A DNA stretch of 64,000 bases from Nitrospirota bacterium (GTDB taxonomy: Bacteria; Nitrospirota; UBA9217). The translations under genes were made by a program, and so were the position numbers. The notes under the pieces are model-generated. The model had not been told where the DNA came from. It searched no databases and saw nothing but the letters and a program-made list of their open reading frames with translations. The stretch spans positions 1 through 64,000 of the forward strand of contig CAVVUN010000008.1 of NCBI GenBank assembly GCA_963751455.1, in the 5' to 3' direction. Each line of letters starts with the position of its first letter. Position 1 is the first letter of the stretch. This document shows positions 1 to 64,000 of this stretch, one piece after another.

Positions 1-1
1 T

Positions 2-925
2 GTGGACGTACGTTCCTCCGATGAGATCGGCCTGCTGTCCAAGACCCTTCAGGATATGGCGCGTGACCTGAACAAGTCTTACGATGAACTGGAACAAAAG
101 GTCCGGGAGCGCACTGCTGAGCTTTCAGTGGCGAAGGATGCAGCGGAACAATCGCTTGCCGAACTGCAGCAGGCCCAGAAGCAGCTTGTAGAAGCCGAGA
201 AGATGGCCGCGCTGGGCGGACTTGTGGCCGGTATCGCCCACGAAATCAATACCCCGGTCGGTGTCGGCATTACCGCTGCTACTCACCTTCAGGATAAGGT
301 AAATGAATTGTATGCCGGATACAGGGCAGGAACCATCAAAAAGTCCGACCTCGAAAAATTTCTGGAAACATCAGGCGAAATAATCGGCATTACAATCGCG
401 AATCTTCATCGTGCCGCTGAATTGATTTCGAGCTTCAAGCAGGTGGCCGTCGACCAGTCCAGCGAGGACCAAAGAAGATTCCCCTTAAAAAAATATCTGG
501 AGGAGGTGCTTCTCAGCTTGAAGCATGAATATAAACGATCAGGCCATCGGATAGAGGTAACGGGTCCTGACGACCTGGAGGTAGACAGTTATCCGGGTGC
601 AATTTCACAGATCGCAACGAACCTCCTCATGAATTCGCTTATCCATGCTTACGAGAAGGACGATGCCGGCCACATCGTGTTCGACATTCGGCATAGCGAT
701 CACGCTATAACTTTGAAATACTCCGATAACGGCAAGGGGATTCCCAGAGAAAACATCACCAGGATTTTCGATCCCTTCTTCACAACGCGCCGCGGAAAGG
801 GCGGCAGCGGTCTCGGCATGCACATCGTTTACAATCTCGTAACAAGCAAACTCAAGGGATCCATAGCCTGTGAAAGCGAGCTCGGAAAAGGAACGAGCTT
901 TACGATCCTTTTTCCTCCTGGTTGA
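2..925 (+). CDS. Sensor histidine kinase, C-terminal part (HAMP end, HisKA, HATPase_c); 5' truncated by window
   Basis: DEIGLL HAMP tail, H-box AGIAHEINTP, N-box NLLMNSLIHA, G1 DNGKGI, F-box IFDPFFTT, G2 GSGLGM. Confidence 0.93.
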   Translation: MDVRSSDEIGLLSKTLQDMARDLNKSYDELEQKVRERTAELSVAKDAAEQSLAELQQAQKQLVEAEKMAALGGLVAGIAHEINTPVGVGITAATHLQDKVNELYAGYRAGTIKKSDLEKFLETSGEIIGITIANLHRAAELISSFKQVAVDQSSEDQRRFPLKKYLEEVLLSLKHEYKRSGHRIEVTGPDDLEVDSYPGAISQIATNLLMNSLIHAYEKDDAGHIVFDIRHSDHAITLKYSDNGKGIPRENITRIFDPFFTTRRGKGGSGLGMHIVYNLVTSKLKGSIACESELGKGTSFTILFPPG

Positions 926-1005
926 GCCGCTTTGATCCGGCGTCAATGCTGTCAGCCGGCCCCTTTTAATTCTCCGCCCACTTGCCCGCACGCCCTGCAA
1001 GAACT

Positions 1006-1033
1006 TTGCAATAAGGGATTTTTGTGCTATAAT
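1006..1033 (+). promoter_or_regulatory. Putative sigma70 promoter with extended -10
   Basis: TTGCAA (1006-1011), 16 bp spacer, TG-c-TATAAT (1025-1033); AGGAG RBS ahead of ATG 1073. Confidence 0.55.
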
Positions 1034-1072
1034 TCGGCACTTGAATCAGGCATTCAATAACAGGAGTCGGTA

Positions 1073-1432
1073 ATGGAGAGAGTACGGTTTATACAGCACC
1101 AGGGAAAGGAAATACTGTTGCTCGATTTTTCGGAGTGCAAACCCGATGAGTCATATCAGGTCATTGAAAAGGCCAAAACGTTGATAGCTACGAGGCCGCA
1201 GCAATCGCTTCTCACGCTGACTGACGTAACGAATATTCGTTTTGACAATAAATTAGCTGAACGAATGAAGGAGTTTACCGCTCATAATAAGCCCTTCGTA
1301 AAAGCCGCGGCAGTCGTAGGAGTGACCGGGCTGAAAAAGATCCTCTTCGAAGCGATCATGATCTTCTCCAAGCGCAAACTGCACGCTTTTGAAACTCATG
1401 ACCAGGCCAAGGAATGGCTGGTCTCTCATTAG
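1073..1432 (+). CDS. Small STAS/SpoIIAA-like hypothetical protein
   Basis: 119 aa with RBS; pattern EILLLDFS...LLTLTDVT...AAAVVG...AF.T...AKEWL typical of STAS/SEC14-like small proteins. Confidence 0.6.
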   Translation: MERVRFIQHQGKEILLLDFSECKPDESYQVIEKAKTLIATRPQQSLLTLTDVTNIRFDNKLAERMKEFTAHNKPFVKAAAVVGVTGLKKILFEAIMIFSKRKLHAFETHDQAKEWLVSH

Positions 1433-1491
1433 CGTATCGATGTGCCAGCCTATCGTTTGCCACACGCTGAAGCCTTCCTTATCGATAATCG

Positions 1492-1521
1492 TTGACAATG
1501 CAGATCCTTCTGGCTTACAAT
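1492..1521 (+). promoter_or_regulatory. Putative sigma70 promoter
   Basis: TTGACA (1492-1497), 18 bp spacer, TACAAT (1516-1521) upstream of ORF 1557. Confidence 0.5.
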
Positions 1522-1556
1522 ACGCCGTTCATTAAGAGGAAAAGGCTGGGAATCAA

Positions 1557-1949
1557 ATGAAAAAGAAAAATAAAGAAAATAATAAAGAAGAGATGCCCGA
1601 ATTCGCCTTCAAGCAGTTTACGCCGGAGGAAAGCAAAATTTACGAGGACGCGGTAAACAAGTTTCGCGAGGCGATAACTGCGGGGAAAACGCTGAAGGAC
1701 GCATATAATAGTTACGCTGTGGATGATGCAGACTTACGGTCTCTTATCCAGGCAGATTTTCTGAAAATCCTGATCGCAGAACGGCATTTCGGCAAAGGCC
1801 AGCCGCTCGAGCAGATCGCTCAGGCGCTATCCGTCCCCCACGAACTGATGCTCAGTACGAAGAAGCGCATGCTGCAGGAAGTGGGCATTACGGCTGCCAC
1901 CCAGTTCGGCCAGGAGCACGGATCGCTATCGCCGAAGACCGACGACTGA
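1557..1949 (+). CDS. Hypothetical protein, possible C-terminal HTH-like segment
   Basis: 130 aa ORF downstream of a promoter; LEQIAQALSVPHELM resembles an HTH. Confidence 0.6.
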   Translation: MKKKNKENNKEEMPEFAFKQFTPEESKIYEDAVNKFREAITAGKTLKDAYNSYAVDDADLRSLIQADFLKILIAERHFGKGQPLEQIAQALSVPHELMLSTKKRMLQEVGITAATQFGQEHGSLSPKTDD

Positions 1950-1960
1950 GCGGTGTTAAA

Positions 1961-2016
1961 GAAGTTTAGTGGTTAAGTAGTTATAACTCAACGACTCGAC
2001 GACTTAACGACTCAAC
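1961..2016. repeat. Inverted arrangement of octamer tandem repeats between convergent genes
   Basis: ACTCAACG-ACTCGACG-ACTTAACG-ACTCAACC preceded by complementary-type units AGTTTAGT-GGTTAAGT. Confidence 0.65.
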
Positions 2017-2030
2017 CTTTGTTCAAAGGA

Positions 2031-3602
2031 CTACTCCCATTCAATCGTGCTCGGGGGCTTGGAAGAGATGTCGAAGCAGACACGGTTCACGCCTTTCACT
2101 TCGTTGATGATCCGGTTAGACATGATCCCGAGAAGCTCATAGGGGATTTTTGCCCAGTCGGCAGTCATACCGTCCTGGCTGGTTACTGCGCGGATGGCAA
2201 CGACGTTCTCATAGGTCCGCTCATCGCCCATTACGCCGACAGTCTTGATTGGCAATAAAACGGCAAATGACTGCCAGATTTCCTTATAGAGTCCCGCCTT
2301 CTTGATCTCCTCGATAACGATGGCGTCTGCCGAACGGAGTATAGCGAGCCTCGCTTCAGTCACCTCTCCCAAAATCCGTATGGCGAGTCCGGGACCGGGA
2401 AACGGCTGACGGTCAATGATCTCATCCGGCATCTTCATCTCGCGGCCGATTGCGCGCACCTCGTCCTTGAAAAGTTCCCGCAGCGGCTCCACCAGTTTCA
2501 GCTTCATCTTCTCCGGAAGGCCGCCCACGTTATGATGGGACTTGATTATGGCCGATGGACCTTTGAATGAGACGCTCTCGATTACGTCGGGGTAGAGAGT
2601 GCCCTGTACCAGATACTGGGCTCCACCGACTGCGTGGGCTTCACGTTCGAACACTTCGATAAAAGTGTTACCGATGATCTTCCTTTTTTTCTCCGGGTCC
2701 TCGACACCTTTCAACTTGCCCAGAAAGTCCGCGGATGCATCTACATACTTCAGGTTCAACCCCATATCTTTGAACGAGTGCTGCACCTTTTCCGCCTCGT
2801 CTTTTCTCAGGACCCCGTTGTTCACGAATATGCAGGTCAGCTGTTTACCGATCGCCTTATGGACCAGCACTGCCGCTACCGATGAATCCACACCGCCTGA
2901 GAGTCCGCAGACTGCCTGGCTGTTTCCGACCGCCTTTTGTATCTCTGATACGGAATAATCCACGAATGAAGCCATGGTCCACGAAGGCTTGCACCCGCAA
3001 ATTTCGTACACAAAGTTCCTCAGGATCTGGACCCCCTGCGGTGTATGCACAACCTCGGGATGGAACTGGACACCGAAGAACTTCCGTCTTTCATCCGCCA
3101 TTGCCGCTGTCGGCGAATTGCCGGTGTGCGCGATGGCCGTGAAGCAATCCGGCATCTTCTCGATCCGGTCCCCATGGCTCATCCAGACGACCGTTCCGAG
3201 GTCGGAGTTCGGAGTTCGGAGTTTTTCACCGATATTCTTAAAAAGACCGGCAGCGGCATCGATAACCAAATCCGCCTTGCCGAACTCGCGCTTGGAGGAT
3301 TTTGCGACCTGCCCCCCGAGCACGTGGGTCAACAGCTGCATACCATAACAGATCCCGAGCACCGGCACGCCCAGTTCAAGGTGCGCTTTATCGATAAGCG
3401 GCGCGCCTGCATCGTATACGCTGGACGGCCCTCCCGAAAAAATCATGCCCTTTGGCCTGAAGGCCTTCACCTTCTCCAGTCCCGCGTTGTACGGGAATAT
3501 CTCGCAATAAACCTTTGCTTCGCGGACACGCCGCGCAATGAGCTGCGTGTACTGGGAACCGAAGTCAAGAATCAGGATTCGTTCACTATGGATGTCGGAC
3601 AC
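2031..3602 (-). CDS. guaA: GMP synthase (glutamine-hydrolysing)
   Basis: [57 protein letters not shown]-terminal [10 protein letters not shown]. Confidence 0.99.
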
Positions 3603-3839
3603 GGAGAAACCCCTTTCAGAAGAAAATATGGAGGATATTACCGCAGGGAATGGAGTTAGTCAATCGAAGATTATCGGGTACGTCGGGCCATCGAAAGAAA
3701 CGATTACCGTAAAACTAAATGTGGTTGAATGCCGAGAATACTTCGAGAGGTAGGTCGATCAAACCGACGTGGTCTCGCATAAAGAGAATTTGTAAAACTC
3801 GGCTTGACAATCCGATCTGTCTCCGTTTATTATCAAAAT

Positions 3840-4595
3840 ATGGTGCTGTCGGCATATCAGCAACTGCAGGAAAAAGCGGTCGAAGTTGCACGATCGCTTC
3901 CGCGCCCCTTGTTTTACCGGAACCATGCAACCGAGCTGCGCAGGACTGAAGAAGCGCTCGGAACCAACGATTTCATCCTCAAATGCAGAGCTCATCTGGA
4001 ACAGTCGCAGCTTGAATGCGCTCATGGACTCTGCCACTGTGAGGCGGTTGCACGCGATGCGGGCGTAATCGTACTGATTGAATCGACCGGTCTTAACCTG
4101 GATGAGGCGGAGATCGAGTCTCTTTTCGTCACCTCTATCGTTGCCGGACTGCTCCACGATATCAAACGAAGGGAGCAGGACCATGCCATACGGGGCAGTA
4201 TCGAAGCTGAAAAAATTTTAACGAAGCTCGGAATGGGTCTGCGGGAGCGGCAATATGTCGCGGATGCAATCAGGAATCACGAGGCATTTCAGGAAACGTA
4301 TGACCGGGACGATACCGCCGGAAGGCTGGTGAGCGACGCGCTGTATGACGCAGACAAGTTCAGATGGGGACCGGAAAATTTCACAACCACACTCTGGCTC
4401 ATGGTCGAGGCGCATGAGACACCGCCCGTATCGCTGCATGGAATGTTCCGCGAAAAAATGAAGGGCATTGAAAAAATAAAGGAAACGTTCCGGACCGAAA
4501 CCGGCAGGCAGTACGGCCCGGAATTTATTGATCAGGGAATCACCATTGGAAATGCGATCTATGATGAAATGACGCTGTTACTCGGCGCAAGCTAG
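3840..4595 (+). CDS. HD-domain metal-dependent phosphohydrolase
   Basis: HGLCH...LLHDIK...DHA...IRNHE...LYDADK motifs; ATG 3840 preferred because the ORF-track start at 3804 is the TTG of a TTGACA -35 box. Confidence 0.85.
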   Translation: MVLSAYQQLQEKAVEVARSLPRPLFYRNHATELRRTEEALGTNDFILKCRAHLEQSQLECAHGLCHCEAVARDAGVIVLIESTGLNLDEAEIESLFVTSIVAGLLHDIKRREQDHAIRGSIEAEKILTKLGMGLRERQYVADAIRNHEAFQETYDRDDTAGRLVSDALYDADKFRWGPENFTTTLWLMVEAHETPPVSLHGMFREKMKGIEKIKETFRTETGRQYGPEFIDQGITIGNAIYDEMTLLLGAS

Positions 4596-4622
4596 GCGGT
4601 ACTCTCCTTACTCCCGGCTTCG

Positions 4623-5516
4623 TTACTCCTGCCCCTCTTTGTTCCCATACACTTTCCTCATGATTGCGTCTGCCCGGTCTTTGCGGGCCTCAACGACGCC
4701 TTCCTTGAACGGTAGCGTCTCCTCCGCAAACATAGCGGACCTGAGCCATTCATACGCCAGTTTCAGAAGCTCCGCGTCATCGGTCCGGACCTTTTCAATG
4801 CGCTCCGCGGGAATATCATACGTTTCCAGGAAGCTGCTTCCGAAAACGAATTCCCTGAAATAGTCCGTGTTCGTAGTGATCATGAAGAACATCTGGTTCT
4901 TGATCTCCGGGAATTCCCGTTCACCGAACGACTTTTTCTTGATCAGGATCTCCATCCAGCCGCGGTTCATGTCGTCGTACAGGTCGGCCTCCTGGTCCTT
5001 TCGCCACTCATCGATGGTCCATTGCTTGTCCTCTTCAAACCCCTTGCAGTGGTCTTCCTTGACCATAAAATAGAATTCATCCTTACCGCCCTCTGCCTCT
5101 TTTTTTCTCAGGGTAGCCATGCCTACCGGATAATAGCGGCAGGTATTAGGCCGGTCCTCATAGACGGTACAGCCGTCAGGCGTGAGAAAAGGGCAGCTTT
5201 TTTTATCGTCTTTCTGCATCTTTATCGTTATAACAGGAAGAAGCGTTTTGGCAAGAATTTCGATATCGCAGTACTTGTTGATGAAGTCCTCCGCAGTCAT
5301 TCCGAGCCGCTTGCGCAGCCTGAGAAGATCATACGGCGGAAGTACGATATTGATATTGCTGCAGCAGGCTGTAAAACATTTAACGCCCTTATGGCAACGG
5401 AACTTGAACCGGCTGCTGCCTGTCAGCTTGACCGGGACAACCTTGTCGGTATTGCTTTTTTTCAAAGGTTCGATCTCGATTTCTTCCGGTTTCATCTCTT
5501 CGTTTTGTTCTTTCAT
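4623..5516 (-). CDS. YkgJ family cysteine-cluster (CxxCxxCC) protein
   Basis: FRCHKGVKCFTACC and CPFLTPDGCTVYEDRPNTCRYYP. Confidence 0.9.
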   Translation of the reverse strand: MKEQNEEMKPEEIEIEPLKKSNTDKVVPVKLTGSSRFKFRCHKGVKCFTACCSNINIVLPPYDLLRLRKRLGMTAEDFINKYCDIEILAKTLLPVITIKMQKDDKKSCPFLTPDGCTVYEDRPNTCRYYPVGMATLRKKEAEGGKDEFYFMVKEDHCKGFEEDKQWTIDEWRKDQEADLYDDMNRGWMEILIKKKSFGEREFPEIKNQMFFMITTNTDYFREFVFGSSFLETYDIPAERIEKVRTDDAELLKLAYEWLRSAMFAEETLPFKEGVVEARKDRADAIMRKVYGNKEGQE

Positions 5517-5568
5517 GATACCCCTTCCGATGCCGAAAACGGCGTCCCGCCATTGCGGGACTTGAATT

Positions 5569-6090
5569 TCACTTCATAAATCCCTGTATCTCGTGGTGCT
5601 GACGTATGAACAGTTCAACGCACTCATGCTCAAATCCGAGCATCCGTTTGAACCGTTCGAGCGCTTCTTGAAACGACATCTCCCGTACTCCGCTTGTGAG
5701 ATTGTCGGCATAGGATACTATCTTCTCTTCCGCGGTCAGGGGCAGATAATCCTTCCGGGGCAAACCGAGCCGTGCCGCTTCAGACGCCGTGATTCCCGCT
5801 CCAATGTGACGCTCGATCACAGTGAGAAGCGCGCCGGAAAAACCAAATTTACGGCCGATCCCGACTCCGGTGAGTGCATGTTCGATACCATGTGTCTTTG
5901 ACCTTCCGATATCATGGAAGAGTCCGCCCTGCCGCACCAGTTCGCGGTCTATCGGCATCTTCACGTTTTCGGCAATGTTCTGGGCCATCCTCGAGACGGC
6001 TATACAGTGCGCCACAACGTCCGGGGAGCACCCTGCTTCCTTCAAAATTTTCACGTCTTGAATATGCGCACCAGGGACCTGTGAAATCAA
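5569..6090 (-). CDS. HDIG-domain protein (TIGR00295-like)
   Basis: VVAHC...LFHDIGRSKTHGIEHA...IERHIGAG...EEKIVSYADN. Confidence 0.88.
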   Translation of the reverse strand: MISQVPGAHIQDVKILKEAGCSPDVVAHCIAVSRMAQNIAENVKMPIDRELVRQGGLFHDIGRSKTHGIEHALTGVGIGRKFGFSGALLTVIERHIGAGITASEAARLGLPRKDYLPLTAEEKIVSYADNLTSGVREMSFQEALERFKRMLGFEHECVELFIRQHHEIQGFMK

Positions 6091-6165
6091 AACATACCTG
6101 CTTTATCCGGCTTGTTTATTCAACCAGCGGAAATAATACCACTTTTATTTAGAATTGGAAACCAA

Positions 6166-6338
6166 TTATCCTGAAAAAAGCAGTTGGACACGGATAAAAT
6201 CCGATCAACACGGATTTATAGGAAGTTACGAACAGTAATGGATTCACCCAAAAGGCGAGATGGCTTTTTGCTCTATCACATTGTTTTGATCCGCTGTTTC
6301 CGTGTTCATCCGTGTTCAAATGCCGTTTTTAGGATTAT
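6166..6338. repeat. Miniature inverted-repeat element with ACACGGAT/ATCCGTGT 10-bp-period arms
   Basis: TTGGACACGGAT (6184-6195) vs ATCCGTGTTCAA (6308-6319); the imperfect IR extends outward through ATCCTGAAAAAAGCAG / TGCCGTTTTTAGGAT. Confidence 0.7.
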
Positions 6339-6382
6339 AAACATGCGGGGGTATCCCGGTTTTTCCATTTAGCTTCCTGTGC

Positions 6383-6903
6383 CTACTTGCCCAACTTGAT
6401 CATGATCGGAACCATCAGAAGCGTTACGATGTTAATGACCTTGATCATGGGATTGATCGCCGGACCTGCCGTATCCTTGTACGGTTCGCCGACGGTATCT
6501 CCGGTCACCGCAGCCTGATGTGCGGGGCTTTTCTTGCCGCCATAAATGCCGTCCTCGATGAACTTCTTGGCGTTGTCCCACGCGCCGCCACCGCTTGTCA
6601 TTGCAATGGCCTGGAACAGCCCGGTTAGAATGCTTCCGATCAGCACTCCGCCGAAGGCCTCCCTGCCGCAACCCATATTCGAGGCGGGAATGAAGATCAT
6701 GAGAATCACCGGAATAACCGCAACGATAGCGACAGTTGTATTCACGGCGAGGAAGGCGTACGCGCCTTCTTTCACCGCATCCGAAATCTGCCCCATGCGG
6801 TCATTCCCTGCATCCTGCCTGTTCACCCAATGGGCGCGGTCAAGATGCCGTACACCAGGCCGGCAAACCCGCAGAAAAGGGCGAAAAAAATTGTGTTGCT
6901 CAT
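6383..6903 (-). pseudogene. hppA: Internally deleted second membrane H+-pyrophosphatase gene
   Basis: Own AGGAG RBS and ATG at 6903; N-terminus ([28 protein letters not shown]) fused directly to C-terminus (GGAWDNAKK...[21 protein letters not shown]); frameshift near 6830; about 550 central residues missing. Confidence 0.85.
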
Positions 6904-7035
6904 TGATCGTCTCCTGATTTTTTTCCCGGTTCTATAAGAGCGTGAATTTTTTGACTCAGGAAACACATGTTCAGCATATGCAGGAGCCACAAAACAGGAG
7001 ACGCGCTGTCACGCTATAATGAATCAGTCGCACAC

Positions 7036-7067
7036 AAAAAAGGCTGCCCCGCTTTACGGGGCAGCCT
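7036..7067 (-). terminator. Rho-independent terminator after hppA
   Basis: AGGCTGCCCCG/CGGGGCAGCCT 11-bp stem followed by a T run on the minus strand. Confidence 0.85.
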
Positions 7068-7085
7068 GAGGGAAACGAAGGATTC

Positions 7086-9218
<2,133 letters not shown>

Positions 9219-9361
9219 TTCTTCCTCCTTTAAAATTAGATTATATCGTTCTCATGATTCCGTTTCAATAAATCCTGTCCATCGCGATGCGATGGAGCGC
9301 ACGTACTTAAAGCTTTTCCCCCCAGGCATCCCTCCCTGTCGATCATATTTATGGACATCTA

Positions 9362-9800
9362 TTATGCTTCGAATTTGCCGCCGATGAAATCTTTCAGGTA
9401 GTGATTTTCCGCTTTCAGATTCTTGACCAGGACGCGTGACCACGTCCCGCATGGACAGGAGCCCGAGCAGTCCGCTCTCCTCGACGACCGGGAGGTGACG
9501 GATATTGTTCTGGATCATGATCGCCATGACATAGTCGAGATCGTCGCCCGGCTTCACCACGAGAAGATTCGCGCTCATGACGTCCTTGATCATGATATCC
9601 TTGCAGCTCTTCTGCTCGTTTGCGGAGTTCTTTACGATATCGCGCTCGGTCACAATGCCGACAAGGGATCCCCGGTCCATAACGAGCAGCGCGCCGATAT
9701 TGCATTCCGCCATCTGCTTTGCCGCAGCCTGGAGAGTGTCGGTGCTGTTGATGCTGAAGCACTCAAGTCCTTTGATGCTTAACAGTTCTTTGACTTTCAT
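9362..9800 (-). CDS. CBS-pair domain protein with one apparent +1 frameshift near 9438
   Basis: NIGALLV...LVGIVTERDI, IRHLPVV...LLGLLSMRDVV; removing one base gives VVRVLVKNLKAENHYLKDFIGGKFEA* with TAA at 9362-9364. Confidence 0.88.
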
Positions 9801-9863
9801 GAGAAACTCCGCGTATTCGGGTTAACAGCTGTACTCGGCTTCGGTGAAAGCGGCTCGATCAAT

Positions 9864-11090
9864 TTATGCGCGGCCGGCTGAACGTCCGCCTTCCGTGACT
9901 GTTCCGTGCTTCTTTACTTTCACTTCTCGGCCGGTATATTTCGCAAATACCATGGCCGTCGTCCGGTAGAACAGATGCGCGAACTTGGAATACGGCGCAT
10001 AGGCGAAGAGCGACCATACGAACACAAGATGGAAAAAGTACACGCAGTAGCCGACTTCCATATCAGCAAGCCGGAGCACCCAGGACGCCATGCCCGTAGC
10101 GCCGACGCCGATGACGATCGCAAGGAAGATCCAGTCGAAATAGGAGCCCAGTCCGGCCTTGCCCGCCTGGCCGAGACGGTTCAGCAGGATGATGACGACG
10201 CCGAGGGCAAAGGCGACCGAGCTGACGAGCGCAAGCATCTTCATGGGATCGGTCATCGGATAGGGCGATTCGCCGAAGTTGAATGGTCCGAAGGCCTGGA
10301 TATGAAGAAACTCATGGCCGTAGAGATACGACGATGGCCCAGGTGGTCACGACGGCGAGCCCTGCAAAGGAGTAGAACAGGAGCAGGTGGCCCCACTGCC
10401 GCAGGTCGGTTCACGCTGCAGTCGGCGAACTTCTTGTGAGCCAGGATCGTGGTGACCGCGGGAACGATGTGACCGAAGGGGCTGCCGCTGCCCTGCGCAT
10501 TGCCGGCATTGGCCTTCATGCCGGACCAGAGCCGTTTGATGCCGACGAAGGCCGATACGGCTGCGAAGATCGCCGTCAGAATGAATACCGTCATCGATGA
10601 GCGGAACACGGGCACGAAGATATGATAGGCCATGACCGCGCCTTTTGCCCGCGAGGCAGCCGCAAAAGCTCCGTATTCCCGAGGACCATGATGATCCAAA
10701 GAAGATTGCTGCGGGATAGCGAACAGAAGCCAGATGAGCTTCGGGTCCGTTTGCGATCTTCGCGAAAAGCGGAACCAGCGCCACTTCCTTGATGCTCTGC
10801 TTCCGGATCGCGTTCAGCACTTCGCCGGGCTTTGCGCCGCGCGGGCAGTAGGCCGTGCAGTCGCTGCACTGGTGGCAGAGCCACACATCGGCGCTTGCGA
10901 TCAGCTTGTCCTTCTGGCCCCACTGGGCCAGCACCATTTCCTTGCGCGGGAAGGGATTGCCCTCGGGCGTCACATTGCAGACCACCGAGCAGGTGGCGCA
11001 CTGGTAGCACTTTTTCAGCGACTCGCCGCCGCCCTTGATGATCTCGTTCACGAATTTTAAATCGGGTTTAATGACCGTTGCTTCTGACAT
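9864..11090 (-). CDS. qmoC: QmoC, membrane heme b / Fe-S subunit of the Qmo complex (several apparent frameshifts)
   Basis: N-terminal CYQCATCSVVC and WLCHQCSDCTAYCPRGAKPGEVL, TM segments, C-terminal FFHLVFVW...PYSKFAHLFYR; split over at least three ORFs. Confidence 0.9.
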
Positions 11091-11179
11091 ATATCCTATC
11101 CTCCAATTACTTGTTAGGAGTGCTGTTTTACGCTCTTAACTCCGCATTTCGAATCTCTCGCATCTCCGAATCTCGCCGT

Positions 11180-13415
11180 TTACATGGTCCTGAACGGATT
11201 CGGTCCGATCTCTCTGATCCTTGTAGCAAACTCATTGAGCATGTCCGGCAGTTTATCATACTCGTTGATGGCCACCTGCATCAGCTGGACGCGTTCGGAC
11301 TCGAGCTGGAGCCGGTTCAGGGTCTCACTCACCTTGCTGAAGCGGGTGTTCGCGAGCTCGCTGCCCTTGACGAAGTGGCACTGATAGTTCTCCCCGTACT
11401 TGCAGCCCAGGAGCAGCATACCGTCGGCGCCCTTGGACAGCGCGTCGGCAACCCACACCAGGTTCATGCCGCCCAGGCACCGCATGGAAATGAACCGGAA
11501 TGCCGGATCGATCTTCTTTCCGGCAATAGCCGCAGTGTCGAGCGCCGGGTAGGAGTCGTTCTCGCAGACCAGGCAGATGATCGTCGGCTTGTCCTCATCA
11601 TCGGAGTATTCCACAGACTTGAGCATGGAGCCCACGATGTCGACGCTGTAGTCCTTGAAGGAAACGATGCGTTCCGGGCAGGCGCCCATGCAGGTTCCGC
11701 AGCGACGGCAGCGGTTGATATTGTATTTCGGAATGCCCTTCTCGTCCTCATCGATGGCGCCGAAAGGACATTCTTCCGTGCACCGCTTGCAGGCCGTGCA
11801 CTTGATCAGCATCGGATCGGGATAGGTCACGTCCCAGGCGCGGGGATGAACGGCAACGCCGCGCGACGCGTGGTCGATGGCCTGGATCGCCTTGAAAGCC
11901 GCGCCTGCCGCGTCTTCCTGCGCCTCTGCCATGTTCATGGGCTGATGCACGCTTCCTGCCGCGTAGATGCCCGTTCTTCTGGTTTCATACTGGAAGCAGA
12001 TAAAGTTGGAGTCGGCAAAGCCCGCTGCTCCTTCGAGGGTCGGGATCTCGGGTCCCTGACGATAGCCGAGGTTCAGGATATAATCCGGCTTCGGGGTCTG
12101 CTCAAGATAGTTCTTTTTGGCCTCGTCGCCGCCTCCCGCTGCTGCTGTAAGCCCGTCGGCATATGCCTGGGGACCAAGGGTCGTGGGGACCATTCCGGCA
12201 GCAAGGACCACGAGGTCGGCTTCTATCTTCACCTTCTCGCCGGTCTTCGTGCCGAACAGGGTATTCTCCATCTCGACGAACATGTTGCCGTTCCCGGCAT
12301 CGGAAACGCCGGTCACATCAGCCTTGGAGAGCATCACGCCCGGATTGTTCTGGGCTGCTTTATAGTAGAGCTCGGTCCTGCCCGGGGTCCGGATGTCCTT
12401 GTAGAAGATCATGGCAAGGGCATCTTCGTTCTGCCGGACGTACTGGGCCTGCTTGAGCGACGTGGCGCAGCACATGCCGGAGCAGTAGGCAAGATGATTC
12501 GGATCGCGCTGGCCGGCGCACTGGATGAAGGCGACTTTCGTCGCCGGCTTGCCGTCGGAAGGCCGGAGCAGTTTGCCGTTGTTCTTCTTGGCGATCTCCT
12601 CGAGCTCCATGTTGGTCACGACGTTCTTGAACTTGCCGTACCCGAGATAATCGAGCTTGTTCGCGTCATAGGGCTTCCAGCCGGTGGCCATCACAATGGC
12701 GCCGATCTTCATGGTCTCGCCGTTCGAAAGCGTCACGTTGTACAGGCCGGGCTGGCCGTCGGTCTTGGAGACCGTCGTCGACTTGTACACCTTGATGTTC
12801 GGGTTGCTCTCGACCTCGCTCACGGTCTTGTTGATGTCGGTATCGACGATCAGGGGCTTGTTGTCATAGGAGCCGGTCGGGATCTTTTTGTAGAGCTTGT
12901 TCACGAGGCCGCCGAGCTGGGCATCCTTTTCGACGAGCACCACTTTGCTGCCGGCGCCCGCTGCCGAAAGGGCCGCGGTCATGCCCGCGATGCCGCCGCC
13001 GATGACCAGGATCGTGCTGTCCAGGTCGGGGAGGATATTCGGTTCAGGCAGTTCGCTTTTCTGGACCTTCACGATGCCCATGTTGAGGTAATCGTAGGCT
13101 GCATCGTTCGTTGCATCCGTGTTCGGCTCCATGGTCCAGGCAACGAACTCGCGGATATTGGCGCGCTCGACGAGGACTCCGGGGAAGGTGAATTCGGCCG
13201 ACTTTTGCCCGGGGCGAGCAGGCCGCGATCACGATCGTATTGATGCCGTCGTTGGTGATGTCGTTCTTGATCAGCTGCACGCCCTCGGGGCTGCAGAGCG
13301 CATCATGGAACTTGTAGTTCTGGACCTTCTTTGCGGCGCCGGCGACCTTCTCGACGTCCATCGCCTCCTTGATGCCGCATCCCTTACAGATATATACGCA
13401 GTATTTCTTCTCCAT
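11180..13415 (-). CDS. qmoB: QmoB (HdrA-like FAD/Fe-S protein with C-terminal MvhD-like domain); apparent +1 frameshift near 13204
   Basis: VYICKGCGI, IAACSPR, ILVIGGGIAGMTAA, FIQCAGQRD...YCSGMCC, CTACKRCTEECP, CRRCGTCMGACP, MRCLG...GCKYGENYQCHF. Confidence 0.93.
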
Positions 13416-13417
13416 CC

Positions 13418-14670
13418 TTATTTCCTCCTCAAGCTCTGGATGCTCTTCATGACAACACCGGTAGCATCCTGCGCGGACCGCGCCACATCAACGGGGGTCT
13501 TGAGCGTCCCGGTGGCATAGATGCCTTTCGGGAGCGTTGCCTGGTCCACGAACCCGTCTTCGGTGACCTTAACGCCTGCGCCCGCGAGCGAACTCGCCGT
13601 CGGCTGCATGCCCGTCGCAAGCACGACCATTTCGAAGGTCTCGGTGATCTTGCCGCCGCCGTGGATGTCCTCGGCCGTGACCTTCACATCGCCGTTCTCA
13701 CCCTGCTCGATCTTCGCGACCTTGCCCTTGAGGAAGGACACGTTCTGGTCTTGTTTGATCTTGGTATAGAACCGGTTCTCGTAGAGTCCGGGAGTTCTGA
13801 TATCGATGTAGAAGATCTTGACCTTGGAATCGGGATACATTTCCCTGACATAGGTCGCCTGCTTCAGCGAGGCCAGGCAGCAGATGTAGGAGCAATGGGC
13901 CAGATGGTTCTCGTCGCGGGAGCCTGCGCACTGCACGAAAGCGATGTTCTTCACTTCCTTGCCGTCCGAGGGACGAACGATCTTGCCGCCCGTGGGGCCG
14001 TTCGGGCGCCGCGATGCGCTCCATCATCATGTTCGTGACCACATTCTGGACCTTGCCGAAGGAGAGGTTGTCCATCTTCGTGGCGTCGTAGGGGTTCCAG
14101 CCGGTCGCCATCACAACCGCGCCGACCTTCACGGTCTTGGTCTCGGGCTTCATGTTCAGATCGATGGCGCCGTAGGCGCAGGCCGAAACGCACTTGGCGC
14201 AGGATGAGCCCTTGCATGCCTTCCCGTCGATCACGTACTGGAGCGGGAATGCCTGGACATGGGGAAGGTACGCCGCCTTGGTCTTGCTCATGCCGAAGTC
14301 GAAGTCGTTCGACCGCTCTTCGGGGCAGGCCTCGGTGCACTTGTTGCAGCCCGTGCACTTCTCGTTCACGAACCGCGGCTGCGTCTTGATGGTAACTTCG
14401 AAGTTGCCTTCGGAACCCGGAGATCTTCTCCACCTCCGCCATGGTCATGATCGTGACCTGGCCGTTGTTCTTGATCCGCTTGTACTGGATCTCGAGACCG
14501 CAGTTCGGCGGGCACATCTTCCAGAAATACTTGTTCAGCTGCGTCACCCGGCCGCCGAGATAGGGGTTCTTTTCCACGATGATGACATCGGAGCCGGTTT
14601 CCGCGGCTTCCACTGCTGCCGTGAGGCCGCTGAAGCCTCCGCCGACAACCAACACCTTATTTTCCGCCAT
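13418..14670 (-). CDS. qmoA: QmoA (HdrA-like flavoprotein); apparent +1 frameshifts near 14417 and 14005
   Basis: VLVVGGGFSGLTAA, KMCPPNCGLEI, CTGCNKCTEACP, FVQCAGSRDENHLAHCSYICCLASLKQ across three ORFs. Confidence 0.93.
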
Positions 14671-14727
14671 AATAATCTATTCCTCCTTAAGGCAGTGAAC
14701 CTGAATCAGACTATACGTACAGTGAAT

Positions 14728-14814
14728 AATGTAAATTGGAAATTGGAAATTTTAAATGCGATCAAGAGGAGTTAACAAGGATGAGTTTAAAATTTGCAAT
14801 TTGCAATTTGCAAT
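14728..14814. repeat. Heptamer tandem repeats in inverted orientation between aprA and qmoA
   Basis: AAATTGG-AAATTGG-AAATTTT left arm; AATTTGC x3 right arm. Confidence 0.75.
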
Positions 14815-14819
14815 AAAGT

Positions 14820-14845
14820 TCCGGGGAGGGTTGCCCCTCCCCGGA
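14820..14845 (-). terminator. GC-rich hairpin after aprA (terminator or mRNA stabiliser)
   Basis: TCCGGGGAGGG/CCCTCCCCGGA 11-bp stem followed by ACTTTATT on the minus strand. Confidence 0.7.
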
Positions 14846-14858
14846 GGTGTGAATGTTC

Positions 14859-16903
14859 TTAATGTTTTACAGGAGCTGCGTCCTCAACAAGCTGGACGTA
14901 GGGAACCTTCTTGACTTCCCACTTGTCGGTCGCCTGGTCGTACTTCGAGTTCACGAAGCACTTCCAGTTGTTGTCGTCGACCAGGTCGAAGTCGCCGCGA
15001 TAGTAGTAGCCGGGATAGCGCGACTCTTCCCGGAACAGGATGTGACGTGCATGGGCTTCCACGGACAGAATGCGGTGATAGTTCTCCCAGCAGCGCATCA
15101 GTTCGTGCAGGTTGCTTGCAGCCATCTTGGAGGTGTCTTCCTTCAGGACTCTGGAGCTTTTTGAGGCCTTCATCCAGCATGGTCTTGGAGGTCATGTACC
15201 AGGTGCGAGATGCCGCCAAAGTACTCGTCGGCGATCTTCTGCAGACGGGTCTGGAGCATCTTCGGCTTGATGTAGTTCGGGTTGATCTCCGGAGCCGTGG
15301 TGTGGTTCTTGTACTTCTCGTACACCTCGAACGGCAGATAGAGCTCGGCAGCCAGATGGTCTGCGGTCTCTTTGATCGTCGGGGTGTAGCCCGGGTTGTC
15401 GAGCAGGAACGCGATCGCGTTCTTTGCAGCGATACGGCCTTCTGCATGCGAACCGGAGGAGAACTTGTGGCCGGAAGCGCCGCAGATGTCGCCGCACATG
15501 AAGAGGCCCTTCACGGTCGACTGACGGTTGTAGTTGCCGGCAATCCACTTCTTGTTCCACTCTTCGGGAGCGCCCACATCATCGGGACCGCAGCACCAGA
15601 AGCCTGCGCAGCCCGCATGCGAACCGAGGAGATAAGGCTCGGTCGGCATGATTTCGGACGGAACCTTGTCCGGCTCGACGTTCTTGCGCAGCCCAGAGGC
15701 CGGCCTGGCCGATGGCCATATCGAGGAAGTCTTCCCATGCTTCTGCCTCGAGGTGCTTCACCTTCTTGGCGCCTTCTTTGTCGCCGAGCTTTTCCTTGAA
15801 GGTCTTGTTGATCGCTGCCATGGCTTCGTCGGTCCTCATGAGGATCGGGCCTTTGCCGAGCTTCATGTCGCGCATCATCAGGTGGTTGCGGATGGCAGTG
15901 CCGAGGTTATCGACATACTTGCCGTACTTCGCCTTGGCTTCTGCCAGTGCTTCGGCCTTGGCGCAATAGTCTTCGCCGAGGCTGTTGGTCGCCTTTGCCT
16001 TGAAGAACAGGAACCAGGCGCCCACCGGGCCGTAGCCGTCCTTGAAGCGGGCGGGCACGAAGCGGTTTTCCATCATGGTCAGCTCTGCGCCGGCCTGCAG
16101 GCCGAGAGCATAACCGGAACCGGAGTTCCATACCGGATACCAGGCACGGCCCTGGCCTTCCTGGGTCGACCGGGGACGGAACACGTTGACCGCGCCGCCG
16201 GCTGCCAGCACCATGGCCTTTGCCTTGAAGATGTAGATCTTGTTCTCACGAACGCTGAAACCGGCTGCTGCTGCAACCCTGTTGGGCTCCTTGGCATCGT
16301 TGTAGAGCTTCACGATGAACACGCGCTCGTAGTGGTTCGTGGCAACACCGGTTGCCTCGCGGTTGGTCTGCGAGGGCCTCTCTTTGCGGCTTCCGCAACG
16401 ATCACCTTGTAGGACTCGCCGTTGATCATGATCTGCCACTTGCCGGAGCGGACCGGCTTGCCGCCGTCCTTCAGCATGACCTTTCCTGCTTCCTTTGCCT
16501 GGAAACCGTCGAGGGAGAAGCCGTCGTCGCCCACTTTCCAGATCGGAAGGCCCCACTCCTCGAAGAGCTGCACGGAATCATCAACGTGACGGCCGAGGTC
16601 ATAGACCAGGTCTTCGCGGATGATGCCCATGAGGTCGTTCCGTACCATCTTTACATAGTCCGCCGGATCGTTCTCACCCATGTAGGTGTTGATCGCCGAC
16701 AGACCCATGGCAACCGCGCCGGACCGGTCGGTCGCGGCCTTGTCCACCATGGTGATCTTGATCTTCTTGGGGTTTGCCCAGCGTGCGCCTTCGAACGCCG
16801 CGCCGCAGCAAGCCATACCGCCGCCGATGAGGAGGAGATCGGTCTCTATTTCTTCGATCGCCGGCTTCTTGCAGAATGAAAAGTTACATGTCTCTTTTTC
16901 CAT
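14859..16903 (-). CDS. aprA: Adenylylsulfate (APS) reductase alpha subunit; about five apparent single-base insertions
   Basis: DRSGAVAMGLSAINTY, GKWQIMINGESYK, GRAWYPVWNSGS, RFKDGYGPVGAWFL, MPTEPYLLGSHAG, GHKFSSGSHAEGR, FREESRYPGYYYR. Confidence 0.96.
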
Positions 16904-16917
16904 TAGTCGTATCCTCC

Positions 16918-17349
16918 TTATTTCTTGATTACCGGCATCGGCTTCGACGTGGTGAAGTAGCCCGGCTGTTTGAGTTTTGCCATGTCCGCTTCAGGCTTGC
17001 CCTTGTAGGGATCGACCGAGCCTTCTGCAGTGGTCCTGATCGGGAACTTGAAGCGCTTCAGGAGCCCGTTTCGGAACTTGATGGTCCACATGATGGAATC
17101 CGTACCCCGCATCGGGATAACGTTTGCACCCAGGGGGGCGAAATCCTGGTAGGCCCGGATCTCGATCGCCTGCTGCGGGCAGATCTTAACGCAGTTGTAG
17201 CACTCCCAGCACTGGTCAGGCTCCTGGTTGTAGGCCTTCATGAGATCCCTGTTCAGGGTCATGAGGTCGTTCGGGCAGATATACTGGCAAGCAGTCTTAT
17301 CTTGCGCCTTGCAGCCGTCACACTTCTCTGTAATTACATAACTCGGCAT
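16918..17349 (-). CDS. aprB: APS reductase beta subunit
   Basis: MPSYV...CDGCKAQDKTACQYICPNDLM, CWECYNCVKICPQ, SIMWTIKFRNG...KRFKFPIRTT. Confidence 0.98.
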   Translation of the reverse strand: MPSYVITEKCDGCKAQDKTACQYICPNDLMTLNRDLMKAYNQEPDQCWECYNCVKICPQQAIEIRAYQDFAPLGANVIPMRGTDSIMWTIKFRNGLLKRFKFPIRTTAEGSVDPYKGKPEADMAKLKQPGYFTTSKPMPVIKK

Positions 17350-17412
17350 GTTGCTGAACCTCCTATCGTTAGATTGAAATGAACTGCTTTCGCAGTTGTA
17401 AACGTGCGTACC

Positions 17413-18651
17413 CTACTTCTGCGTATGCGTGCCTTCCGCGTGGCTGTGGAGCTTGATCTCCACTTTCGTGGTAAGGCCGGCATAGTATTTCTTGAGGATC
17501 TCGAGCACTTCGGGGCGGCTGAAGTGATCCGGAACGTTCTCACCCTCGGAAAGCATCTTCCGGAGCTTGGTGCCGGAGAGCATAAGCCGGTCTTCCTTCT
17601 GATGAGGGCAGGTCCTCATGGAGGCCATGCCGTCGCACTTGAAGCAGTAGAACGTATGGTCGATCTTGAGCGGCTGGGTCTCGAGTGCGCCCTCGGGAAT
17701 CTCGTCGAAGATCTTCTGCGCATCGAACGGGCCGTAATAGTCGCCCACGCCGGCATGGTCGCGGCCGACGATGAGGTGGCTGCAGCCGAAATTCTGGCGG
17801 AAGAGCGCATGGAGAAGCGCTTCACGGGGTCCGGCATAGCGCATTTCCATGGGATAGCCGCTCTGGATGGAGGAATCCTTCACAAAGTACTTGTCCATGA
17901 GAGTGTTGATGGCGTCCGCGCGGACATCCGCCGGAATATCGCCTTCTTTGAGCTTGCCCAGGATCTGGTGGATCAGAACGCCGTCCATGGTCTCGATCGC
18001 GATCTTGGCAAGATACTCATGCGAGCGATGCATGGGGTTTCTGGTCTGGAATGCTGCGATCGTGCTCCAGCCCTTTTCCTCGAACATCTTGCGGGTCTCG
18101 ACGGGCTTCATGTATATGCCCTTGAACTGGGTCGGGAAATGGGCTTCGGAGAGGACCTTAACCGGACCGGCCAGGTTCACTTCGGGCTGACCCATGACCT
18201 TCTGAACGCCCGGGTGACCGGCAACATCGACCGTGCGAAAGATCTGCTTGCACTCGTGTTCCTTGTCCGCCTGGGACATGGCATACTTCTCGGCCACTTT
18301 CATCGTGGCCATGATCGTGCCGGATTCCTCGTCAACGAGCGTGATTTCTTCATTCTTCTTGAGCGAGTTGGCAAACTCGGCGGATGCCGAGAGCGTCACC
18401 GGGACGGGCCAGAACGTGCCGTCCGCCATTTTGTACTTGTCGCACACGCCCTTCCAGTCCTTCTTCGTCATGAAGCCGGTGAGTGGCGTGAAGGCGCCGA
18501 TGCCCATCATGACGAGGTCTGCTGTCTCGCGCGATGAGATCTTGAGCTGCTTCAGGGTTTTGGCCTTCTTCAGTTCTCTCTGAAGGCCCGCCCCCTCGAG
18601 AAGAAGCGGCATGAGCTTCTTCCGTTTTCCGTGAGGCTTTACCAGTGCCAT
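17413..18651 (-). CDS. sat: Sulfate adenylyltransferase (dissimilatory type)
   Basis: [56 protein letters not shown]. Confidence 0.98.
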
Positions 18652-18738
18652 ATCTGTTTCCTCCTTAAAAGAATTTTAAAAATATGATGTCTCCGGAAAT
18701 AGGTCCAATACATCCCATAGGAGCTATTGTGATTCTTG

Positions 18739-19389
18739 TTATTTGCCGAGAACGGCCGTAACCTTGTTGAAGATGTCATTGATGCTGCCCACGCCCATGA
18801 CGGTCTTCATGATGTTTTTCCTGGAATAATAATCGATGAGCGGCGATGTCTGCTTCTGGTATACGTCGAGCCGCTTCTTTATAGTCTCTTCCTTGTCATC
18901 ATCCCGCTGGAAAAGCTGGCCCCCGCACTTGTCGCACACACCGTCCTTCTTCGAGGGTGAAAAATAGATATTGTACATCTGCTGGCAACCTTTGCAGGTC
19001 CTGCGGCCGGTCAGCCGCTTCAGGAGGTCGTTCATGTCAACATCGATATTAAGGGCAACAGTGATGGGAATACCATTGCTGGTAAGTATCTTATCGAGTG
19101 ATTCTGCCTGTGCGGTGTTGCGCGGAAAGCCATCGAGGATAAACCCGTTCCGCGTATCGGGCTGCTTAAGGCGCTCTTCGACAAGGCCAAGAACGATCTT
19201 GTCCGAAACAAGCCCTCCCTGGTCCATGATGACCTTCGCTTCTTTTCCGAGCGGCGTTCCGTCCGCAACCGCTTTGCGGAGAATGTCTCCGGTGGAAATC
19301 TGCGGAATCTTATACTTCTCGATCAACATCTTCGCCTGCGTGCCTTTGCCGGCACCCGGCGCTCCGAGCAGGACAACTCTCTTGGCCAT
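18739..19389 (-). CDS. adk: Adenylate kinase with Zn-binding LID
   Basis: LLGAPGAGKGTQA, ISTGDILR, GFILDGFPR, CxxC...CxxC LID, QRDDD. Confidence 0.98.
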   Translation of the reverse strand: MAKRVVLLGAPGAGKGTQAKMLIEKYKIPQISTGDILRKAVADGTPLGKEAKVIMDQGGLVSDKIVLGLVEERLKQPDTRNGFILDGFPRNTAQAESLDKILTSNGIPITVALNIDVDMNDLLKRLTGRRTCKGCQQMYNIYFSPSKKDGVCDKCGGQLFQRDDDKEETIKKRLDVYQKQTSPLIDYYSRKNIMKTVMGVGSINDIFNKVTAVLGK

Positions 19390-19533
19390 CGTGGTGATCC
19401 TCCTAGATTAGAGAATGATAGAGAGAAAAGACGGAAGGCGTACTAAGGCCTTCGAAACTTTTTGACCGGCCTATAATCGTTTAAATGGAGTTAATTTTCA
19501 AGTTAAAAATAATAATTTCAATATTAGTTTTGT

Positions 19534-20136
19534 TTATAAAAGGGGGGAATCATGCAGAAAATTGCGAATTTTTTCGAGAGCTTGTCCTCTATGGCTTAAT
19601 TTATCTTTTTCCTCACCTGTCATCTCCGCAAAGGTCTTCAGGTGTCCGTCAGGAATAAAGACCGGATCGTATCCAAAACCGGTTTTTCCCTTAGGTTCCA
19701 GCGCGATGCGGCCCTTGGAATAACCGAAGAAAATTTTTGTTGCCCGATCCGGAAAGGCCAAGGCCATGCAGCAGACAAATTGAGCTGTACGTTTCTCGGA
19801 AGGCATATTTTGCATGTCTGATAACAATTTTTCATAATTCCTGATGTCATTGCCGCCAGCCCCCCCGCCTGCATAGCGGGCCGAATAGACCCCGGGCGCG
19901 CCGCCGAGAGCATCCACTTCAAGCCCGGAGTCGTCGGCAAGGGCCGGCTTGCCGGTACATTTGCAGACTTCAACGGCTTTCTTAACCGCATTGCCCTCGA
20001 AGGTATCTTTATCCTCGAGAACCTCAGGGCAGTCCGGGAAGTGGTCGAGCGATAATACCTCTATCGGCAGATCAGCCGTTATTCGCCTGATCTCTTCGAT
20101 CTTTTTTTTATTTCTGGTAGCGAGAACGATTTCCAT
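19534..20136 (-). CDS. rdgB: Non-canonical purine NTP pyrophosphatase (RdgB/HAM1)
   Basis: [50 protein letters not shown]. Confidence 0.97.
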
Positions 20137-20407
20137 AGAACCTCAAACCTAATTTAACCATACCCTGCTCTCGCGCCGAGTGCACAGCCTGCATTCACCG
20201 ATTTGGATAATTATCTAGACTCATTGTCGTACCATCTCGCGAAGGATCGCGAGACGGGAATCAAGGGCCTCATAAGCGCTGGCCGCAGGCTCGAAATAGC
20301 TGGGTGCACGAGGACTGAATACAGCTGGGCACGGAAGCCACTGTGATAGTCCTAGAGAAAAAGGAGCGGCTACACTATCACAGATGACGGAGTTTTGCAA
20401 GAAGCGA

Positions 20408-21412
20408 TCAATTTTCGAGGGATCCTGCCGGAAAGTTCTTACTGTTTTTGACGGGCGCGAGTACTTCTTTCGCCTTCATGATATCCGTTATGGTTTCGTT
20501 CACGGGGACCGCGATTCCCTTTTGCCTTGCCAGCCTGACGATTGCGCCGTTCAGAGCGTCGATTTCGAGCCGCTTGCGGGCCTTGACATCATAGTACATT
20601 GAAGGAAAATGCGCTGCCGTGGGCGGAACGAGCTTCGTGTAGAAATGAGTTTTATATTCATCCGGTGATTTCCAGTTCAGCGGTATTCCATGGGCCTTTG
20701 CAACAAGGAAGATCTCGTCGATAACCGCATTCATGATACGGCGCGCATCACTGTTGCCCGCCAGCTCTCCATAGGTGCATTCGAGGACCGCGCCGAGCGG
20801 ATTCAGCGCCGAGTTGTAGAGTATCTTGTCCCAGAGGATCGCCTCTATGTCGGGTGCATAACGCGTCGGTATTCCGGCACTGCTGAATGTGTCTGCGATT
20901 TTCTGAACACGGGAGACAGCGATGGAGTGCTGGGGCTGGCCGATCCTGACATCATCGGCAATGACTGTAACCTCGGCTTTTCCTTGAGCATGCAGTTTTG
21001 CGCCGAATATTATTCTGGCGAGGAGCGTATGCTCGCGGCCGACGACCCGGACAATTATCTCGTAGTTGCCGTACCCGTTCTGCGCGGAGATCACAACCGT
21101 GTTCTGACTGACAAGCGGCTTGACCTGCTCGATTGCCGCTTGCGTATCGTACGACTTGACCGTAACGATAATAATGTCGAACCGTTTCTCTTTAAGCGGG
21201 TCGATGCCGCTGTAAATGCCGTCAAGCAATGCCTGGTGGTCACCCCAGATGCCGGTAAGCGATACGCTTCCGTCCCGAAAAGATGCGAGGTACTTTTCCC
21301 GGGTAAGTGCAAAAACCGTGTGTCCGGCTTTCTTCAGAAGACCGGCAAAAACAGTGCCCACGGCGCCTAAGCCGGTGATGAGAATAGTATATGAAGGAGA
21401 TACCGGATTCAT
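20408..21412 (-). CDS. panE: 2-dehydropantoate 2-reductase (ketopantoate reductase family)
   Basis: GLGAVG, VTVKSYD, SAQNG, LWDKILYNSALNPL, PSMYYD...LEIDALNG. Confidence 0.92.
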   Translation of the reverse strand: MNPVSPSYTILITGLGAVGTVFAGLLKKAGHTVFALTREKYLASFRDGSVSLTGIWGDHQALLDGIYSGIDPLKEKRFDIIIVTVKSYDTQAAIEQVKPLVSQNTVVISAQNGYGNYEIIVRVVGREHTLLARIIFGAKLHAQGKAEVTVIADDVRIGQPQHSIAVSRVQKIADTFSSAGIPTRYAPDIEAILWDKILYNSALNPLGAVLECTYGELAGNSDARRIMNAVIDEIFLVAKAHGIPLNWKSPDEYKTHFYTKLVPPTAAHFPSMYYDVKARKRLEIDALNGAIVRLARQKGIAVPVNETITDIMKAKEVLAPVKNSKNFPAGSLEN

Positions 21413-21468
21413 AGGTGCATGATTCCTGAAAAATAAGCGGGAAATGAAGTAAGCCTAATAAGAGCATT

Positions 21469-21600
21469 TAACCACGGATTAACATGGATAAACATAGATG
21501 GTCAACGACTTAAGATAAGAATAAGAATCACCACTTGGGTAAAGCTTTCGTTTAAAATATCTTATTGATTTAAGATGTTAACCGTGTTCATCTGTGGTTA
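21469..21600. repeat. Miniature inverted-repeat element, same 10-bp-period family as 6166-6338
   Basis: TAACCACGGATTAACATGGATAAACAT vs ATGTTAACCGTGTTCATCTGTGGTTA. Confidence 0.72.
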
Positions 21601-21653
21601 TAACTGTCGTTTCCGGAATAAAAGAAAACGGAAGCAAGAGCAATCCGACGCTT

Positions 21654-22463
21654 TTACAATTTTAACACAATAAAGGCAAGGATCGAGAAAATGACCATGT
21701 CCGCACAGACATGCGCCGCCCAAGGTGCGAGCAACCCCTTCGATCTGTGTCGAATCAGGCCGAGCATGATGCCGTAAAAGAAAGTCATGGCAAGGCCCCA
21801 TGAGCCGTTCGGAAATCCACGGAGATAATGCATCGCGCCGAAGAGCCATGCCTGCACGACGATCGACATTCTGCCCGGCCCGAAAGCGCTGTCGGTCGCG
21901 TGCATAACAACGCCCCGGAATACGAACTCTTCCACAGCCGCGTTTCCGACGGAAAAGCCGAGACCCGCCAGCGGAAAGACCCACAGCGGCATGTCGGGCA
22001 TCCGCCCGAGGTGGCTGGAGAGATCGGGATTTGTTATTCGATACCAGAGGACAAGCCCGCTGCCGGAGAGGAGTATCGTAAAGACGAAGATCGGTCCGAT
22101 GTCCTTCCCGAAGCGCCCGATTCTCAGCCATTCTTGTACTGTCGTGCAGAGCGGCCGGGTGGGAAAAACAATAGCACAATAAATAATGACCGGAACCAGA
22201 AGCCTGAACGGCCACGGATGAAACAAATGAAAAAGAGAAGCGCTCGAAAGCAGCGCGGCAAAGAGCGCGAGATTGAATACCGGCATCTCCCGCCGGGAAA
22301 GCGCGACAGCTGCAAGCATGACCGCGAGCGCTGTGCTCCATGGAGTAAACAAACCCGTGATAAAAAAGATCGAGAGAGAAATAGCGACGACGACCAGGAC
22401 GACGGTACCGAGAGCGGTTGTTCGAACGGGTGGTTGGATTAATCGATGATCGGTAGAGACCAT
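21654..22463 (-). CDS. CPBP (CAAX protease/Abi) family intramembrane metalloprotease
   Basis: Multi-TM; EEFVFRG, LFGAMH, HVCAD motifs. Confidence 0.92.
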   Translation of the reverse strand: MVSTDHRLIQPPVRTTALGTVVLVVVAISLSIFFITGLFTPWSTALAVMLAAVALSRREMPVFNLALFAALLSSASLFHLFHPWPFRLLVPVIIYCAIVFPTRPLCTTVQEWLRIGRFGKDIGPIFVFTILLSGSGLVLWYRITNPDLSSHLGRMPDMPLWVFPLAGLGFSVGNAAVEEFVFRGVVMHATDSAFGPGRMSIVVQAWLFGAMHYLRGFPNGSWGLAMTFFYGIMLGLIRHRSKGLLAPWAAHVCADMVIFSILAFIVLKL

Positions 22464-22614
22464 GATGGTAAGCTATTTTTCTTCAAGACTGTTTGCAGGA
22501 TATTGAAACTTGACGGCAATTGCTAGAGAGCAAAATGATTCTGAATCACAGAATGGCCATGGGCCATACCGCAAATTTGCAATTTGCACTTTGCAATAGA
22601 CTACCCAGCTCCTG

Positions 22615-22894
22615 CTAGTGCACTGTAAAACTAATTCTTGATTGTATTGCACCTTTAGCCGGGTCCAGTAGTCAGTTACAAATCAAATTCCTCTCAAAAC
22701 GGCAGGAACATTTACCGCGAAGTCGCGAGGAACGCGAGGAAAGCGAAATTCCCGTAATATGCCACAGGATAGTATTGCCTTCCTGGCGACCTTTGCGCCC
22801 TCGCGGTTCAATCTTTTTAGTTCCGGCTTGTTGGCTTAAAGCACACCGTAATGACGTCGTGGAACTATTAACAACTAGGTTTACGTTGTACTAG
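22615..22894. mobile_element. Putative non-autonomous element (MITE) with CTAG ends, containing a nested second IR element
   Basis: CTAGTGCACTGTAAAACTAATTCTTGAT vs reverse complement CTAGTACAACGTAAACCTAGTTGTTAAT (21/28 by eye); inner IR ACCGCGAAGTCGCGAGG.../...CTTTGCGCCCTCGCGGT at about 22714-22807. Confidence 0.55.
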
Positions 22895-24430
22895 TCACGA
22901 AGAATGCTTCATCTCGTTTTCCTTGTACAGTTTCCGGATCTCTTTTTTCAGAATCTTCCCGGTCGCTGTGCGGGGAAGTTCCTGGATAAAGATAAACCTG
23001 CGCGGTATTTTGTAATGTGCCACGTGCTCCGTGAGGAAGTCACGAAGAATTTTTCCAGTGGCCTCCTGCCCGTCTCTGAGTACAACATACATGATCGGCA
23101 GCTCCTTGCCCTCCTCGTGTTCATGCGGCACGCCGATCATGGCGCAGTCCTTGATCGCCGGGTGGCGATACAGAACCTCTTCAACCTCGTAGGGATACAC
23201 GTTCAAGCCGTCGACGATGATCAGGTCTTTTTTCCTGTCGATGATTTTTATGAACCCGTCGTCATCCAACAAGGCGATATCGCCGGTGTAGAGCCAGCCG
23301 CTCCTGACCGTTTTGGCTGTGTCATCCGGCCGGTTCAGGTAGCCGCGCATAACGCTTGGCCCTTTCACAAGCAACTCGCCTGCGGCGCCGCGCGGGAGCG
23401 CCTTTCCTTCGTCATCGATCACTTTTACTTCAATTCCGGGCAGCGGCAGGCCGACGGTACCCGGCTTTCGTCTGCCGTGGTCGTCCGGATTGATCGAGAC
23501 CACCGGAGAAGCTTCGGTAAGGCCGTACCCTTCGAGGAGCGGCACCTTGAACGCTTTCTCGAATTCATAAATCACCTTCGCGGGAAGCGGGGCAGCGCCC
23601 GAAATGCAGAGGCGCAGGTTGAGCAGAAGTTTCACTAAGAACGGCATGTCCTTCTCGGCAAGTATCTTGTATACCGTCGGGATGGCCACGAAAAGCGTAA
23701 TACGGTCGAGAATCAGCCGCTTTACGACCCGCGAAAAAGGACGGACTGCAGGGAGCAGCGAAATCATAGCGCCGGTAATCAGCGGAATGATCACGCAGAC
23801 GGTATAGGTAAAAGAGTGAAAGAGCGGAAGAAAAACCACGAACCGGTCATTCGGGGAAATATGGATGGCCGCGGCCGCGGCATGGGCGTTCGCAATAAAA
23901 TTCCTGTGCGTCAGGAGCGCGCCCTTGGGACTCCCCGTAGTGCCGGATGTGTAGAGAATCGTTGAAATGTCGTCAGCAGTGCGATTTGGCGTGGGCACAA
24001 TTGCTTCAGCCCGTCTCCCTGAAGCGGCCGGTATATCGGAAAGTCTGAAAAAAGAACGGCCGGTTTTCTGCAGTTTATCTACCGTCATGCGGCAGGCTTC
24101 GTCATGGAAACACATGGCGACACCGGCATCCTTCAGGATATAATCAACCTCTTCATGGACCAGGAGATTATTGAGCGGCAGGACAATTGCGCCGGTCCGA
24201 AGGATACCGAAATAGGCCGCGATGTAATCGGGGCAGTTATGGCAGAGGATGGCGACCGGCTCTCCGGGTTTCACGTTCCTGCTCATTAAAAAGATCGCAA
24301 AGCTGTCCACCCGATCATTCATTTCCCGAAAGGTAATCTTTTTGCCGTCGAATTTTACGAAGGTTTTGCGGGGGGTAAGCGTGGCTCTCTTTTCGAGGAC
24401 CTGATCGAGGGGAAGCACTTCCTTAATCAT
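22895..24430 (-). CDS. fadD: Long-chain fatty acid--CoA ligase (AMP-binding)
   Basis: ILYTSGTTGSPKG, EGYGLTEASP, WLYTGDIA, DRKKDLII, LPRTATGKILK; start at ATG 24430 preferred over 24502. Confidence 0.9.
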   Translation of the reverse strand: MIKEVLPLDQVLEKRATLTPRKTFVKFDGKKITFREMNDRVDSFAIFLMSRNVKPGEPVAILCHNCPDYIAAYFGILRTGAIVLPLNNLLVHEEVDYILKDAGVAMCFHDEACRMTVDKLQKTGRSFFRLSDIPAASGRRAEAIVPTPNRTADDISTILYTSGTTGSPKGALLTHRNFIANAHAAAAAIHISPNDRFVVFLPLFHSFTYTVCVIIPLITGAMISLLPAVRPFSRVVKRLILDRITLFVAIPTVYKILAEKDMPFLVKLLLNLRLCISGAAPLPAKVIYEFEKAFKVPLLEGYGLTEASPVVSINPDDHGRRKPGTVGLPLPGIEVKVIDDEGKALPRGAAGELLVKGPSVMRGYLNRPDDTAKTVRSGWLYTGDIALLDDDGFIKIIDRKKDLIIVDGLNVYPYEVEEVLYRHPAIKDCAMIGVPHEHEEGKELPIMYVVLRDGQEATGKILRDFLTEHVAHYKIPRRFIFIQELPRTATGKILKKEIRKLYKENEMKHSS

Positions 24431-24594
24431 GGCTGAGTATACCATAAGTGAGAAAAACAAGACACGTAAAAAATGAACTTTCTGCAACTCTTCTTTTTGC
24501 ATCCAAGCCGCTGTTTCGAACCCGCCTTGACAATATCGGGCGGCTGCTGCTTTAATTATTGTGAAGACATCAGTAAAAAAAGGAGGTGGTTTTC

Positions 24595-25128
24595 GTGGAT
24601 GAAAGAAAAGGCGTAATAACGATGAAGGAGAAACCCCTCACCCTCCTTGGCCCTGAAATCAAGATCGGGGACAAAGCGCCCGATTTTGTTTTGATAGACC
24701 AGGAGCTTGATGAAGTAAACTTGGCGGATTTCCAAGACAAGTATAAGGTCATCAGCGTAACCCAATCGCTGGACACATCTGTCTGCGATATGCAGGCGCG
24801 CCGGTTCAACCATGAGGCGGCGTTGCTGCCTGGCGACGTGGCCGTGCTGAATGTAAGTATGGACCTCCCTTTTGCGATTTCCCGCTTCTGCAGCGTGGCC
24901 GGGATCAAAAACGTAATCGTGCTGTCGGACCATCGGGACGCGTCATTTGGGAGGGCTTATGGCGTGTTGATCAAGGAGCAGCGGCTTCTTGCGCGGTCGG
25001 TATTTATAATCGATAAAGCGGACATCGTACGGTACTGCGAAATCGTGAGTGAGCAGTCCCATTATCCCGATTATGATAAAGCGCTTGATGCACTTAAAAG
25101 TATCAGCAAGGTGAAAAAAGCCGCATAA
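24595..25128 (+). CDS. tpx: Thiol peroxidase (atypical 2-Cys peroxiredoxin)
   Basis: GDKAPDF, SLDTSVCDMQARRF, SMDLPFAISRFC, LLARSVF, PDYD; AGGAGG RBS before GTG 24595; TTGACA promoter at 24527. Confidence 0.95.
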   Translation: MDERKGVITMKEKPLTLLGPEIKIGDKAPDFVLIDQELDEVNLADFQDKYKVISVTQSLDTSVCDMQARRFNHEAALLPGDVAVLNVSMDLPFAISRFCSVAGIKNVIVLSDHRDASFGRAYGVLIKEQRLLARSVFIIDKADIVRYCEIVSEQSHYPDYDKALDALKSISKVKKAA

Positions 25129-25142
25129 GGGCACAAAAGATA

Positions 25143-25172
25143 AAGGCAGTCCGACGGTGCGGGGACTGCCTT
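25143..25172. terminator. Hairpin between convergent tpx and csp genes
   Basis: AAGGCAGTCC/GGACTGCCTT 10-bp stem. Confidence 0.7.
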
Positions 25173-25193
25173 GTTAGTTTTGGACTTAGAATT

Positions 25194-25394
25194 TTAGGCC
25201 TTTACAACATTCGCTGCCTTCGGGCCTTTGGGGCTGTCGACAACGTCAAACGTCACGTTCTGACCCTCGGCCAGCGACTTGAAGCCGCTGTCCTGGATGT
25301 CAGAAAAGTGGACAAAAACGTCTCCGCCGTCTTCTTTGGTAATGAATCCGAATCCCTTGGAATCATTAAACCATTTCACGGTTCCTTTTGCCAT
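25194..25394 (-). CDS. csp: Cold-shock protein
   Basis: [40 protein letters not shown]. Confidence 0.98.
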
Positions 25395-25630
25395 TCAGGT
25401 TTGAACCTCCTTCTTTGAAAATTGAAGATTGCGGAAATGTCACAAAAAAAGCCGCAAAGCGTACAATCTTTGCGACCCCTGGTACAAAGACTTCCGAACT
25501 TCTTAAAAAATAATCCCATAGTTTCAGAAAAAAGTCAAGCAGTAATTAATTAAAAGGCTCTGCTATGGCGTTGTCACATCCTTGCCTTTTTAGTATACTC
25601 AAACCACAACAGTCCAGTAAAGGAGCACTC

Positions 25631-27484
25631 ATGCCTCGAACGCCGTCTGGGAAGCAAAAACCGATACAATCGCTTGATAAAATCCTGAGTACAACGTGGA
25701 ATCTTAAGCCGCTTTTCTCCGGTGATGACGATCCCCGCATTGAACAAAAACGGAAAATCCTGGAGCAAAAAAGTTACGAATTCATCAACGCATGGAAAGA
25801 CCGGACAGACTACCTCGAAGAACCCGCCGTTCTCCGAACCGCACTTGACCGGTATGAGGAATGGAAACGCGGCTGGGGCGCGGACGGAGACGAAGGATAT
25901 TATTTCTGGCTCAGGACCCAGCAGGACCAGAACGACCCGAAGCTCAAGGCAAACTACAACAAGATCGAGGAGTTCAGCAAGAAGATCGAGAACGAAAGCC
26001 AGTTCTTTTACCTCAGGATCGCGCGCATCAAGCCCGAAAATCAGAAAAAATTTCTGGAGCATGCGGCCCTGGCGAAGTACCGTCATTTTCTCGAGCGGAT
26101 CTTCGCCGAAGCAAGATACCTCCTGAGCGAGCCCGAAGAAAAGATCATGAACCTGAAGGCGGCGACCTCGTACTCGAACTGGACGAAAATGACCTCTGCT
26201 TTTTTGTCCAGGGAAGAACGCGTCGTCGTCATGGAAGACGGCAGCAGAAAATCGGCGCCTTTTTCCCAGATCGTCGGGCTCATGAACAGCAAGGCCCGGC
26301 CGGTGCGAAACACGGCAGCTGCCGCGTTCAACAATATCTTAAACAAGCATATCGAAGTTGCGGAGAACGAGCTTAACTCGGTGCTCCAGAACAAAAAGAT
26401 AGATGACGAACTGCGGGGCACACCCCGACCTGACGCCCTTCGGCATTTGAGCGACGACATCGAGAGTGAGGTCGTGGACAGTCTGCTCGATGCAGTGACA
26501 AACCGCTTCGACATACCACAGCGCTATTACGCGCTCAAAGCAAAACTGCTCAAGGTCAAGAAGCTTAAATATCACGACCGGAACGTGGAATACGGCGACG
26601 TCGCCAGGCACTACTCCTATGCAAAAGCGGTCAACCTCGTCCATACCGTTATGAGCAAGCTTGATCGGCAATTCGCCGATATCTTCACGGAGTTCATGAA
26701 GAACGGCCAGATCGATGCATATCCAAAAAAAGGCAAGGACAGCGGCGCCTTCTGCATACACCACCTGATAACACAGCCTACTTATATCCTCCTCAACCAT
26801 ACCGGAAAACTCCATGACGTTCTGACGATCGCGCATGAACTCGGCCACGGGATCAACAACGAATTGATCAAGCAGAAACAGCACGCGCTCGATTTCGGGA
26901 CGCCCACATCAACAGCCGAAGTGGCAAGCACCTTCATGGAAGACTTCGTATTGGAGGAGATTCTGCACAAGGCCGACGATGAAGGCCGGCTCGCGATCAT
27001 GATGCAGAAATTAAATGATGACGTGTCGTCGATTTTCCGTCAGGTCGCATGTTACCGCTTCGAACAGGACTTGCATCATGAGTTCAGGAAGAAGGGATAC
27101 CTGTCCAAGGAACAGATCGGCATGCTCTTTAGAAAAAATATGGCTGCCTATATGGGAGGCTCGGTCGAGCAATCGGAAGGTTCAGAGAACTGGTGGGTAT
27201 ACTGGAGCCACATCCGGTATTTTTTCTATGTGTATTCCTACGCCGGAGGCCTGCTCATTTCGAAGTCGCTCCAGAACTCCGTGAAAAAGGACCCAACGTT
27301 CATCGGCAAGGTGAAGGTGTTTCTATCGGCGGGACTGTCCGAATCTCCCAAGAACATCTTTGCGAACCTCGGAGTCGACATAACGGACAGGCAGTTCTGG
27401 AACAGAGGTTTGGATGAAGTGGAGAGACTGCTCTATGAGACGACGGCATTGTCTCAGCGGCTGGGAAAGCTAAAGGCAAAATAA
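25631..27484 (+). CDS. M3 family oligoendopeptidase (PepF-like)
   Basis: WNLKPLF, GKDSGAFC, TIAHELGHG zinc motif, AEVASTFME, SHIRYFFYVYSY; AAGGAG RBS before ATG 25631. Confidence 0.93.
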   Translation: MPRTPSGKQKPIQSLDKILSTTWNLKPLFSGDDDPRIEQKRKILEQKSYEFINAWKDRTDYLEEPAVLRTALDRYEEWKRGWGADGDEGYYFWLRTQQDQNDPKLKANYNKIEEFSKKIENESQFFYLRIARIKPENQKKFLEHAALAKYRHFLERIFAEARYLLSEPEEKIMNLKAATSYSNWTKMTSAFLSREERVVVMEDGSRKSAPFSQIVGLMNSKARPVRNTAAAAFNNILNKHIEVAENELNSVLQNKKIDDELRGTPRPDALRHLSDDIESEVVDSLLDAVTNRFDIPQRYYALKAKLLKVKKLKYHDRNVEYGDVARHYSYAKAVNLVHTVMSKLDRQFADIFTEFMKNGQIDAYPKKGKDSGAFCIHHLITQPTYILLNHTGKLHDVLTIAHELGHGINNELIKQKQHALDFGTPTSTAEVASTFMEDFVLEEILHKADDEGRLAIMMQKLNDDVSSIFRQVACYRFEQDLHHEFRKKGYLSKEQIGMLFRKNMAAYMGGSVEQSEGSENWWVYWSHIRYFFYVYSYAGGLLISKSLQNSVKKDPTFIGKVKVFLSAGLSESPKNIFANLGVDITDRQFWNRGLDEVERLLYETTALSQRLGKLKAK

Positions 27485-27544
27485 GGGAATGCTGTTCAGC
27501 GCACTGATATATGAGGGCTGGAGTTCGACTACCGGCGCCAACCG

Positions 27545-27733
27545 TTACTCAACGAGGTTAATCATTTGAACGCTTAAATAATCCGCAAGCAGTTTCACGG
27601 TCTTCGGCTTCCTCGTAACGCCTTTCAGCGTCCTTGATACCGTTACTTTATGAAGACCAAGGGTTTGCGCGATTTCAGTATAGCTCAGTCCCTTTTCCAG
27701 CCTTTTTCTCTCGAGAACTTCCATCTTGTACAT
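27545..27733 (-). CDS. Small XRE/Cro-like HTH protein
   Basis: 62 aa, KGLSYTEIAQTLGLHKVTVSRTLKG; GGAGG RBS. Confidence 0.85.
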   Translation of the reverse strand: MYKMEVLERKRLEKGLSYTEIAQTLGLHKVTVSRTLKGVTRKPKTVKLLADYLSVQMINLVE

Positions 27734-28296
27734 TGTGTTCCTCCCGGTATATCTTTAATAATGAAAAATTATTTACAGCTGACGTCGCATGACTCTAGGG
27801 TGAATAAGCATGTTCTATTGAGAGCTGTATTACGCATTGCACAATGCTCAAGAGCTTCGAGCGTAAAAGGACAAATTCTCTCAATACTACGGCACTTTGT
27901 TGGCCCTCTTTGTTTATTGTTCGCCTGAGTCGGGTTTCTGGTTGTTTCCTTCATCCGCGTGTTGTCCTGAAAACCGAATTACTAAAGATAATACTATAAT
28001 TATGTATAATTAAATGACAATCGGCGCAGAGATTACAGGTCTGTCCGTTTTTTTCTTTTTTTATTGTAGGCCTTTGTCCTACAGCGAAGATCTCGGATAA
28101 GAAGATATTAGTCGCATATCTCTGTTAATAGCGCGACAAATGCTAAAAGTATATAGGCCTTAGGTATGATTTTTGGGGGAATAAACAGAAGAATCGGTTA
28201 CAAGAACTTTTGCCGGGAAATTGTGATTAAATGGAAACGGAAATAAAAGACACCTGATGGAGTCGGAGTGACTGATTAGGATTGTGCCATCAAGGC

Positions 28297-29193
28297 TCAG
28301 GCCGCTGCTTTCCGAATGAATTTTCTGAGTCCTTCCTGGAACTTCACTGGTTCGCGGCCGCATGCATCGCAGATGTCCGTGATACTGCAGATGTTGTCTT
28401 CCTGAAGCATTATGAGCTGCTCGGTCGTGATGGGCGGTTTTGAAAATACGCTCTCGAGTACCCTCGCCATGGGTTTCATGAAAAGCATCGGCATATGCAC
28501 CGCAGGCCGGTTGATTCCCATTGCTTCAGCGATAGCGCGCGTTACGTCTTCATAGGTAAGCTGCTCGGGCCCGCCGATCTCGTAAATTTCGTTCAGGAAG
28601 GAGTCGCTCGTGACCGCCTTTATGATACAGTCGACGACATCATCGATAAAGATAGGCTGAACTTTCGACTTCCCCGAGCCGATGACCGGAAGCACCGGGG
28701 ACTGCCTGATGATCTCCGCAAGCCTCAGCGTGAACTGGTCGCCGGGACCGTAAATAAGTGAAGGCCTCATTATAGTGTAGGGAACGCCGCTCTCGCGCAC
28801 GATCTCTTCCGCTTGCCACTTTGTCTTGTGGTACTGGCTTTTCGCGCCCGGCCTCGTACCGAGTGCGCTCTGGTAGAAAAAGTGTCGGACACCGGAGCTC
28901 TTGGCCGCGTGGACCATATTTCTCGTACCTTCCACGTGCACGCTCCTGAAGCTGGCGCTTTGCGTTTCCTGGATGATGCCGACGAGATGCACCACCCGCT
29001 CGACTCCTGCAGCCGCTTTCTCAAGCGATGTCCTGTTATCGATGTCGCCCGCAACGACTTCAACGCCGAGTTCCTTCAGTTTTTGCGCCTTCTCGGGGCT
29101 CCTTACAAGTGCCCGTACCGCAAGACCCTCCCGGCGCATTCGCCGGATCAGGTGTCCGCCGACAAAACCTGTACCGCCGGTTACGAGAATCAT
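28297..29193 (-). CDS. NAD(P)-dependent epimerase/dehydratase, complex I NDUFA9-like
   Basis: ILVTGGTGFVG, VVHLVGII, SALG, YHKTKWQAE, RPSLIYGPGD, QPIFIDDV. Confidence 0.92.
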   Translation of the reverse strand: MILVTGGTGFVGGHLIRRMRREGLAVRALVRSPEKAQKLKELGVEVVAGDIDNRTSLEKAAAGVERVVHLVGIIQETQSASFRSVHVEGTRNMVHAAKSSGVRHFFYQSALGTRPGAKSQYHKTKWQAEEIVRESGVPYTIMRPSLIYGPGDQFTLRLAEIIRQSPVLPVIGSGKSKVQPIFIDDVVDCIIKAVTSDSFLNEIYEIGGPEQLTYEDVTRAIAEAMGINRPAVHMPMLFMKPMARVLESVFSKPPITTEQLIMLQEDNICSITDICDACGREPVKFQEGLRKFIRKAAA

Positions 29194-29269
29194 AAGTCAC
29201 CTCTCGTCTTTTGTCCTGGGTCCCTCACAGTTCGTCCCTCCTCCTTCTTCTTGCGGTTCGATCAGCTTC

Positions 29270-32200
29270 TCAGAGGCCCAGCGGTGCCCAGAGGCTTAGG
29301 ATTACCTGCGACTCTCCCTCTTCATCGAATCCCCGTGCAAACCCGATCCTGAACGTGACGGGCAGCAGTCCATACGCCACATCCATGTCCAGCCTGAGCT
29401 CCGCTCCCACTGCGCGCTTCAGGTCCGAGCCGTGGAACGCGCCTTCATCCCACGCATTTCCCGCTTCTCCGAATACGGCCCCATGAAGCCTGCGCAGGAA
29501 AAAAGGCGTCTGACCGCCCCCGCGTTCGATGTTCTTGATGGGAAACCGGTACTCAAGCCCTGCAAGCGCGACATATTGCCCCCGGAATTCACCGCTTGGA
29601 TATCCGCGAAGAAATACCTGCCGGTCTTCGATCGAAAGCGTCACATCGCCCGGTGTATCGCCACCAAGCTGAAAAGCGCCTTGCGGAAATGTCTGTCCTG
29701 TTGCGGCGCCGACAAAAGCACGCGACTGCAGCACATGGTGGGGCCAGGGAAAATTGATATATTCATGCCAATCGGCGGTATATTTGTTCAGTTCGAAATC
29801 GCTCCCCAAAGACTTATCAAGCCGTTCGTACCCTATTTCCATGGTTCTTCCCTGCTCCGGGCTTATGGAAAAATTATACCGCTTGGCATTGTTAAAAAGG
29901 TAGCTTATTCTTCCTGATGCAAGCACGCCTTCGACGGGAATGGGACCTTCATAGCCTGTCCAGGGCTCTCCGGGCCATTTAGGTATTACTTTGGTAAGAG
30001 CCGAAATCTCCTGCCACTCGTACCCGATAGTGACAGCATGCTGTTTTCGCGTTTTGAGGAGCGGCATTACCAGGCTGAAGCTATAGCTCTTGCTTCGCTC
30101 CACATAGTCTTTTTCCAGCAGGTCATCGCGAAGGAGATTACTGTACGTTTCATCCTGGTCGGAACCGTGTAGAAGAATCGTAGGGTACAATCCGTCGTAG
30201 ATATAGTCTGCGCTGTACCATATCCGGCTCTTCTTCGGTCCGTACAGACCGGTGACGAAGTACTGATGGCGCTGCACCACATCCTGGCCGAAAGTCACGA
30301 AACCTCCGAGCGTGCCGCTCTCGGAACTGCCGCCGAACCACGGAAGCCAAAAGCGGGGCGCGAGCGTCGGCAGCGGATTATACGGCTTGGTGGGACTCTC
30401 GAATGTCCGCTCTTCGTATTGAACCACGGGATACGGATCTTCATAAGGCACAGCGGGCTTCCAGGACGCTGCATCGATTACAATGGTATGCAGATCATAT
30501 CCTTTCGCCATATAGGACGCGAAGACAATATTTTTATTATCCGGAGAGGCGCAGGGTGAGAACGCTCCGCCGAGCACGTTCGTAACCTGAAACAGTTTCT
30601 TCGATTCCACTTCGTAGGCAAACAGATTATAGATACCTGTCCGGTCCGATGAGAAGTAGACATACTTTCCGTCCGGGCTCCAGGAGGGAGCGGCGTCGAT
30701 TGCCCGGTCGCGCGTCACTTCATCCAGCTTCCTGCCCTCGCTGTCCAGAATCCAGATATCCTTGTATCCGCCCGGCTGCCACACGGCCACCGCCAGCCTC
30801 AACCCGTCCGGGCTCCAGCGGGGCTTTTCGTACTGGACAGCGCTTTCTTCCGTCAGATAGACAATGTCCTTCTCTCCGGCTGCCTTCTTCCGTTCGAACG
30901 ATATATCCAGGACTGCGAGCCTCGTCATCCCCATCCTGTTCATGACAAAGACCAGCTTCTTCCCGTCGGGGGAAGGATCGGGGTCGCGCGCTCGCAGTTC
31001 CTGCGTCAAACGCACTTCCTTTTCTTTTTTCAGATCGTAGTAATGGACGTCATCGTATACATTCGTATTTCGCACCATATCGATTTTGGTATAGTAGAAG
31101 CCATTGCCGCCAGGCGACCAGGCAGGGGTCATACCCGATGCGCTCGTCGGAAACAGGTGCTCGACAATTTTCCTGTCCCCGGTCCCGTCCGCATTCATGA
31201 TATAGATGCCGGGGAACTCGTCCCCATTTGCTTCGAGATAGAGGATGCGGCTGCCCTCGGGAGAGTATTGCGGTGCAAAGGTCTCGTATCCCTTTCGGGT
31301 AAGCTGTGCCGATGCGGTCAATCCGCCGGCCGTCACTGTCTCGCGCTGTTTTTGATATTTTTCCGTGAGAGCGGCTTTCCACTCCCAATAGAGCTTGCCG
31401 TAGTACGATCCGAGTGCTTTTTTGGCTGTTGAATTGACGAGAAAAGGCAGGTATCTCTTGCTATAGGTCATGCTGACATCGGCCAGCTTGTCTCTGCCGT
31501 ATTTATCGGCTATAAACTGGATAAAGGAGGCGCCGAACAGGTACGGCACGTCGCCAGAGGGCCAGGTATCGGGAAACACCGTCATATGGCTAAGGGGCGG
31601 AAATGGTCCCTCGAGCGCGGCCATACGAAGGATCATGTCGGCTCCGGCAGAGCGTCCGCGGCCACCTGGGGTCAGCGCTGTTTCTTCATACACGGCCAGG
31701 CCTTCGAGCAGCCAGATCGGCTGGACGGCGTTCGGGAAGGAGAGCGGCGATCTCCCGAACAATGTTTGCATCAATTCACCGTATCCGCCATATACCATAT
31801 CCATCTGGAGAATGTGGGTATATTCGTGCGTGATCAGAAGTCTCATCCATTCCTGGTAGGGCGTCGTGCCGAAGCCGGGAGCGCCGACGGGTTGAGTCAC
31901 CAGCAGGATCATCTGGTTGTACGGAAGCGGAGAGGACATGCCGTTTGCCTCATCCATGGAATCAACGATCACAACCTCGGTTTTCTGTTTCGGCTCCCAT
32001 TTGATTCTCGGCACGAGACGGGCATGGACATCCTCGGCTATGGAGACGACACGGCCGGCGATTTCTTCCCCGCCTTGGTGGTAATGAATGAAGAAGTGCG
32101 GTGTTTCGATTGTTGACCAGGTAAAGCGAGGGTCGAATTTTGCGAAGGAAGAAGAGGACGAGAACAGAAGGACAACACAAACGAACAGAATCTTTTTCAA
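29270..32200 (-). CDS. Outer-membrane Omp85/BamA-like protein with N-terminal HExxH peptidase-like domain and TolB-like PD40 propeller
   Basis: Signal peptide; LITHEYTHIL and WLLEGLAVYEE; repeated P.WSPDG units; LRGY and EYRFP...G.ELR barrel motifs. Confidence 0.8.
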   Translation of the reverse strand: MKKILFVCVVLLFSSSSSFAKFDPRFTWSTIETPHFFIHYHQGGEEIAGRVVSIAEDVHARLVPRIKWEPKQKTEVVIVDSMDEANGMSSPLPYNQMILLVTQPVGAPGFGTTPYQEWMRLLITHEYTHILQMDMVYGGYGELMQTLFGRSPLSFPNAVQPIWLLEGLAVYEETALTPGGRGRSAGADMILRMAALEGPFPPLSHMTVFPDTWPSGDVPYLFGASFIQFIADKYGRDKLADVSMTYSKRYLPFLVNSTAKKALGSYYGKLYWEWKAALTEKYQKQRETVTAGGLTASAQLTRKGYETFAPQYSPEGSRILYLEANGDEFPGIYIMNADGTGDRKIVEHLFPTSASGMTPAWSPGGNGFYYTKIDMVRNTNVYDDVHYYDLKKEKEVRLTQELRARDPDPSPDGKKLVFVMNRMGMTRLAVLDISFERKKAAGEKDIVYLTEESAVQYEKPRWSPDGLRLAVAVWQPGGYKDIWILDSEGRKLDEVTRDRAIDAAPSWSPDGKYVYFSSDRTGIYNLFAYEVESKKLFQVTNVLGGAFSPCASPDNKNIVFASYMAKGYDLHTIVIDAASWKPAVPYEDPYPVVQYEERTFESPTKPYNPLPTLAPRFWLPWFGGSSESGTLGGFVTFGQDVVQRHQYFVTGLYGPKKSRIWYSADYIYDGLYPTILLHGSDQDETYSNLLRDDLLEKDYVERSKSYSFSLVMPLLKTRKQHAVTIGYEWQEISALTKVIPKWPGEPWTGYEGPIPVEGVLASGRISYLFNNAKRYNFSISPEQGRTMEIGYERLDKSLGSDFELNKYTADWHEYINFPWPHHVLQSRAFVGAATGQTFPQGAFQLGGDTPGDVTLSIEDRQVFLRGYPSGEFRGQYVALAGLEYRFPIKNIERGGGQTPFFLRRLHGAVFGEAGNAWDEGAFHGSDLKRAVGAELRLDMDVAYGLLPVTFRIGFARGFDEEGESQVILSLWAPLGL

Positions 32201-32420
32201 GTGCTACCTCCGGAAGCTCTGTGAGTCCATCCGCTTAACAAATAACGGGCATTCATTATAGCAGTGGTTTTGTCCCTGCAATAGGATCAGAGGGGCTTTG
32301 AAATAAACTAAATCATAACAGAAGAGGTTTTGAAGTCAAGGGAATAAGTGGCCGGCCGCTTCATGGAGCGCTTGTTTTATCAATGTCGCCGGATATTCCC
32401 GGCCAAGTCCCGGGGCGACG

Positions 32421-34007
32421 CTATTTGCGATAATGCAATTCGCATCGCACGGGCACGCTTCCGGCCAACTCCCTGGCAGCTTGCTCGATCTCCTTATGTT
32501 CCTTCGGAGAATGAGTCACACCCCTGAGTACTATGTCAGATCCGTCATAATAGACGTCCAGAACCGGCATGAAAAAATGCTGGTTCGTCGAGATGCCCGC
32601 TTTGACTTTTGCCGCAACCGCGCGCATGGTGACCAGCTTGCGCGATTCATCCGTGGCAAGGCGTTCTCGATCGCGGAGTGCACCATATACTGTGCTTATG
32701 ATCTTATCAAGCGACTCTTTACCGGCATCGAAAACCGCGTCATATCCGGCAGGGTCATCCCAGTGTTTGCCATAAACAGTCTGGAGAAAGCATGCGCGCT
32801 CGCTGTCTGTTTTTTCGCAGAGCCAGCGGGCCGTATCCCGGTCAACCCCGTCCCGCTTTACGACCCTGTCTATTCTCGCCTCCGGTGGAGCCTGAACCCG
32901 GATTCTGAATGCATGAGGAACGCCCTGAAGCAGAAAATTACCGCCGCGGCCCATGATAACCATGCCTCCCTTTGCCGCATACTCCAGAATATGCGCCTGC
33001 AGAAGAGCCGCAAATCCGCGGTATGACCAGTCATACTTCTCCCAGACGGTCGGACAATGCTCGTCGAGGTTTTTGGCCCATTCCTCCCACTTCGACCCAT
33101 CCCTCCTTATGTCCGCAAGGATCACAGCCCGGTCAACGTAAACACAGCCGAGGTCTTTTGCAATTGCCTGGCCTATCTCTCGGCCCCCGCTTCCGAACTC
33201 TCGCGAGATGGTCAGGATTGCGCCCGGATTTCCTGCAGCACGTTCATGAAGATGCTCAATAGCAACTTCCGGCTTCTTTTCAGCTTTCACACTCCACCTC
33301 ATCCACAGTTTGCCTGCCACGATCACGCCTGCCGCGAACAAAATTTCAACGGAATATTGGATCGCCTTAACCGGCGCAGTCATGTCCGCGTTGACCAGCG
33401 ACGCGGGAAGAAAACGTATGGCAAAGGGATCGGTGATCATCATCTCGCCGCCCACTTTTCCCAGGATTGCCGCTCCGATGTAAATAATAATGGGGTACTT
33501 GTCCATGAGCATGGACAGAAGATTGCTGGTGAATACAATGAACGGGATGCTCAAGCCCAGACCGAAGAGAAGAAGGAACATGTTGCCGTGAGACGCGCCT
33601 CCGACCGCAAGCATGTTGTCAAGCGACATGGTGATGTCGGCAATCACGATGACTTTGATCGCCTGCCATATTGTGGTCGCGCGCCGCTCGTGCTCGTCCT
33701 CGGGCACACCTTCGATGAATAACTTCAGGGCGATCCAGAGGATCAACACGCCGCCAACCATCTTGACGTAGCTGATATTCAGAAGCTGGGCCACGAAAAA
33801 AGTCAGGGCCACACGAAGCAGCACCGCTGCGCCGGCTCCGAAGAGTATGCCTTTTCTACGCTGTTCCTGCGGCAGCGAACGTACGGCCATCGCGATGACA
33901 ACTGCGTTGTCGCCTGCAAGAATCAAGTCTATGATTACGATGCTGAAAAGACTTGACAGAAACGCCAGGTCGAAGCTGATGCTTCCGAAAAAACCGAGAT
34001 CGAGCAT
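32421..34007 (-). CDS. TerC/YjbE membrane protein fused to cytidylate-kinase-like and BON-like domains
   Basis: DLILAGDNAVVIA, IADITMSLDNMLAV; then ILTISREFGSGGREIG and VIMGRGG; C-terminal IVLRGV...EQAARELAG..PV. Confidence 0.85.
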   Translation of the reverse strand: MLDLGFFGSISFDLAFLSSLFSIVIIDLILAGDNAVVIAMAVRSLPQEQRRKGILFGAGAAVLLRVALTFFVAQLLNISYVKMVGGVLILWIALKLFIEGVPEDEHERRATTIWQAIKVIVIADITMSLDNMLAVGGASHGNMFLLLFGLGLSIPFIVFTSNLLSMLMDKYPIIIYIGAAILGKVGGEMMITDPFAIRFLPASLVNADMTAPVKAIQYSVEILFAAGVIVAGKLWMRWSVKAEKKPEVAIEHLHERAAGNPGAILTISREFGSGGREIGQAIAKDLGCVYVDRAVILADIRRDGSKWEEWAKNLDEHCPTVWEKYDWSYRGFAALLQAHILEYAAKGGMVIMGRGGNFLLQGVPHAFRIRVQAPPEARIDRVVKRDGVDRDTARWLCEKTDSERACFLQTVYGKHWDDPAGYDAVFDAGKESLDKIISTVYGALRDRERLATDESRKLVTMRAVAAKVKAGISTNQHFFMPVLDVYYDGSDIVLRGVTHSPKEHKEIEQAARELAGSVPVRCELHYRK

Positions 34008-34033
34008 TTTTTCTTCGTCTTCCTTTGGTCAAT

Positions 34034-34065
34034 AAAAGAGGTGGGGAGCCGTGAGACTCCCCACC
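34034..34065 (-). terminator. Hairpin/terminator between the YeiH-family gene and the TerC fusion
   Basis: GGTGGGGAG/CTCCCCACC stem followed by CTTTT on the minus strand. Confidence 0.65.
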
Positions 34066-34093
34066 GTCGTTTTTTACTACCGTTACTCTTTGC

Positions 34094-35638
34094 TTAGATC
34101 TTCGGCACCGCGAACAGAATGCCTCCGAAGAAGAGCCACGCCAGAAGCAAAGTCCAGATTATGTTAAAGCCCTGGCCGATCAAAAATGCGAAAGCCGGCC
34201 TCCCCCCTTCCATTTTGGCAAGATCGCCGAAATTCGTTTCCAGCCCGATGCACGTAAACGCCAGGGCGAACCACCAGGTCCGGAGACCTCCGAGCGCGCC
34301 CTTCGTGGCCGAAACCGTTTCCGGACTCACGATAAAGGAGAATAGCACGGAAGCGATGATAAAGCCAAGCACGAACTTCGGGAACCGGTCCCAGATCTCC
34401 ATGACGCTCGGCGCCTTCTGGCTGCCGCTGGTCTTGATCGCCTTGAGCGTCCAGATCACGGACAGGGCGAATGCCGCGACGCCGATCAGTACGTTCTGGG
34501 ACATCTTCACGATCACGCCGGTCTTCATGGCGGTTTCGCTGATGAGCGCTCCGGCTGCAACCACGGAGCCGCTGGTATCAAGCGTGCCGCCGAGCCACGC
34601 GCCCGCAACGATATCGCTCATGCCGAACCACTTCGCGATAATGGGCTGCAGGATCATCATCGGGATCGCGCAGATCAGCACGATCGATGTGACATAGCTG
34701 ATCTTCTTTCCGTCTGCCTTGATCGCGCCGCCGGTGGCGATGGCCGCCGATACTCCGCAGATCGAGACCGCGCTCGAAAGCACCGCGGCAAAATCATCGT
34801 CGACCTTCATCTTCTTGGCGATCCAGTAGGTGAAATACCAGACCACGAGCACCACCAGCACGGCTTGGCCGAGGCCGTAAAAACCGACCTGCATGATCTC
34901 TCCGATCATGATGCCGGACCCGAGGATTACCAGGCCAGCCTTGATGTAAAACTCGGTTCGAACAGCCGGCTTGAGCCATTCAGGCAGGCCGATCACGTTG
35001 CTGATGAACAGGCCGATGAAGAGACACCAAAGAACGTATTCGATGCCGAGCGTGGAATTGATCGTATAATTTCCCGCAATCAGCTGACCGAGCCAGGCGA
35101 TGACAAAAACAGCAGGGAAGCCGATCGCAATCTTGACCGCCTTCTCCCCCATCAGTCCGAGAGCCCCGAGGCTCAAAAGTAAAAAAATAATCGCGATGAC
35201 AATGGCGGACCCGATATTATCGCCCGCGAAGACCTTCGGCAAAAGGGCTCCTGCCTGGCCCTTGATGTCCTTGCCGAACTTGCCGGCCTTCTTCTTGATG
35301 CCCTCGTCCTGGGCGCCTTTTGCAGTCTCCTCCAGCTTCTTTGCGGCATCTCCAACGGCCTTCCGGTCGCCGGTTGCTATTGCGGCAGAAAGCGCTGCGG
35401 CATCTGCCTGGACTGCTGCTTCCTTTTTCTCTCCCGCGGACGCGGCTAGTTTCTCAACTGCCGGCGCCTGCTCGGCGATGAAGGATGCAAACTCGCCGTC
35501 GGTCGTCCACTTGAACTTCGGCATGGAAATGGTGAGACCGGCAACAATAGCCACAATGATAATGAACCCGACCCATACGGCAAGCCAGTCTTCGGTTTTC
35601 CACAGCAGTGCAAGGCCTTTCGGTTTATTTTCAGACAT
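34094..35638 (-). CDS. YeiH / putative sulfate exporter (PSE) family membrane protein
   Basis: EDWLAVW, RTEFYIKAGLVILG, SICGVSAAIA, AGAWLGGTLD, RFPKFVLGF, LAFTCIGLET. Confidence 0.9.
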   Translation of the reverse strand: MSENKPKGLALLWKTEDWLAVWVGFIIIVAIVAGLTISMPKFKWTTDGEFASFIAEQAPAVEKLAASAGEKKEAAVQADAAALSAAIATGDRKAVGDAAKKLEETAKGAQDEGIKKKAGKFGKDIKGQAGALLPKVFAGDNIGSAIVIAIIFLLLSLGALGLMGEKAVKIAIGFPAVFVIAWLGQLIAGNYTINSTLGIEYVLWCLFIGLFISNVIGLPEWLKPAVRTEFYIKAGLVILGSGIMIGEIMQVGFYGLGQAVLVVLVVWYFTYWIAKKMKVDDDFAAVLSSAVSICGVSAAIATGGAIKADGKKISYVTSIVLICAIPMMILQPIIAKWFGMSDIVAGAWLGGTLDTSGSVVAAGALISETAMKTGVIVKMSQNVLIGVAAFALSVIWTLKAIKTSGSQKAPSVMEIWDRFPKFVLGFIIASVLFSFIVSPETVSATKGALGGLRTWWFALAFTCIGLETNFGDLAKMEGGRPAFAFLIGQGFNIIWTLLLAWLFFGGILFAVPKI

Positions 35639-36171
35639 GCTAATATCCCCCTTTCGTTACTATCCGATACTAGAATACCCTTAAAACAAATTACTGAGGC
35701 TTTGATTTAGTGTTATGGAATATCGATCACCCCCTTTTAAGAAGTATTTCTTTATATTAGGATGACGAATGAGACGAAAACTGACGAGTACAAATTAGAG
35801 CTCGCACGAACGGCAAACTGGATTTAAAAATCTATTATTAAAGTATTACAGATTATTACGTAATTATTCCCCTCCCAAGCCTGTTTTGTCAAGGTGTTTT
35901 TGCGACTTTTTGTTTAAAAAAGTTTATTCGCTGTATCGTAATTTCATCACCACTAATTTTGTCACTGCCTTTAATTAATGTGAAGTCGCAGTTTTTAAGA
36001 ACGTCGAGGAAATGATGGTTTATTTATAAGAAAAGCAATTGCACCGGAGAATAATTTGTTCTTTACTCAAAGGACTCATTTTAGTAATATAGTGGCAATT
36101 TTCAAAAACGACTTTGGAGGCATGTCTTCTCTCCCCGATTCCGCTGCGGGGCATCCGACATTCGCAAAAAA

Positions 36172-37473
36172 ATGAGAAATAATATCGTTTCATTGGGCGC
36201 AGACGAACTGAAATACGAAATTCGGGAGATCGTAGCTGTTGCCAAGGAATTCGGCAAGCTTGGCCTCGAAATCATGTGGGAGAACATCGGGGACCCGGTC
36301 CAGAAGGGAGAAAAGATCCCGGACTGGATCAAGGAAATAGTCATCGCTGCCAACCGTGAGGACAGCTCCTACGCCTATTCACCGACCAAGGGACTTGAAG
36401 CAACACGCGAATTTCTGGCTCAGCTGGCGAACAGCAACGGCAAGGTAAGAATCACAAAAGAGGACATCATATTCTTCAATGGCCTCGGCGACGCAATCAG
36501 CAAGATCTACGGCCAGCTCAAAAAGGAATACCGCGTGATCGGACCCAGCCCTGCCTACAGTACGCATTCCTCGGCGGAAGCATCGCATGCGGGGGCCGAA
36601 TATATCTCGTATAACCTCGAGCCGCATCATCTCTGGTACCCCGATCTGAACGATCTGCGGATGAAAGTGAAGTACAATCCGGCGATCTCGGGCATCCTCG
36701 TCATAAACCCGGACAACCCGACGGGCGCCGTCTACCCGAAAGAAGTGCTCCAGGAAATCGTGGCTATAGCGCGCGAATACGACCTGTTCATCGTATGCGA
36801 TGAAATCTATATCAATATGGCATATAACGGAAAGCAAGCGGTTCCGCTCGCGGAAGTGATCGGCGACGTGTGCGGCATCTCGATGAAGGGCATTTCCAAG
36901 GAGCTGCCCTGGCCGGGGTCGCGCTGCGGCTGGATAGAAGTGTACAATCAGAGGAACGACCCGGTGTTCACGAAATACGTGAAGAGCATCCTCGACGACA
37001 AAATGCTCGAGGTCTGCTCCACAACCCTGCCGCAAAAGGTGATCCCCAAGATCTTCGCTGATAAGCGCTTCAAAGCGCATGTTGAACAGCGGAACAGAAA
37101 ATATGAGCGGCGCTCGAATGTCGCATACGATCTGTTGAAGGACATCAAAGGGATCGTGGTTAACAGGACGAACGGCGCGTTCTATATGACCGTGATGTTC
37201 GAGGAGGCCGTCCTCAACGGCAGCCAGTCTCTGCCGGTTAAGGATAAGGCGGTCAGAGAACAGGTCGAGAAAATCACTAATGGTGTGGCGCTCGACAAGC
37301 GGTTTGTCTATTATCTGCTTGCCACCACCGGGATCTGCGTCGTGCCGCTCACCGGGTTCAACTGCAGCTTGAAGGGCTTCAGAGTAACGCTTCTGGAAAA
37401 CGACGAAGCACGGTTTGAGCAGATATTCAAAACCATCCGCGAGAAAATCATCGAATATCTGAAAAGCGCGTAA
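36172..37473 (+). CDS. PLP-dependent class I/II aminotransferase (AlaA/AspC-like)
   Basis: LKYEIRE, NIGDP, INPDNPTGAVY, CDEIY, SKELPWPGSRCGW. Confidence 0.93.
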   Translation: MRNNIVSLGADELKYEIREIVAVAKEFGKLGLEIMWENIGDPVQKGEKIPDWIKEIVIAANREDSSYAYSPTKGLEATREFLAQLANSNGKVRITKEDIIFFNGLGDAISKIYGQLKKEYRVIGPSPAYSTHSSAEASHAGAEYISYNLEPHHLWYPDLNDLRMKVKYNPAISGILVINPDNPTGAVYPKEVLQEIVAIAREYDLFIVCDEIYINMAYNGKQAVPLAEVIGDVCGISMKGISKELPWPGSRCGWIEVYNQRNDPVFTKYVKSILDDKMLEVCSTTLPQKVIPKIFADKRFKAHVEQRNRKYERRSNVAYDLLKDIKGIVVNRTNGAFYMTVMFEEAVLNGSQSLPVKDKAVREQVEKITNGVALDKRFVYYLLATTGICVVPLTGFNCSLKGFRVTLLENDEARFEQIFKTIREKIIEYLKSA

Positions 37474-37496
37474 AGGAATGTGACATAGCAGAATGC

Positions 37497-37528
37497 AAAA
37501 AGCTGAGCCTATCAAGACTCAGCTTTTT
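37497..37528. terminator. Bidirectional terminator at the left edge of the island
   Basis: AAAAAGCTGAG/CTCAGCTTTTT perfect IR with A and T tails. Confidence 0.85.
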
Positions 37529-37547
37529 TATTAGGATTAACGCTAAC

Positions 37548-38267
37548 CTAAGCGTGTACTAACTTTCGCTCTGGAACAACCGACACAAATAGCATAATGC
37601 TAGGCCGGTCAGGACGGCCGTTCATCTTTTCAATGACGGCCGTAATCTGGCTCCTGTTATTCAACCAACGATGAAAGGCGTCTAGTAAACCTCGCCCGAT
37701 ATAGCCGATCTTCTTTCCATTGACAATGACCATGATCGCCTGCGGATCATAGAGGTTCCCGGGCTCCGGCTGGAGAGTTGCACTCATTCCAACAGCCAGT
37801 TCCATCGTCATTCCTTCATAATAACGAAAGCCTGCCACTTCTGCGAGTAGTTCGCAAGGTTCGTCCACCTGATCAAAGGGGTGAACGATGGAAAAACCAT
37901 CACTGGGCAGTTTTGCGCCAGAATAACCGAGCAGAGCAAAATCTGATATTTGCACCGAAGGCGAGATTCTCAGAGATTCAAGGTATTTGTTATAATCTGA
38001 ACGTTCGCGCGGAGGAAGGCGCAGCATGATCGTCTCTATGACACCTTCCTTATAAACACGATCAGTCTTTGGAAAGGCAGGATACCCCTCGAAACCGTTT
38101 TCCCGTGCTCTCTTGAAATCCGCGCTCTGAGTTAAATAGTGCAATTCAATGGCGTGATTCGTCTTAATAAGTTCGGCAACAATTCGGCGGGCTCGGTCAC
38201 CACCCTCGGGACCTTGCCAGACCAGATAAAGCCGTTGAGGCTCAATTATGTGTGTAATAAGATTCAT
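37548..38267 (-). CDS. HipS/HipA-N-like domain fused to a C-terminal HIRAN domain
   Basis: N-part LYLVWQ...GFEGYPAFP...RLPPRER; C-part VAGFRYY...LQPEPGNLYDPQAIMV...KIGYI is the HIRAN signature. Confidence 0.85.
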   Translation of the reverse strand: MNLITHIIEPQRLYLVWQGPEGGDRARRIVAELIKTNHAIELHYLTQSADFKRARENGFEGYPAFPKTDRVYKEGVIETIMLRLPPRERSDYNKYLESLRISPSVQISDFALLGYSGAKLPSDGFSIVHPFDQVDEPCELLAEVAGFRYYEGMTMELAVGMSATLQPEPGNLYDPQAIMVIVNGKKIGYIGRGLLDAFHRWLNNRSQITAVIEKMNGRPDRPSIMLFVSVVPERKLVHA

Positions 38268-39232
38268 GACCGCTGCTCGATTGTATCTATCAAAAACTGA
38301 CGTCGAAAACTGATGAGCTTCATGATGAATGCAGCCCTGGATTCCGATAACCGCGAAGGGACCCCGAATGAAGTCAGTCTGTCTACGAAATACTTTAGCT
38401 CATCAACATTAAAAAGTAAAGATTTTAACATTGCCTCTTTCTTTTCAGGATATCTCGCGATCAGCCGCACTAGCATATCAGAGTGACTAAGGCGGGTAGA
38501 ATCTCGCATATCCCACTTTATGTGGTGCGTACCTTTGTTAATATAATGAACAAGATACGCGGAATCATTGAACTTCGCAAAATTCTTTTCAACGATCTCG
38601 CCACCCATGGCAGTGCCATTGTCAAACGCGGGAGAAAAGGAGGCGCATCCCTTCATTACTTCTTCACCCTTCCATAAAATGCCCCAGTTATCTTGATGCC
38701 GGTCGGTGTTTCCAATCAAGGCATCAAATGTAAACATTTTACACCAAGACTCAATTCCATCCACCACTAACAAACCTCGATCCGTCATAGCTTTTGTCAG
38801 CGCCAACACTGACCTGAAATTGTGTTGAGTTCCTTTTTCTCTGTCGTAATTCTGAATCATTCTGACCATGTAATCGCCACCATCGACGTAGCGGACCGGT
38901 TGTTCCCCCGGATAACCATAGAACCACTCGATCAGTGCTCCGCTCTGATTCGTTGTGCTGTTAAAGGCCACAAACGCGGGCGGAACGGGAACATCCATCA
39001 GACCACCGATAAAGTAAGCAATAATTTCTATCCAGAATTGTTCCGGATATCGATGACTGGAATGCTTGAATAAGTAGCGATGGTCAGGGATAATAAAACC
39101 TGGGGCCCCGGTTTGTGGAGAGAACAATGCGTTCTTTGCTCGCGCTCCCTTGGGATAGGGGTCGAATTCGCTATCCGGCTGCCAAGTGCTGACGTCAATG
39201 GCTTCAGATGGTTGTTGTTTCTTGATAATCAT
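38264..39232 (-). CDS. HipA/CtkA-like Ser/Thr kinase lacking the HipA N-subdomain
   Basis: KGARAK Gly loop, YLFK, EIIA, FDALIGNTDRHQDNWG catalytic loop, SPAFDNG. Confidence 0.92.
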   Translation of the reverse strand: MIIKKQQPSEAIDVSTWQPDSEFDPYPKGARAKNALFSPQTGAPGFIIPDHRYLFKHSSHRYPEQFWIEIIAYFIGGLMDVPVPPAFVAFNSTTNQSGALIEWFYGYPGEQPVRYVDGGDYMVRMIQNYDREKGTQHNFRSVLALTKAMTDRGLLVVDGIESWCKMFTFDALIGNTDRHQDNWGILWKGEEVMKGCASFSPAFDNGTAMGGEIVEKNFAKFNDSAYLVHYINKGTHHIKWDMRDSTRLSHSDMLVRLIARYPEKKEAMLKSLLFNVDELKYFVDRLTSFGVPSRLSESRAAFIMKLISFRRQFLIDTIEQRS

Positions 39233-39244
39233 GTCTGAGAAAAG

Positions 39245-40012
39245 TCAGAATCCCTCGCCCACTGGATGTATTGGATGAGCCCAAGCAGGTATCATTTTCC
39301 ATGCATCGCGCATACGGGCATGAAGCATTGCTGTTTTCGGTTCATATTGCCGGACGATCGTCCAAAACCGTTGTGTGTGACGTGGTTCGACAATATGACA
39401 CAGCTCATGATGCATCACATATCGGACCAAATCCCTGGGAATGAATAACAACTTGCTGTTAAGACTGATAACGCGGTCTTTTGAGCAACTTCCCCAGCGT
39501 GTGCGTTGGTTTTTAATGAGCAATCCTCTGAATTTCAACTTAGCTTCCGCGGAATGTGTTTGCAAGCTCAGTCGTAACGTTTCCTTGGCTCTGCGTGCAA
39601 TCCAACGTCTCAAGGCCGCATTGCAGCGTTCAGCATCGGTAATAGCGCCAAACACCAGAACGCGGCCCGGCCGATCAGTGCGCGCGCCGACAGTCTTACC
39701 CCGAGTTTCTCGGTATTCCACTCGCCATGATTCAGCAAGGGCTGGAAGATCAAAAGCTTGTGGCGGCGTTGACTTTTTTTCTCCAAGCAGATGCCGCACT
39801 TCATCAAATTGCGCAAGACGTGCCGCAATCCAATCGCTTTTCCCAGCAACCAGTTCTGCAACACGCTTGCGATTCAGTCCCTTTGGCGCGATAACGGTCA
39901 AGCCTGTTCGCGCTGTCATCTTGAGCCGTAAAGTCCGAGACTTAGCGGAAGAGAGGATTTCATAATCGAGATGTCGTCCATTGGGCAGGGCGATCTGTGC
40001 TGTACGCCCCAT
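39245..40012 (-). CDS. M48/YgjP (DUF45, SprT-like) zinc metallohydrolase
   Basis: QRTRWGSCS, LNSKL, YVMHHELCH...HTQRFW. Confidence 0.92.
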   Translation of the reverse strand: MGRTAQIALPNGRHLDYEILSSAKSRTLRLKMTARTGLTVIAPKGLNRKRVAELVAGKSDWIAARLAQFDEVRHLLGEKKSTPPQAFDLPALAESWRVEYRETRGKTVGARTDRPGRVLVFGAITDAERCNAALRRWIARRAKETLRLSLQTHSAEAKLKFRGLLIKNQRTRWGSCSKDRVISLNSKLLFIPRDLVRYVMHHELCHIVEPRHTQRFWTIVRQYEPKTAMLHARMRDAWKMIPAWAHPIHPVGEGF

Positions 40013-40015
40013 GGT

Positions 40016-43000
40016 TTATTCCTTATCTCCTGGCTTATAATGCCTGCGCTTCAGCACCTGCAATAACGTGCTGATGAATGCCATGGCATCACCCGCAAGC
40101 AACCCGAGAATCGAAAATCGCGTAGCCAGGAGCAGCAATAAGGCCCTACTCAATTCGGGATCCACTGTACTGCTGTTCCACCAGCCAGGAAAACAGTGTT
40201 TATCCGCTTCCTCAAGAATGGCGGCTGCGACTTCGACAGCCTGCGTTTCAGTCAGCGCTATGTTCCGTCCCTTGATTTTGACTGCGAGCTGTTGAGCAAT
40301 CGGGCGCTTGACTTCCTCAACTGCCGCGCGCACGGCAACAGTCAGCGCCTCTAATTCCTGAAGCAGAGCAATGCCCGCCAGAGTGCCCGCCCGTTTCTCA
40401 TCTATAATACGCTGAAGCTTCTCTGAAAGCGTCCTGAAGTTTTCATCCTGATCCAGCCTGATACGAAGTTCAGCGGAAAGCATTGCCTCGATATCCAGCG
40501 CCTTTGCATCTGGCTTCTTATCTTTGAGCTTAGTCAGAAAATTCTCGTCTAATACATACGACGGAAACTCTTTATCCAACTCCTCCACGTCGATATGTTC
40601 ACGTATCAACTCCCGTGTGCGCGCCGCGTCTTCAGCCCTGGCTTCCATAGCCAACTCAGGGTAGAACTTCTTTCTGTAGAGTATGTACAGTTTGGTCAGC
40701 CACGCATAGTGACGCACATAGTCACGGAGAGCTTCATCCGGCTGCAAGGCCTCATACAGCACGCGCAGATTGCGATACCCGGTATCAAACTGCTTTTCGG
40801 CGCTTTCAACGTCCCGCAGGATTTTCATAGCGTTAATGTACGAATCATGCGACCCATCGCGAGGAACCGTTTCTTCCGGGAAAAGCGCCCACAGCGCATC
40901 AAACTGCTTTCGGAAGTGTTCACGGATACTCTCAAAGGGAAATGCAATATCGCCCAACTCCTCAGGCCTGTAGTTCAGCGCCTCATTCAGGTTGTCGAAG
41001 ATTCCGTAGTAGTCGAGGATCAGACCATGACCTTTCAATTCATTATATGGACGGTTCACGCGGGCGATAGTTTGCAACAGGCCATGATCACGAAGACTTT
41101 TGTCCAGATAAAGCGCTTGCAAGATAGGCGCGTCGAATCCGGTCAAAAGCATGTCACATACGACAAGCATTTCGACTTTTCGAAAGGGTTTGTCCTGGTG
41201 CTCTGGCTGGTCGGACTTCGCGGGGATCAGAAATTCGTTCAGCAGCTTCTTTCGTTGAGCCTCGCCAAGATAAAGCGTCTTTACCTCGGCCGAATCATCC
41301 TTGGGCGCTTCCGAGATCACCGCCATGACAGCCTCAGACCCGAGCCGATCTCGTAACGCCTTCGTGTAGAGTTCAACGGTATCCTTGTTTTTTGTAACCA
41401 ACATTGCTTTGAAGCCGTTGACGCGAACATGTTCATTAAAATGCTCTACCGCGTCATCGGCGATTTGATTTACACGCTTGGGCAATTTGAGCAGCACATC
41501 AAGGGTGGACGATTCGCTGATCAGTTTGTTCTGCTCTGCCACGGAAAGAGGACCGAATTCTTTCTTAAAAGCAATGTCCAGCTTAGCACCATTAAGTTGC
41601 CAATCAGTCTTACGCGGCTGCCAGTGAATGGGCTTGACCACGCCGTCGCGCAAGGCATCGGTGATCGTATAAGGCTTGCCCATATAACGCTCGATGGTAC
41701 CGTCGTCCTTTTTCTGCCCCCAGGCCAAAGGTGTATTGTGGTCGTCCTTTTCGATCGGCGTACCGGTGAAACCGAACAACGAAGCCCCTGTCACGGCTGC
41801 GCGCATATATGTGCCCAGATCGCGCTCCTGCGTCCGGTGCGCTTCGTCAGCCATGACGATAACGTTTCGGCGCTTGTTGGTGATGTTCTTCGGCATCCCC
41901 TCGAACAGGTGTACGGTGGTGAGGATCACGCCCCGGTAATCGCCCGCAAGTTTAGCCTCCAAATCGCGCTTGCTGTCCGCGACAAGCACATTTTTCGTGC
42001 CCGTTGCCATAAGCTCGCGGTCCATCTGATCGCCCAACTGCTCACGGTCTACCAACAGGATTACAGTGGGCGATTTGAGTTTCGGATCTTCCCAGAGGCT
42101 GCGGGCGGCGTAGATCATAGTCAGCGTTTTGCCGGAGCCCTGCGTGTGCCAGATCAGGCCGCGCCGCTTCTCCTGCGGCAGGGTAAGGTCAGTGGCTCGG
42201 AGCATGATGTCCTTCACTGCCTGATACTGCTGGTAACGCACCACCACCTTTTCGGTCTTGCCGTCCTTGGTGACAAAAACGATGAAGTGGCGGATGAAGT
42301 CCAGCATGTTGGCCCGGTCGAATAGTCCATAGAGCGACACCTTCATTTCATCGAACTCGTCGATTTCGTGCGGCCAGGGATCGCGCCATTGCAGCCAAAA
42401 CTGCAAGCGACGCCCCGGCACACCGTACATCATGCGGGTTTCGTTCACACCCACGCCGTAGGCGTTGGTGTAGAATAGCTGGTTGATCTCCTCGGAATAC
42501 ATACCGAGTTGTTGTGCACCTTCGCGCCAGTCCGGTTTGCTGCGGCTGGCGGTCTTTGCCTCGATCACCACTACCGGAATGCCGTTGATCAGTAGCACAA
42601 TATCCGGTCTCCGGGGCGAGTTGCCCTCCACCGGAAACTGATTCGTCACCCACCAAGCGTTGGCATCCAGATCGTCATAGTCGATCAGTCGCACGTCTTT
42701 CGTGGTTTCAGCCGGATCAAATTGATGATTGACACCTTCCTTCAGCCATTTGAGCCATTGCGCATTATCTCGGCAACCGCGTAGCTTGGTAATGATTGCG
42801 TCAACCCGCGCATCATCCGTGAGAATGTCCGGGTTAAGTGCTCTCAACTTTTCCCGCAACAACGGCAACAGCAGCACCTCGCGCTCATCCGGACGCAGCG
42901 CGGTCACCTGCTCGCGCGAACGATAGGTCCAGCCCAGCGACTTCAGTTGTAAGTGTTCGATAATTTCCCGTTCAACTGTCGTCTCTTCGTTGAACAGGCG

Positions 43001-43039
43001 CTGAACTTCCGGCACGGCTGGTGTGTTCTGCTCATTCAT
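40016..43039 (-). CDS. hsdR: Type I restriction endonuclease subunit R
   Basis: RPDIVLLINGIPVVVIEAK nuclease motif, HTQGSGKT, DEAH, FGFTGTP, DMLLTGFDAP, LQTIARVNR; ATG 43039 with AGGAG RBS overlaps the hsdS stop. Confidence 0.96.
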   Translation of the reverse strand: MNEQNTPAVPEVQRLFNEETTVEREIIEHLQLKSLGWTYRSREQVTALRPDEREVLLLPLLREKLRALNPDILTDDARVDAIITKLRGCRDNAQWLKWLKEGVNHQFDPAETTKDVRLIDYDDLDANAWWVTNQFPVEGNSPRRPDIVLLINGIPVVVIEAKTASRSKPDWREGAQQLGMYSEEINQLFYTNAYGVGVNETRMMYGVPGRRLQFWLQWRDPWPHEIDEFDEMKVSLYGLFDRANMLDFIRHFIVFVTKDGKTEKVVVRYQQYQAVKDIMLRATDLTLPQEKRRGLIWHTQGSGKTLTMIYAARSLWEDPKLKSPTVILLVDREQLGDQMDRELMATGTKNVLVADSKRDLEAKLAGDYRGVILTTVHLFEGMPKNITNKRRNVIVMADEAHRTQERDLGTYMRAAVTGASLFGFTGTPIEKDDHNTPLAWGQKKDDGTIERYMGKPYTITDALRDGVVKPIHWQPRKTDWQLNGAKLDIAFKKEFGPLSVAEQNKLISESSTLDVLLKLPKRVNQIADDAVEHFNEHVRVNGFKAMLVTKNKDTVELYTKALRDRLGSEAVMAVISEAPKDDSAEVKTLYLGEAQRKKLLNEFLIPAKSDQPEHQDKPFRKVEMLVVCDMLLTGFDAPILQALYLDKSLRDHGLLQTIARVNRPYNELKGHGLILDYYGIFDNLNEALNYRPEELGDIAFPFESIREHFRKQFDALWALFPEETVPRDGSHDSYINAMKILRDVESAEKQFDTGYRNLRVLYEALQPDEALRDYVRHYAWLTKLYILYRKKFYPELAMEARAEDAARTRELIREHIDVEELDKEFPSYVLDENFLTKLKDKKPDAKALDIEAMLSAELRIRLDQDENFRTLSEKLQRIIDEKRAGTLAGIALLQELEALTVAVRAAVEEVKRPIAQQLAVKIKGRNIALTETQAVEVAAAILEEADKHCFPGWWNSSTVDPELSRALLLLLATRFSILGLLAGDAMAFISTLLQVLKRRHYKPGDKE

Positions 43040-44294
43040 TAAGCACTCCTTCGGGAATGCGTATCTTGCCGGTGAGCAGGTTTTGAAGGAGGCACTTATT
43101 GACCTCCTGCAACGAGGAAAGTCTTTTTTTGACAGAATCCAACGCCGCATATGCGGCAGCAACGGTAGATACTATTTCGGTTTGTCTTGTCGGTGATGGA
43201 AGAAGTATCGGCAAAGACAGAATGTCCCTGCGCTTTATCTTTACCATACTTCCACTTGTACCACTAGCGCGTGATTTTAGCCAGCGTCTCGCATTGGAGC
43301 TTCGAAGCAATAGCTCTGCGAAAGCTGGCGATACGATGTTGCTATTGACACGAATCCGCATCATTAAATCAGGATAGTAAGCAACTTCGGGCTGCCCAAC
43401 ATATCTTCCCGCTCTGCCAACGAGTTCGGGGGTGTTTGATCGACTAACCAGAATATCATCAATTTCGAGCTTGAATGGCAAAAGCCCATCATCGTCTATT
43501 GGTGCTGGTTTGATACCGTCAGAGTTGAATCTTTCATCGGTCAATGCATCCAGCGACAAGACCCATGCACCGGTTGGATCTTGGGGGCATGCAGGTGAAT
43601 AGCCATTTCGTATTTTTTCCCTGATAATGCTTGCGAACGTCGTGGGTTGCCATCTTTCATCCGTGGACGGAACAAGCAGTGCAGCGGTTAGAGATCGTGT
43701 AAACTCCCGCGTCGCATCCAACTCTGCTTTTGTTTTGGCAATGGCATCACTGGCCAGTTTCAGGGCACTAGCAATGCGACGTTGTTCGTTCTCCTCAGGA
43801 ATACGAATCAATATTTTCTTGATTTCGCGGCGGGAAACCTCGAGAAAAGTTGTTCCGGCTCCGAGTCTAACCAAGGTTGGCCTTATGATTTCGATTAGAT
43901 AAAAGAGATATTCCGCAGAGAAACCAGCTTTTGGAACAAGGGTAGCAAAACCTTGGTTAATGGCCATTGGCACGCGATTGATCTTTGCAGCGCCAATCGT
44001 CGCCCGGCTGGTCATTAGCACTGAATTCTCGGGTACCAGCGTTGACTGCCTCAAACCTGATCGAGAAATATAGCGTTCAGTCGAGACAATTTCATTACCC
44101 TCGGTTCCTGTAATGTCTGTTGGCGTCGCCCATGGTATTTCCTGCGGATGCCAATAGTCAGCGATGTCGGTGTCTGGTGTACCACCACCCAGAACATTCA
44201 CGGCTTTGGCCAAGGTATCAGTTGGCCATTCGCAGCTGTGGAAGAACTGCGACAGAGGCAGTTTGTATATAACGTCTTGCATAGGGTGGCTCAT
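43032..44294 (-). CDS. hsdS: Type I RM specificity subunit with two TRDs
   Basis: GGGTP...YW...IPW TRD1, P..EQRRIA spacer, second TRD with DILVSRSN, C-terminal LLQNLLTGKIR. Confidence 0.95.
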   Translation of the reverse strand: MSHPMQDVIYKLPLSQFFHSCEWPTDTLAKAVNVLGGGTPDTDIADYWHPQEIPWATPTDITGTEGNEIVSTERYISRSGLRQSTLVPENSVLMTSRATIGAAKINRVPMAINQGFATLVPKAGFSAEYLFYLIEIIRPTLVRLGAGTTFLEVSRREIKKILIRIPEENEQRRIASALKLASDAIAKTKAELDATREFTRSLTAALLVPSTDERWQPTTFASIIREKIRNGYSPACPQDPTGAWVLSLDALTDERFNSDGIKPAPIDDDGLLPFKLEIDDILVSRSNTPELVGRAGRYVGQPEVAYYPDLMMRIRVNSNIVSPAFAELLLRSSNARRWLKSRASGTSGSMVKIKRRDILSLPILLPSPTRQTEIVSTVAAAYAALDSVKKRLSSLQEVNKCLLQNLLTGKIRIPEGVLNE

Positions 44295-46474
44295 ACTGAT
44301 GCTCCGATGTTCAACGCTTTCAAAATCTGATCGAGTTTCTCCTTTGCCTCGGCATTGGCTTTTTCTACGATTCGGAGGTTTTTGATTGCCTCATCAAGCG
44401 GCACAACCTTCTCCGGCTCATACGTATCCACGTACCTTGGAAGGTTCAGGTTGAACTCGTTCTCCTCAATCTGGACTTTGTCCACCACGGCAAAGTAACG
44501 GCGCGCTTCGCCCGGGTTAGCAAGAATACGGTTTAGGTCAGTAGCGGCTTCCCTCAAGTGTGTGATTTCACGTTCGGCTGTGCGTTTGACCTCCTGCTCA
44601 CGGCTGTCACGCTCTTCCTGGAGCTTCCTCAACTCCTTCACTGCTCTTGCGACCTGCTTGGTTCGGTCTTTGAGCGCGTCGATAAGTTTTTTTCGGGCGT
44701 CATCGTACGTCTTCTTTGGCTTTGCCAGCTTGGACTTTTGAGCTGTTTTTTTGCTGCGCTCGGCAGCCTGAATTTTCGCCTGCATATTCTCAACGGCGGC
44801 CTTCAACGGGACCAGCGGATGGAAGAACGGATGTTCAGGAGTGATGGCTTCATCCACAGACTTGGCCTTGAAGTCCAGCGCATCGAGGACGGCATGTTCA
44901 GCTTCTAAATCTGTCAGCGGGGCCAGCACCGGGCCGAAGGCATCCTCGATGTCTTTTAGCCGTTCATCACGATGTTCTTCTACCTCGCGGATCAATTGCG
45001 CTTCATGTTCGACAATCAGTTGCTTAGCCAGTTCCAAATCACCGAATGCTCGCCAAGGCACCAGGATACGCATCAGGTCCGATGGTCGCAGCAGGTTTTG
45101 GGGATTACCTTTCTGATAGTGGCGGGACGCCCAGATCATGAGCGTCTTGCCCTTGCGGGCCTTGGGTTTGTTCTTGTTCAGCATTATCAAACAGGCAGGC
45201 ACGCCGTTGCCGTAAAAGAGTTTGGAGGGCAGCACCACGATGCATTCGATAAGATCAGCCTCGATGAAACCGCGCCGGATTATGTATTCCGCATCCGCCT
45301 TCTGGTTCTGTCCGTCTTCCTCTTCCGTCTGCTCGGGCTGGCCCCGGAACAGCACACCCTGGGACATGACCACCATCCCCTTCCCCGCTTCTCCGGTTTT
45401 CGGATTGAGGTCTTTCAGCGAATCCGCGATCTGCTGCAACCATGCCCAGTCACCATTCGAAGCAGGCGGCAGTCCGAAAGAAAATCGTCCAAACTTGTCT
45501 CCGGAGACTACAGTGTCATACCCCCAGTCTTCCAGCGAGAATGGTGGATTCATTATGATTCGGTCGAATTGTTTAATAACATTATTGCGTAAGAGATGGC
45601 GAGGGTCGCGCAGTGAGTCACCCTGCTTGTGGTCCCAAACGGGTACGCCATGCAGGATCATGTTGATGCGCGAGATGTTGTAAGTGGCGACGTTAGATTC
45701 CTGGCCGTGCAGGATCAACTGCCGTACATCTCCGCCATGCTTCTTCACGTAACGGAGGCACTGCAGGAGCAGACCGCCGGAACCATGGGACCAGTCGCAG
45801 ATGCTCATGCCGGGCTTGGGCTCCAGCATCTCGGACATAAGAAAACCCACTTCGGCCGGAGTATAGAACTCACCGCTGGATTTGCCGGCTTTGCTGGCGA
45901 AGTTGCGGATCAGGTATTCATAAGCATTGCCGAACAGGTCGTCCGAGACATGAGCGCGGTCGAACTTCTGGCTGCTGAAATGATTAATGAGGTTTACGAG
46001 TTTATCGCGCGGGAGTTCATCCTGCTTGTTGAAATCAATCTTGCCGGTCAGGATGCCGTCGAAATTATTCTGACGGTGGGCGTTGGCCCGCTCAATGGCA
46101 AGCATGGCATCGTTGAGCGCCTGGCCGAGATGGCCTTTTGCTGTCCGTGCAACAGTATCCCAGGCCGACTTTTCCGGGACAACGAAGTGGTGCAATTCTG
46201 GTTGTCGAGCAAGATACTTGGCTTGTTTTTCAGATATCCCGGCAACGTTCAGTACGGTGGTTTCACGACCCACATCTTCCAAAAAACAGTCGTTGATTCG
46301 TTTATAGAAGAGCAGTGCGAACACATAGCCACGGAATTCCGAGTGATCCGCATTGCCTCGTAGAATATTTGCAGCCGTATCGAGGTAACTCTCGAGTTCG
46401 CTTTGAGTCATGCGCCGTACAGGCCGAACTACAATAGGTTTATCGAGAGTGGATAGTAATTCGTCAAGTTTCAT
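44291..46474 (-). CDS. hsdM: Type I RM N6-adenine methyltransferase subunit M with a long coiled-coil insertion
   Basis: AANILRG, GNAYEYLI..FA...GEFYTP, motif I variant DWSHGSGG, NPPF, C-terminal EFNLNLPRYV. Confidence 0.95.
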   Translation of the reverse strand: MKLDELLSTLDKPIVVRPVRRMTQSELESYLDTAANILRGNADHSEFRGYVFALLFYKRINDCFLEDVGRETTVLNVAGISEKQAKYLARQPELHHFVVPEKSAWDTVARTAKGHLGQALNDAMLAIERANAHRQNNFDGILTGKIDFNKQDELPRDKLVNLINHFSSQKFDRAHVSDDLFGNAYEYLIRNFASKAGKSSGEFYTPAEVGFLMSEMLEPKPGMSICDWSHGSGGLLLQCLRYVKKHGGDVRQLILHGQESNVATYNISRINMILHGVPVWDHKQGDSLRDPRHLLRNNVIKQFDRIIMNPPFSLEDWGYDTVVSGDKFGRFSFGLPPASNGDWAWLQQIADSLKDLNPKTGEAGKGMVVMSQGVLFRGQPEQTEEEDGQNQKADAEYIIRRGFIEADLIECIVVLPSKLFYGNGVPACLIMLNKNKPKARKGKTLMIWASRHYQKGNPQNLLRPSDLMRILVPWRAFGDLELAKQLIVEHEAQLIREVEEHRDERLKDIEDAFGPVLAPLTDLEAEHAVLDALDFKAKSVDEAITPEHPFFHPLVPLKAAVENMQAKIQAAERSKKTAQKSKLAKPKKTYDDARKKLIDALKDRTKQVARAVKELRKLQEERDSREQEVKRTAEREITHLREAATDLNRILANPGEARRYFAVVDKVQIEENEFNLNLPRYVDTYEPEKVVPLDEAIKNLRIVEKANAEAKEKLDQILKALNIGASV

Positions 46475-46733
46475 TTATGCTCCAAGGGGGAATTTCTCAG
46501 TGGCCACAGAGATTTTTCTGAGGATAAACAAAGCGGGCTTGAGGACTGAGCAGAACAGCACGACAATAACATAAAACTGCTCTTTAAGTCCAGCATTACA
46601 AATGATTATTCAGGCTTTTGCTCTGTGGAATTGAAGCAGAGGATCAAAGGGTAGGCAGAAAAACGTGGCTCTTCCAGATTTAAGCTTTTCACCAATAATG
46701 ATAATGTTAATTCTGGTTCAATGGAGAGAACTT

Positions 46734-46934
46734 TTATTTCGACACCGCATTGTCGGCTGCAATAAGTCTCTTAGTTTCATTTTCATAGGCGTCCAGCAGC
46801 GCACTTACTCCCAAAATAGCTGTCAACGTGGAAATTGGGCGTCGCTTATCACGAGAAAGCGCTAATGCAATGCGATTCCACTGATCAGTTTCTTCAGTAA
46901 TGTGGACCGTTATCTCACCCGATTTGCTTTCCAT
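46734..46934 (-). CDS. Small hypothetical protein (66 aa), possibly ribbon-helix-helix-like
   Basis: Strong GAGGAGG RBS; alternating ITVHI strand followed by helical segments. Confidence 0.55.
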   Translation of the reverse strand: MESKSGEITVHITEETDQWNRIALALSRDKRRPISTLTAILGVSALLDAYENETKRLIAADNAVSK

Positions 46935-46970
46935 ACAGCGAACCTCCTCTAAAAAAGTATATCATTAAGA

Positions 46971-47858
46971 TCAAGCTTTCGCATTGCCCGACACTGATTT
47001 CCTTGCTATGCAGTAGTTACCCCTCATAAGTTGAATAAAGTTGAACATTTGATCAGCGAATGCACAAAGAATTTGTACTTGAAATCCTTTTTTAAGACGA
47101 TTCCGCGACAATGTGTCTACTGCTAAAAACCCTACGTCCTCCGTCGCTCCATCCTGACCTACCTTATTAGTATCTGCATACCGAACCGGGACTACGATTG
47201 TGCTCTTATAATAATTTATCCAATTAGGCCGCTGATTTCGATACTCTTTGTCTTTTGTTAAATCTGGCGAGTGATAAAATGAAGGCCGACCTGGAACGAA
47301 TTTTAATGAATCATCGAATGCTGAATTTGCTCCAGTTTTTACTTCAAACACTTTTGGATGGTCATCATCTCTGGTAGACTTCATTTCGCTGCGAACATAT
47401 GTTTCGCAGAAATATCTATTGCCATTCTTAGTAAGCAACTTAAATGTAACTACGCAAGGGCGGCGTGTGAGTGTGGAATATATTACTGCTATTCTTTGAC
47501 AAACAGCCTCGAGAACCGTTCTCTCGTTCTGCAATAGAACGGTAGTATCAGAAATTGGATCTCTTTCAGAAAACATCTGGCAGAGTGTATTACGATATAA
47601 ATGATTGATCTCGTGCATCTGATAAAAACATTTTTCTACCGCCTGTTTATCAGAGCGTACACGAAAAGAATAGAGTGCTGTTGCGAAGAAAATTAGAAGA
47701 AGCAAACAGTAGAGGATCTTCTGATAGAGTTCAATTTGGACTCCATGAAGCATTTCGTAAACAATGTATCCGAGTCCAATTATGGATGCAATAGAACCAG
47801 CAAAAGCCACCACGCGGCTATCGAGGATATCATAAATTGACGCAGTTGTTCTTATCAT
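46971..47858 (-). CDS. Two-TM membrane protein with C-terminal GAF-like domain
   Basis: Two N-terminal hydrophobic helices; YKSTIVVPVR...VGFLAVDT GAF-like ending; AT-rich DNA. Confidence 0.65.
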   Translation of the reverse strand: MIRTTASIYDILDSRVVAFAGSIASIIGLGYIVYEMLHGVQIELYQKILYCLLLLIFFATALYSFRVRSDKQAVEKCFYQMHEINHLYRNTLCQMFSERDPISDTTVLLQNERTVLEAVCQRIAVIYSTLTRRPCVVTFKLLTKNGNRYFCETYVRSEMKSTRDDDHPKVFEVKTGANSAFDDSLKFVPGRPSFYHSPDLTKDKEYRNQRPNWINYYKSTIVVPVRYADTNKVGQDGATEDVGFLAVDTLSRNRLKKGFQVQILCAFADQMFNFIQLMRGNYCIARKSVSGNAKA

Positions 47859-48033
47859 TTTTTCAAGAGTGATGCTGTAACGACTGAAGCGATTGCACGC
47901 GGTTTACACTCGTAGATCGAGAACTTACTATCGTGAAGGGTTAATTGATTATATTGATGTTCAATTTATTGTCAAGGGAAAATACAACGATTCAGAGTTG
48001 AAGTACATCAGAGAAAAAATGGCGAGCGTGTGC

Positions 48034-48179
48034 TTACATCTTCACTTTTTTCACCTTCCTCGTTCCTTCGTACAATTCATACTCCAATAACCTGCACTCG
48101 ATGCCGTTGTTCCAGAACGGAATGCTGCGCTTCGGTTTTATGAGTGCCGGACTGCCGTTAAACATGCCGTGATGCCTTT
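48034..48179 (-). pseudogene. Displaced duplicate of the 3' end of the rlmL-like gene
   Basis: Translates KPKRSIPFWNNGIECRLLEYELYEGTRKVKKVKM* vs KPKRSIPFWNSGIECRLLEYELYEGTRKVKKVKPDG* of 51233-52399; 83/98 nt identical by hand count. Confidence 0.9.
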
Positions 48180-48252
48180 GCTGGCGATCACATTTCGATC
48201 GTATTCTTCTTCTGGTGCTCCGGACAGTTCCGGTTTGCGGTCGGGCTACAAT

Positions 48253-51096
48253 TCAGCTACTGATTGCGCTGCCTCCTCTCCTCTCGCTCATCAACGGATC
48301 GACCAAGGCGCGGTATGCATCTTCCCCTCGCGGCCACAATTTTGCGATGAGGTCCATGCCTGCGTGCCGGTAAATGTCGACCCATTCATCCTTGTACAAA
48401 ACGGAAAGTTTCGGATTCAGAACATACCACCCCTGCCGCTCGCGCCGAAAAAGCTTCCGGCTGTACGGGTTCGTGCTGTCCTCTTCATTTTTCGACAGAA
48501 GCCCTGAGAGGTAGGTCCTCTTTTTACGGTACGCGGGCACGACGCTCTCCGGCAGCAATGCCGTCATCTCGGCAAGCTTGACTGCATTGATGGACGCCAT
48601 GATCGGGTCGCTGAAGCGTCTGTGCAAAAGAGCGAAGATAACGGCAAACAGGAGAAACTCTCCCTGACTGGCGTCAAGCTTTACCAGCCGTTCGTCGACT
48701 TTGAGGCTTACGTGCGACGGCGCGAGCATCTCGTGCACCGAAGCAAACTGTTTCGCGGCGTATTCCGGTTCATGGACAGCGCGTTCCAACGCCCCGAGCC
48801 AGGCCGTAACGCCGTAGCTGTCAACAAGCTCCCCGTCCGCGCCCGCGGCAAGCAGTTCTTTGACTAGAGCAGCGTTTCCGGGCAGCGCCGCCAGCATAAG
48901 CGGCGTCTTGTTGAAAGCCGTGCGAAGATCGATTCCGTATGTCTCGCACTGCCTCAATTTATCCTTATAGAACCTCCCCGTGTAATCCTGATAATTTCTC
49001 TGGATTTGACCTGCGCGCTGCTGGTTGTACAGCTCATAATTTAAAAATAGATGTCCGCTCACATTGTCGAAATACGGCTTCGCCTTATCGAAACCCGATT
49101 GATAGAGCTGTTCGAGAAGCTGGCGCTTGTCGTAGAAGAGAGCGTATTCCAGAAGCGTTTTTTTCGGCTTCTGCGACACTTCTTTCGGGTCTGTTGCGCG
49201 GGTCAGCAGATAGAGGACCCGATCAGCCGTGCATACTTCCCAGGGCACTGGCTGGGTTTTGAGGATGTCGCGCCTGATCTCTTCCGCCTGTTCAAGCCTG
49301 CCCTGAAGTTCGAGTTTTCGCGCTTCCGCCTGCCACTCTTCCCTGCTCGATTGCTTTGCGTCAACATCAACGTCTTCCCGCGCGTCCTTTATCCCGAGTA
49401 AGCCGATCAGCGGATGGTTCAGGTCGCTCTCTATCAGGTACAGCTTCTGAACGGCGCGAGTGATTGCCACGTAGAGAGAGTTCACGAAGAATTTGTAGAC
49501 CTCGAGCGACTTGTCCGTCTTGTCCCGGGGCCTGCGGTACTCAAGGTCGCCGGACAGGTCCTCCTCGCTTACCCCGTCCACGAGCTCCCCGAATAGGGAG
49601 CGCTCCTTCGAGATAAAGTTCACGAGAACCACGTTTTCGTATTCCAGCCCTTTCGCTTCATGGATGCTGAAGAGCAGCGGTGTGTCAAAAAACTCCCGCG
49701 CCGCGGGCTTGTCCTCGTCCCGCATGACCAGGACCGCGAATTTTGTCGAGCGTCTTGTCTTTTTGCCGAGTTCCCGTTTCGCCTTGTCCGTGTCCCGTAC
49801 GAGCACGAGTTCGCCTGCCGCGTCCGAAACGCTTTTCATAAGGTAATTGCTTTCCCGGTCTATGGACCCGAACCGCTTCTGCTTGATCCGGAGCAGCGTG
49901 TTCGCAAGTCCTGTCACTTCCGCCGAATTTCTGAAATTTGACTGGAGCATCCGAGTCACTTCGGCGGCCTGAAGTTCCTCCGCATTGTAAAGCATGGTCT
50001 TGAGGCCGCTCCAGGAAAAGTGATTGGGATGCACGATCTGATTGGAGTCCCCACACAGGATGAAATTCCTAAATTCCTTGAGGCTGTGAAGGATCAGCTG
50101 AAGCTGAACGTTCGTGATGTCCTGCACCTCGTCCACGACGACGAAATCATGAACTTGTTTTATCAGTTGCAGGTATTCGTGGGCCAGAATATTGGGATCG
50201 TAGAGCCCGTTTTCCTTGAGGAAGACGAGATACTTTTCAAAAAGCGTATAGACCAGTTCGCGCTCTTCGGAAAGAAAGATGGACTGCCGGACCCCGAGAG
50301 AGAGATACTCCTCGCGGGAAAGCCAGGGTTTGTCCACAACGGAGCCGGTCAGGACTCCCCTGAACTCCTCATACAGCCTGTGGGCATCCGATACCCGCTG
50401 GTGCTTCGGGATCCGCATGATCCAGCCTGCGAACGCGAGATAGGAGATTTCTTTTCCTTCCGGCACCCTCAGGGTCTCCAGAAATTCGCGAAAGGAAAAA
50501 AAGGAAATTTCCTGGTCTTCATTCTCATAATGATTCGCGTAGTAGAGGTTGCGGGAGTTGTCCGCAAGGTAGCGCGAGAGGGTCACGTACAGAATCCGCC
50601 CCTGTGCCTGCTTCATCTTTTCAAGGGTGAGCGCGGTCTTTCCGCTCCCTGCCGGGCCGATGATGAGCACCGGCGGCAGGCGCTGAAAAGTGTCCTGCTG
50701 GTCCGGATCGAAGGAAATAATTTTATCGAGAAAATGAAAACGGGTAAGGGCAGGGTTGACATACCGGAGAGCGGGCAGTTCTTCGGGTGATTCGGGCGCT
50801 TTATCCAGCGCGGGTATCTTTGCTTCGTCGACGGGGATGCCCCGGAGAAATTTGGATTTCTCGTAGGCGTGCTGATGAACGACCTCCAGGATCAGGGCAT
50901 ATTGTTCACCGCCGAAGGCCATAAGCTTGAACAGCAGCCGGTTCGTGTCGTCGAGCTTCGCCCGGTACAGGCCATGGTCCGCCAGCTTCTTGACGTCGGC
51001 GGAATAGAAATCGCCGTTCTCAAGAAAGGTTCGGACCTTGCCGTACTGCCGCTTTACCTTTGACGTATCGAGGTCGATGTATTCGATTACTTTCAA
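48253..51096 (-). CDS. SF1 (UvrD/Rep-like) helicase with N-terminal RelE/ParE-like domain and C-terminal ankyrin repeat
   Basis: GPAGSGKT, VVDEVQD, GDSNQ, NFRNS, SIHEAKGLE, YVAITRA; TPLMLAALPGNAALVKELLAAGAD ankyrin; N-terminal VKKL...LYRAKL...RLLF...LILEV..H.Y. Confidence 0.85.
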   Translation of the reverse strand: MKVIEYIDLDTSKVKRQYGKVRTFLENGDFYSADVKKLADHGLYRAKLDDTNRLLFKLMAFGGEQYALILEVVHQHAYEKSKFLRGIPVDEAKIPALDKAPESPEELPALRYVNPALTRFHFLDKIISFDPDQQDTFQRLPPVLIIGPAGSGKTALTLEKMKQAQGRILYVTLSRYLADNSRNLYYANHYENEDQEISFFSFREFLETLRVPEGKEISYLAFAGWIMRIPKHQRVSDAHRLYEEFRGVLTGSVVDKPWLSREEYLSLGVRQSIFLSEERELVYTLFEKYLVFLKENGLYDPNILAHEYLQLIKQVHDFVVVDEVQDITNVQLQLILHSLKEFRNFILCGDSNQIVHPNHFSWSGLKTMLYNAEELQAAEVTRMLQSNFRNSAEVTGLANTLLRIKQKRFGSIDRESNYLMKSVSDAAGELVLVRDTDKAKRELGKKTRRSTKFAVLVMRDEDKPAAREFFDTPLLFSIHEAKGLEYENVVLVNFISKERSLFGELVDGVSEEDLSGDLEYRRPRDKTDKSLEVYKFFVNSLYVAITRAVQKLYLIESDLNHPLIGLLGIKDAREDVDVDAKQSSREEWQAEARKLELQGRLEQAEEIRRDILKTQPVPWEVCTADRVLYLLTRATDPKEVSQKPKKTLLEYALFYDKRQLLEQLYQSGFDKAKPYFDNVSGHLFLNYELYNQQRAGQIQRNYQDYTGRFYKDKLRQCETYGIDLRTAFNKTPLMLAALPGNAALVKELLAAGADGELVDSYGVTAWLGALERAVHEPEYAAKQFASVHEMLAPSHVSLKVDERLVKLDASQGEFLLFAVIFALLHRRFSDPIMASINAVKLAEMTALLPESVVPAYRKKRTYLSGLLSKNEEDSTNPYSRKLFRRERQGWYVLNPKLSVLYKDEWVDIYRHAGMDLIAKLWPRGEDAYRALVDPLMSERRGGSAISS

Positions 51097-51232
51097 GACG
51101 CGAGGCCTCGGACAGCGGATTGATGGAAGGCTTTTTTCATCTCAGGTCATAAATCTACTATAGACGGGGAGAAAGAGCAAGGGTTGAGACTCTGGCCGCT
51201 TGTGGGGGGGGGCAGGGCGGGTCGGGATTGGT

Positions 51233-52399
51233 TTACCCGTCAGGTTTCACTTTTTTAACCTTCCTCGTCCCCTCGTACAGCTCATACTCCAGGAGCCTGC
51301 ACTCTATGCCGCTGTTCCAGAACGGGATGCTCCTTTTCGGCTTGAGGCTCACCTTTTTTGCAAGCGCGGGGTTCCCAGTGAACACATAGCCTGTATATCC
51401 TTTACACTTGTTCTTGAAGAAATCGCCGATGCCTTTGTAGAGGCCTTCAAGACTGGCAATCTCTCCCATGCGTTCGCCATACGGAGGGTTCATCACGATA
51501 ATGCCTGACCCGGACAAAGGCGTATCGGCATAGTCGCACACACTGAATTCGATCAAATGTTCGACTCCGGCCGTCGTCGCATTCTTCTTTGCGGCTTCTA
51601 CGGCCTCGGTACTTATATCGGTTGCGATGATCCTGCCGGAAATTGATTTTTTCGCTTGCTGTTTTCCGGCCTCCCTCGTTTTATTCCACGCTGACTCGTT
51701 GAATTCTTTTATATGCATAAACCCGAAGTTGCTTCTGAGCAGGGCCGGAGGCCGATTGAGGCCTATCAGAGCGGCCTCAATAGCGAGCGCTCCGCTGCCG
51801 CACATGGGATTGATAAAGTGGCCCTCTCCATGCCAGTTCGTGGCCAGCACCACCGCTGCTGCAAGCGTCTCCTGCATCGGGGCTTCCAGCGGGATCTTCC
51901 GATATCCCCGGCGGGACAGCGGCTCTCCTGAGGTATCGAGATAGACAACTGCCCGCTCTTCCTTCCAGTACAGATGCACAACTGACCTGTCCCGGTCAGG
52001 CCCGGAGTCCGGCCGCCTGCCGGTTTTCTGTTTAATACGATCAACAATCGCATCCTTCGCCTTCAGGGTCGCGTAGCGGGTATCCCGTATTGTTTCGTTT
52101 TCAACACCGGAGGTTACACAGACGTATCCCTCTCCGGGGATCAGCGCTTCCCATTCGATTTTCGAAAGCGCGCGATACAGATCTTCGGCATTCTTTGCTT
52201 TGAATTCTGCAAGGGTGAGCAAAACGCGGTGTGCGGTACGGAGAGAGACATTCAGCAGAAACGTGTCCTCGAGAACGCCTTCGGTCTCCACGCCGGCAAC
52301 CTGTTCGGACAATACCGGAAAGTTTAGCGACAGCAGTTCCTGTTTTAAAAAAGGAGGGATGCCCTTGGCGCAGGTTATTAGGATTTTTGATTTGACCAT
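51233..52399 (-). CDS. THUMP-domain rRNA methyltransferase (RlmL-like)
   Basis: LRTAHRVL, KDAIVD, LDTSGEPLSRRGYR, APMQETLAAA, PMCGSG, NPPYGER. Confidence 0.93.
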   Translation of the reverse strand: MVKSKILITCAKGIPPFLKQELLSLNFPVLSEQVAGVETEGVLEDTFLLNVSLRTAHRVLLTLAEFKAKNAEDLYRALSKIEWEALIPGEGYVCVTSGVENETIRDTRYATLKAKDAIVDRIKQKTGRRPDSGPDRDRSVVHLYWKEERAVVYLDTSGEPLSRRGYRKIPLEAPMQETLAAAVVLATNWHGEGHFINPMCGSGALAIEAALIGLNRPPALLRSNFGFMHIKEFNESAWNKTREAGKQQAKKSISGRIIATDISTEAVEAAKKNATTAGVEHLIEFSVCDYADTPLSGSGIIVMNPPYGERMGEIASLEGLYKGIGDFFKNKCKGYTGYVFTGNPALAKKVSLKPKRSIPFWNSGIECRLLEYELYEGTRKVKKVKPDG

Positions 52400-52527
52400 G
52401 GAAGGAGTTGAAACCGAAGGGGGAAGAGAGTGCCAGCCCCGATTCCAATTGACTGCGGACAGGGATGCGTCATGGGGCCGAGTTAAGATCCTTTAGCCCC
52501 CGCTTCCGTTTGTTCAGTTTAACAGAA

Positions 52528-52929
52528 TCAGTTTGCCGACGCCATCAGCCGCTCTTTGTCCCTGAAGAGCACATCGACTTTTTGCACATAAATTTTCCGT
52601 ACGACTCCCTTGCCGAAGGTCCTGTGGTCTATGATATCGCCCACCCGGTACTTGCCGGCAATGTCATACATTCGCTCCTTGCCTTTGGCCTCTGCGATAC
52701 AGCTTTCCCACATCATTTCGGCGCTTTTTATAGGGTCTTCTTTTTTCCTGGCCGACCGCGCCAGCTTCACGGCCGCCGAGCTCCGGTATTTATGCGCGCT
52801 GCCGCATGTTTTGCATTTTACCTTGGCGATCGCTTCTCCATCCATGGCAATGATCGCGTGATCAAGAACCAGTTTGCATTTCGTGCAGAACGATGCAATG
52901 TTTTCTCCCGCCGACAGTTTCTCCGACAT
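52528..52929 (-). CDS. Conserved hypothetical Zn-ribbon protein
   Basis: CTKCK...H..., VKCKTCGSAH, C-terminal HRTFGKGVV...VLF; GGAGG RBS before ATG 52929. Confidence 0.8.
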   Translation of the reverse strand: MSEKLSAGENIASFCTKCKLVLDHAIIAMDGEAIAKVKCKTCGSAHKYRSSAAVKLARSARKKEDPIKSAEMMWESCIAEAKGKERMYDIAGKYRVGDIIDHRTFGKGVVRKIYVQKVDVLFRDKERLMASAN

Positions 52930-53204
52930 AAGCCCTCCCAATGAAAAGTCATTATACACCATATCATCGAAAAAAGCTCGCCCGATTTTTCCGAAATATG
53001 CCCGCCTTGCGTGCCATTCGCTTGCCCGCAGTCCGGCTATTAATTTACGAAGGGCATCATGAGTGCGACATTCGCTGAGGCAATGTAACCCGTTACCGGC
53101 CGCAATCATCTATAATACCGCCCGAATACCGCCCGATTCTTTACTTTTACTATTGAAATACGTTTTTCATTCTGATATCATGTGTGAGTTTAGGAGGCGA
53201 ACGC

Positions 53205-53657
53205 TTGCAAAAAGCTGATCTCACGTCGCGGGCTGTCGCAGGCTTTGTTGATCTCCTGCTTATCATCGGGCTTGCAAGGCTGCCCGACGTTCTGGGTTTT
53301 CTGTCCGCAATCGGCTATATCTTGATCAGAGACGGCCTGTTTCACGGGCAAAGCGTCGGCAAAAAGGTGATCGGCATCAGTGTTACGAAGGAACATGGCG
53401 GCTTGGCAAGCTACCGGGAATCCATCCTGAGAAATGTGCCGTTGGCCGCAGCCTATGTTCTTTTTCTCATACCCTATGCAGGTTGGGTGCTCTGCCCTCT
53501 GGCTCTCGGCGTGGAATCTCTCGTCGCGGTCGGCGACGATAGAGGCATGAGGGTCGGAGATATGCTTGCGCGCACATGGGTCGTCCAGCCGAACGAAGTT
53601 GTGGAGGAAGCGCGACAGGAAGAGATACGGCAACCGGACCTGCCTTCAAAAAATTGA
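53205..53657 (+). CDS. RDD family membrane protein
   Basis: RAVAGFVD, GQSVGKKVIGI, SILRN, RVGDMLART; AGGAGG RBS before TTG 53205. Confidence 0.88.
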   Translation: MQKADLTSRAVAGFVDLLLIIGLARLPDVLGFLSAIGYILIRDGLFHGQSVGKKVIGISVTKEHGGLASYRESILRNVPLAAAYVLFLIPYAGWVLCPLALGVESLVAVGDDRGMRVGDMLARTWVVQPNEVVEEARQEEIRQPDLPSKN

Positions 53658-53833
53658 GCAACACGATACAGTAAAGCACAATGCTTAACGCATCTCCGCA
53701 GTACAAGAATGAATAACAGAATAACAGAGTGCACTAAAAAGCCTTGGAGGCAGCGGCTTTGCAGCGGGAAAAGCGTGTTCCGTACAGCAGCCGGCACTGA
53801 TCCTGCACTATCGAAAGGAGTTCTGACAAGACA

Positions 53834-54859
53834 ATGTTGATTAATACAATCATGGGCTGGTTCTCGAACGACATGGCGATCGACCTCGGGACTGCAAACA
53901 CGCTGGTTTACGTAAAGGGAAAAGGGATCGTATGCAACGAACCGTCTGTAGTGGCCATTTCCGCCAAGACAGGAAAAGTGCTCGCCGTCGGTGCCGAAGC
54001 CAAAAAGATGCTGGGCCGTACGCCCGGCGGCGTAAAAACGATCCGGCCGATCAAGGACGGCGTGATTTCAGACTTCGATATAACGGGTGAAATGCTCAGG
54101 TACTTCATCCAGCGGGTTCATAACCGGAAGTCCTTTATGCGGCCGCGCATCGTGATAGGCGTTCCTTCCGGCATAACGCAGGTGGAGCAGCGCGCTGTCA
54201 AGGACGCGGCCATAACGTCGGGGGGCCGCGACGTTTACCTGATCGAGGAGCCGGTGGCGGCCGCCATCGGGACCGGCCTTCCCATCTCGGAACCTTCGGG
54301 AAATATGATCGTCGACATCGGGGGCGGCACGACGGACATCGCCGTCATATCCATGGACGGCGTGGTCTACAGCAAGGCGATCCGCGTGGGCGGCGACAAA
54401 ATGGACGAGGCCATCATAAATTACATCAAGCGGAAATACAATCTGCTGATCGGAGAGATGATGGCCGAGCAGATCAAGCTCGAGATCGGCTCGGCCTATA
54501 AAACGGACAATTCGCGGATGACCATGGAGATCAAGGGCCGCGACCTGGTGTCCGGCATCCCCAAGACGCTCGTTTTGGATGATGATGAAGTTCGAGAAGC
54601 GCTAGCTGATCCGGTAAGCCAGATCCTGAACGGCATAAAGCAGGCGCTCGAAAATACCCCCCCCGAGCTGTCGGCTGACATCGTAGACAAGGGTATCGTG
54701 CTCGCGGGCGGCGGAGCCCTGCTGAAAGGCATGGATGTGTTCCTGCGGGAGGAGACTTCCCTTCCGATCATTATCGCCGAGGACCCGCTTACGTGCGTTG
54801 TTTTGGGTGCGGGCAAAATGCTCGATGATGAAGATATCCTCGAAAAAGTCAGAATGTAG
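53834..54859 (+). CDS. mreB: Rod shape-determining protein MreB
   Basis: [43 protein letters not shown]. Confidence 0.99.
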
Positions 54860-54888
54860 GCTTCCGGGAGCCCGCGCCTCCGACGGGG

Positions 54889-54998
54889 TTTACCCCGTTA
54901 GAGGTCGAAATAATGCTGATTACCAATCATTAAAATATTTGGATAACTTGCCTTGGTGCCTGCAAGAGAGCACTCAGGACGACCTCTAACGGGGTAAA
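54889..54998. repeat. Perfect 19-bp terminal inverted repeat element (MITE/REP-like) between mreB and mreC
   Basis: TTTACCCCGTTAGAGGTCG (54889-54907) / CGACCTCTAACGGGGTAAA (54980-54998). Confidence 0.85.
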
Positions 54999-55014
54999 GG
55001 AAAACTGCCCAGGG

Positions 55015-55821
55015 ATGCGCGGGCTTATTGCAAAAAACAGAAAATTCTTCGCAACACTGCTCCTCTTCATGCTGATGTTCTGGCTGATCACCTTTCAGGT
55101 GAAAGCCGGTCGCCTGCTCTTTCTGGAGGAACCGGTCCTTGCGGTTTCAGGTTTTCTCGAGCGGATCATCATTGCGCCGTTTCGCTTTGTGGAGTCGGCT
55201 GCAAACGGGTATGTTTTCCTGGTTCGGACGGAACGGGAAAACGTGCGTTTAAAAGATGAGCTGGAGCGGGTGAAGCTCGAAAATTCCATCACGAACGAGC
55301 TGCTCCTGGAAAATGAACTTCTTCGCGAAATGGTCGGCTTCAAAAAGCTCCAACCCTTTTCGTCCCTGACGGTTCAGGTCATCGGCAAAGAAACATCGCC
55401 GCTCTCTCGTACGGTAACAGTCAATAAGGGCTCTGACGACGGTATCGCCAAGGATATGGCAGTCATTACGTCGGCGGGGGTCGTTGGAAAAGTCGAGACG
55501 GTTCTTCCCGGCATTTCCAAGGTCATGCTCCTTACCGATCCTGGGAGCACGCTTGCCGTTCGCGTGCAGCGAAATCGGGAGGAGGGGCTGCTTGAGGGCA
55601 AGCTTCGGAGCTGCGCTCTGAAGTATGTCTCCTACTATGCGGACATACAGGAAGGCGACCTGCTCGTTACTTCCGGCCTGGACGGGATTTATCCGAAAGG
55701 GCTGCCTGTCGCAAGAGTCGTTAAAGTAACCAAGCACGAGGCGGTTGCGTTCCAAACCGTTGTCGCCGAGCCGGCTGTCGGCTTCTCCCGGCTGGAAGAG
55801 GCGCTGGTGCTTAGAAAATGA
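55015..55821 (+). CDS. mreC: Rod shape-determining protein MreC
   Basis: N-terminal TM, coiled coil, NKGSDDGI, GVVGKV, VTSGLDGIYPKG; position after mreB. Confidence 0.96.
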   Translation: MRGLIAKNRKFFATLLLFMLMFWLITFQVKAGRLLFLEEPVLAVSGFLERIIIAPFRFVESAANGYVFLVRTERENVRLKDELERVKLENSITNELLLENELLREMVGFKKLQPFSSLTVQVIGKETSPLSRTVTVNKGSDDGIAKDMAVITSAGVVGKVETVLPGISKVMLLTDPGSTLAVRVQRNREEGLLEGKLRSCALKYVSYYADIQEGDLLVTSGLDGIYPKGLPVARVVKVTKHEAVAFQTVVAEPAVGFSRLEEALVLRK

Positions 55822-56327
55822 AGCCCCTCGCATACTGCGTCATACTCCTGCTCATTGTTCCCGTTCAGGCAAGTCTGTTCAACCCGCTGTCGCTCGCCGG
55901 CATCAAACCCGACATTTCCCTGGCGGTTTTGTATATCATCGGCTTGCTGACGGGACCTCTGGAAGCGACAATCGCCGGTATGGCCATCGGACTTGTGCAG
56001 GACATAAGCTCCGCGAACCTGATCGGGTTGGCCGCTTTTTCGCGGGGACTATTCGGCCTCAGCGCGGGACTGCTCGGCAGAAGGGTACTCGACATTGCAA
56101 GCCCTTCAAATGTTGTTTTCCTGACGGCTTTTTCCCTTGGCGAAAGCATAGTTATTGCCCTGCTGATGCAAGTGTTGTACGGATCGTTCCCGTTTTTCAG
56201 TCTATTATTTACCCAGATGCTGCCCCAGGCTCTCTACACCGGCTTCCTGGGCACTTTTATGATCAAATTCATGAACAGCAAAAAAATCATTAATATTTTG
56301 AGACGGCGTTCGCTCCAGAAGGAGTAG
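55818..56327 (+). CDS. mreD: Rod shape-determining protein MreD
   Basis: Hydrophobic, IKPD and GLVQD motifs; overlaps the mreC stop. Confidence 0.92.
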   Translation: MKPLAYCVILLLIVPVQASLFNPLSLAGIKPDISLAVLYIIGLLTGPLEATIAGMAIGLVQDISSANLIGLAAFSRGLFGLSAGLLGRRVLDIASPSNVVFLTAFSLGESIVIALLMQVLYGSFPFFSLLFTQMLPQALYTGFLGTFMIKFMNSKKIINILRRRSLQKE

Positions 56328-56330
56328 GAG

Positions 56331-58142
56331 ATGTTGCATCAGGACAACCCCGTCGATATTCAAAAAAGGCTTCCGCTCCTGGTAGTGTTCATAGTGTTTT
56401 GTGCCGTCGTTCTCCTCACCCGCCTCTGGTATCTTCAGGCAGTTAAAGGCGACTTTTACCAGGAGCAGGCCGAAAGCAACCGGATCAGGCCGGTCAAAAT
56501 CAGGCCGCCGAGAGGGATCATCTTCGACCGCCAGGGCCGGCCGATCGTTGAAAGCGTCCTGACTTTCGACATTTCGCTCATCCCGGAAGACGCGCCGGAC
56601 ATCGAATATACCATAAACAGGCTCGCGTCGATCCTCAAGCTCAGCCCCGACGTGATCCGCGAGGCTTTGGACGAGGCGGCGCCGGTCCGCACGAAGTACG
56701 AACCCGTAAAAATACGGGAAGAGGCGCCGTGGGAGGAAGTTGCGCTGGTCGAGGCGCATCAGGATGAACTCCCCGGTGCCCTGATCGAACCGGAGCATCG
56801 CAGGCATTATCCTTACCAGGGGCTGGCCTCTCATCAGCTGGGCTACATCGGCAAGGTTTCCCGCGCTCAACGGAAACAGGAGCAGCAGGATATCGGCTTG
56901 CTAACCGGCCAGGGTGGGCTTGAAAAAGTTTACGATAAATACCTGCGCGGATTTGCCGGCAGGCGTATGATCCAGGTGAATGCGGCCGGAAGAAAGGTCA
57001 AAGACCTGGGCATCGAAGAACCGAGACCGGGGACCGACCTTTATCTCACGATCGATCTCGATGCGCAGAAGGCGGCCGAAGAAGGGTTGGGCGAGCGCGC
57101 CGGGGCAGTCGTGGCAATGGACCCGAGTTCGGGGGAGATCCTGGCGCTCGCGAGCCATCCCAATTACGATCCGAACATGTTTCCGCGCGGGATAACGCCG
57201 AAAGACTGGGTTCGGCTGATGAACGACGACTCGCATCCGCTTTATAATCGCGCGATCCAGAGCGTATATCCTCCCGGCTCCACGTTCAAGATCATCGTTT
57301 CGCTTGCCGGACTCGAATTGGGCGTTATCAAGCCCGGCGACAGCGTCACCTGCCGGGGCGGACTGAAGCTCGGCAATCATACCTTCCGGTGCTGGAAAAA
57401 GGAAGGGCATGGCGTGGTCTCGTTCCACCGGGCCCTTGTTGAGTCATGTGACGTTTACTACTATACGATGGGAGATCGGATCGGGTGGGACCGTGTCGCC
57501 GAATACGCAAGGAAACTGGGTTACGGCAGTCTGACCGGGATCTTTCTTCCTGATGAAAAGCCGGGGCTGATTCCGACGACCGACTGGAAAAAGAAACGGA
57601 CTGGCGACATATGGCGCACAGCCGACTCCTACATCAATTCCATCGGCCAGGGGTTCGTGCTCGTAAGCCCGATTCAGGCATGTCAGATGATGAGCGTCGT
57701 CGCAAACGGCGGGTATTTCTACCGCCCGTCGCTTCTCAAACTGACGAGAAACCGGGAGACGGGCGCGGTAAAGTCTTTTTCACCGGAACAAAATAAGCAG
57801 CTTGTGTTTGATCGTGCCGCTCTTGAAGAAGTAAGAAAAGCGCTTATCGGCGTCGTAAATGAGCCGGGCGGTACGGCGCACGGTGCTAAGACTCCGCTTG
57901 CAACCGTGGCGGGCAAGACCGGCACCGCCCAGGTGATTGCGCAGAAGGTCGCCGGGAGGAAGCTTTCAGCAAAGACCGGGGACCATGCATGGTTTGTTGC
58001 GTACGCCCCGGCCGATAATCCCAGGATTGCGATTGCCGTGCTGGTCGAGCACGGCGGACATGGCGGCAGCGTCGCAGCGCCCATCGCGAAACGCGTCATA
58101 GAGGAGTACTTGAAAAATGCTGGATCAGCGACGGCTCGCTAA
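56331..58142 (+). CDS. mrdA: Penicillin-binding protein 2
   Basis: PPRGIIFDR, YPPGSTFK (SxxK), SCD, AGKTGTAQ, DHAWFVAYAP. Confidence 0.97.
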   Translation: MLHQDNPVDIQKRLPLLVVFIVFCAVVLLTRLWYLQAVKGDFYQEQAESNRIRPVKIRPPRGIIFDRQGRPIVESVLTFDISLIPEDAPDIEYTINRLASILKLSPDVIREALDEAAPVRTKYEPVKIREEAPWEEVALVEAHQDELPGALIEPEHRRHYPYQGLASHQLGYIGKVSRAQRKQEQQDIGLLTGQGGLEKVYDKYLRGFAGRRMIQVNAAGRKVKDLGIEEPRPGTDLYLTIDLDAQKAAEEGLGERAGAVVAMDPSSGEILALASHPNYDPNMFPRGITPKDWVRLMNDDSHPLYNRAIQSVYPPGSTFKIIVSLAGLELGVIKPGDSVTCRGGLKLGNHTFRCWKKEGHGVVSFHRALVESCDVYYYTMGDRIGWDRVAEYARKLGYGSLTGIFLPDEKPGLIPTTDWKKKRTGDIWRTADSYINSIGQGFVLVSPIQACQMMSVVANGGYFYRPSLLKLTRNRETGAVKSFSPEQNKQLVFDRAALEEVRKALIGVVNEPGGTAHGAKTPLATVAGKTGTAQVIAQKVAGRKLSAKTGDHAWFVAYAPADNPRIAIAVLVEHGGHGGSVAAPIAKRVIEEYLKNAGSATAR

Positions 58143-59247
58143 TTTGCCGTGGGGCATAATCGCACTCGTGGCCACCATCGTGCTCGTCGGCATCACTGCG
58201 GTTTACAGCGCAACGTATACGTCCAAAGGCCCGTCGCCGCTGTATTACAAGCAGCTGATCTGGATCGGGACAGGCCTGATCGTTATGTTTTGTGCGGTTA
58301 TTGTTGATTATCACACAGTGGGCCGCTATGCGTATGTCCTTTACGCCGCATCACTTCTCCTCCTGGTGCTCGTCATGGTTGCGGGCAAGACCGGGATGGG
58401 CGCGCAGCGCTGGCTTGCTATCGGACCCTTTGTGTTCCAGCCCTCCGAGTTTGCCAAACTGTCGCTTACGCTTGCGCTTGCGCGGTATTTTGCGGAAGAT
58501 CCGAAACGCGGCAATTACGATCTGCGGGACCTGGCCATCCCGGCCGTGATGGTGGCGATCCCGCTTGTGCTCGTTTTGAAGCAACCCGATCTCGGCACGG
58601 CGCTTATGCTGCTTTTCACCTCATCCCTGGTCGTAATGATAGCGGGCATCCGGCTGCGCGCAGTTCTCGTGCTTCTGCTGATAGGCGCAACCGTCGCATC
58701 GGTGGTATTTCTGGTTTCACCGGTACGGGATAAGCTGTGGGGGTCGCTGAAACCATACCAGCAGAACAGGATCAGAGCCTTCATAGATCCGGGCGCGGAC
58801 CCGCGCGGGAGCGGCTACCACGCAAACCAGTCGAAGATTGCGGTGGGGTCCGGCCAGATCACGGGCAAGGGTTTCCGGAAAGGCACCCAGAGCCAGATGG
58901 CGTTTCTGCCCGAACGGCATACGGACTTCATCTTCGCGGTCATCGCCGAGGAGCGCGGACTACTGGGCGCCGGGCTGGTGGTCGTTCTGTACGTGCTGCT
59001 GCTGCTGGTAGGCGTTGATACAGCCAAGAACGCCAAGGACCGTCTCGGTGTGCTCATGGCGGCCGGCATCGTATCCATGATCTCGCTGTACGTTTTTATT
59101 AACGTGGGAATGGCGGTCGGCATGGTGCCGGTGGTGGGCGTGCCGCTTCCGCTTGTCAGCTACGGCGGGACATCCGTCATTACAACCTTCCTCGCTCTCG
59201 GCTTGCTCCTGAATATCCAGATACGACGGTTTCAGCTGTTCTACTAA
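58117..59247 (+). CDS. rodA: Rod shape-determining protein RodA
   Basis: GAQRW, QPSEFAK, QPDLGT, FLPERHTDFIF, PLPLVSYGG. Confidence 0.97.
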   Translation: MLDQRRLANLPWGIIALVATIVLVGITAVYSATYTSKGPSPLYYKQLIWIGTGLIVMFCAVIVDYHTVGRYAYVLYAASLLLLVLVMVAGKTGMGAQRWLAIGPFVFQPSEFAKLSLTLALARYFAEDPKRGNYDLRDLAIPAVMVAIPLVLVLKQPDLGTALMLLFTSSLVVMIAGIRLRAVLVLLLIGATVASVVFLVSPVRDKLWGSLKPYQQNRIRAFIDPGADPRGSGYHANQSKIAVGSGQITGKGFRKGTQSQMAFLPERHTDFIFAVIAEERGLLGAGLVVVLYVLLLLVGVDTAKNAKDRLGVLMAAGIVSMISLYVFINVGMAVGMVPVVGVPLPLVSYGGTSVITTFLALGLLLNIQIRRFQLFY

Positions 59248-59260
59248 TACACCGCAGAGT

Positions 59261-59325
59261 GCATAGAGCATAGCGCAAAGGGTGAGAAGTTTTTTACGCC
59301 ATGCGCCATGCGCTATGCTCTATGC
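59261..59325. repeat. Heptamer-based perfect 17-bp inverted repeat
   Basis: GCATAGAGCATAGCGCA (59261-59277) / TGCGCTATGCTCTATGC (59309-59325), with extra CCATGCG units. Confidence 0.85.
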
Positions 59326-59342
59326 GCATTAAAGGAGTTCCC

Positions 59343-61835
59343 TTGCTCGAAGACTTTCTCCCACTGGTATCCAAGCCCGCTCGTTACATAAACACGGAGA
59401 TCAACAGTATTCACAAGGATCTCTCGAAGGTCAGGACCAGGATCTGCCTTTTTTTTCCGGACACCTACGAGATCGGCATGTCTCATCTCGGCCTCCGCAT
59501 CCTGTATGATATTCTGAACACCAGGCCGGACACTGCCTGCGAACGCGTTTTTTCTCCCTGGATAGATTACGAGAAGAGGCTGCGCGCAAGCGGCAGGCCG
59601 CTCAAAAGTCTTGAGTCCGGCATCCCGCTCATAGAATTCGACATCATCGGGATTACGCTTCAGTATGAGCTGTCGTATACGAACATCGTGATAGGGCTTG
59701 ATCTGGCCCACATCCCGCTCCACGCATGCGATCGGACGGACGATCATCCGCTTATAATTGCAGGCGGGCCGTGCGCGGTAAATCCCGAACCGCTTTCCGA
59801 TTTTATCGACGTTTTTTTCATCGGAGAGGCTGAAGAAGCAGTCCATGAGTTGATCGAGCTGAAACAAAAATATTCTGAGCGGCCGCGATTTCTGAGTGAA
59901 GCGGCGAAACTCGACGGGTTCTACGTTCCGGCCTTCGGAAAAACGATCGTCCGCCGGCGCTATATCAAAAGCATCGATTCCGCCCCATATCCCGAGCGGC
60001 CCATGCTCCCCCTTTTGAAACCAGTTCATGACCGGGTGACCGCCGAAGTGGCCCGCGGATGCATCCGCGGCTGCCGTTTTTGTCAGGCGGGTGTCATTTA
60101 CCGGCCGTATCGGGAGAGGAGCCCCGAGCGGGTCACAAGCATTCTGGAGAACTCGCTCGCATGTACCGGGTACGATGAACTCTCCCTTGCGTCGCTCAGC
60201 TCTGGCGACTATTCCGAAATTCAGCCGCTGATTACCGGTCTTATGAGCCGGTATCGGGACAGCCGTGTTTCGATATCGCTTCCATCACTCCGCGTCGGCA
60301 CTCTGTCACCCGAGATGGTCAAAGCGATAGCGGGAACACGCAAGACGGGATTTACGCTCGCACCCGAAGCAGGAACCGAACGGCTCCGCCGCGTCATCAA
60401 TAAGCCGGTCACCGATCAGGACCTTCTTGACGCCGCAGAAACCATCTTTAAGAACGGCTGGAATGTCCTGAAGCTTTACTTCATGATCGGTTTGCCAACC
60501 GAGACGGACGAGGACCTGGACGGCATAATCAGACTTGGAACGGAAATCCTGGCCCGGGCGCGCCGCAGTTCAAAGCGTCGCATTCAGATTAATATCAGCG
60601 TTTCTACCTTCGTGCCAAAGCCGCATACGCCGTTTCAATGGATAGGACAGGCGCCGCTCGGGGAGATCCGGAGAAAGCAGGCGCACCTCGAGAAAGGGCT
60701 CACGAAGCGCGGCATCGCTCTCAAGCCGCACCATGGCGAGACCAGTCTTCTGGAAGGGGCATTTGCGCGGGGCGACCGTTCCCTCGGCCGGGTAATCGAG
60801 GAAGCCGTACGGCTCGGATGTTGTTTCGACGGCTGGAGCGAATGTTTCGACTTCCGAAAATGGGCAGCCGCTTTTGAAAAATTCGGAATGAATGCGGCGG
60901 ACTGCGCCTCTCGCTCCTACGCCCTGGAGGAGGCCCTGCCGTGGGACCATGTGAAGAGCGGCGTAACGAAGGAATTTCTTCAGCGGGAATACCGTCGGGC
61001 GGCCGACGCTCAGATCACGGAGAACTGCAGGACAGAGTGCTCCCATTGCGGAATCGGCTGCCAAGACGGGGGGACGATGTCACTGGGCCTGCCCGGAACG
61101 CCGTCGGTGCGGAAAGCGTACGAAGCGCCGGCCGTCAGCAAACTCGAAGGCGTTGCGGAATTGACGAAGCACATCAGGATAAAATATACCAAGACAGGGA
61201 GACTCCGCTTCCTTTCGCACCTGGATTTCATGAGCCTTTTCCATAGGACCCTTATGCGGGCCACGGTAAAGATAGCTTTTTCACGAGGGTTTAATCCGCA
61301 TCCCAAGACTGCGTTCGGGCCGGCTCTGCCAGTGGGCATCGAGAGCGAGGCGGAGTACGTAGACCTCGAGTGCGATGCTTTTGTTGATGCAGCCGGTACT
61401 GCGATGGCCCTTAACAACATGCTTCCCGAAGGGGTGCGTATTCTTGAGTCTCGCGTTATCCCCGGTAAGGCCCCTTCTCTTTCGGGAAGCATCTGCAGGT
61501 ACGACTATCGCGTTCATATTCCCGAATCGAACGCCGCTTCGCTCAACGGGATCGCGGAGCGTTTTCTGTCTCGCAGCTCCGTTATCGTAACAAAGGAAGG
61601 CCGCTCGAACGATATAAGGACCGGTATCGAATCGGTTGCAGCAGCGGAGAATTGCGCTGCACTGCTGATAACGCTTCAGGACAAAGACGGTGTCCGGCCC
61701 CGTATCCAGGATGTGATCGCGCAAATCTTCGAAAGTAGCCCGGATGCAGCCATGCTGCTCAGGATCCGGCGGACGGAAATGTATTATCGCTCTCACGATG
61801 CATGGGCAACCCCGATGGACATTCAGAACGGATGA
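59343..61835 (+). CDS. B12-binding radical SAM protein (TIGR03960-like) fused to a DUF2344/TIGR03936-like domain
   Basis: FPDTYEIGMSHLG, RGCIRGCRFC, APEAGTERLR, FVPKPHTPFQW, RFLSHLD...FSRGFNPHP; AAGGAG RBS before TTG 59343. Confidence 0.92.
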   Translation: MLEDFLPLVSKPARYINTEINSIHKDLSKVRTRICLFFPDTYEIGMSHLGLRILYDILNTRPDTACERVFSPWIDYEKRLRASGRPLKSLESGIPLIEFDIIGITLQYELSYTNIVIGLDLAHIPLHACDRTDDHPLIIAGGPCAVNPEPLSDFIDVFFIGEAEEAVHELIELKQKYSERPRFLSEAAKLDGFYVPAFGKTIVRRRYIKSIDSAPYPERPMLPLLKPVHDRVTAEVARGCIRGCRFCQAGVIYRPYRERSPERVTSILENSLACTGYDELSLASLSSGDYSEIQPLITGLMSRYRDSRVSISLPSLRVGTLSPEMVKAIAGTRKTGFTLAPEAGTERLRRVINKPVTDQDLLDAAETIFKNGWNVLKLYFMIGLPTETDEDLDGIIRLGTEILARARRSSKRRIQINISVSTFVPKPHTPFQWIGQAPLGEIRRKQAHLEKGLTKRGIALKPHHGETSLLEGAFARGDRSLGRVIEEAVRLGCCFDGWSECFDFRKWAAAFEKFGMNAADCASRSYALEEALPWDHVKSGVTKEFLQREYRRAADAQITENCRTECSHCGIGCQDGGTMSLGLPGTPSVRKAYEAPAVSKLEGVAELTKHIRIKYTKTGRLRFLSHLDFMSLFHRTLMRATVKIAFSRGFNPHPKTAFGPALPVGIESEAEYVDLECDAFVDAAGTAMALNNMLPEGVRILESRVIPGKAPSLSGSICRYDYRVHIPESNAASLNGIAERFLSRSSVIVTKEGRSNDIRTGIESVAAAENCAALLITLQDKDGVRPRIQDVIAQIFESSPDAAMLLRIRRTEMYYRSHDAWATPMDIQNG

Positions 61836-62007
61836 CATGCCCTTTTTCGTTTTCCTGTGCGCGCTATCCTGATACTTTGGCCCTCCCACCATGTACCCTA
61901 AAAACTGAAGTTCTTTTCCCGAACCTTCATAAATTTTTATTCTTGTATTAAATTTCGCCCTATTATATATTTAATTTATTGCATATAAACATTGTTAAGG
62001 AGAAATC

Positions 62008-63513
62008 ATGTCATCTGAGATCATCGTCAATGCCGGCCGGGAAGAAACGCGCGTTGCGCTTCTCGAAAACAGCCTCGTAACCGAAATATACATCGACCGG
62101 AAAAAAGACCGGGGCATAGCGGGCAATGTGTACAAAGGGCGAGTCATGAAGGTGCTGCCCGGCATGCAGGCCGCCTTCGTGGACATCGGGCTGGAAAAGT
62201 CGGCCTTTCTGTACGTCGGAGACGTCTTCGACAGCACCTCCGAATATACGCCCATGATGGAAGACGAAGGTTTGGAGCTCGAGGTGGAACCCAAGCGTAA
62301 ACGCTCCTATTCGAGCCAAATCGAGGACCTGCTGCAGGAAGGCCAGGAGATTCTGGTCCAGGTTTCCAAGGAGCCGATAAGCACAAAGGGCGCGAGGGTT
62401 ACGACGTATATCAGCATCCCCGGCCGTTATCTTGTCATGATGCCCGGCGTGAACCATATCGGGGTATCGCGCCGCATCGAGAACGGAGAAGAACGGAAGC
62501 GGCTTCGCGAAATCGTCAGCAGGCTGAGAAAGCCCAATACCGGCTATATCATAAGGACTGCGAGCCAGGAGAAGAGCGAAGATGAATTCACGGCTGACAT
62601 AGAATTTCTATCGCGGCTCTGGGAAAATATCCAGAAAAAACGGGAAAAGACTTCTGCGCCGGCCCTCATGCACAACGAGCTCGACCTGGTCTTCCGGGTA
62701 ATAAGGGATGTTTTTACCAGGGATGTGGACCGGATGGTAGTCGATTCGGATGACGAATACCAGCGGGTGAAGGACTTCATCGATTCCTCCATCCCGCAGC
62801 TCAGCCGGCGCGTCAAGCTCTATGACGGAGATGAGCCCATTTTCGACCATTACGGGGTCGAGATCGAGATATCCCGTGCACTCGGCAGAAAGGTATGGCT
62901 CAAGTCCGGCGGATACATCATCATCGACCAGACAGAGGCGCTTACAACGATCGACGTGAATACCGGCCGGTACGTAGGCAAACGGACGCTCGAGGACACG
63001 ATCCTGAAGACCAACCTGGAAGCATTGCGCGAGATAGCATACCAGCTTCGGCTCAGAAACATCGGAGGGATCATCATTCTCGACTTCATCGATATGGAGC
63101 GGGAGGACAACCGGCGGAAGGTGTATTCCGCGCTCCAGGAGGCGCTCGCGAGCGACAAGGCGAAGACCACGATATCGCACATCTCTCCCATCGGGCTTAT
63201 AGAAATGACCCGTAAGCGCATCCGCGAGAGTCTCGGCCGGACGCTCTGCGATCTCTGCCCGTACTGCGATGGCCGCGGCTACGTCAAGTCGGCCCGAACA
63301 ATCTGCTATGAGGTCTTTCGGGAGATCCGCCGGGCGTTTACCGGCGCAGATGAGAAAAAAGCGCTTGTTACGGTCAACTCGGTAGTTGCCGATATGATGT
63401 ACGAAGAAGAGCGCACCGGCGTGGAAGAGTTAGAGAGGGAATTTCAGAAGAAGATCGTCATCAAGGCCGACCCGAACCTGCACCAGGAGCAGTATGAGGT
63501 CGTAATGGTATAG
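62008..63513 (+). CDS. rng: Rne/Rng family ribonuclease (RNase G)
   Basis: GNVYKGRV..VLPGMQAAFVDIG, TEALTTIDVNTG, LRNIGGIIILDFIDM, CPYCDGRG. Confidence 0.96.
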   Translation: MSSEIIVNAGREETRVALLENSLVTEIYIDRKKDRGIAGNVYKGRVMKVLPGMQAAFVDIGLEKSAFLYVGDVFDSTSEYTPMMEDEGLELEVEPKRKRSYSSQIEDLLQEGQEILVQVSKEPISTKGARVTTYISIPGRYLVMMPGVNHIGVSRRIENGEERKRLREIVSRLRKPNTGYIIRTASQEKSEDEFTADIEFLSRLWENIQKKREKTSAPALMHNELDLVFRVIRDVFTRDVDRMVVDSDDEYQRVKDFIDSSIPQLSRRVKLYDGDEPIFDHYGVEIEISRALGRKVWLKSGGYIIIDQTEALTTIDVNTGRYVGKRTLEDTILKTNLEALREIAYQLRLRNIGGIIILDFIDMEREDNRRKVYSALQEALASDKAKTTISHISPIGLIEMTRKRIRESLGRTLCDLCPYCDGRGYVKSARTICYEVFREIRRAFTGADEKKALVTVNSVVADMMYEEERTGVEELEREFQKKIVIKADPNLHQEQYEVVMV

Positions 63514-64000
63514 AGAGAAGGGCGCCGGGAACCATGCGGGCACAGCCGATCCTGCGGCTGTGCTTTTCTTTTTTTGCTCCGAGCAGCGCACGGTCGGCTG
63601 ACAGAATGAGGTTCATTGCGTTTTCGCCGTCCTGAGGATACGATGCAATTCCTATAGTAACGGTCAGGGCATGTCTGCCCTTCGACAGCCTCGTAAAACC
63701 CTCCTCTATCTGACGCTTGATCCGGCCTGCGAAAAGAGTATACGCTTTGGAAAGCTTGGTTTCCGGCAGGATGATGGCTATCTCATCTCCTCCGTAGCGG
63801 GCCGCAACGTCAGTGCTTCTGACTGCGCCCCGGATGGCCTGGCCTAGCCGCGCAAGAGCTTCATCCCCCGCCTGGTGACCGAACGCATCGTTGAATTTTT
63901 TGAAATCGTCCACGTCTACAAGAGCCAGTGAAAACTCGCGGCGATGGCGCGCGGCTCGCTGGAACTCCCTGCCCAGGATATTCTCGAAGGACCTGCGGTT
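63461..64000 (-). CDS. Diguanylate cyclase (GGDEF) domain protein, 5' truncated by window
   Basis: Frame open from 64000: NRRSFE...DVDDFKKFNDAFGHQAGD, ARYGGDEI, TIGIASYP, ADRAL. Confidence 0.9.
   Translation of the reverse strand, partial: NRRSFENILGREFQRAARHRREFSLALVDVDDFKKFNDAFGHQAGDEALARLGQAIRGAVRSTDVAARYGGDEIAIILPETKLSKAYTLFAGRIKRQIEEGFTRLSKGRHALTVTIGIASYPQDGENAMNLILSADRALLGAKKEKHSRRIGCARMVPGALLSIPLRPHTAPGAGSGRP

Follow-up and report, generated by a model that had tools for sequence, protein, structure and literature searches.

What do a kinase gene and a HIRAN-domain gene do at the end of a type I restriction-modification (RM) operon? An earlier, sequence-only reading of this Nitrospirota locus took the six genes concerned for one defence system, in which the HIRAN protein restrains the kinase until DNA ends or RM inhibition set off growth arrest. 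We examined this proposal in the window, i.e., the 64,000 nucleotides at positions 1 to 64,000 of contig CAVVUN010000008.1, and across a survey of related kinase loci. The outcome is that the two genes are likely an add-on defence gene pair, and not part of a new six-gene system.

In the ORF list of the window, all six genes lie on the minus strand. The first three are open frames matching type I RM families, namely hsdM (44291..46474), a methyltransferase of the long form with 727 aa (Pfam N6_Mtase, E 3e-74, and HsdM_N; PADLOC MTase_I); hsdS (43032..44294), a specificity subunit with two recognition domains (two Pfam Methylase_S matches; PADLOC Specificity_I, E 6e-54); and hsdR (40016..43039), a restriction subunit that has 1007 aa when read from the ATG at 43039 (TIGR00348 above cut-off with 489 bits; Pfam HSDR_N). 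The fourth gene (39245..40012) had been called M48. It does encode a metallopeptidase domain, with a HELCH motif, but Pfam assigns it to the YgjP-like family (PF01863, E 2.6e-45), and Peptidase_M48 (PF01435) gave no match. A short HipA-superfamily kinase of the HipI/HipL type (38264..39232; PADLOC PDC-M03A, E 4e-41) and a HipS-like plus HIRAN partner of the HipN type (37548..38267; PADLOC PDC-M03B, E 5.5e-32; PF08797) complete the series. The junction sequences agree to the base with the layout first described: hsdM and hsdS overlap by 4 bp, hsdS and hsdR by 8 bp (hsdR running from the ATG at 43039 to the stop ending at 40016), gaps of 3 bp and 12 bp lie on either side of the ygjP-like gene, and the kinase and partner genes overlap in ATGA. 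No HipB-like HTH gene accompanies the pair, again as first read.

The terminator proposed after the HIRAN gene was recovered by RNA folding, although the pattern scan had not listed it; it is a hairpin with A/T runs on either side at about 37495..37530, and likely terminates transcription from both sides, including that of the convergent aminotransferase gene. Likewise, the promoter-pattern scan found no minus-strand promoter-like site inside the ygjP-like gene, in line with the claim that it holds no promoter for the genes behind it, and we infer a shared promoter. The scan returned 19 promoter-like sites, near the chance expectation of 13.5 +/- 4.0. A perfect TTGACA-16-TATAAT lies at 47975-47948. 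Because two further minus-strand ORFs (66 aa, and 295 aa with 40% GC; 46734..47858) stand behind this site and upstream of hsdM, the transcript may comprise eight genes instead of six. These two ORFs belong with the operon to a 13.8-kb insertion (37474..51232) between the aminotransferase gene and an rlmL-like gene, as delimited by comparison with relatives. The insertion is strain-variable: two relatives, G019 (L249) and G002 (L250), have only about 60 bp at this place, i.e., empty sites, and in G011 (L251) the same site holds a different insert of 3.3 kb. A stretch of about 100 bp at 48041-48138, considered as a conserved RNA element, proved to be a relic copy of the 3' end of the rlmL-like gene. 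Rfam gave nothing at gathering score, and the tRNA search found none.

The first four genes form a common, ordinary unit. A YgjP-like gene follows HsdR in 27/29 related HsdR loci, so ygjP is its usual fourth gene; a literature search on YgjP in RM operons returned none among the matches listed. Plasmid relatives of this HsdR are all less than 60% identical to it, and viral contigs scanned with a single HsdR sequence yielded nothing.

The kinase has intact catalytic motifs, as had been claimed. An alignment of 75 homologues shows no variation at Lys56, Glu69 and D177-R-H-x-x-N182, and keeps Asp204 in at least 90%. With 322 aa, no N-subdomain, Gly-loop residues G29 and K33, and catalytic and Mg-binding motifs, it has the make-up of a hipIN kinase. 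The PDC-M03A match spans residues 11-320, whereas that to Pfam HipA_C is weak (E 1.3e-5, below cut-off). The modelled fold is nearest to CtkA (TM 0.74) and also resembles HipT/HipA, with about 0.45-0.54 for HipT. CapK/CapS, considered as a relative, was rejected as an unrelated GHKL kinase. By analogy with HipA and HipT, one might guess at a translation factor or a tRNA synthetase as the target.

The partner joins a HipS/HipA-N-like half to a HIRAN domain, as proposed; Pfam (HIRAN, E 5.6e-10) and fold comparison agree on this, and the PDC-M03B match spans residues 10-218. In the structure model, residues of about 10-131, the N-terminal half, adopt the HipS/HipA-N fold and align to 7vkb_B (Z 9.9), 7ab3_B (Z 9.4) and 5k98_A (Z 9.3), while the C-terminal half aligns to HIRAN structures with Z of 11.6-13.1. 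The predicted kinase-partner complex scored 0.82, against 0.00 for the best of three controls; the mark for this score was reached by 116/157 solved pairs and 2/215 mismatched pairs. The runs share at least 94% of their contacts, and the partner has a pLDDT of at least 88. In the model, kinase residues 20-32 meet partner residues 19-124, and the HIRAN pocket residues are not among the contacts. The score may in part reflect likeness, because HipS-HipT complexes have been solved (7AB3, 8EZR, 7VKB), though identity to these is only 13-16%. The idea that the partner restrains the kinase gains a predicted binding mode over the Gly-rich loop, and such binding would likely keep the kinase off. The pocket residues characteristic of HLTF are intact, i.e., R148 Y149 Y150 (R-Y-Y), N171 Y173 D174 (N-x-Y-D) and Y189/R192 (G-[HY]-x-x-[KR]), whose HLTF counterparts have DNA-binding roles, and this sequence match is consistent with binding of DNA ends. 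However, the motif is missing in 23/55 loci unlinked to RM and in L237-L246, a distant clade, so DNA-end sensing would not be universal in the family.

The survey comprised 175 non-redundant kinase loci, 145 cellular and 30 viral. Eight of 224 loci were left out for want of a called ORF over the kinase match (L025, L056, L067, L071, L219-L221 and L245); L245, which reads hsdM-hsdS-kinase match-HIRAN-hsdR, would add one type I case. The partner is present in 142/143 scorable loci, so kinase and HIRAN protein are a fixed gene pair, as the sequence-only reading had it. The dedicated six-gene system did not survive the same survey: the layout hsdMSR-ygjP-kinase-HIRAN recurs in 0/175 loci, with one partial look-alike, L095, and most loci have no RM gene. 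No RM-like gene lies within three genes in 113/145 cellular and 30/30 viral loci, and some RM-like system does so in 32/145 cellular loci. Among the viral loci, 8/30 encode fused one-chain forms, and in a tree built without the sequences of Gerdes and colleagues the fused phage forms fall inside the large clade of the window kinase. A P2-type replication gene A occurs in ten of the 30; in the rows examined, the pair precedes the portal gene there, a position that matches the anti-phage hotspot region of P2 (PMC9122126). A plasmid search gave one weak kinase match and a phage search three records; viral contigs scanned with a single kinase sequence gave nothing.

The pair by itself is not new: it is already PADLOC's PDC-M03, a HipA + HIRAN candidate (Payne et al., bioRxiv 10.1101/2024.01.29.577857), and the hipIN of Gerdes, Baerentsen and Brodersen 2021 (PMC8262856). 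The two window genes are same-strand neighbours, and their products match the models PDC-M03A and PDC-M03B. The Payne preprint defines PDCs by their embedding in loci of BREX, DISARM or type I RM, which already implied a connection with these systems, and PDC-M03 is not named in its main text; PDCs lie between RM genes, whereas the window pair is appended after ygjP. Like hipIN, the window pair is a short kinase gene followed by a HipS-like plus HIRAN gene with an overlap of a few bases, but the 13/14 hipIN rows covered here are Firmicutes. Its motifs YPEQFW, GALIEWFY and IIEP-RL-L-WQ, compared by eye, are nearer to the fused Gram-negative HipL rows of that paper, which suggests a split form of the HipL branch. 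The sequence of DNA-end sensing and abortive infection was also proposed there for hipIN, so the idea is not new; restriction is not mentioned in the main text of the preprint. As in hipBST (7AB3, 8EZR, 7VKB), a HipS-fold protein is the predicted binding partner of a short HipA-family kinase, but the window pair lacks a HipB-like gene, has a HIRAN domain added, and its kinase model is nearer to CtkA than to HipT. DS-6/HipAD (PMC13092281) is likewise a two-gene system, in which the HipA-family kinase is paired with a protein other than HipB, namely DUF3037-DUF1829 and not HipS-HIRAN; its validated anti-phage activity needs the catalytic residue. Our literature search found no report of toxicity or defence by hipIN or PDC-M03.

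Since pairing is near-constant and most cellular and all viral loci have no RM neighbour, we favour a mobile hipIN/PDC-M03 module over a part of the RM system. That is, the last two genes would be such a module, added behind an ordinary hsdM-hsdS-hsdR-ygjP operon within the insertion and acting as a DNA-end-triggered defence independent of RM, a reading that we rate a little above even. The HipS-like half would clamp the Gly-rich loop and likely keep the kinase off; the likely ligand of the HIRAN pocket is a free 3' DNA end, whose binding would set the kinase free; and the released kinase would probably arrest growth and defend the cell without need for RM enzymes. Among several sources of DNA ends for the sensor, RM cutting could be one.

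In the RM-coupled reading, which we consider rather unlikely, the pair was selected into restriction operons, where restriction-made ends or RM inhibition would activate the kinase, as PrrC and PARIS back up RM. Co-occurrence with type I RM is real but confined to a minority: 16/145 cellular loci have a same-strand type I gene no more than three genes away, far above a background of 0.85% (38/4,494) that counts host-genome genes and not control defence genes, and defence genes cluster generally. The figure is 8/82 in collection scans with at least 3 kb upstream, and the RM enrichment is also given as 14/93 against 0.85%. An RM gene lies directly upstream within 70 bp in 14/145 loci; in ten, which involve type I, type III, ISP and Dpd-like genes, the junction measures -4 to +9 bp, and in L244, L246 and L247 the pair is embedded between hsdS and hsdR. 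The enrichment and the ten tight junctions fit a coupled role equally well. L091 and L237 have HsdM proteins 94% identical and, in the same slot, kinases only 24% alike. The HIRAN pocket is kept in 23/29 RM-linked against 32/55 unlinked partners, with losses clustered in few clades. We also entertain, as a doubtful variant, a plug-in second line for any RM type, repeatedly appended to operons of the type I, type III, ISP and Dpd/DISARM-like kinds and once swapped for a 24%-identical cousin because HIRAN reads restriction-made ends and the kinase then arrests growth. Against coupling, a special tie to the L091-type HsdM was rejected, as 11 further genomes with it lack the pair and have, after hsdS, mostly genes without a PADLOC match. 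The kinase stands beside the HsdR family of the window in 0/55 genomes with a match (400 searched in the phylum); in the six of the 55 that carry both, the two genes are separated by about 95 kb or more, or belong to different contigs. The closest homologues have different neighbours: L091 (75%) stands behind another hsdS and L093 (81%) behind a type III Res gene, and L096 (74%) has no RM gene; the pairs L037/L038 and L082/L084, with kinases at least 90% alike, differ in RM neighbour, and on the tree the type I label changes 11 times over 16 rows, at least eight changes being forced by strong branches. Like the window pair, PrrC in EcoprrI and PARIS place a potential effector of growth arrest within an RM locus or close to one, but effector and putative sensor differ. 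PrrC is found almost nowhere but inside type I RM loci, whereas window-type pairs lie mostly outside them; a near-obligate linkage of that kind is rejected by the 16/145 cellular and 0/30 viral loci. Nor does any one RM protein accompany the pair throughout, which makes a physical guard of the PrrC kind unlikely.

Two further explanations were weighed. The pair could be a selfish or stress toxin-antitoxin pair, serving island addiction or slower growth after DNA damage and having no specific anti-phage role. The absence of the insertion from relatives fits this, as do the many loci near integrases, in prophages or between housekeeping genes, and a fused homologue cloned with its exonuclease neighbour (pFR108) is listed as tested but not validated in one published test with eight coliphages. 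Yet one-chain forms cannot act by antitoxin decay, the P2 hotspot and the location in RM operons point to defence, and DS-6/HipAD shows that a HipA-family kinase system can be anti-phage; we hold this explanation unlikely. Less probable still, and in our view very unlikely, is a partner that activates or targets the kinase, supplying the N-subdomain that HipA carries in cis and recruiting the kinase to DNA ends, so that phage or repair proteins would be phosphorylated and the cell would survive. The likeness of the partner's N-terminal half to HipA's own subdomain (5k98_A) and the fused HipL forms speak for it, as does the conserved Tyr26 of the Gly-loop. In HipA the autophosphorylated Ser occupies the place of this Tyr, so kinase control may differ from that of HipA/HipT. 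However, in hipBST a protein of this fold neutralises HipT, and the modelled contacts cover the ATP-binding loop of the kinase.

The window locus is thus one more copy of a catalogued candidate system, to which the survey adds a map of module positions, a confident complex model and residues to mutate. The compact operon, with its tight junction, is a convenient construct for testing the coupling to restriction. If that coupling is true, the pair would provide the first shown function for bacterial HIRAN domains and link restriction cuts directly to abortive infection, a question open since 2021.

The operon at 37548..46474 (minus strand) consists of six ORFs, in the order hsdM, hsdS, hsdR, a ygjP-like gene, a kinase gene (38264..39232) and the gene of its partner (37548..38267). 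All five junctions are as first read from the sequence: the first two genes overlap by 4 bp and the next pair by 8 bp, 3 bp and then 12 bp separate the genes that follow, and the last two share an ATGA. Beyond the last gene, at ~37495-37530, is a hairpin bordered on each side by A/T runs. Family scans identify HsdM, HsdS, HsdR, a YgjP-like domain (PF01863), a weak HipA_C match and a HIRAN domain; the closest named protein matches are from Nitrospirota MAGs. The fourth gene, earlier labelled M48, is thus YgjP-like, and Peptidase_M48 (PF01435) gave no match. An internal promoter in ygjP had been named as evidence against the RM-guarding reading; ygjP contains no promoter-like site on the minus strand, with such sites occurring across the region at about the chance level (19 found vs 13.5 ± 4.0). 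The transcript may, judging from sequence, be longer than six genes, because two additional minus-strand ORFs lie behind a site at 47975-47948 that matches the promoter consensus perfectly.

The operon lies inside a 13.8-kb insertion between an aminotransferase gene and an rlmL-like gene. Only ~60 bp separate these two genes in two of the genomes compared (G019, G002); in a third (G011) the distance is 3.3 kb. A relic copy of the rlmL-like 3′ end (48041-48200; 85% over 98 bp vs 51246-51343) and that 3′ end itself enclose a 947-aa helicase gene, an arrangement that suggests integration at the end of the rlmL-like gene. The helicase (48253-51096, minus strand) is UvrD-like with an ankyrin-like stretch, has a 69% identical paralogue in genome G000 (C15:268502-271315), and weakly matches GajB/AbiO/Nhi helicase models. 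The ORF at 46971-47858 (minus strand; 295 aa, 40% GC) has a hydrophobic N-terminus, no Pfam matches and a perfect sigma-70 consensus 90 bp upstream; its Atlas neighbours are unnamed clusters, in a few of which 11-14% of members contain GAF domains.

The catalytic motifs of the kinase are indeed intact: all 75 aligned kinases (the query and 74 of the 120 homologues listed) share K56, E69, D177, R178, H179 and N182, and D204 is almost invariant among them. Its model (pLDDT 94) is closest in fold to CtkA (TM 0.74), then to HipT and HipA. In HipA, a motif in the Gly-rich loop carries the autophosphorylated Ser; the conserved Tyr26 (39155-39157) occupies that position here. The partner (pLDDT 94) joins a HipS/HipA-N fold (residues ~10-131; Z 9.3-9.9, rmsd ~3 Å, ~100 residues) to a HIRAN fold (136-233; Z 11.6-13.1), as had been proposed. 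Its R148-Y150, N171/Y173/D174 and Y189/R192 align with the DNA-binding motifs R-Y-Y, N-x-Y-D and G-H of HLTF.

Modelling of the kinase-partner complex supports binding, with a score of 0.82, while the highest of 3 controls reached 0.00; the runs share at least 94% of contacts, with partner pLDDT at least 88. The mark used was reached by 116/157 solved and 2/215 mismatched pairs, counts that are only roughly valid for the alignments used here, and the pass may partly reflect likeness to solved complexes, because HipS-HipT complexes are already among these. The modelled contacts run from partner residues 19-124, including the nearly invariant R83, R89 and D91, to kinase residues 20-32 and 112-132. 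Because the HIRAN pocket residues are not among the listed interface contacts, the pocket may stay free in the predicted complex.

Both genes are already catalogued, and are to that extent not novel: the kinase matches PADLOC PDC-M03A (E 4e-41) and the partner PDC-M03B (E 5.5e-32). By the definition of Payne et al. 2024 (bioRxiv 10.1101/2024.01.29.577857), a PDC is a cassette that lies within a BREX, DISARM or type I RM system; the main text of that study, as available, does not name M03, and its supplementary tables may already give the RM context. PDC-M03 is elsewhere given as HipA + HIRAN (PMC13245101). The architecture was named hipIN by Gerdes et al. 2021 (PMC8262856), who call the fused version hipL; in their proposal, HIRAN acts as a sensor of the ends of phage DNA and sets off abortive infection. 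HipA_C + HIRAN cassettes are among the contents of prophage hotspots (Rousset et al. 2022, PMC9122126), and a fused form with its exonuclease neighbour was cloned as pFR108, which in the available part of that paper appears in the table of tested systems and is absent from those validated on eight coliphages. The literature searched, which largely lacked subscription journals, yielded no experimental characterisation of the pair.

Loci of kinase homologues were taken from the best 80 of 339 genome matches, the best 80 of 415 metagenome matches, 51 viral matches and 13 positions in 400 host-phylum genomes. Eight of these 224 were dropped as matches without a called ORF, and clustering of the remainder at 90% identity left 175 (145 cellular, 30 viral); neighbouring genes were assigned through Pfam and PADLOC matches of cluster representatives. 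Of the 143 surveyed loci with sufficient downstream DNA, 142 have the partner. A same-strand type I gene lies among the three nearest ORFs in 16/145 cellular loci (14/93 with at least 3 kb upstream; 8/82 in the collection scans alone), and an RM-like system in either orientation in 32/145; none of the 30 viral loci has one within that distance. The rough type I background is 38 of 4,494 genes of the host genome, and enrichment over it may be no more than the usual clustering of defence genes. Co-occurrence with type I genes is borne out, but the full arrangement did not recur in the 175 loci. The single surveyed locus with a YgjP-like gene is L095 (hsdR-ygjP-unknown-kinase-partner; the contig begins inside hsdR).

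An RM gene is directly upstream within 70 bp in 14 surveyed loci, ten of them at -4 to +9 bp; these genes variously encode HsdS, type III Res, an ISP enzyme or Dpd-like helicases. In two Magnetococcales loci (L047, L061) the pair is embedded, with upstream gaps of -4 to +9 bp, in an operon of a DruE/DrmB-like helicase, a DpdE-like helicase and a type IIG methyltransferase. In four Endozoicomonadaceae loci (L049, L057, L064, L069) the type I RM genes beside the pair are on the opposite strand, and proximity there therefore does not imply co-transcription. Viral loci contain a P2-type replication gene in 10/30 cases and the fused form in 8/30.

The pair's link to RM recurs but is loose. Among the closest kinases, the gene upstream is another hsdS in L091 (75%) and a type III Res in L093 (81%), and L096 (74%) has no RM gene there; even kinases at least 90% alike have different neighbours (L037/L038, L082/L084). 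On a quick kinase tree of 124 rows, which excluded kinases below 270 aa and cellular loci with less than 3 kb upstream and no RM, the type I label, carried by 16 rows, requires 11 changes, of which strong branches force at least 8. The window's HsdR family is found at E ≤ 1e-60 in 55 of the 400 host-phylum genomes. Because HsdR is followed by a YgjP-like gene in 27 of the best 29 of these loci, and the 13 kinase positions in the 400 genomes all lie away from the HsdR matches of this family, we conclude that hsdMSR-ygjP is the standard unit and the kinase-partner pair is added cargo.

The sequence-only reading had the pair guarding the RM system, and PrrC is the model for such coupling (PMC3506569). 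Repeated adjacency agrees with this, as does one slot after hsdS that is filled by two distant versions of the pair: between L091:238-5356 and L237:6578-11758, HsdM is 94% identical, hsdS is homologous and DNA similarity reaches the 3′ end of hsdS, and the kinases just downstream are 24% alike. However, the pair is absent there in eleven further genomes with this type of HsdM (69-87%). We retain true coupling as a rival that is unlikely to be correct. Of the RM-linked partners, 23/29 retain the motif of the HIRAN pocket, vs 32/55 unlinked ones; its losses map to few clades, however, and the Asp is missing from four RM-linked members of the distant clade (L237-L246). One gammaproteobacterial partner clade (L020, L026, L028-L030, L033, L036, L040, L065, L073, L079, L110, L112, L129) has lost N-x-Y-D and kept the HipS-like half, and none of its loci has an RM neighbour.

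DS-6/HipAD, validated in defence (PMC13092281), likewise has a HipA-family kinase; the defence role of the window's pair is a proposal, and that it serves instead in addiction or stress seems to us more doubtful still than RM coupling. We infer both the inhibition of the kinase by the partner and the binding of DNA by HIRAN; the converse, a partner that activates the kinase, we consider improbable. Our somewhat favoured reading is that of an autonomous kinase module, in which the partner would restrain the kinase, DNA ends would likely be sensed, and the pair would be transcribed from the promoter of the RM operon while acting autonomously of RM. The pair in this Nitrospirota genome is a further instance of a known candidate kind.
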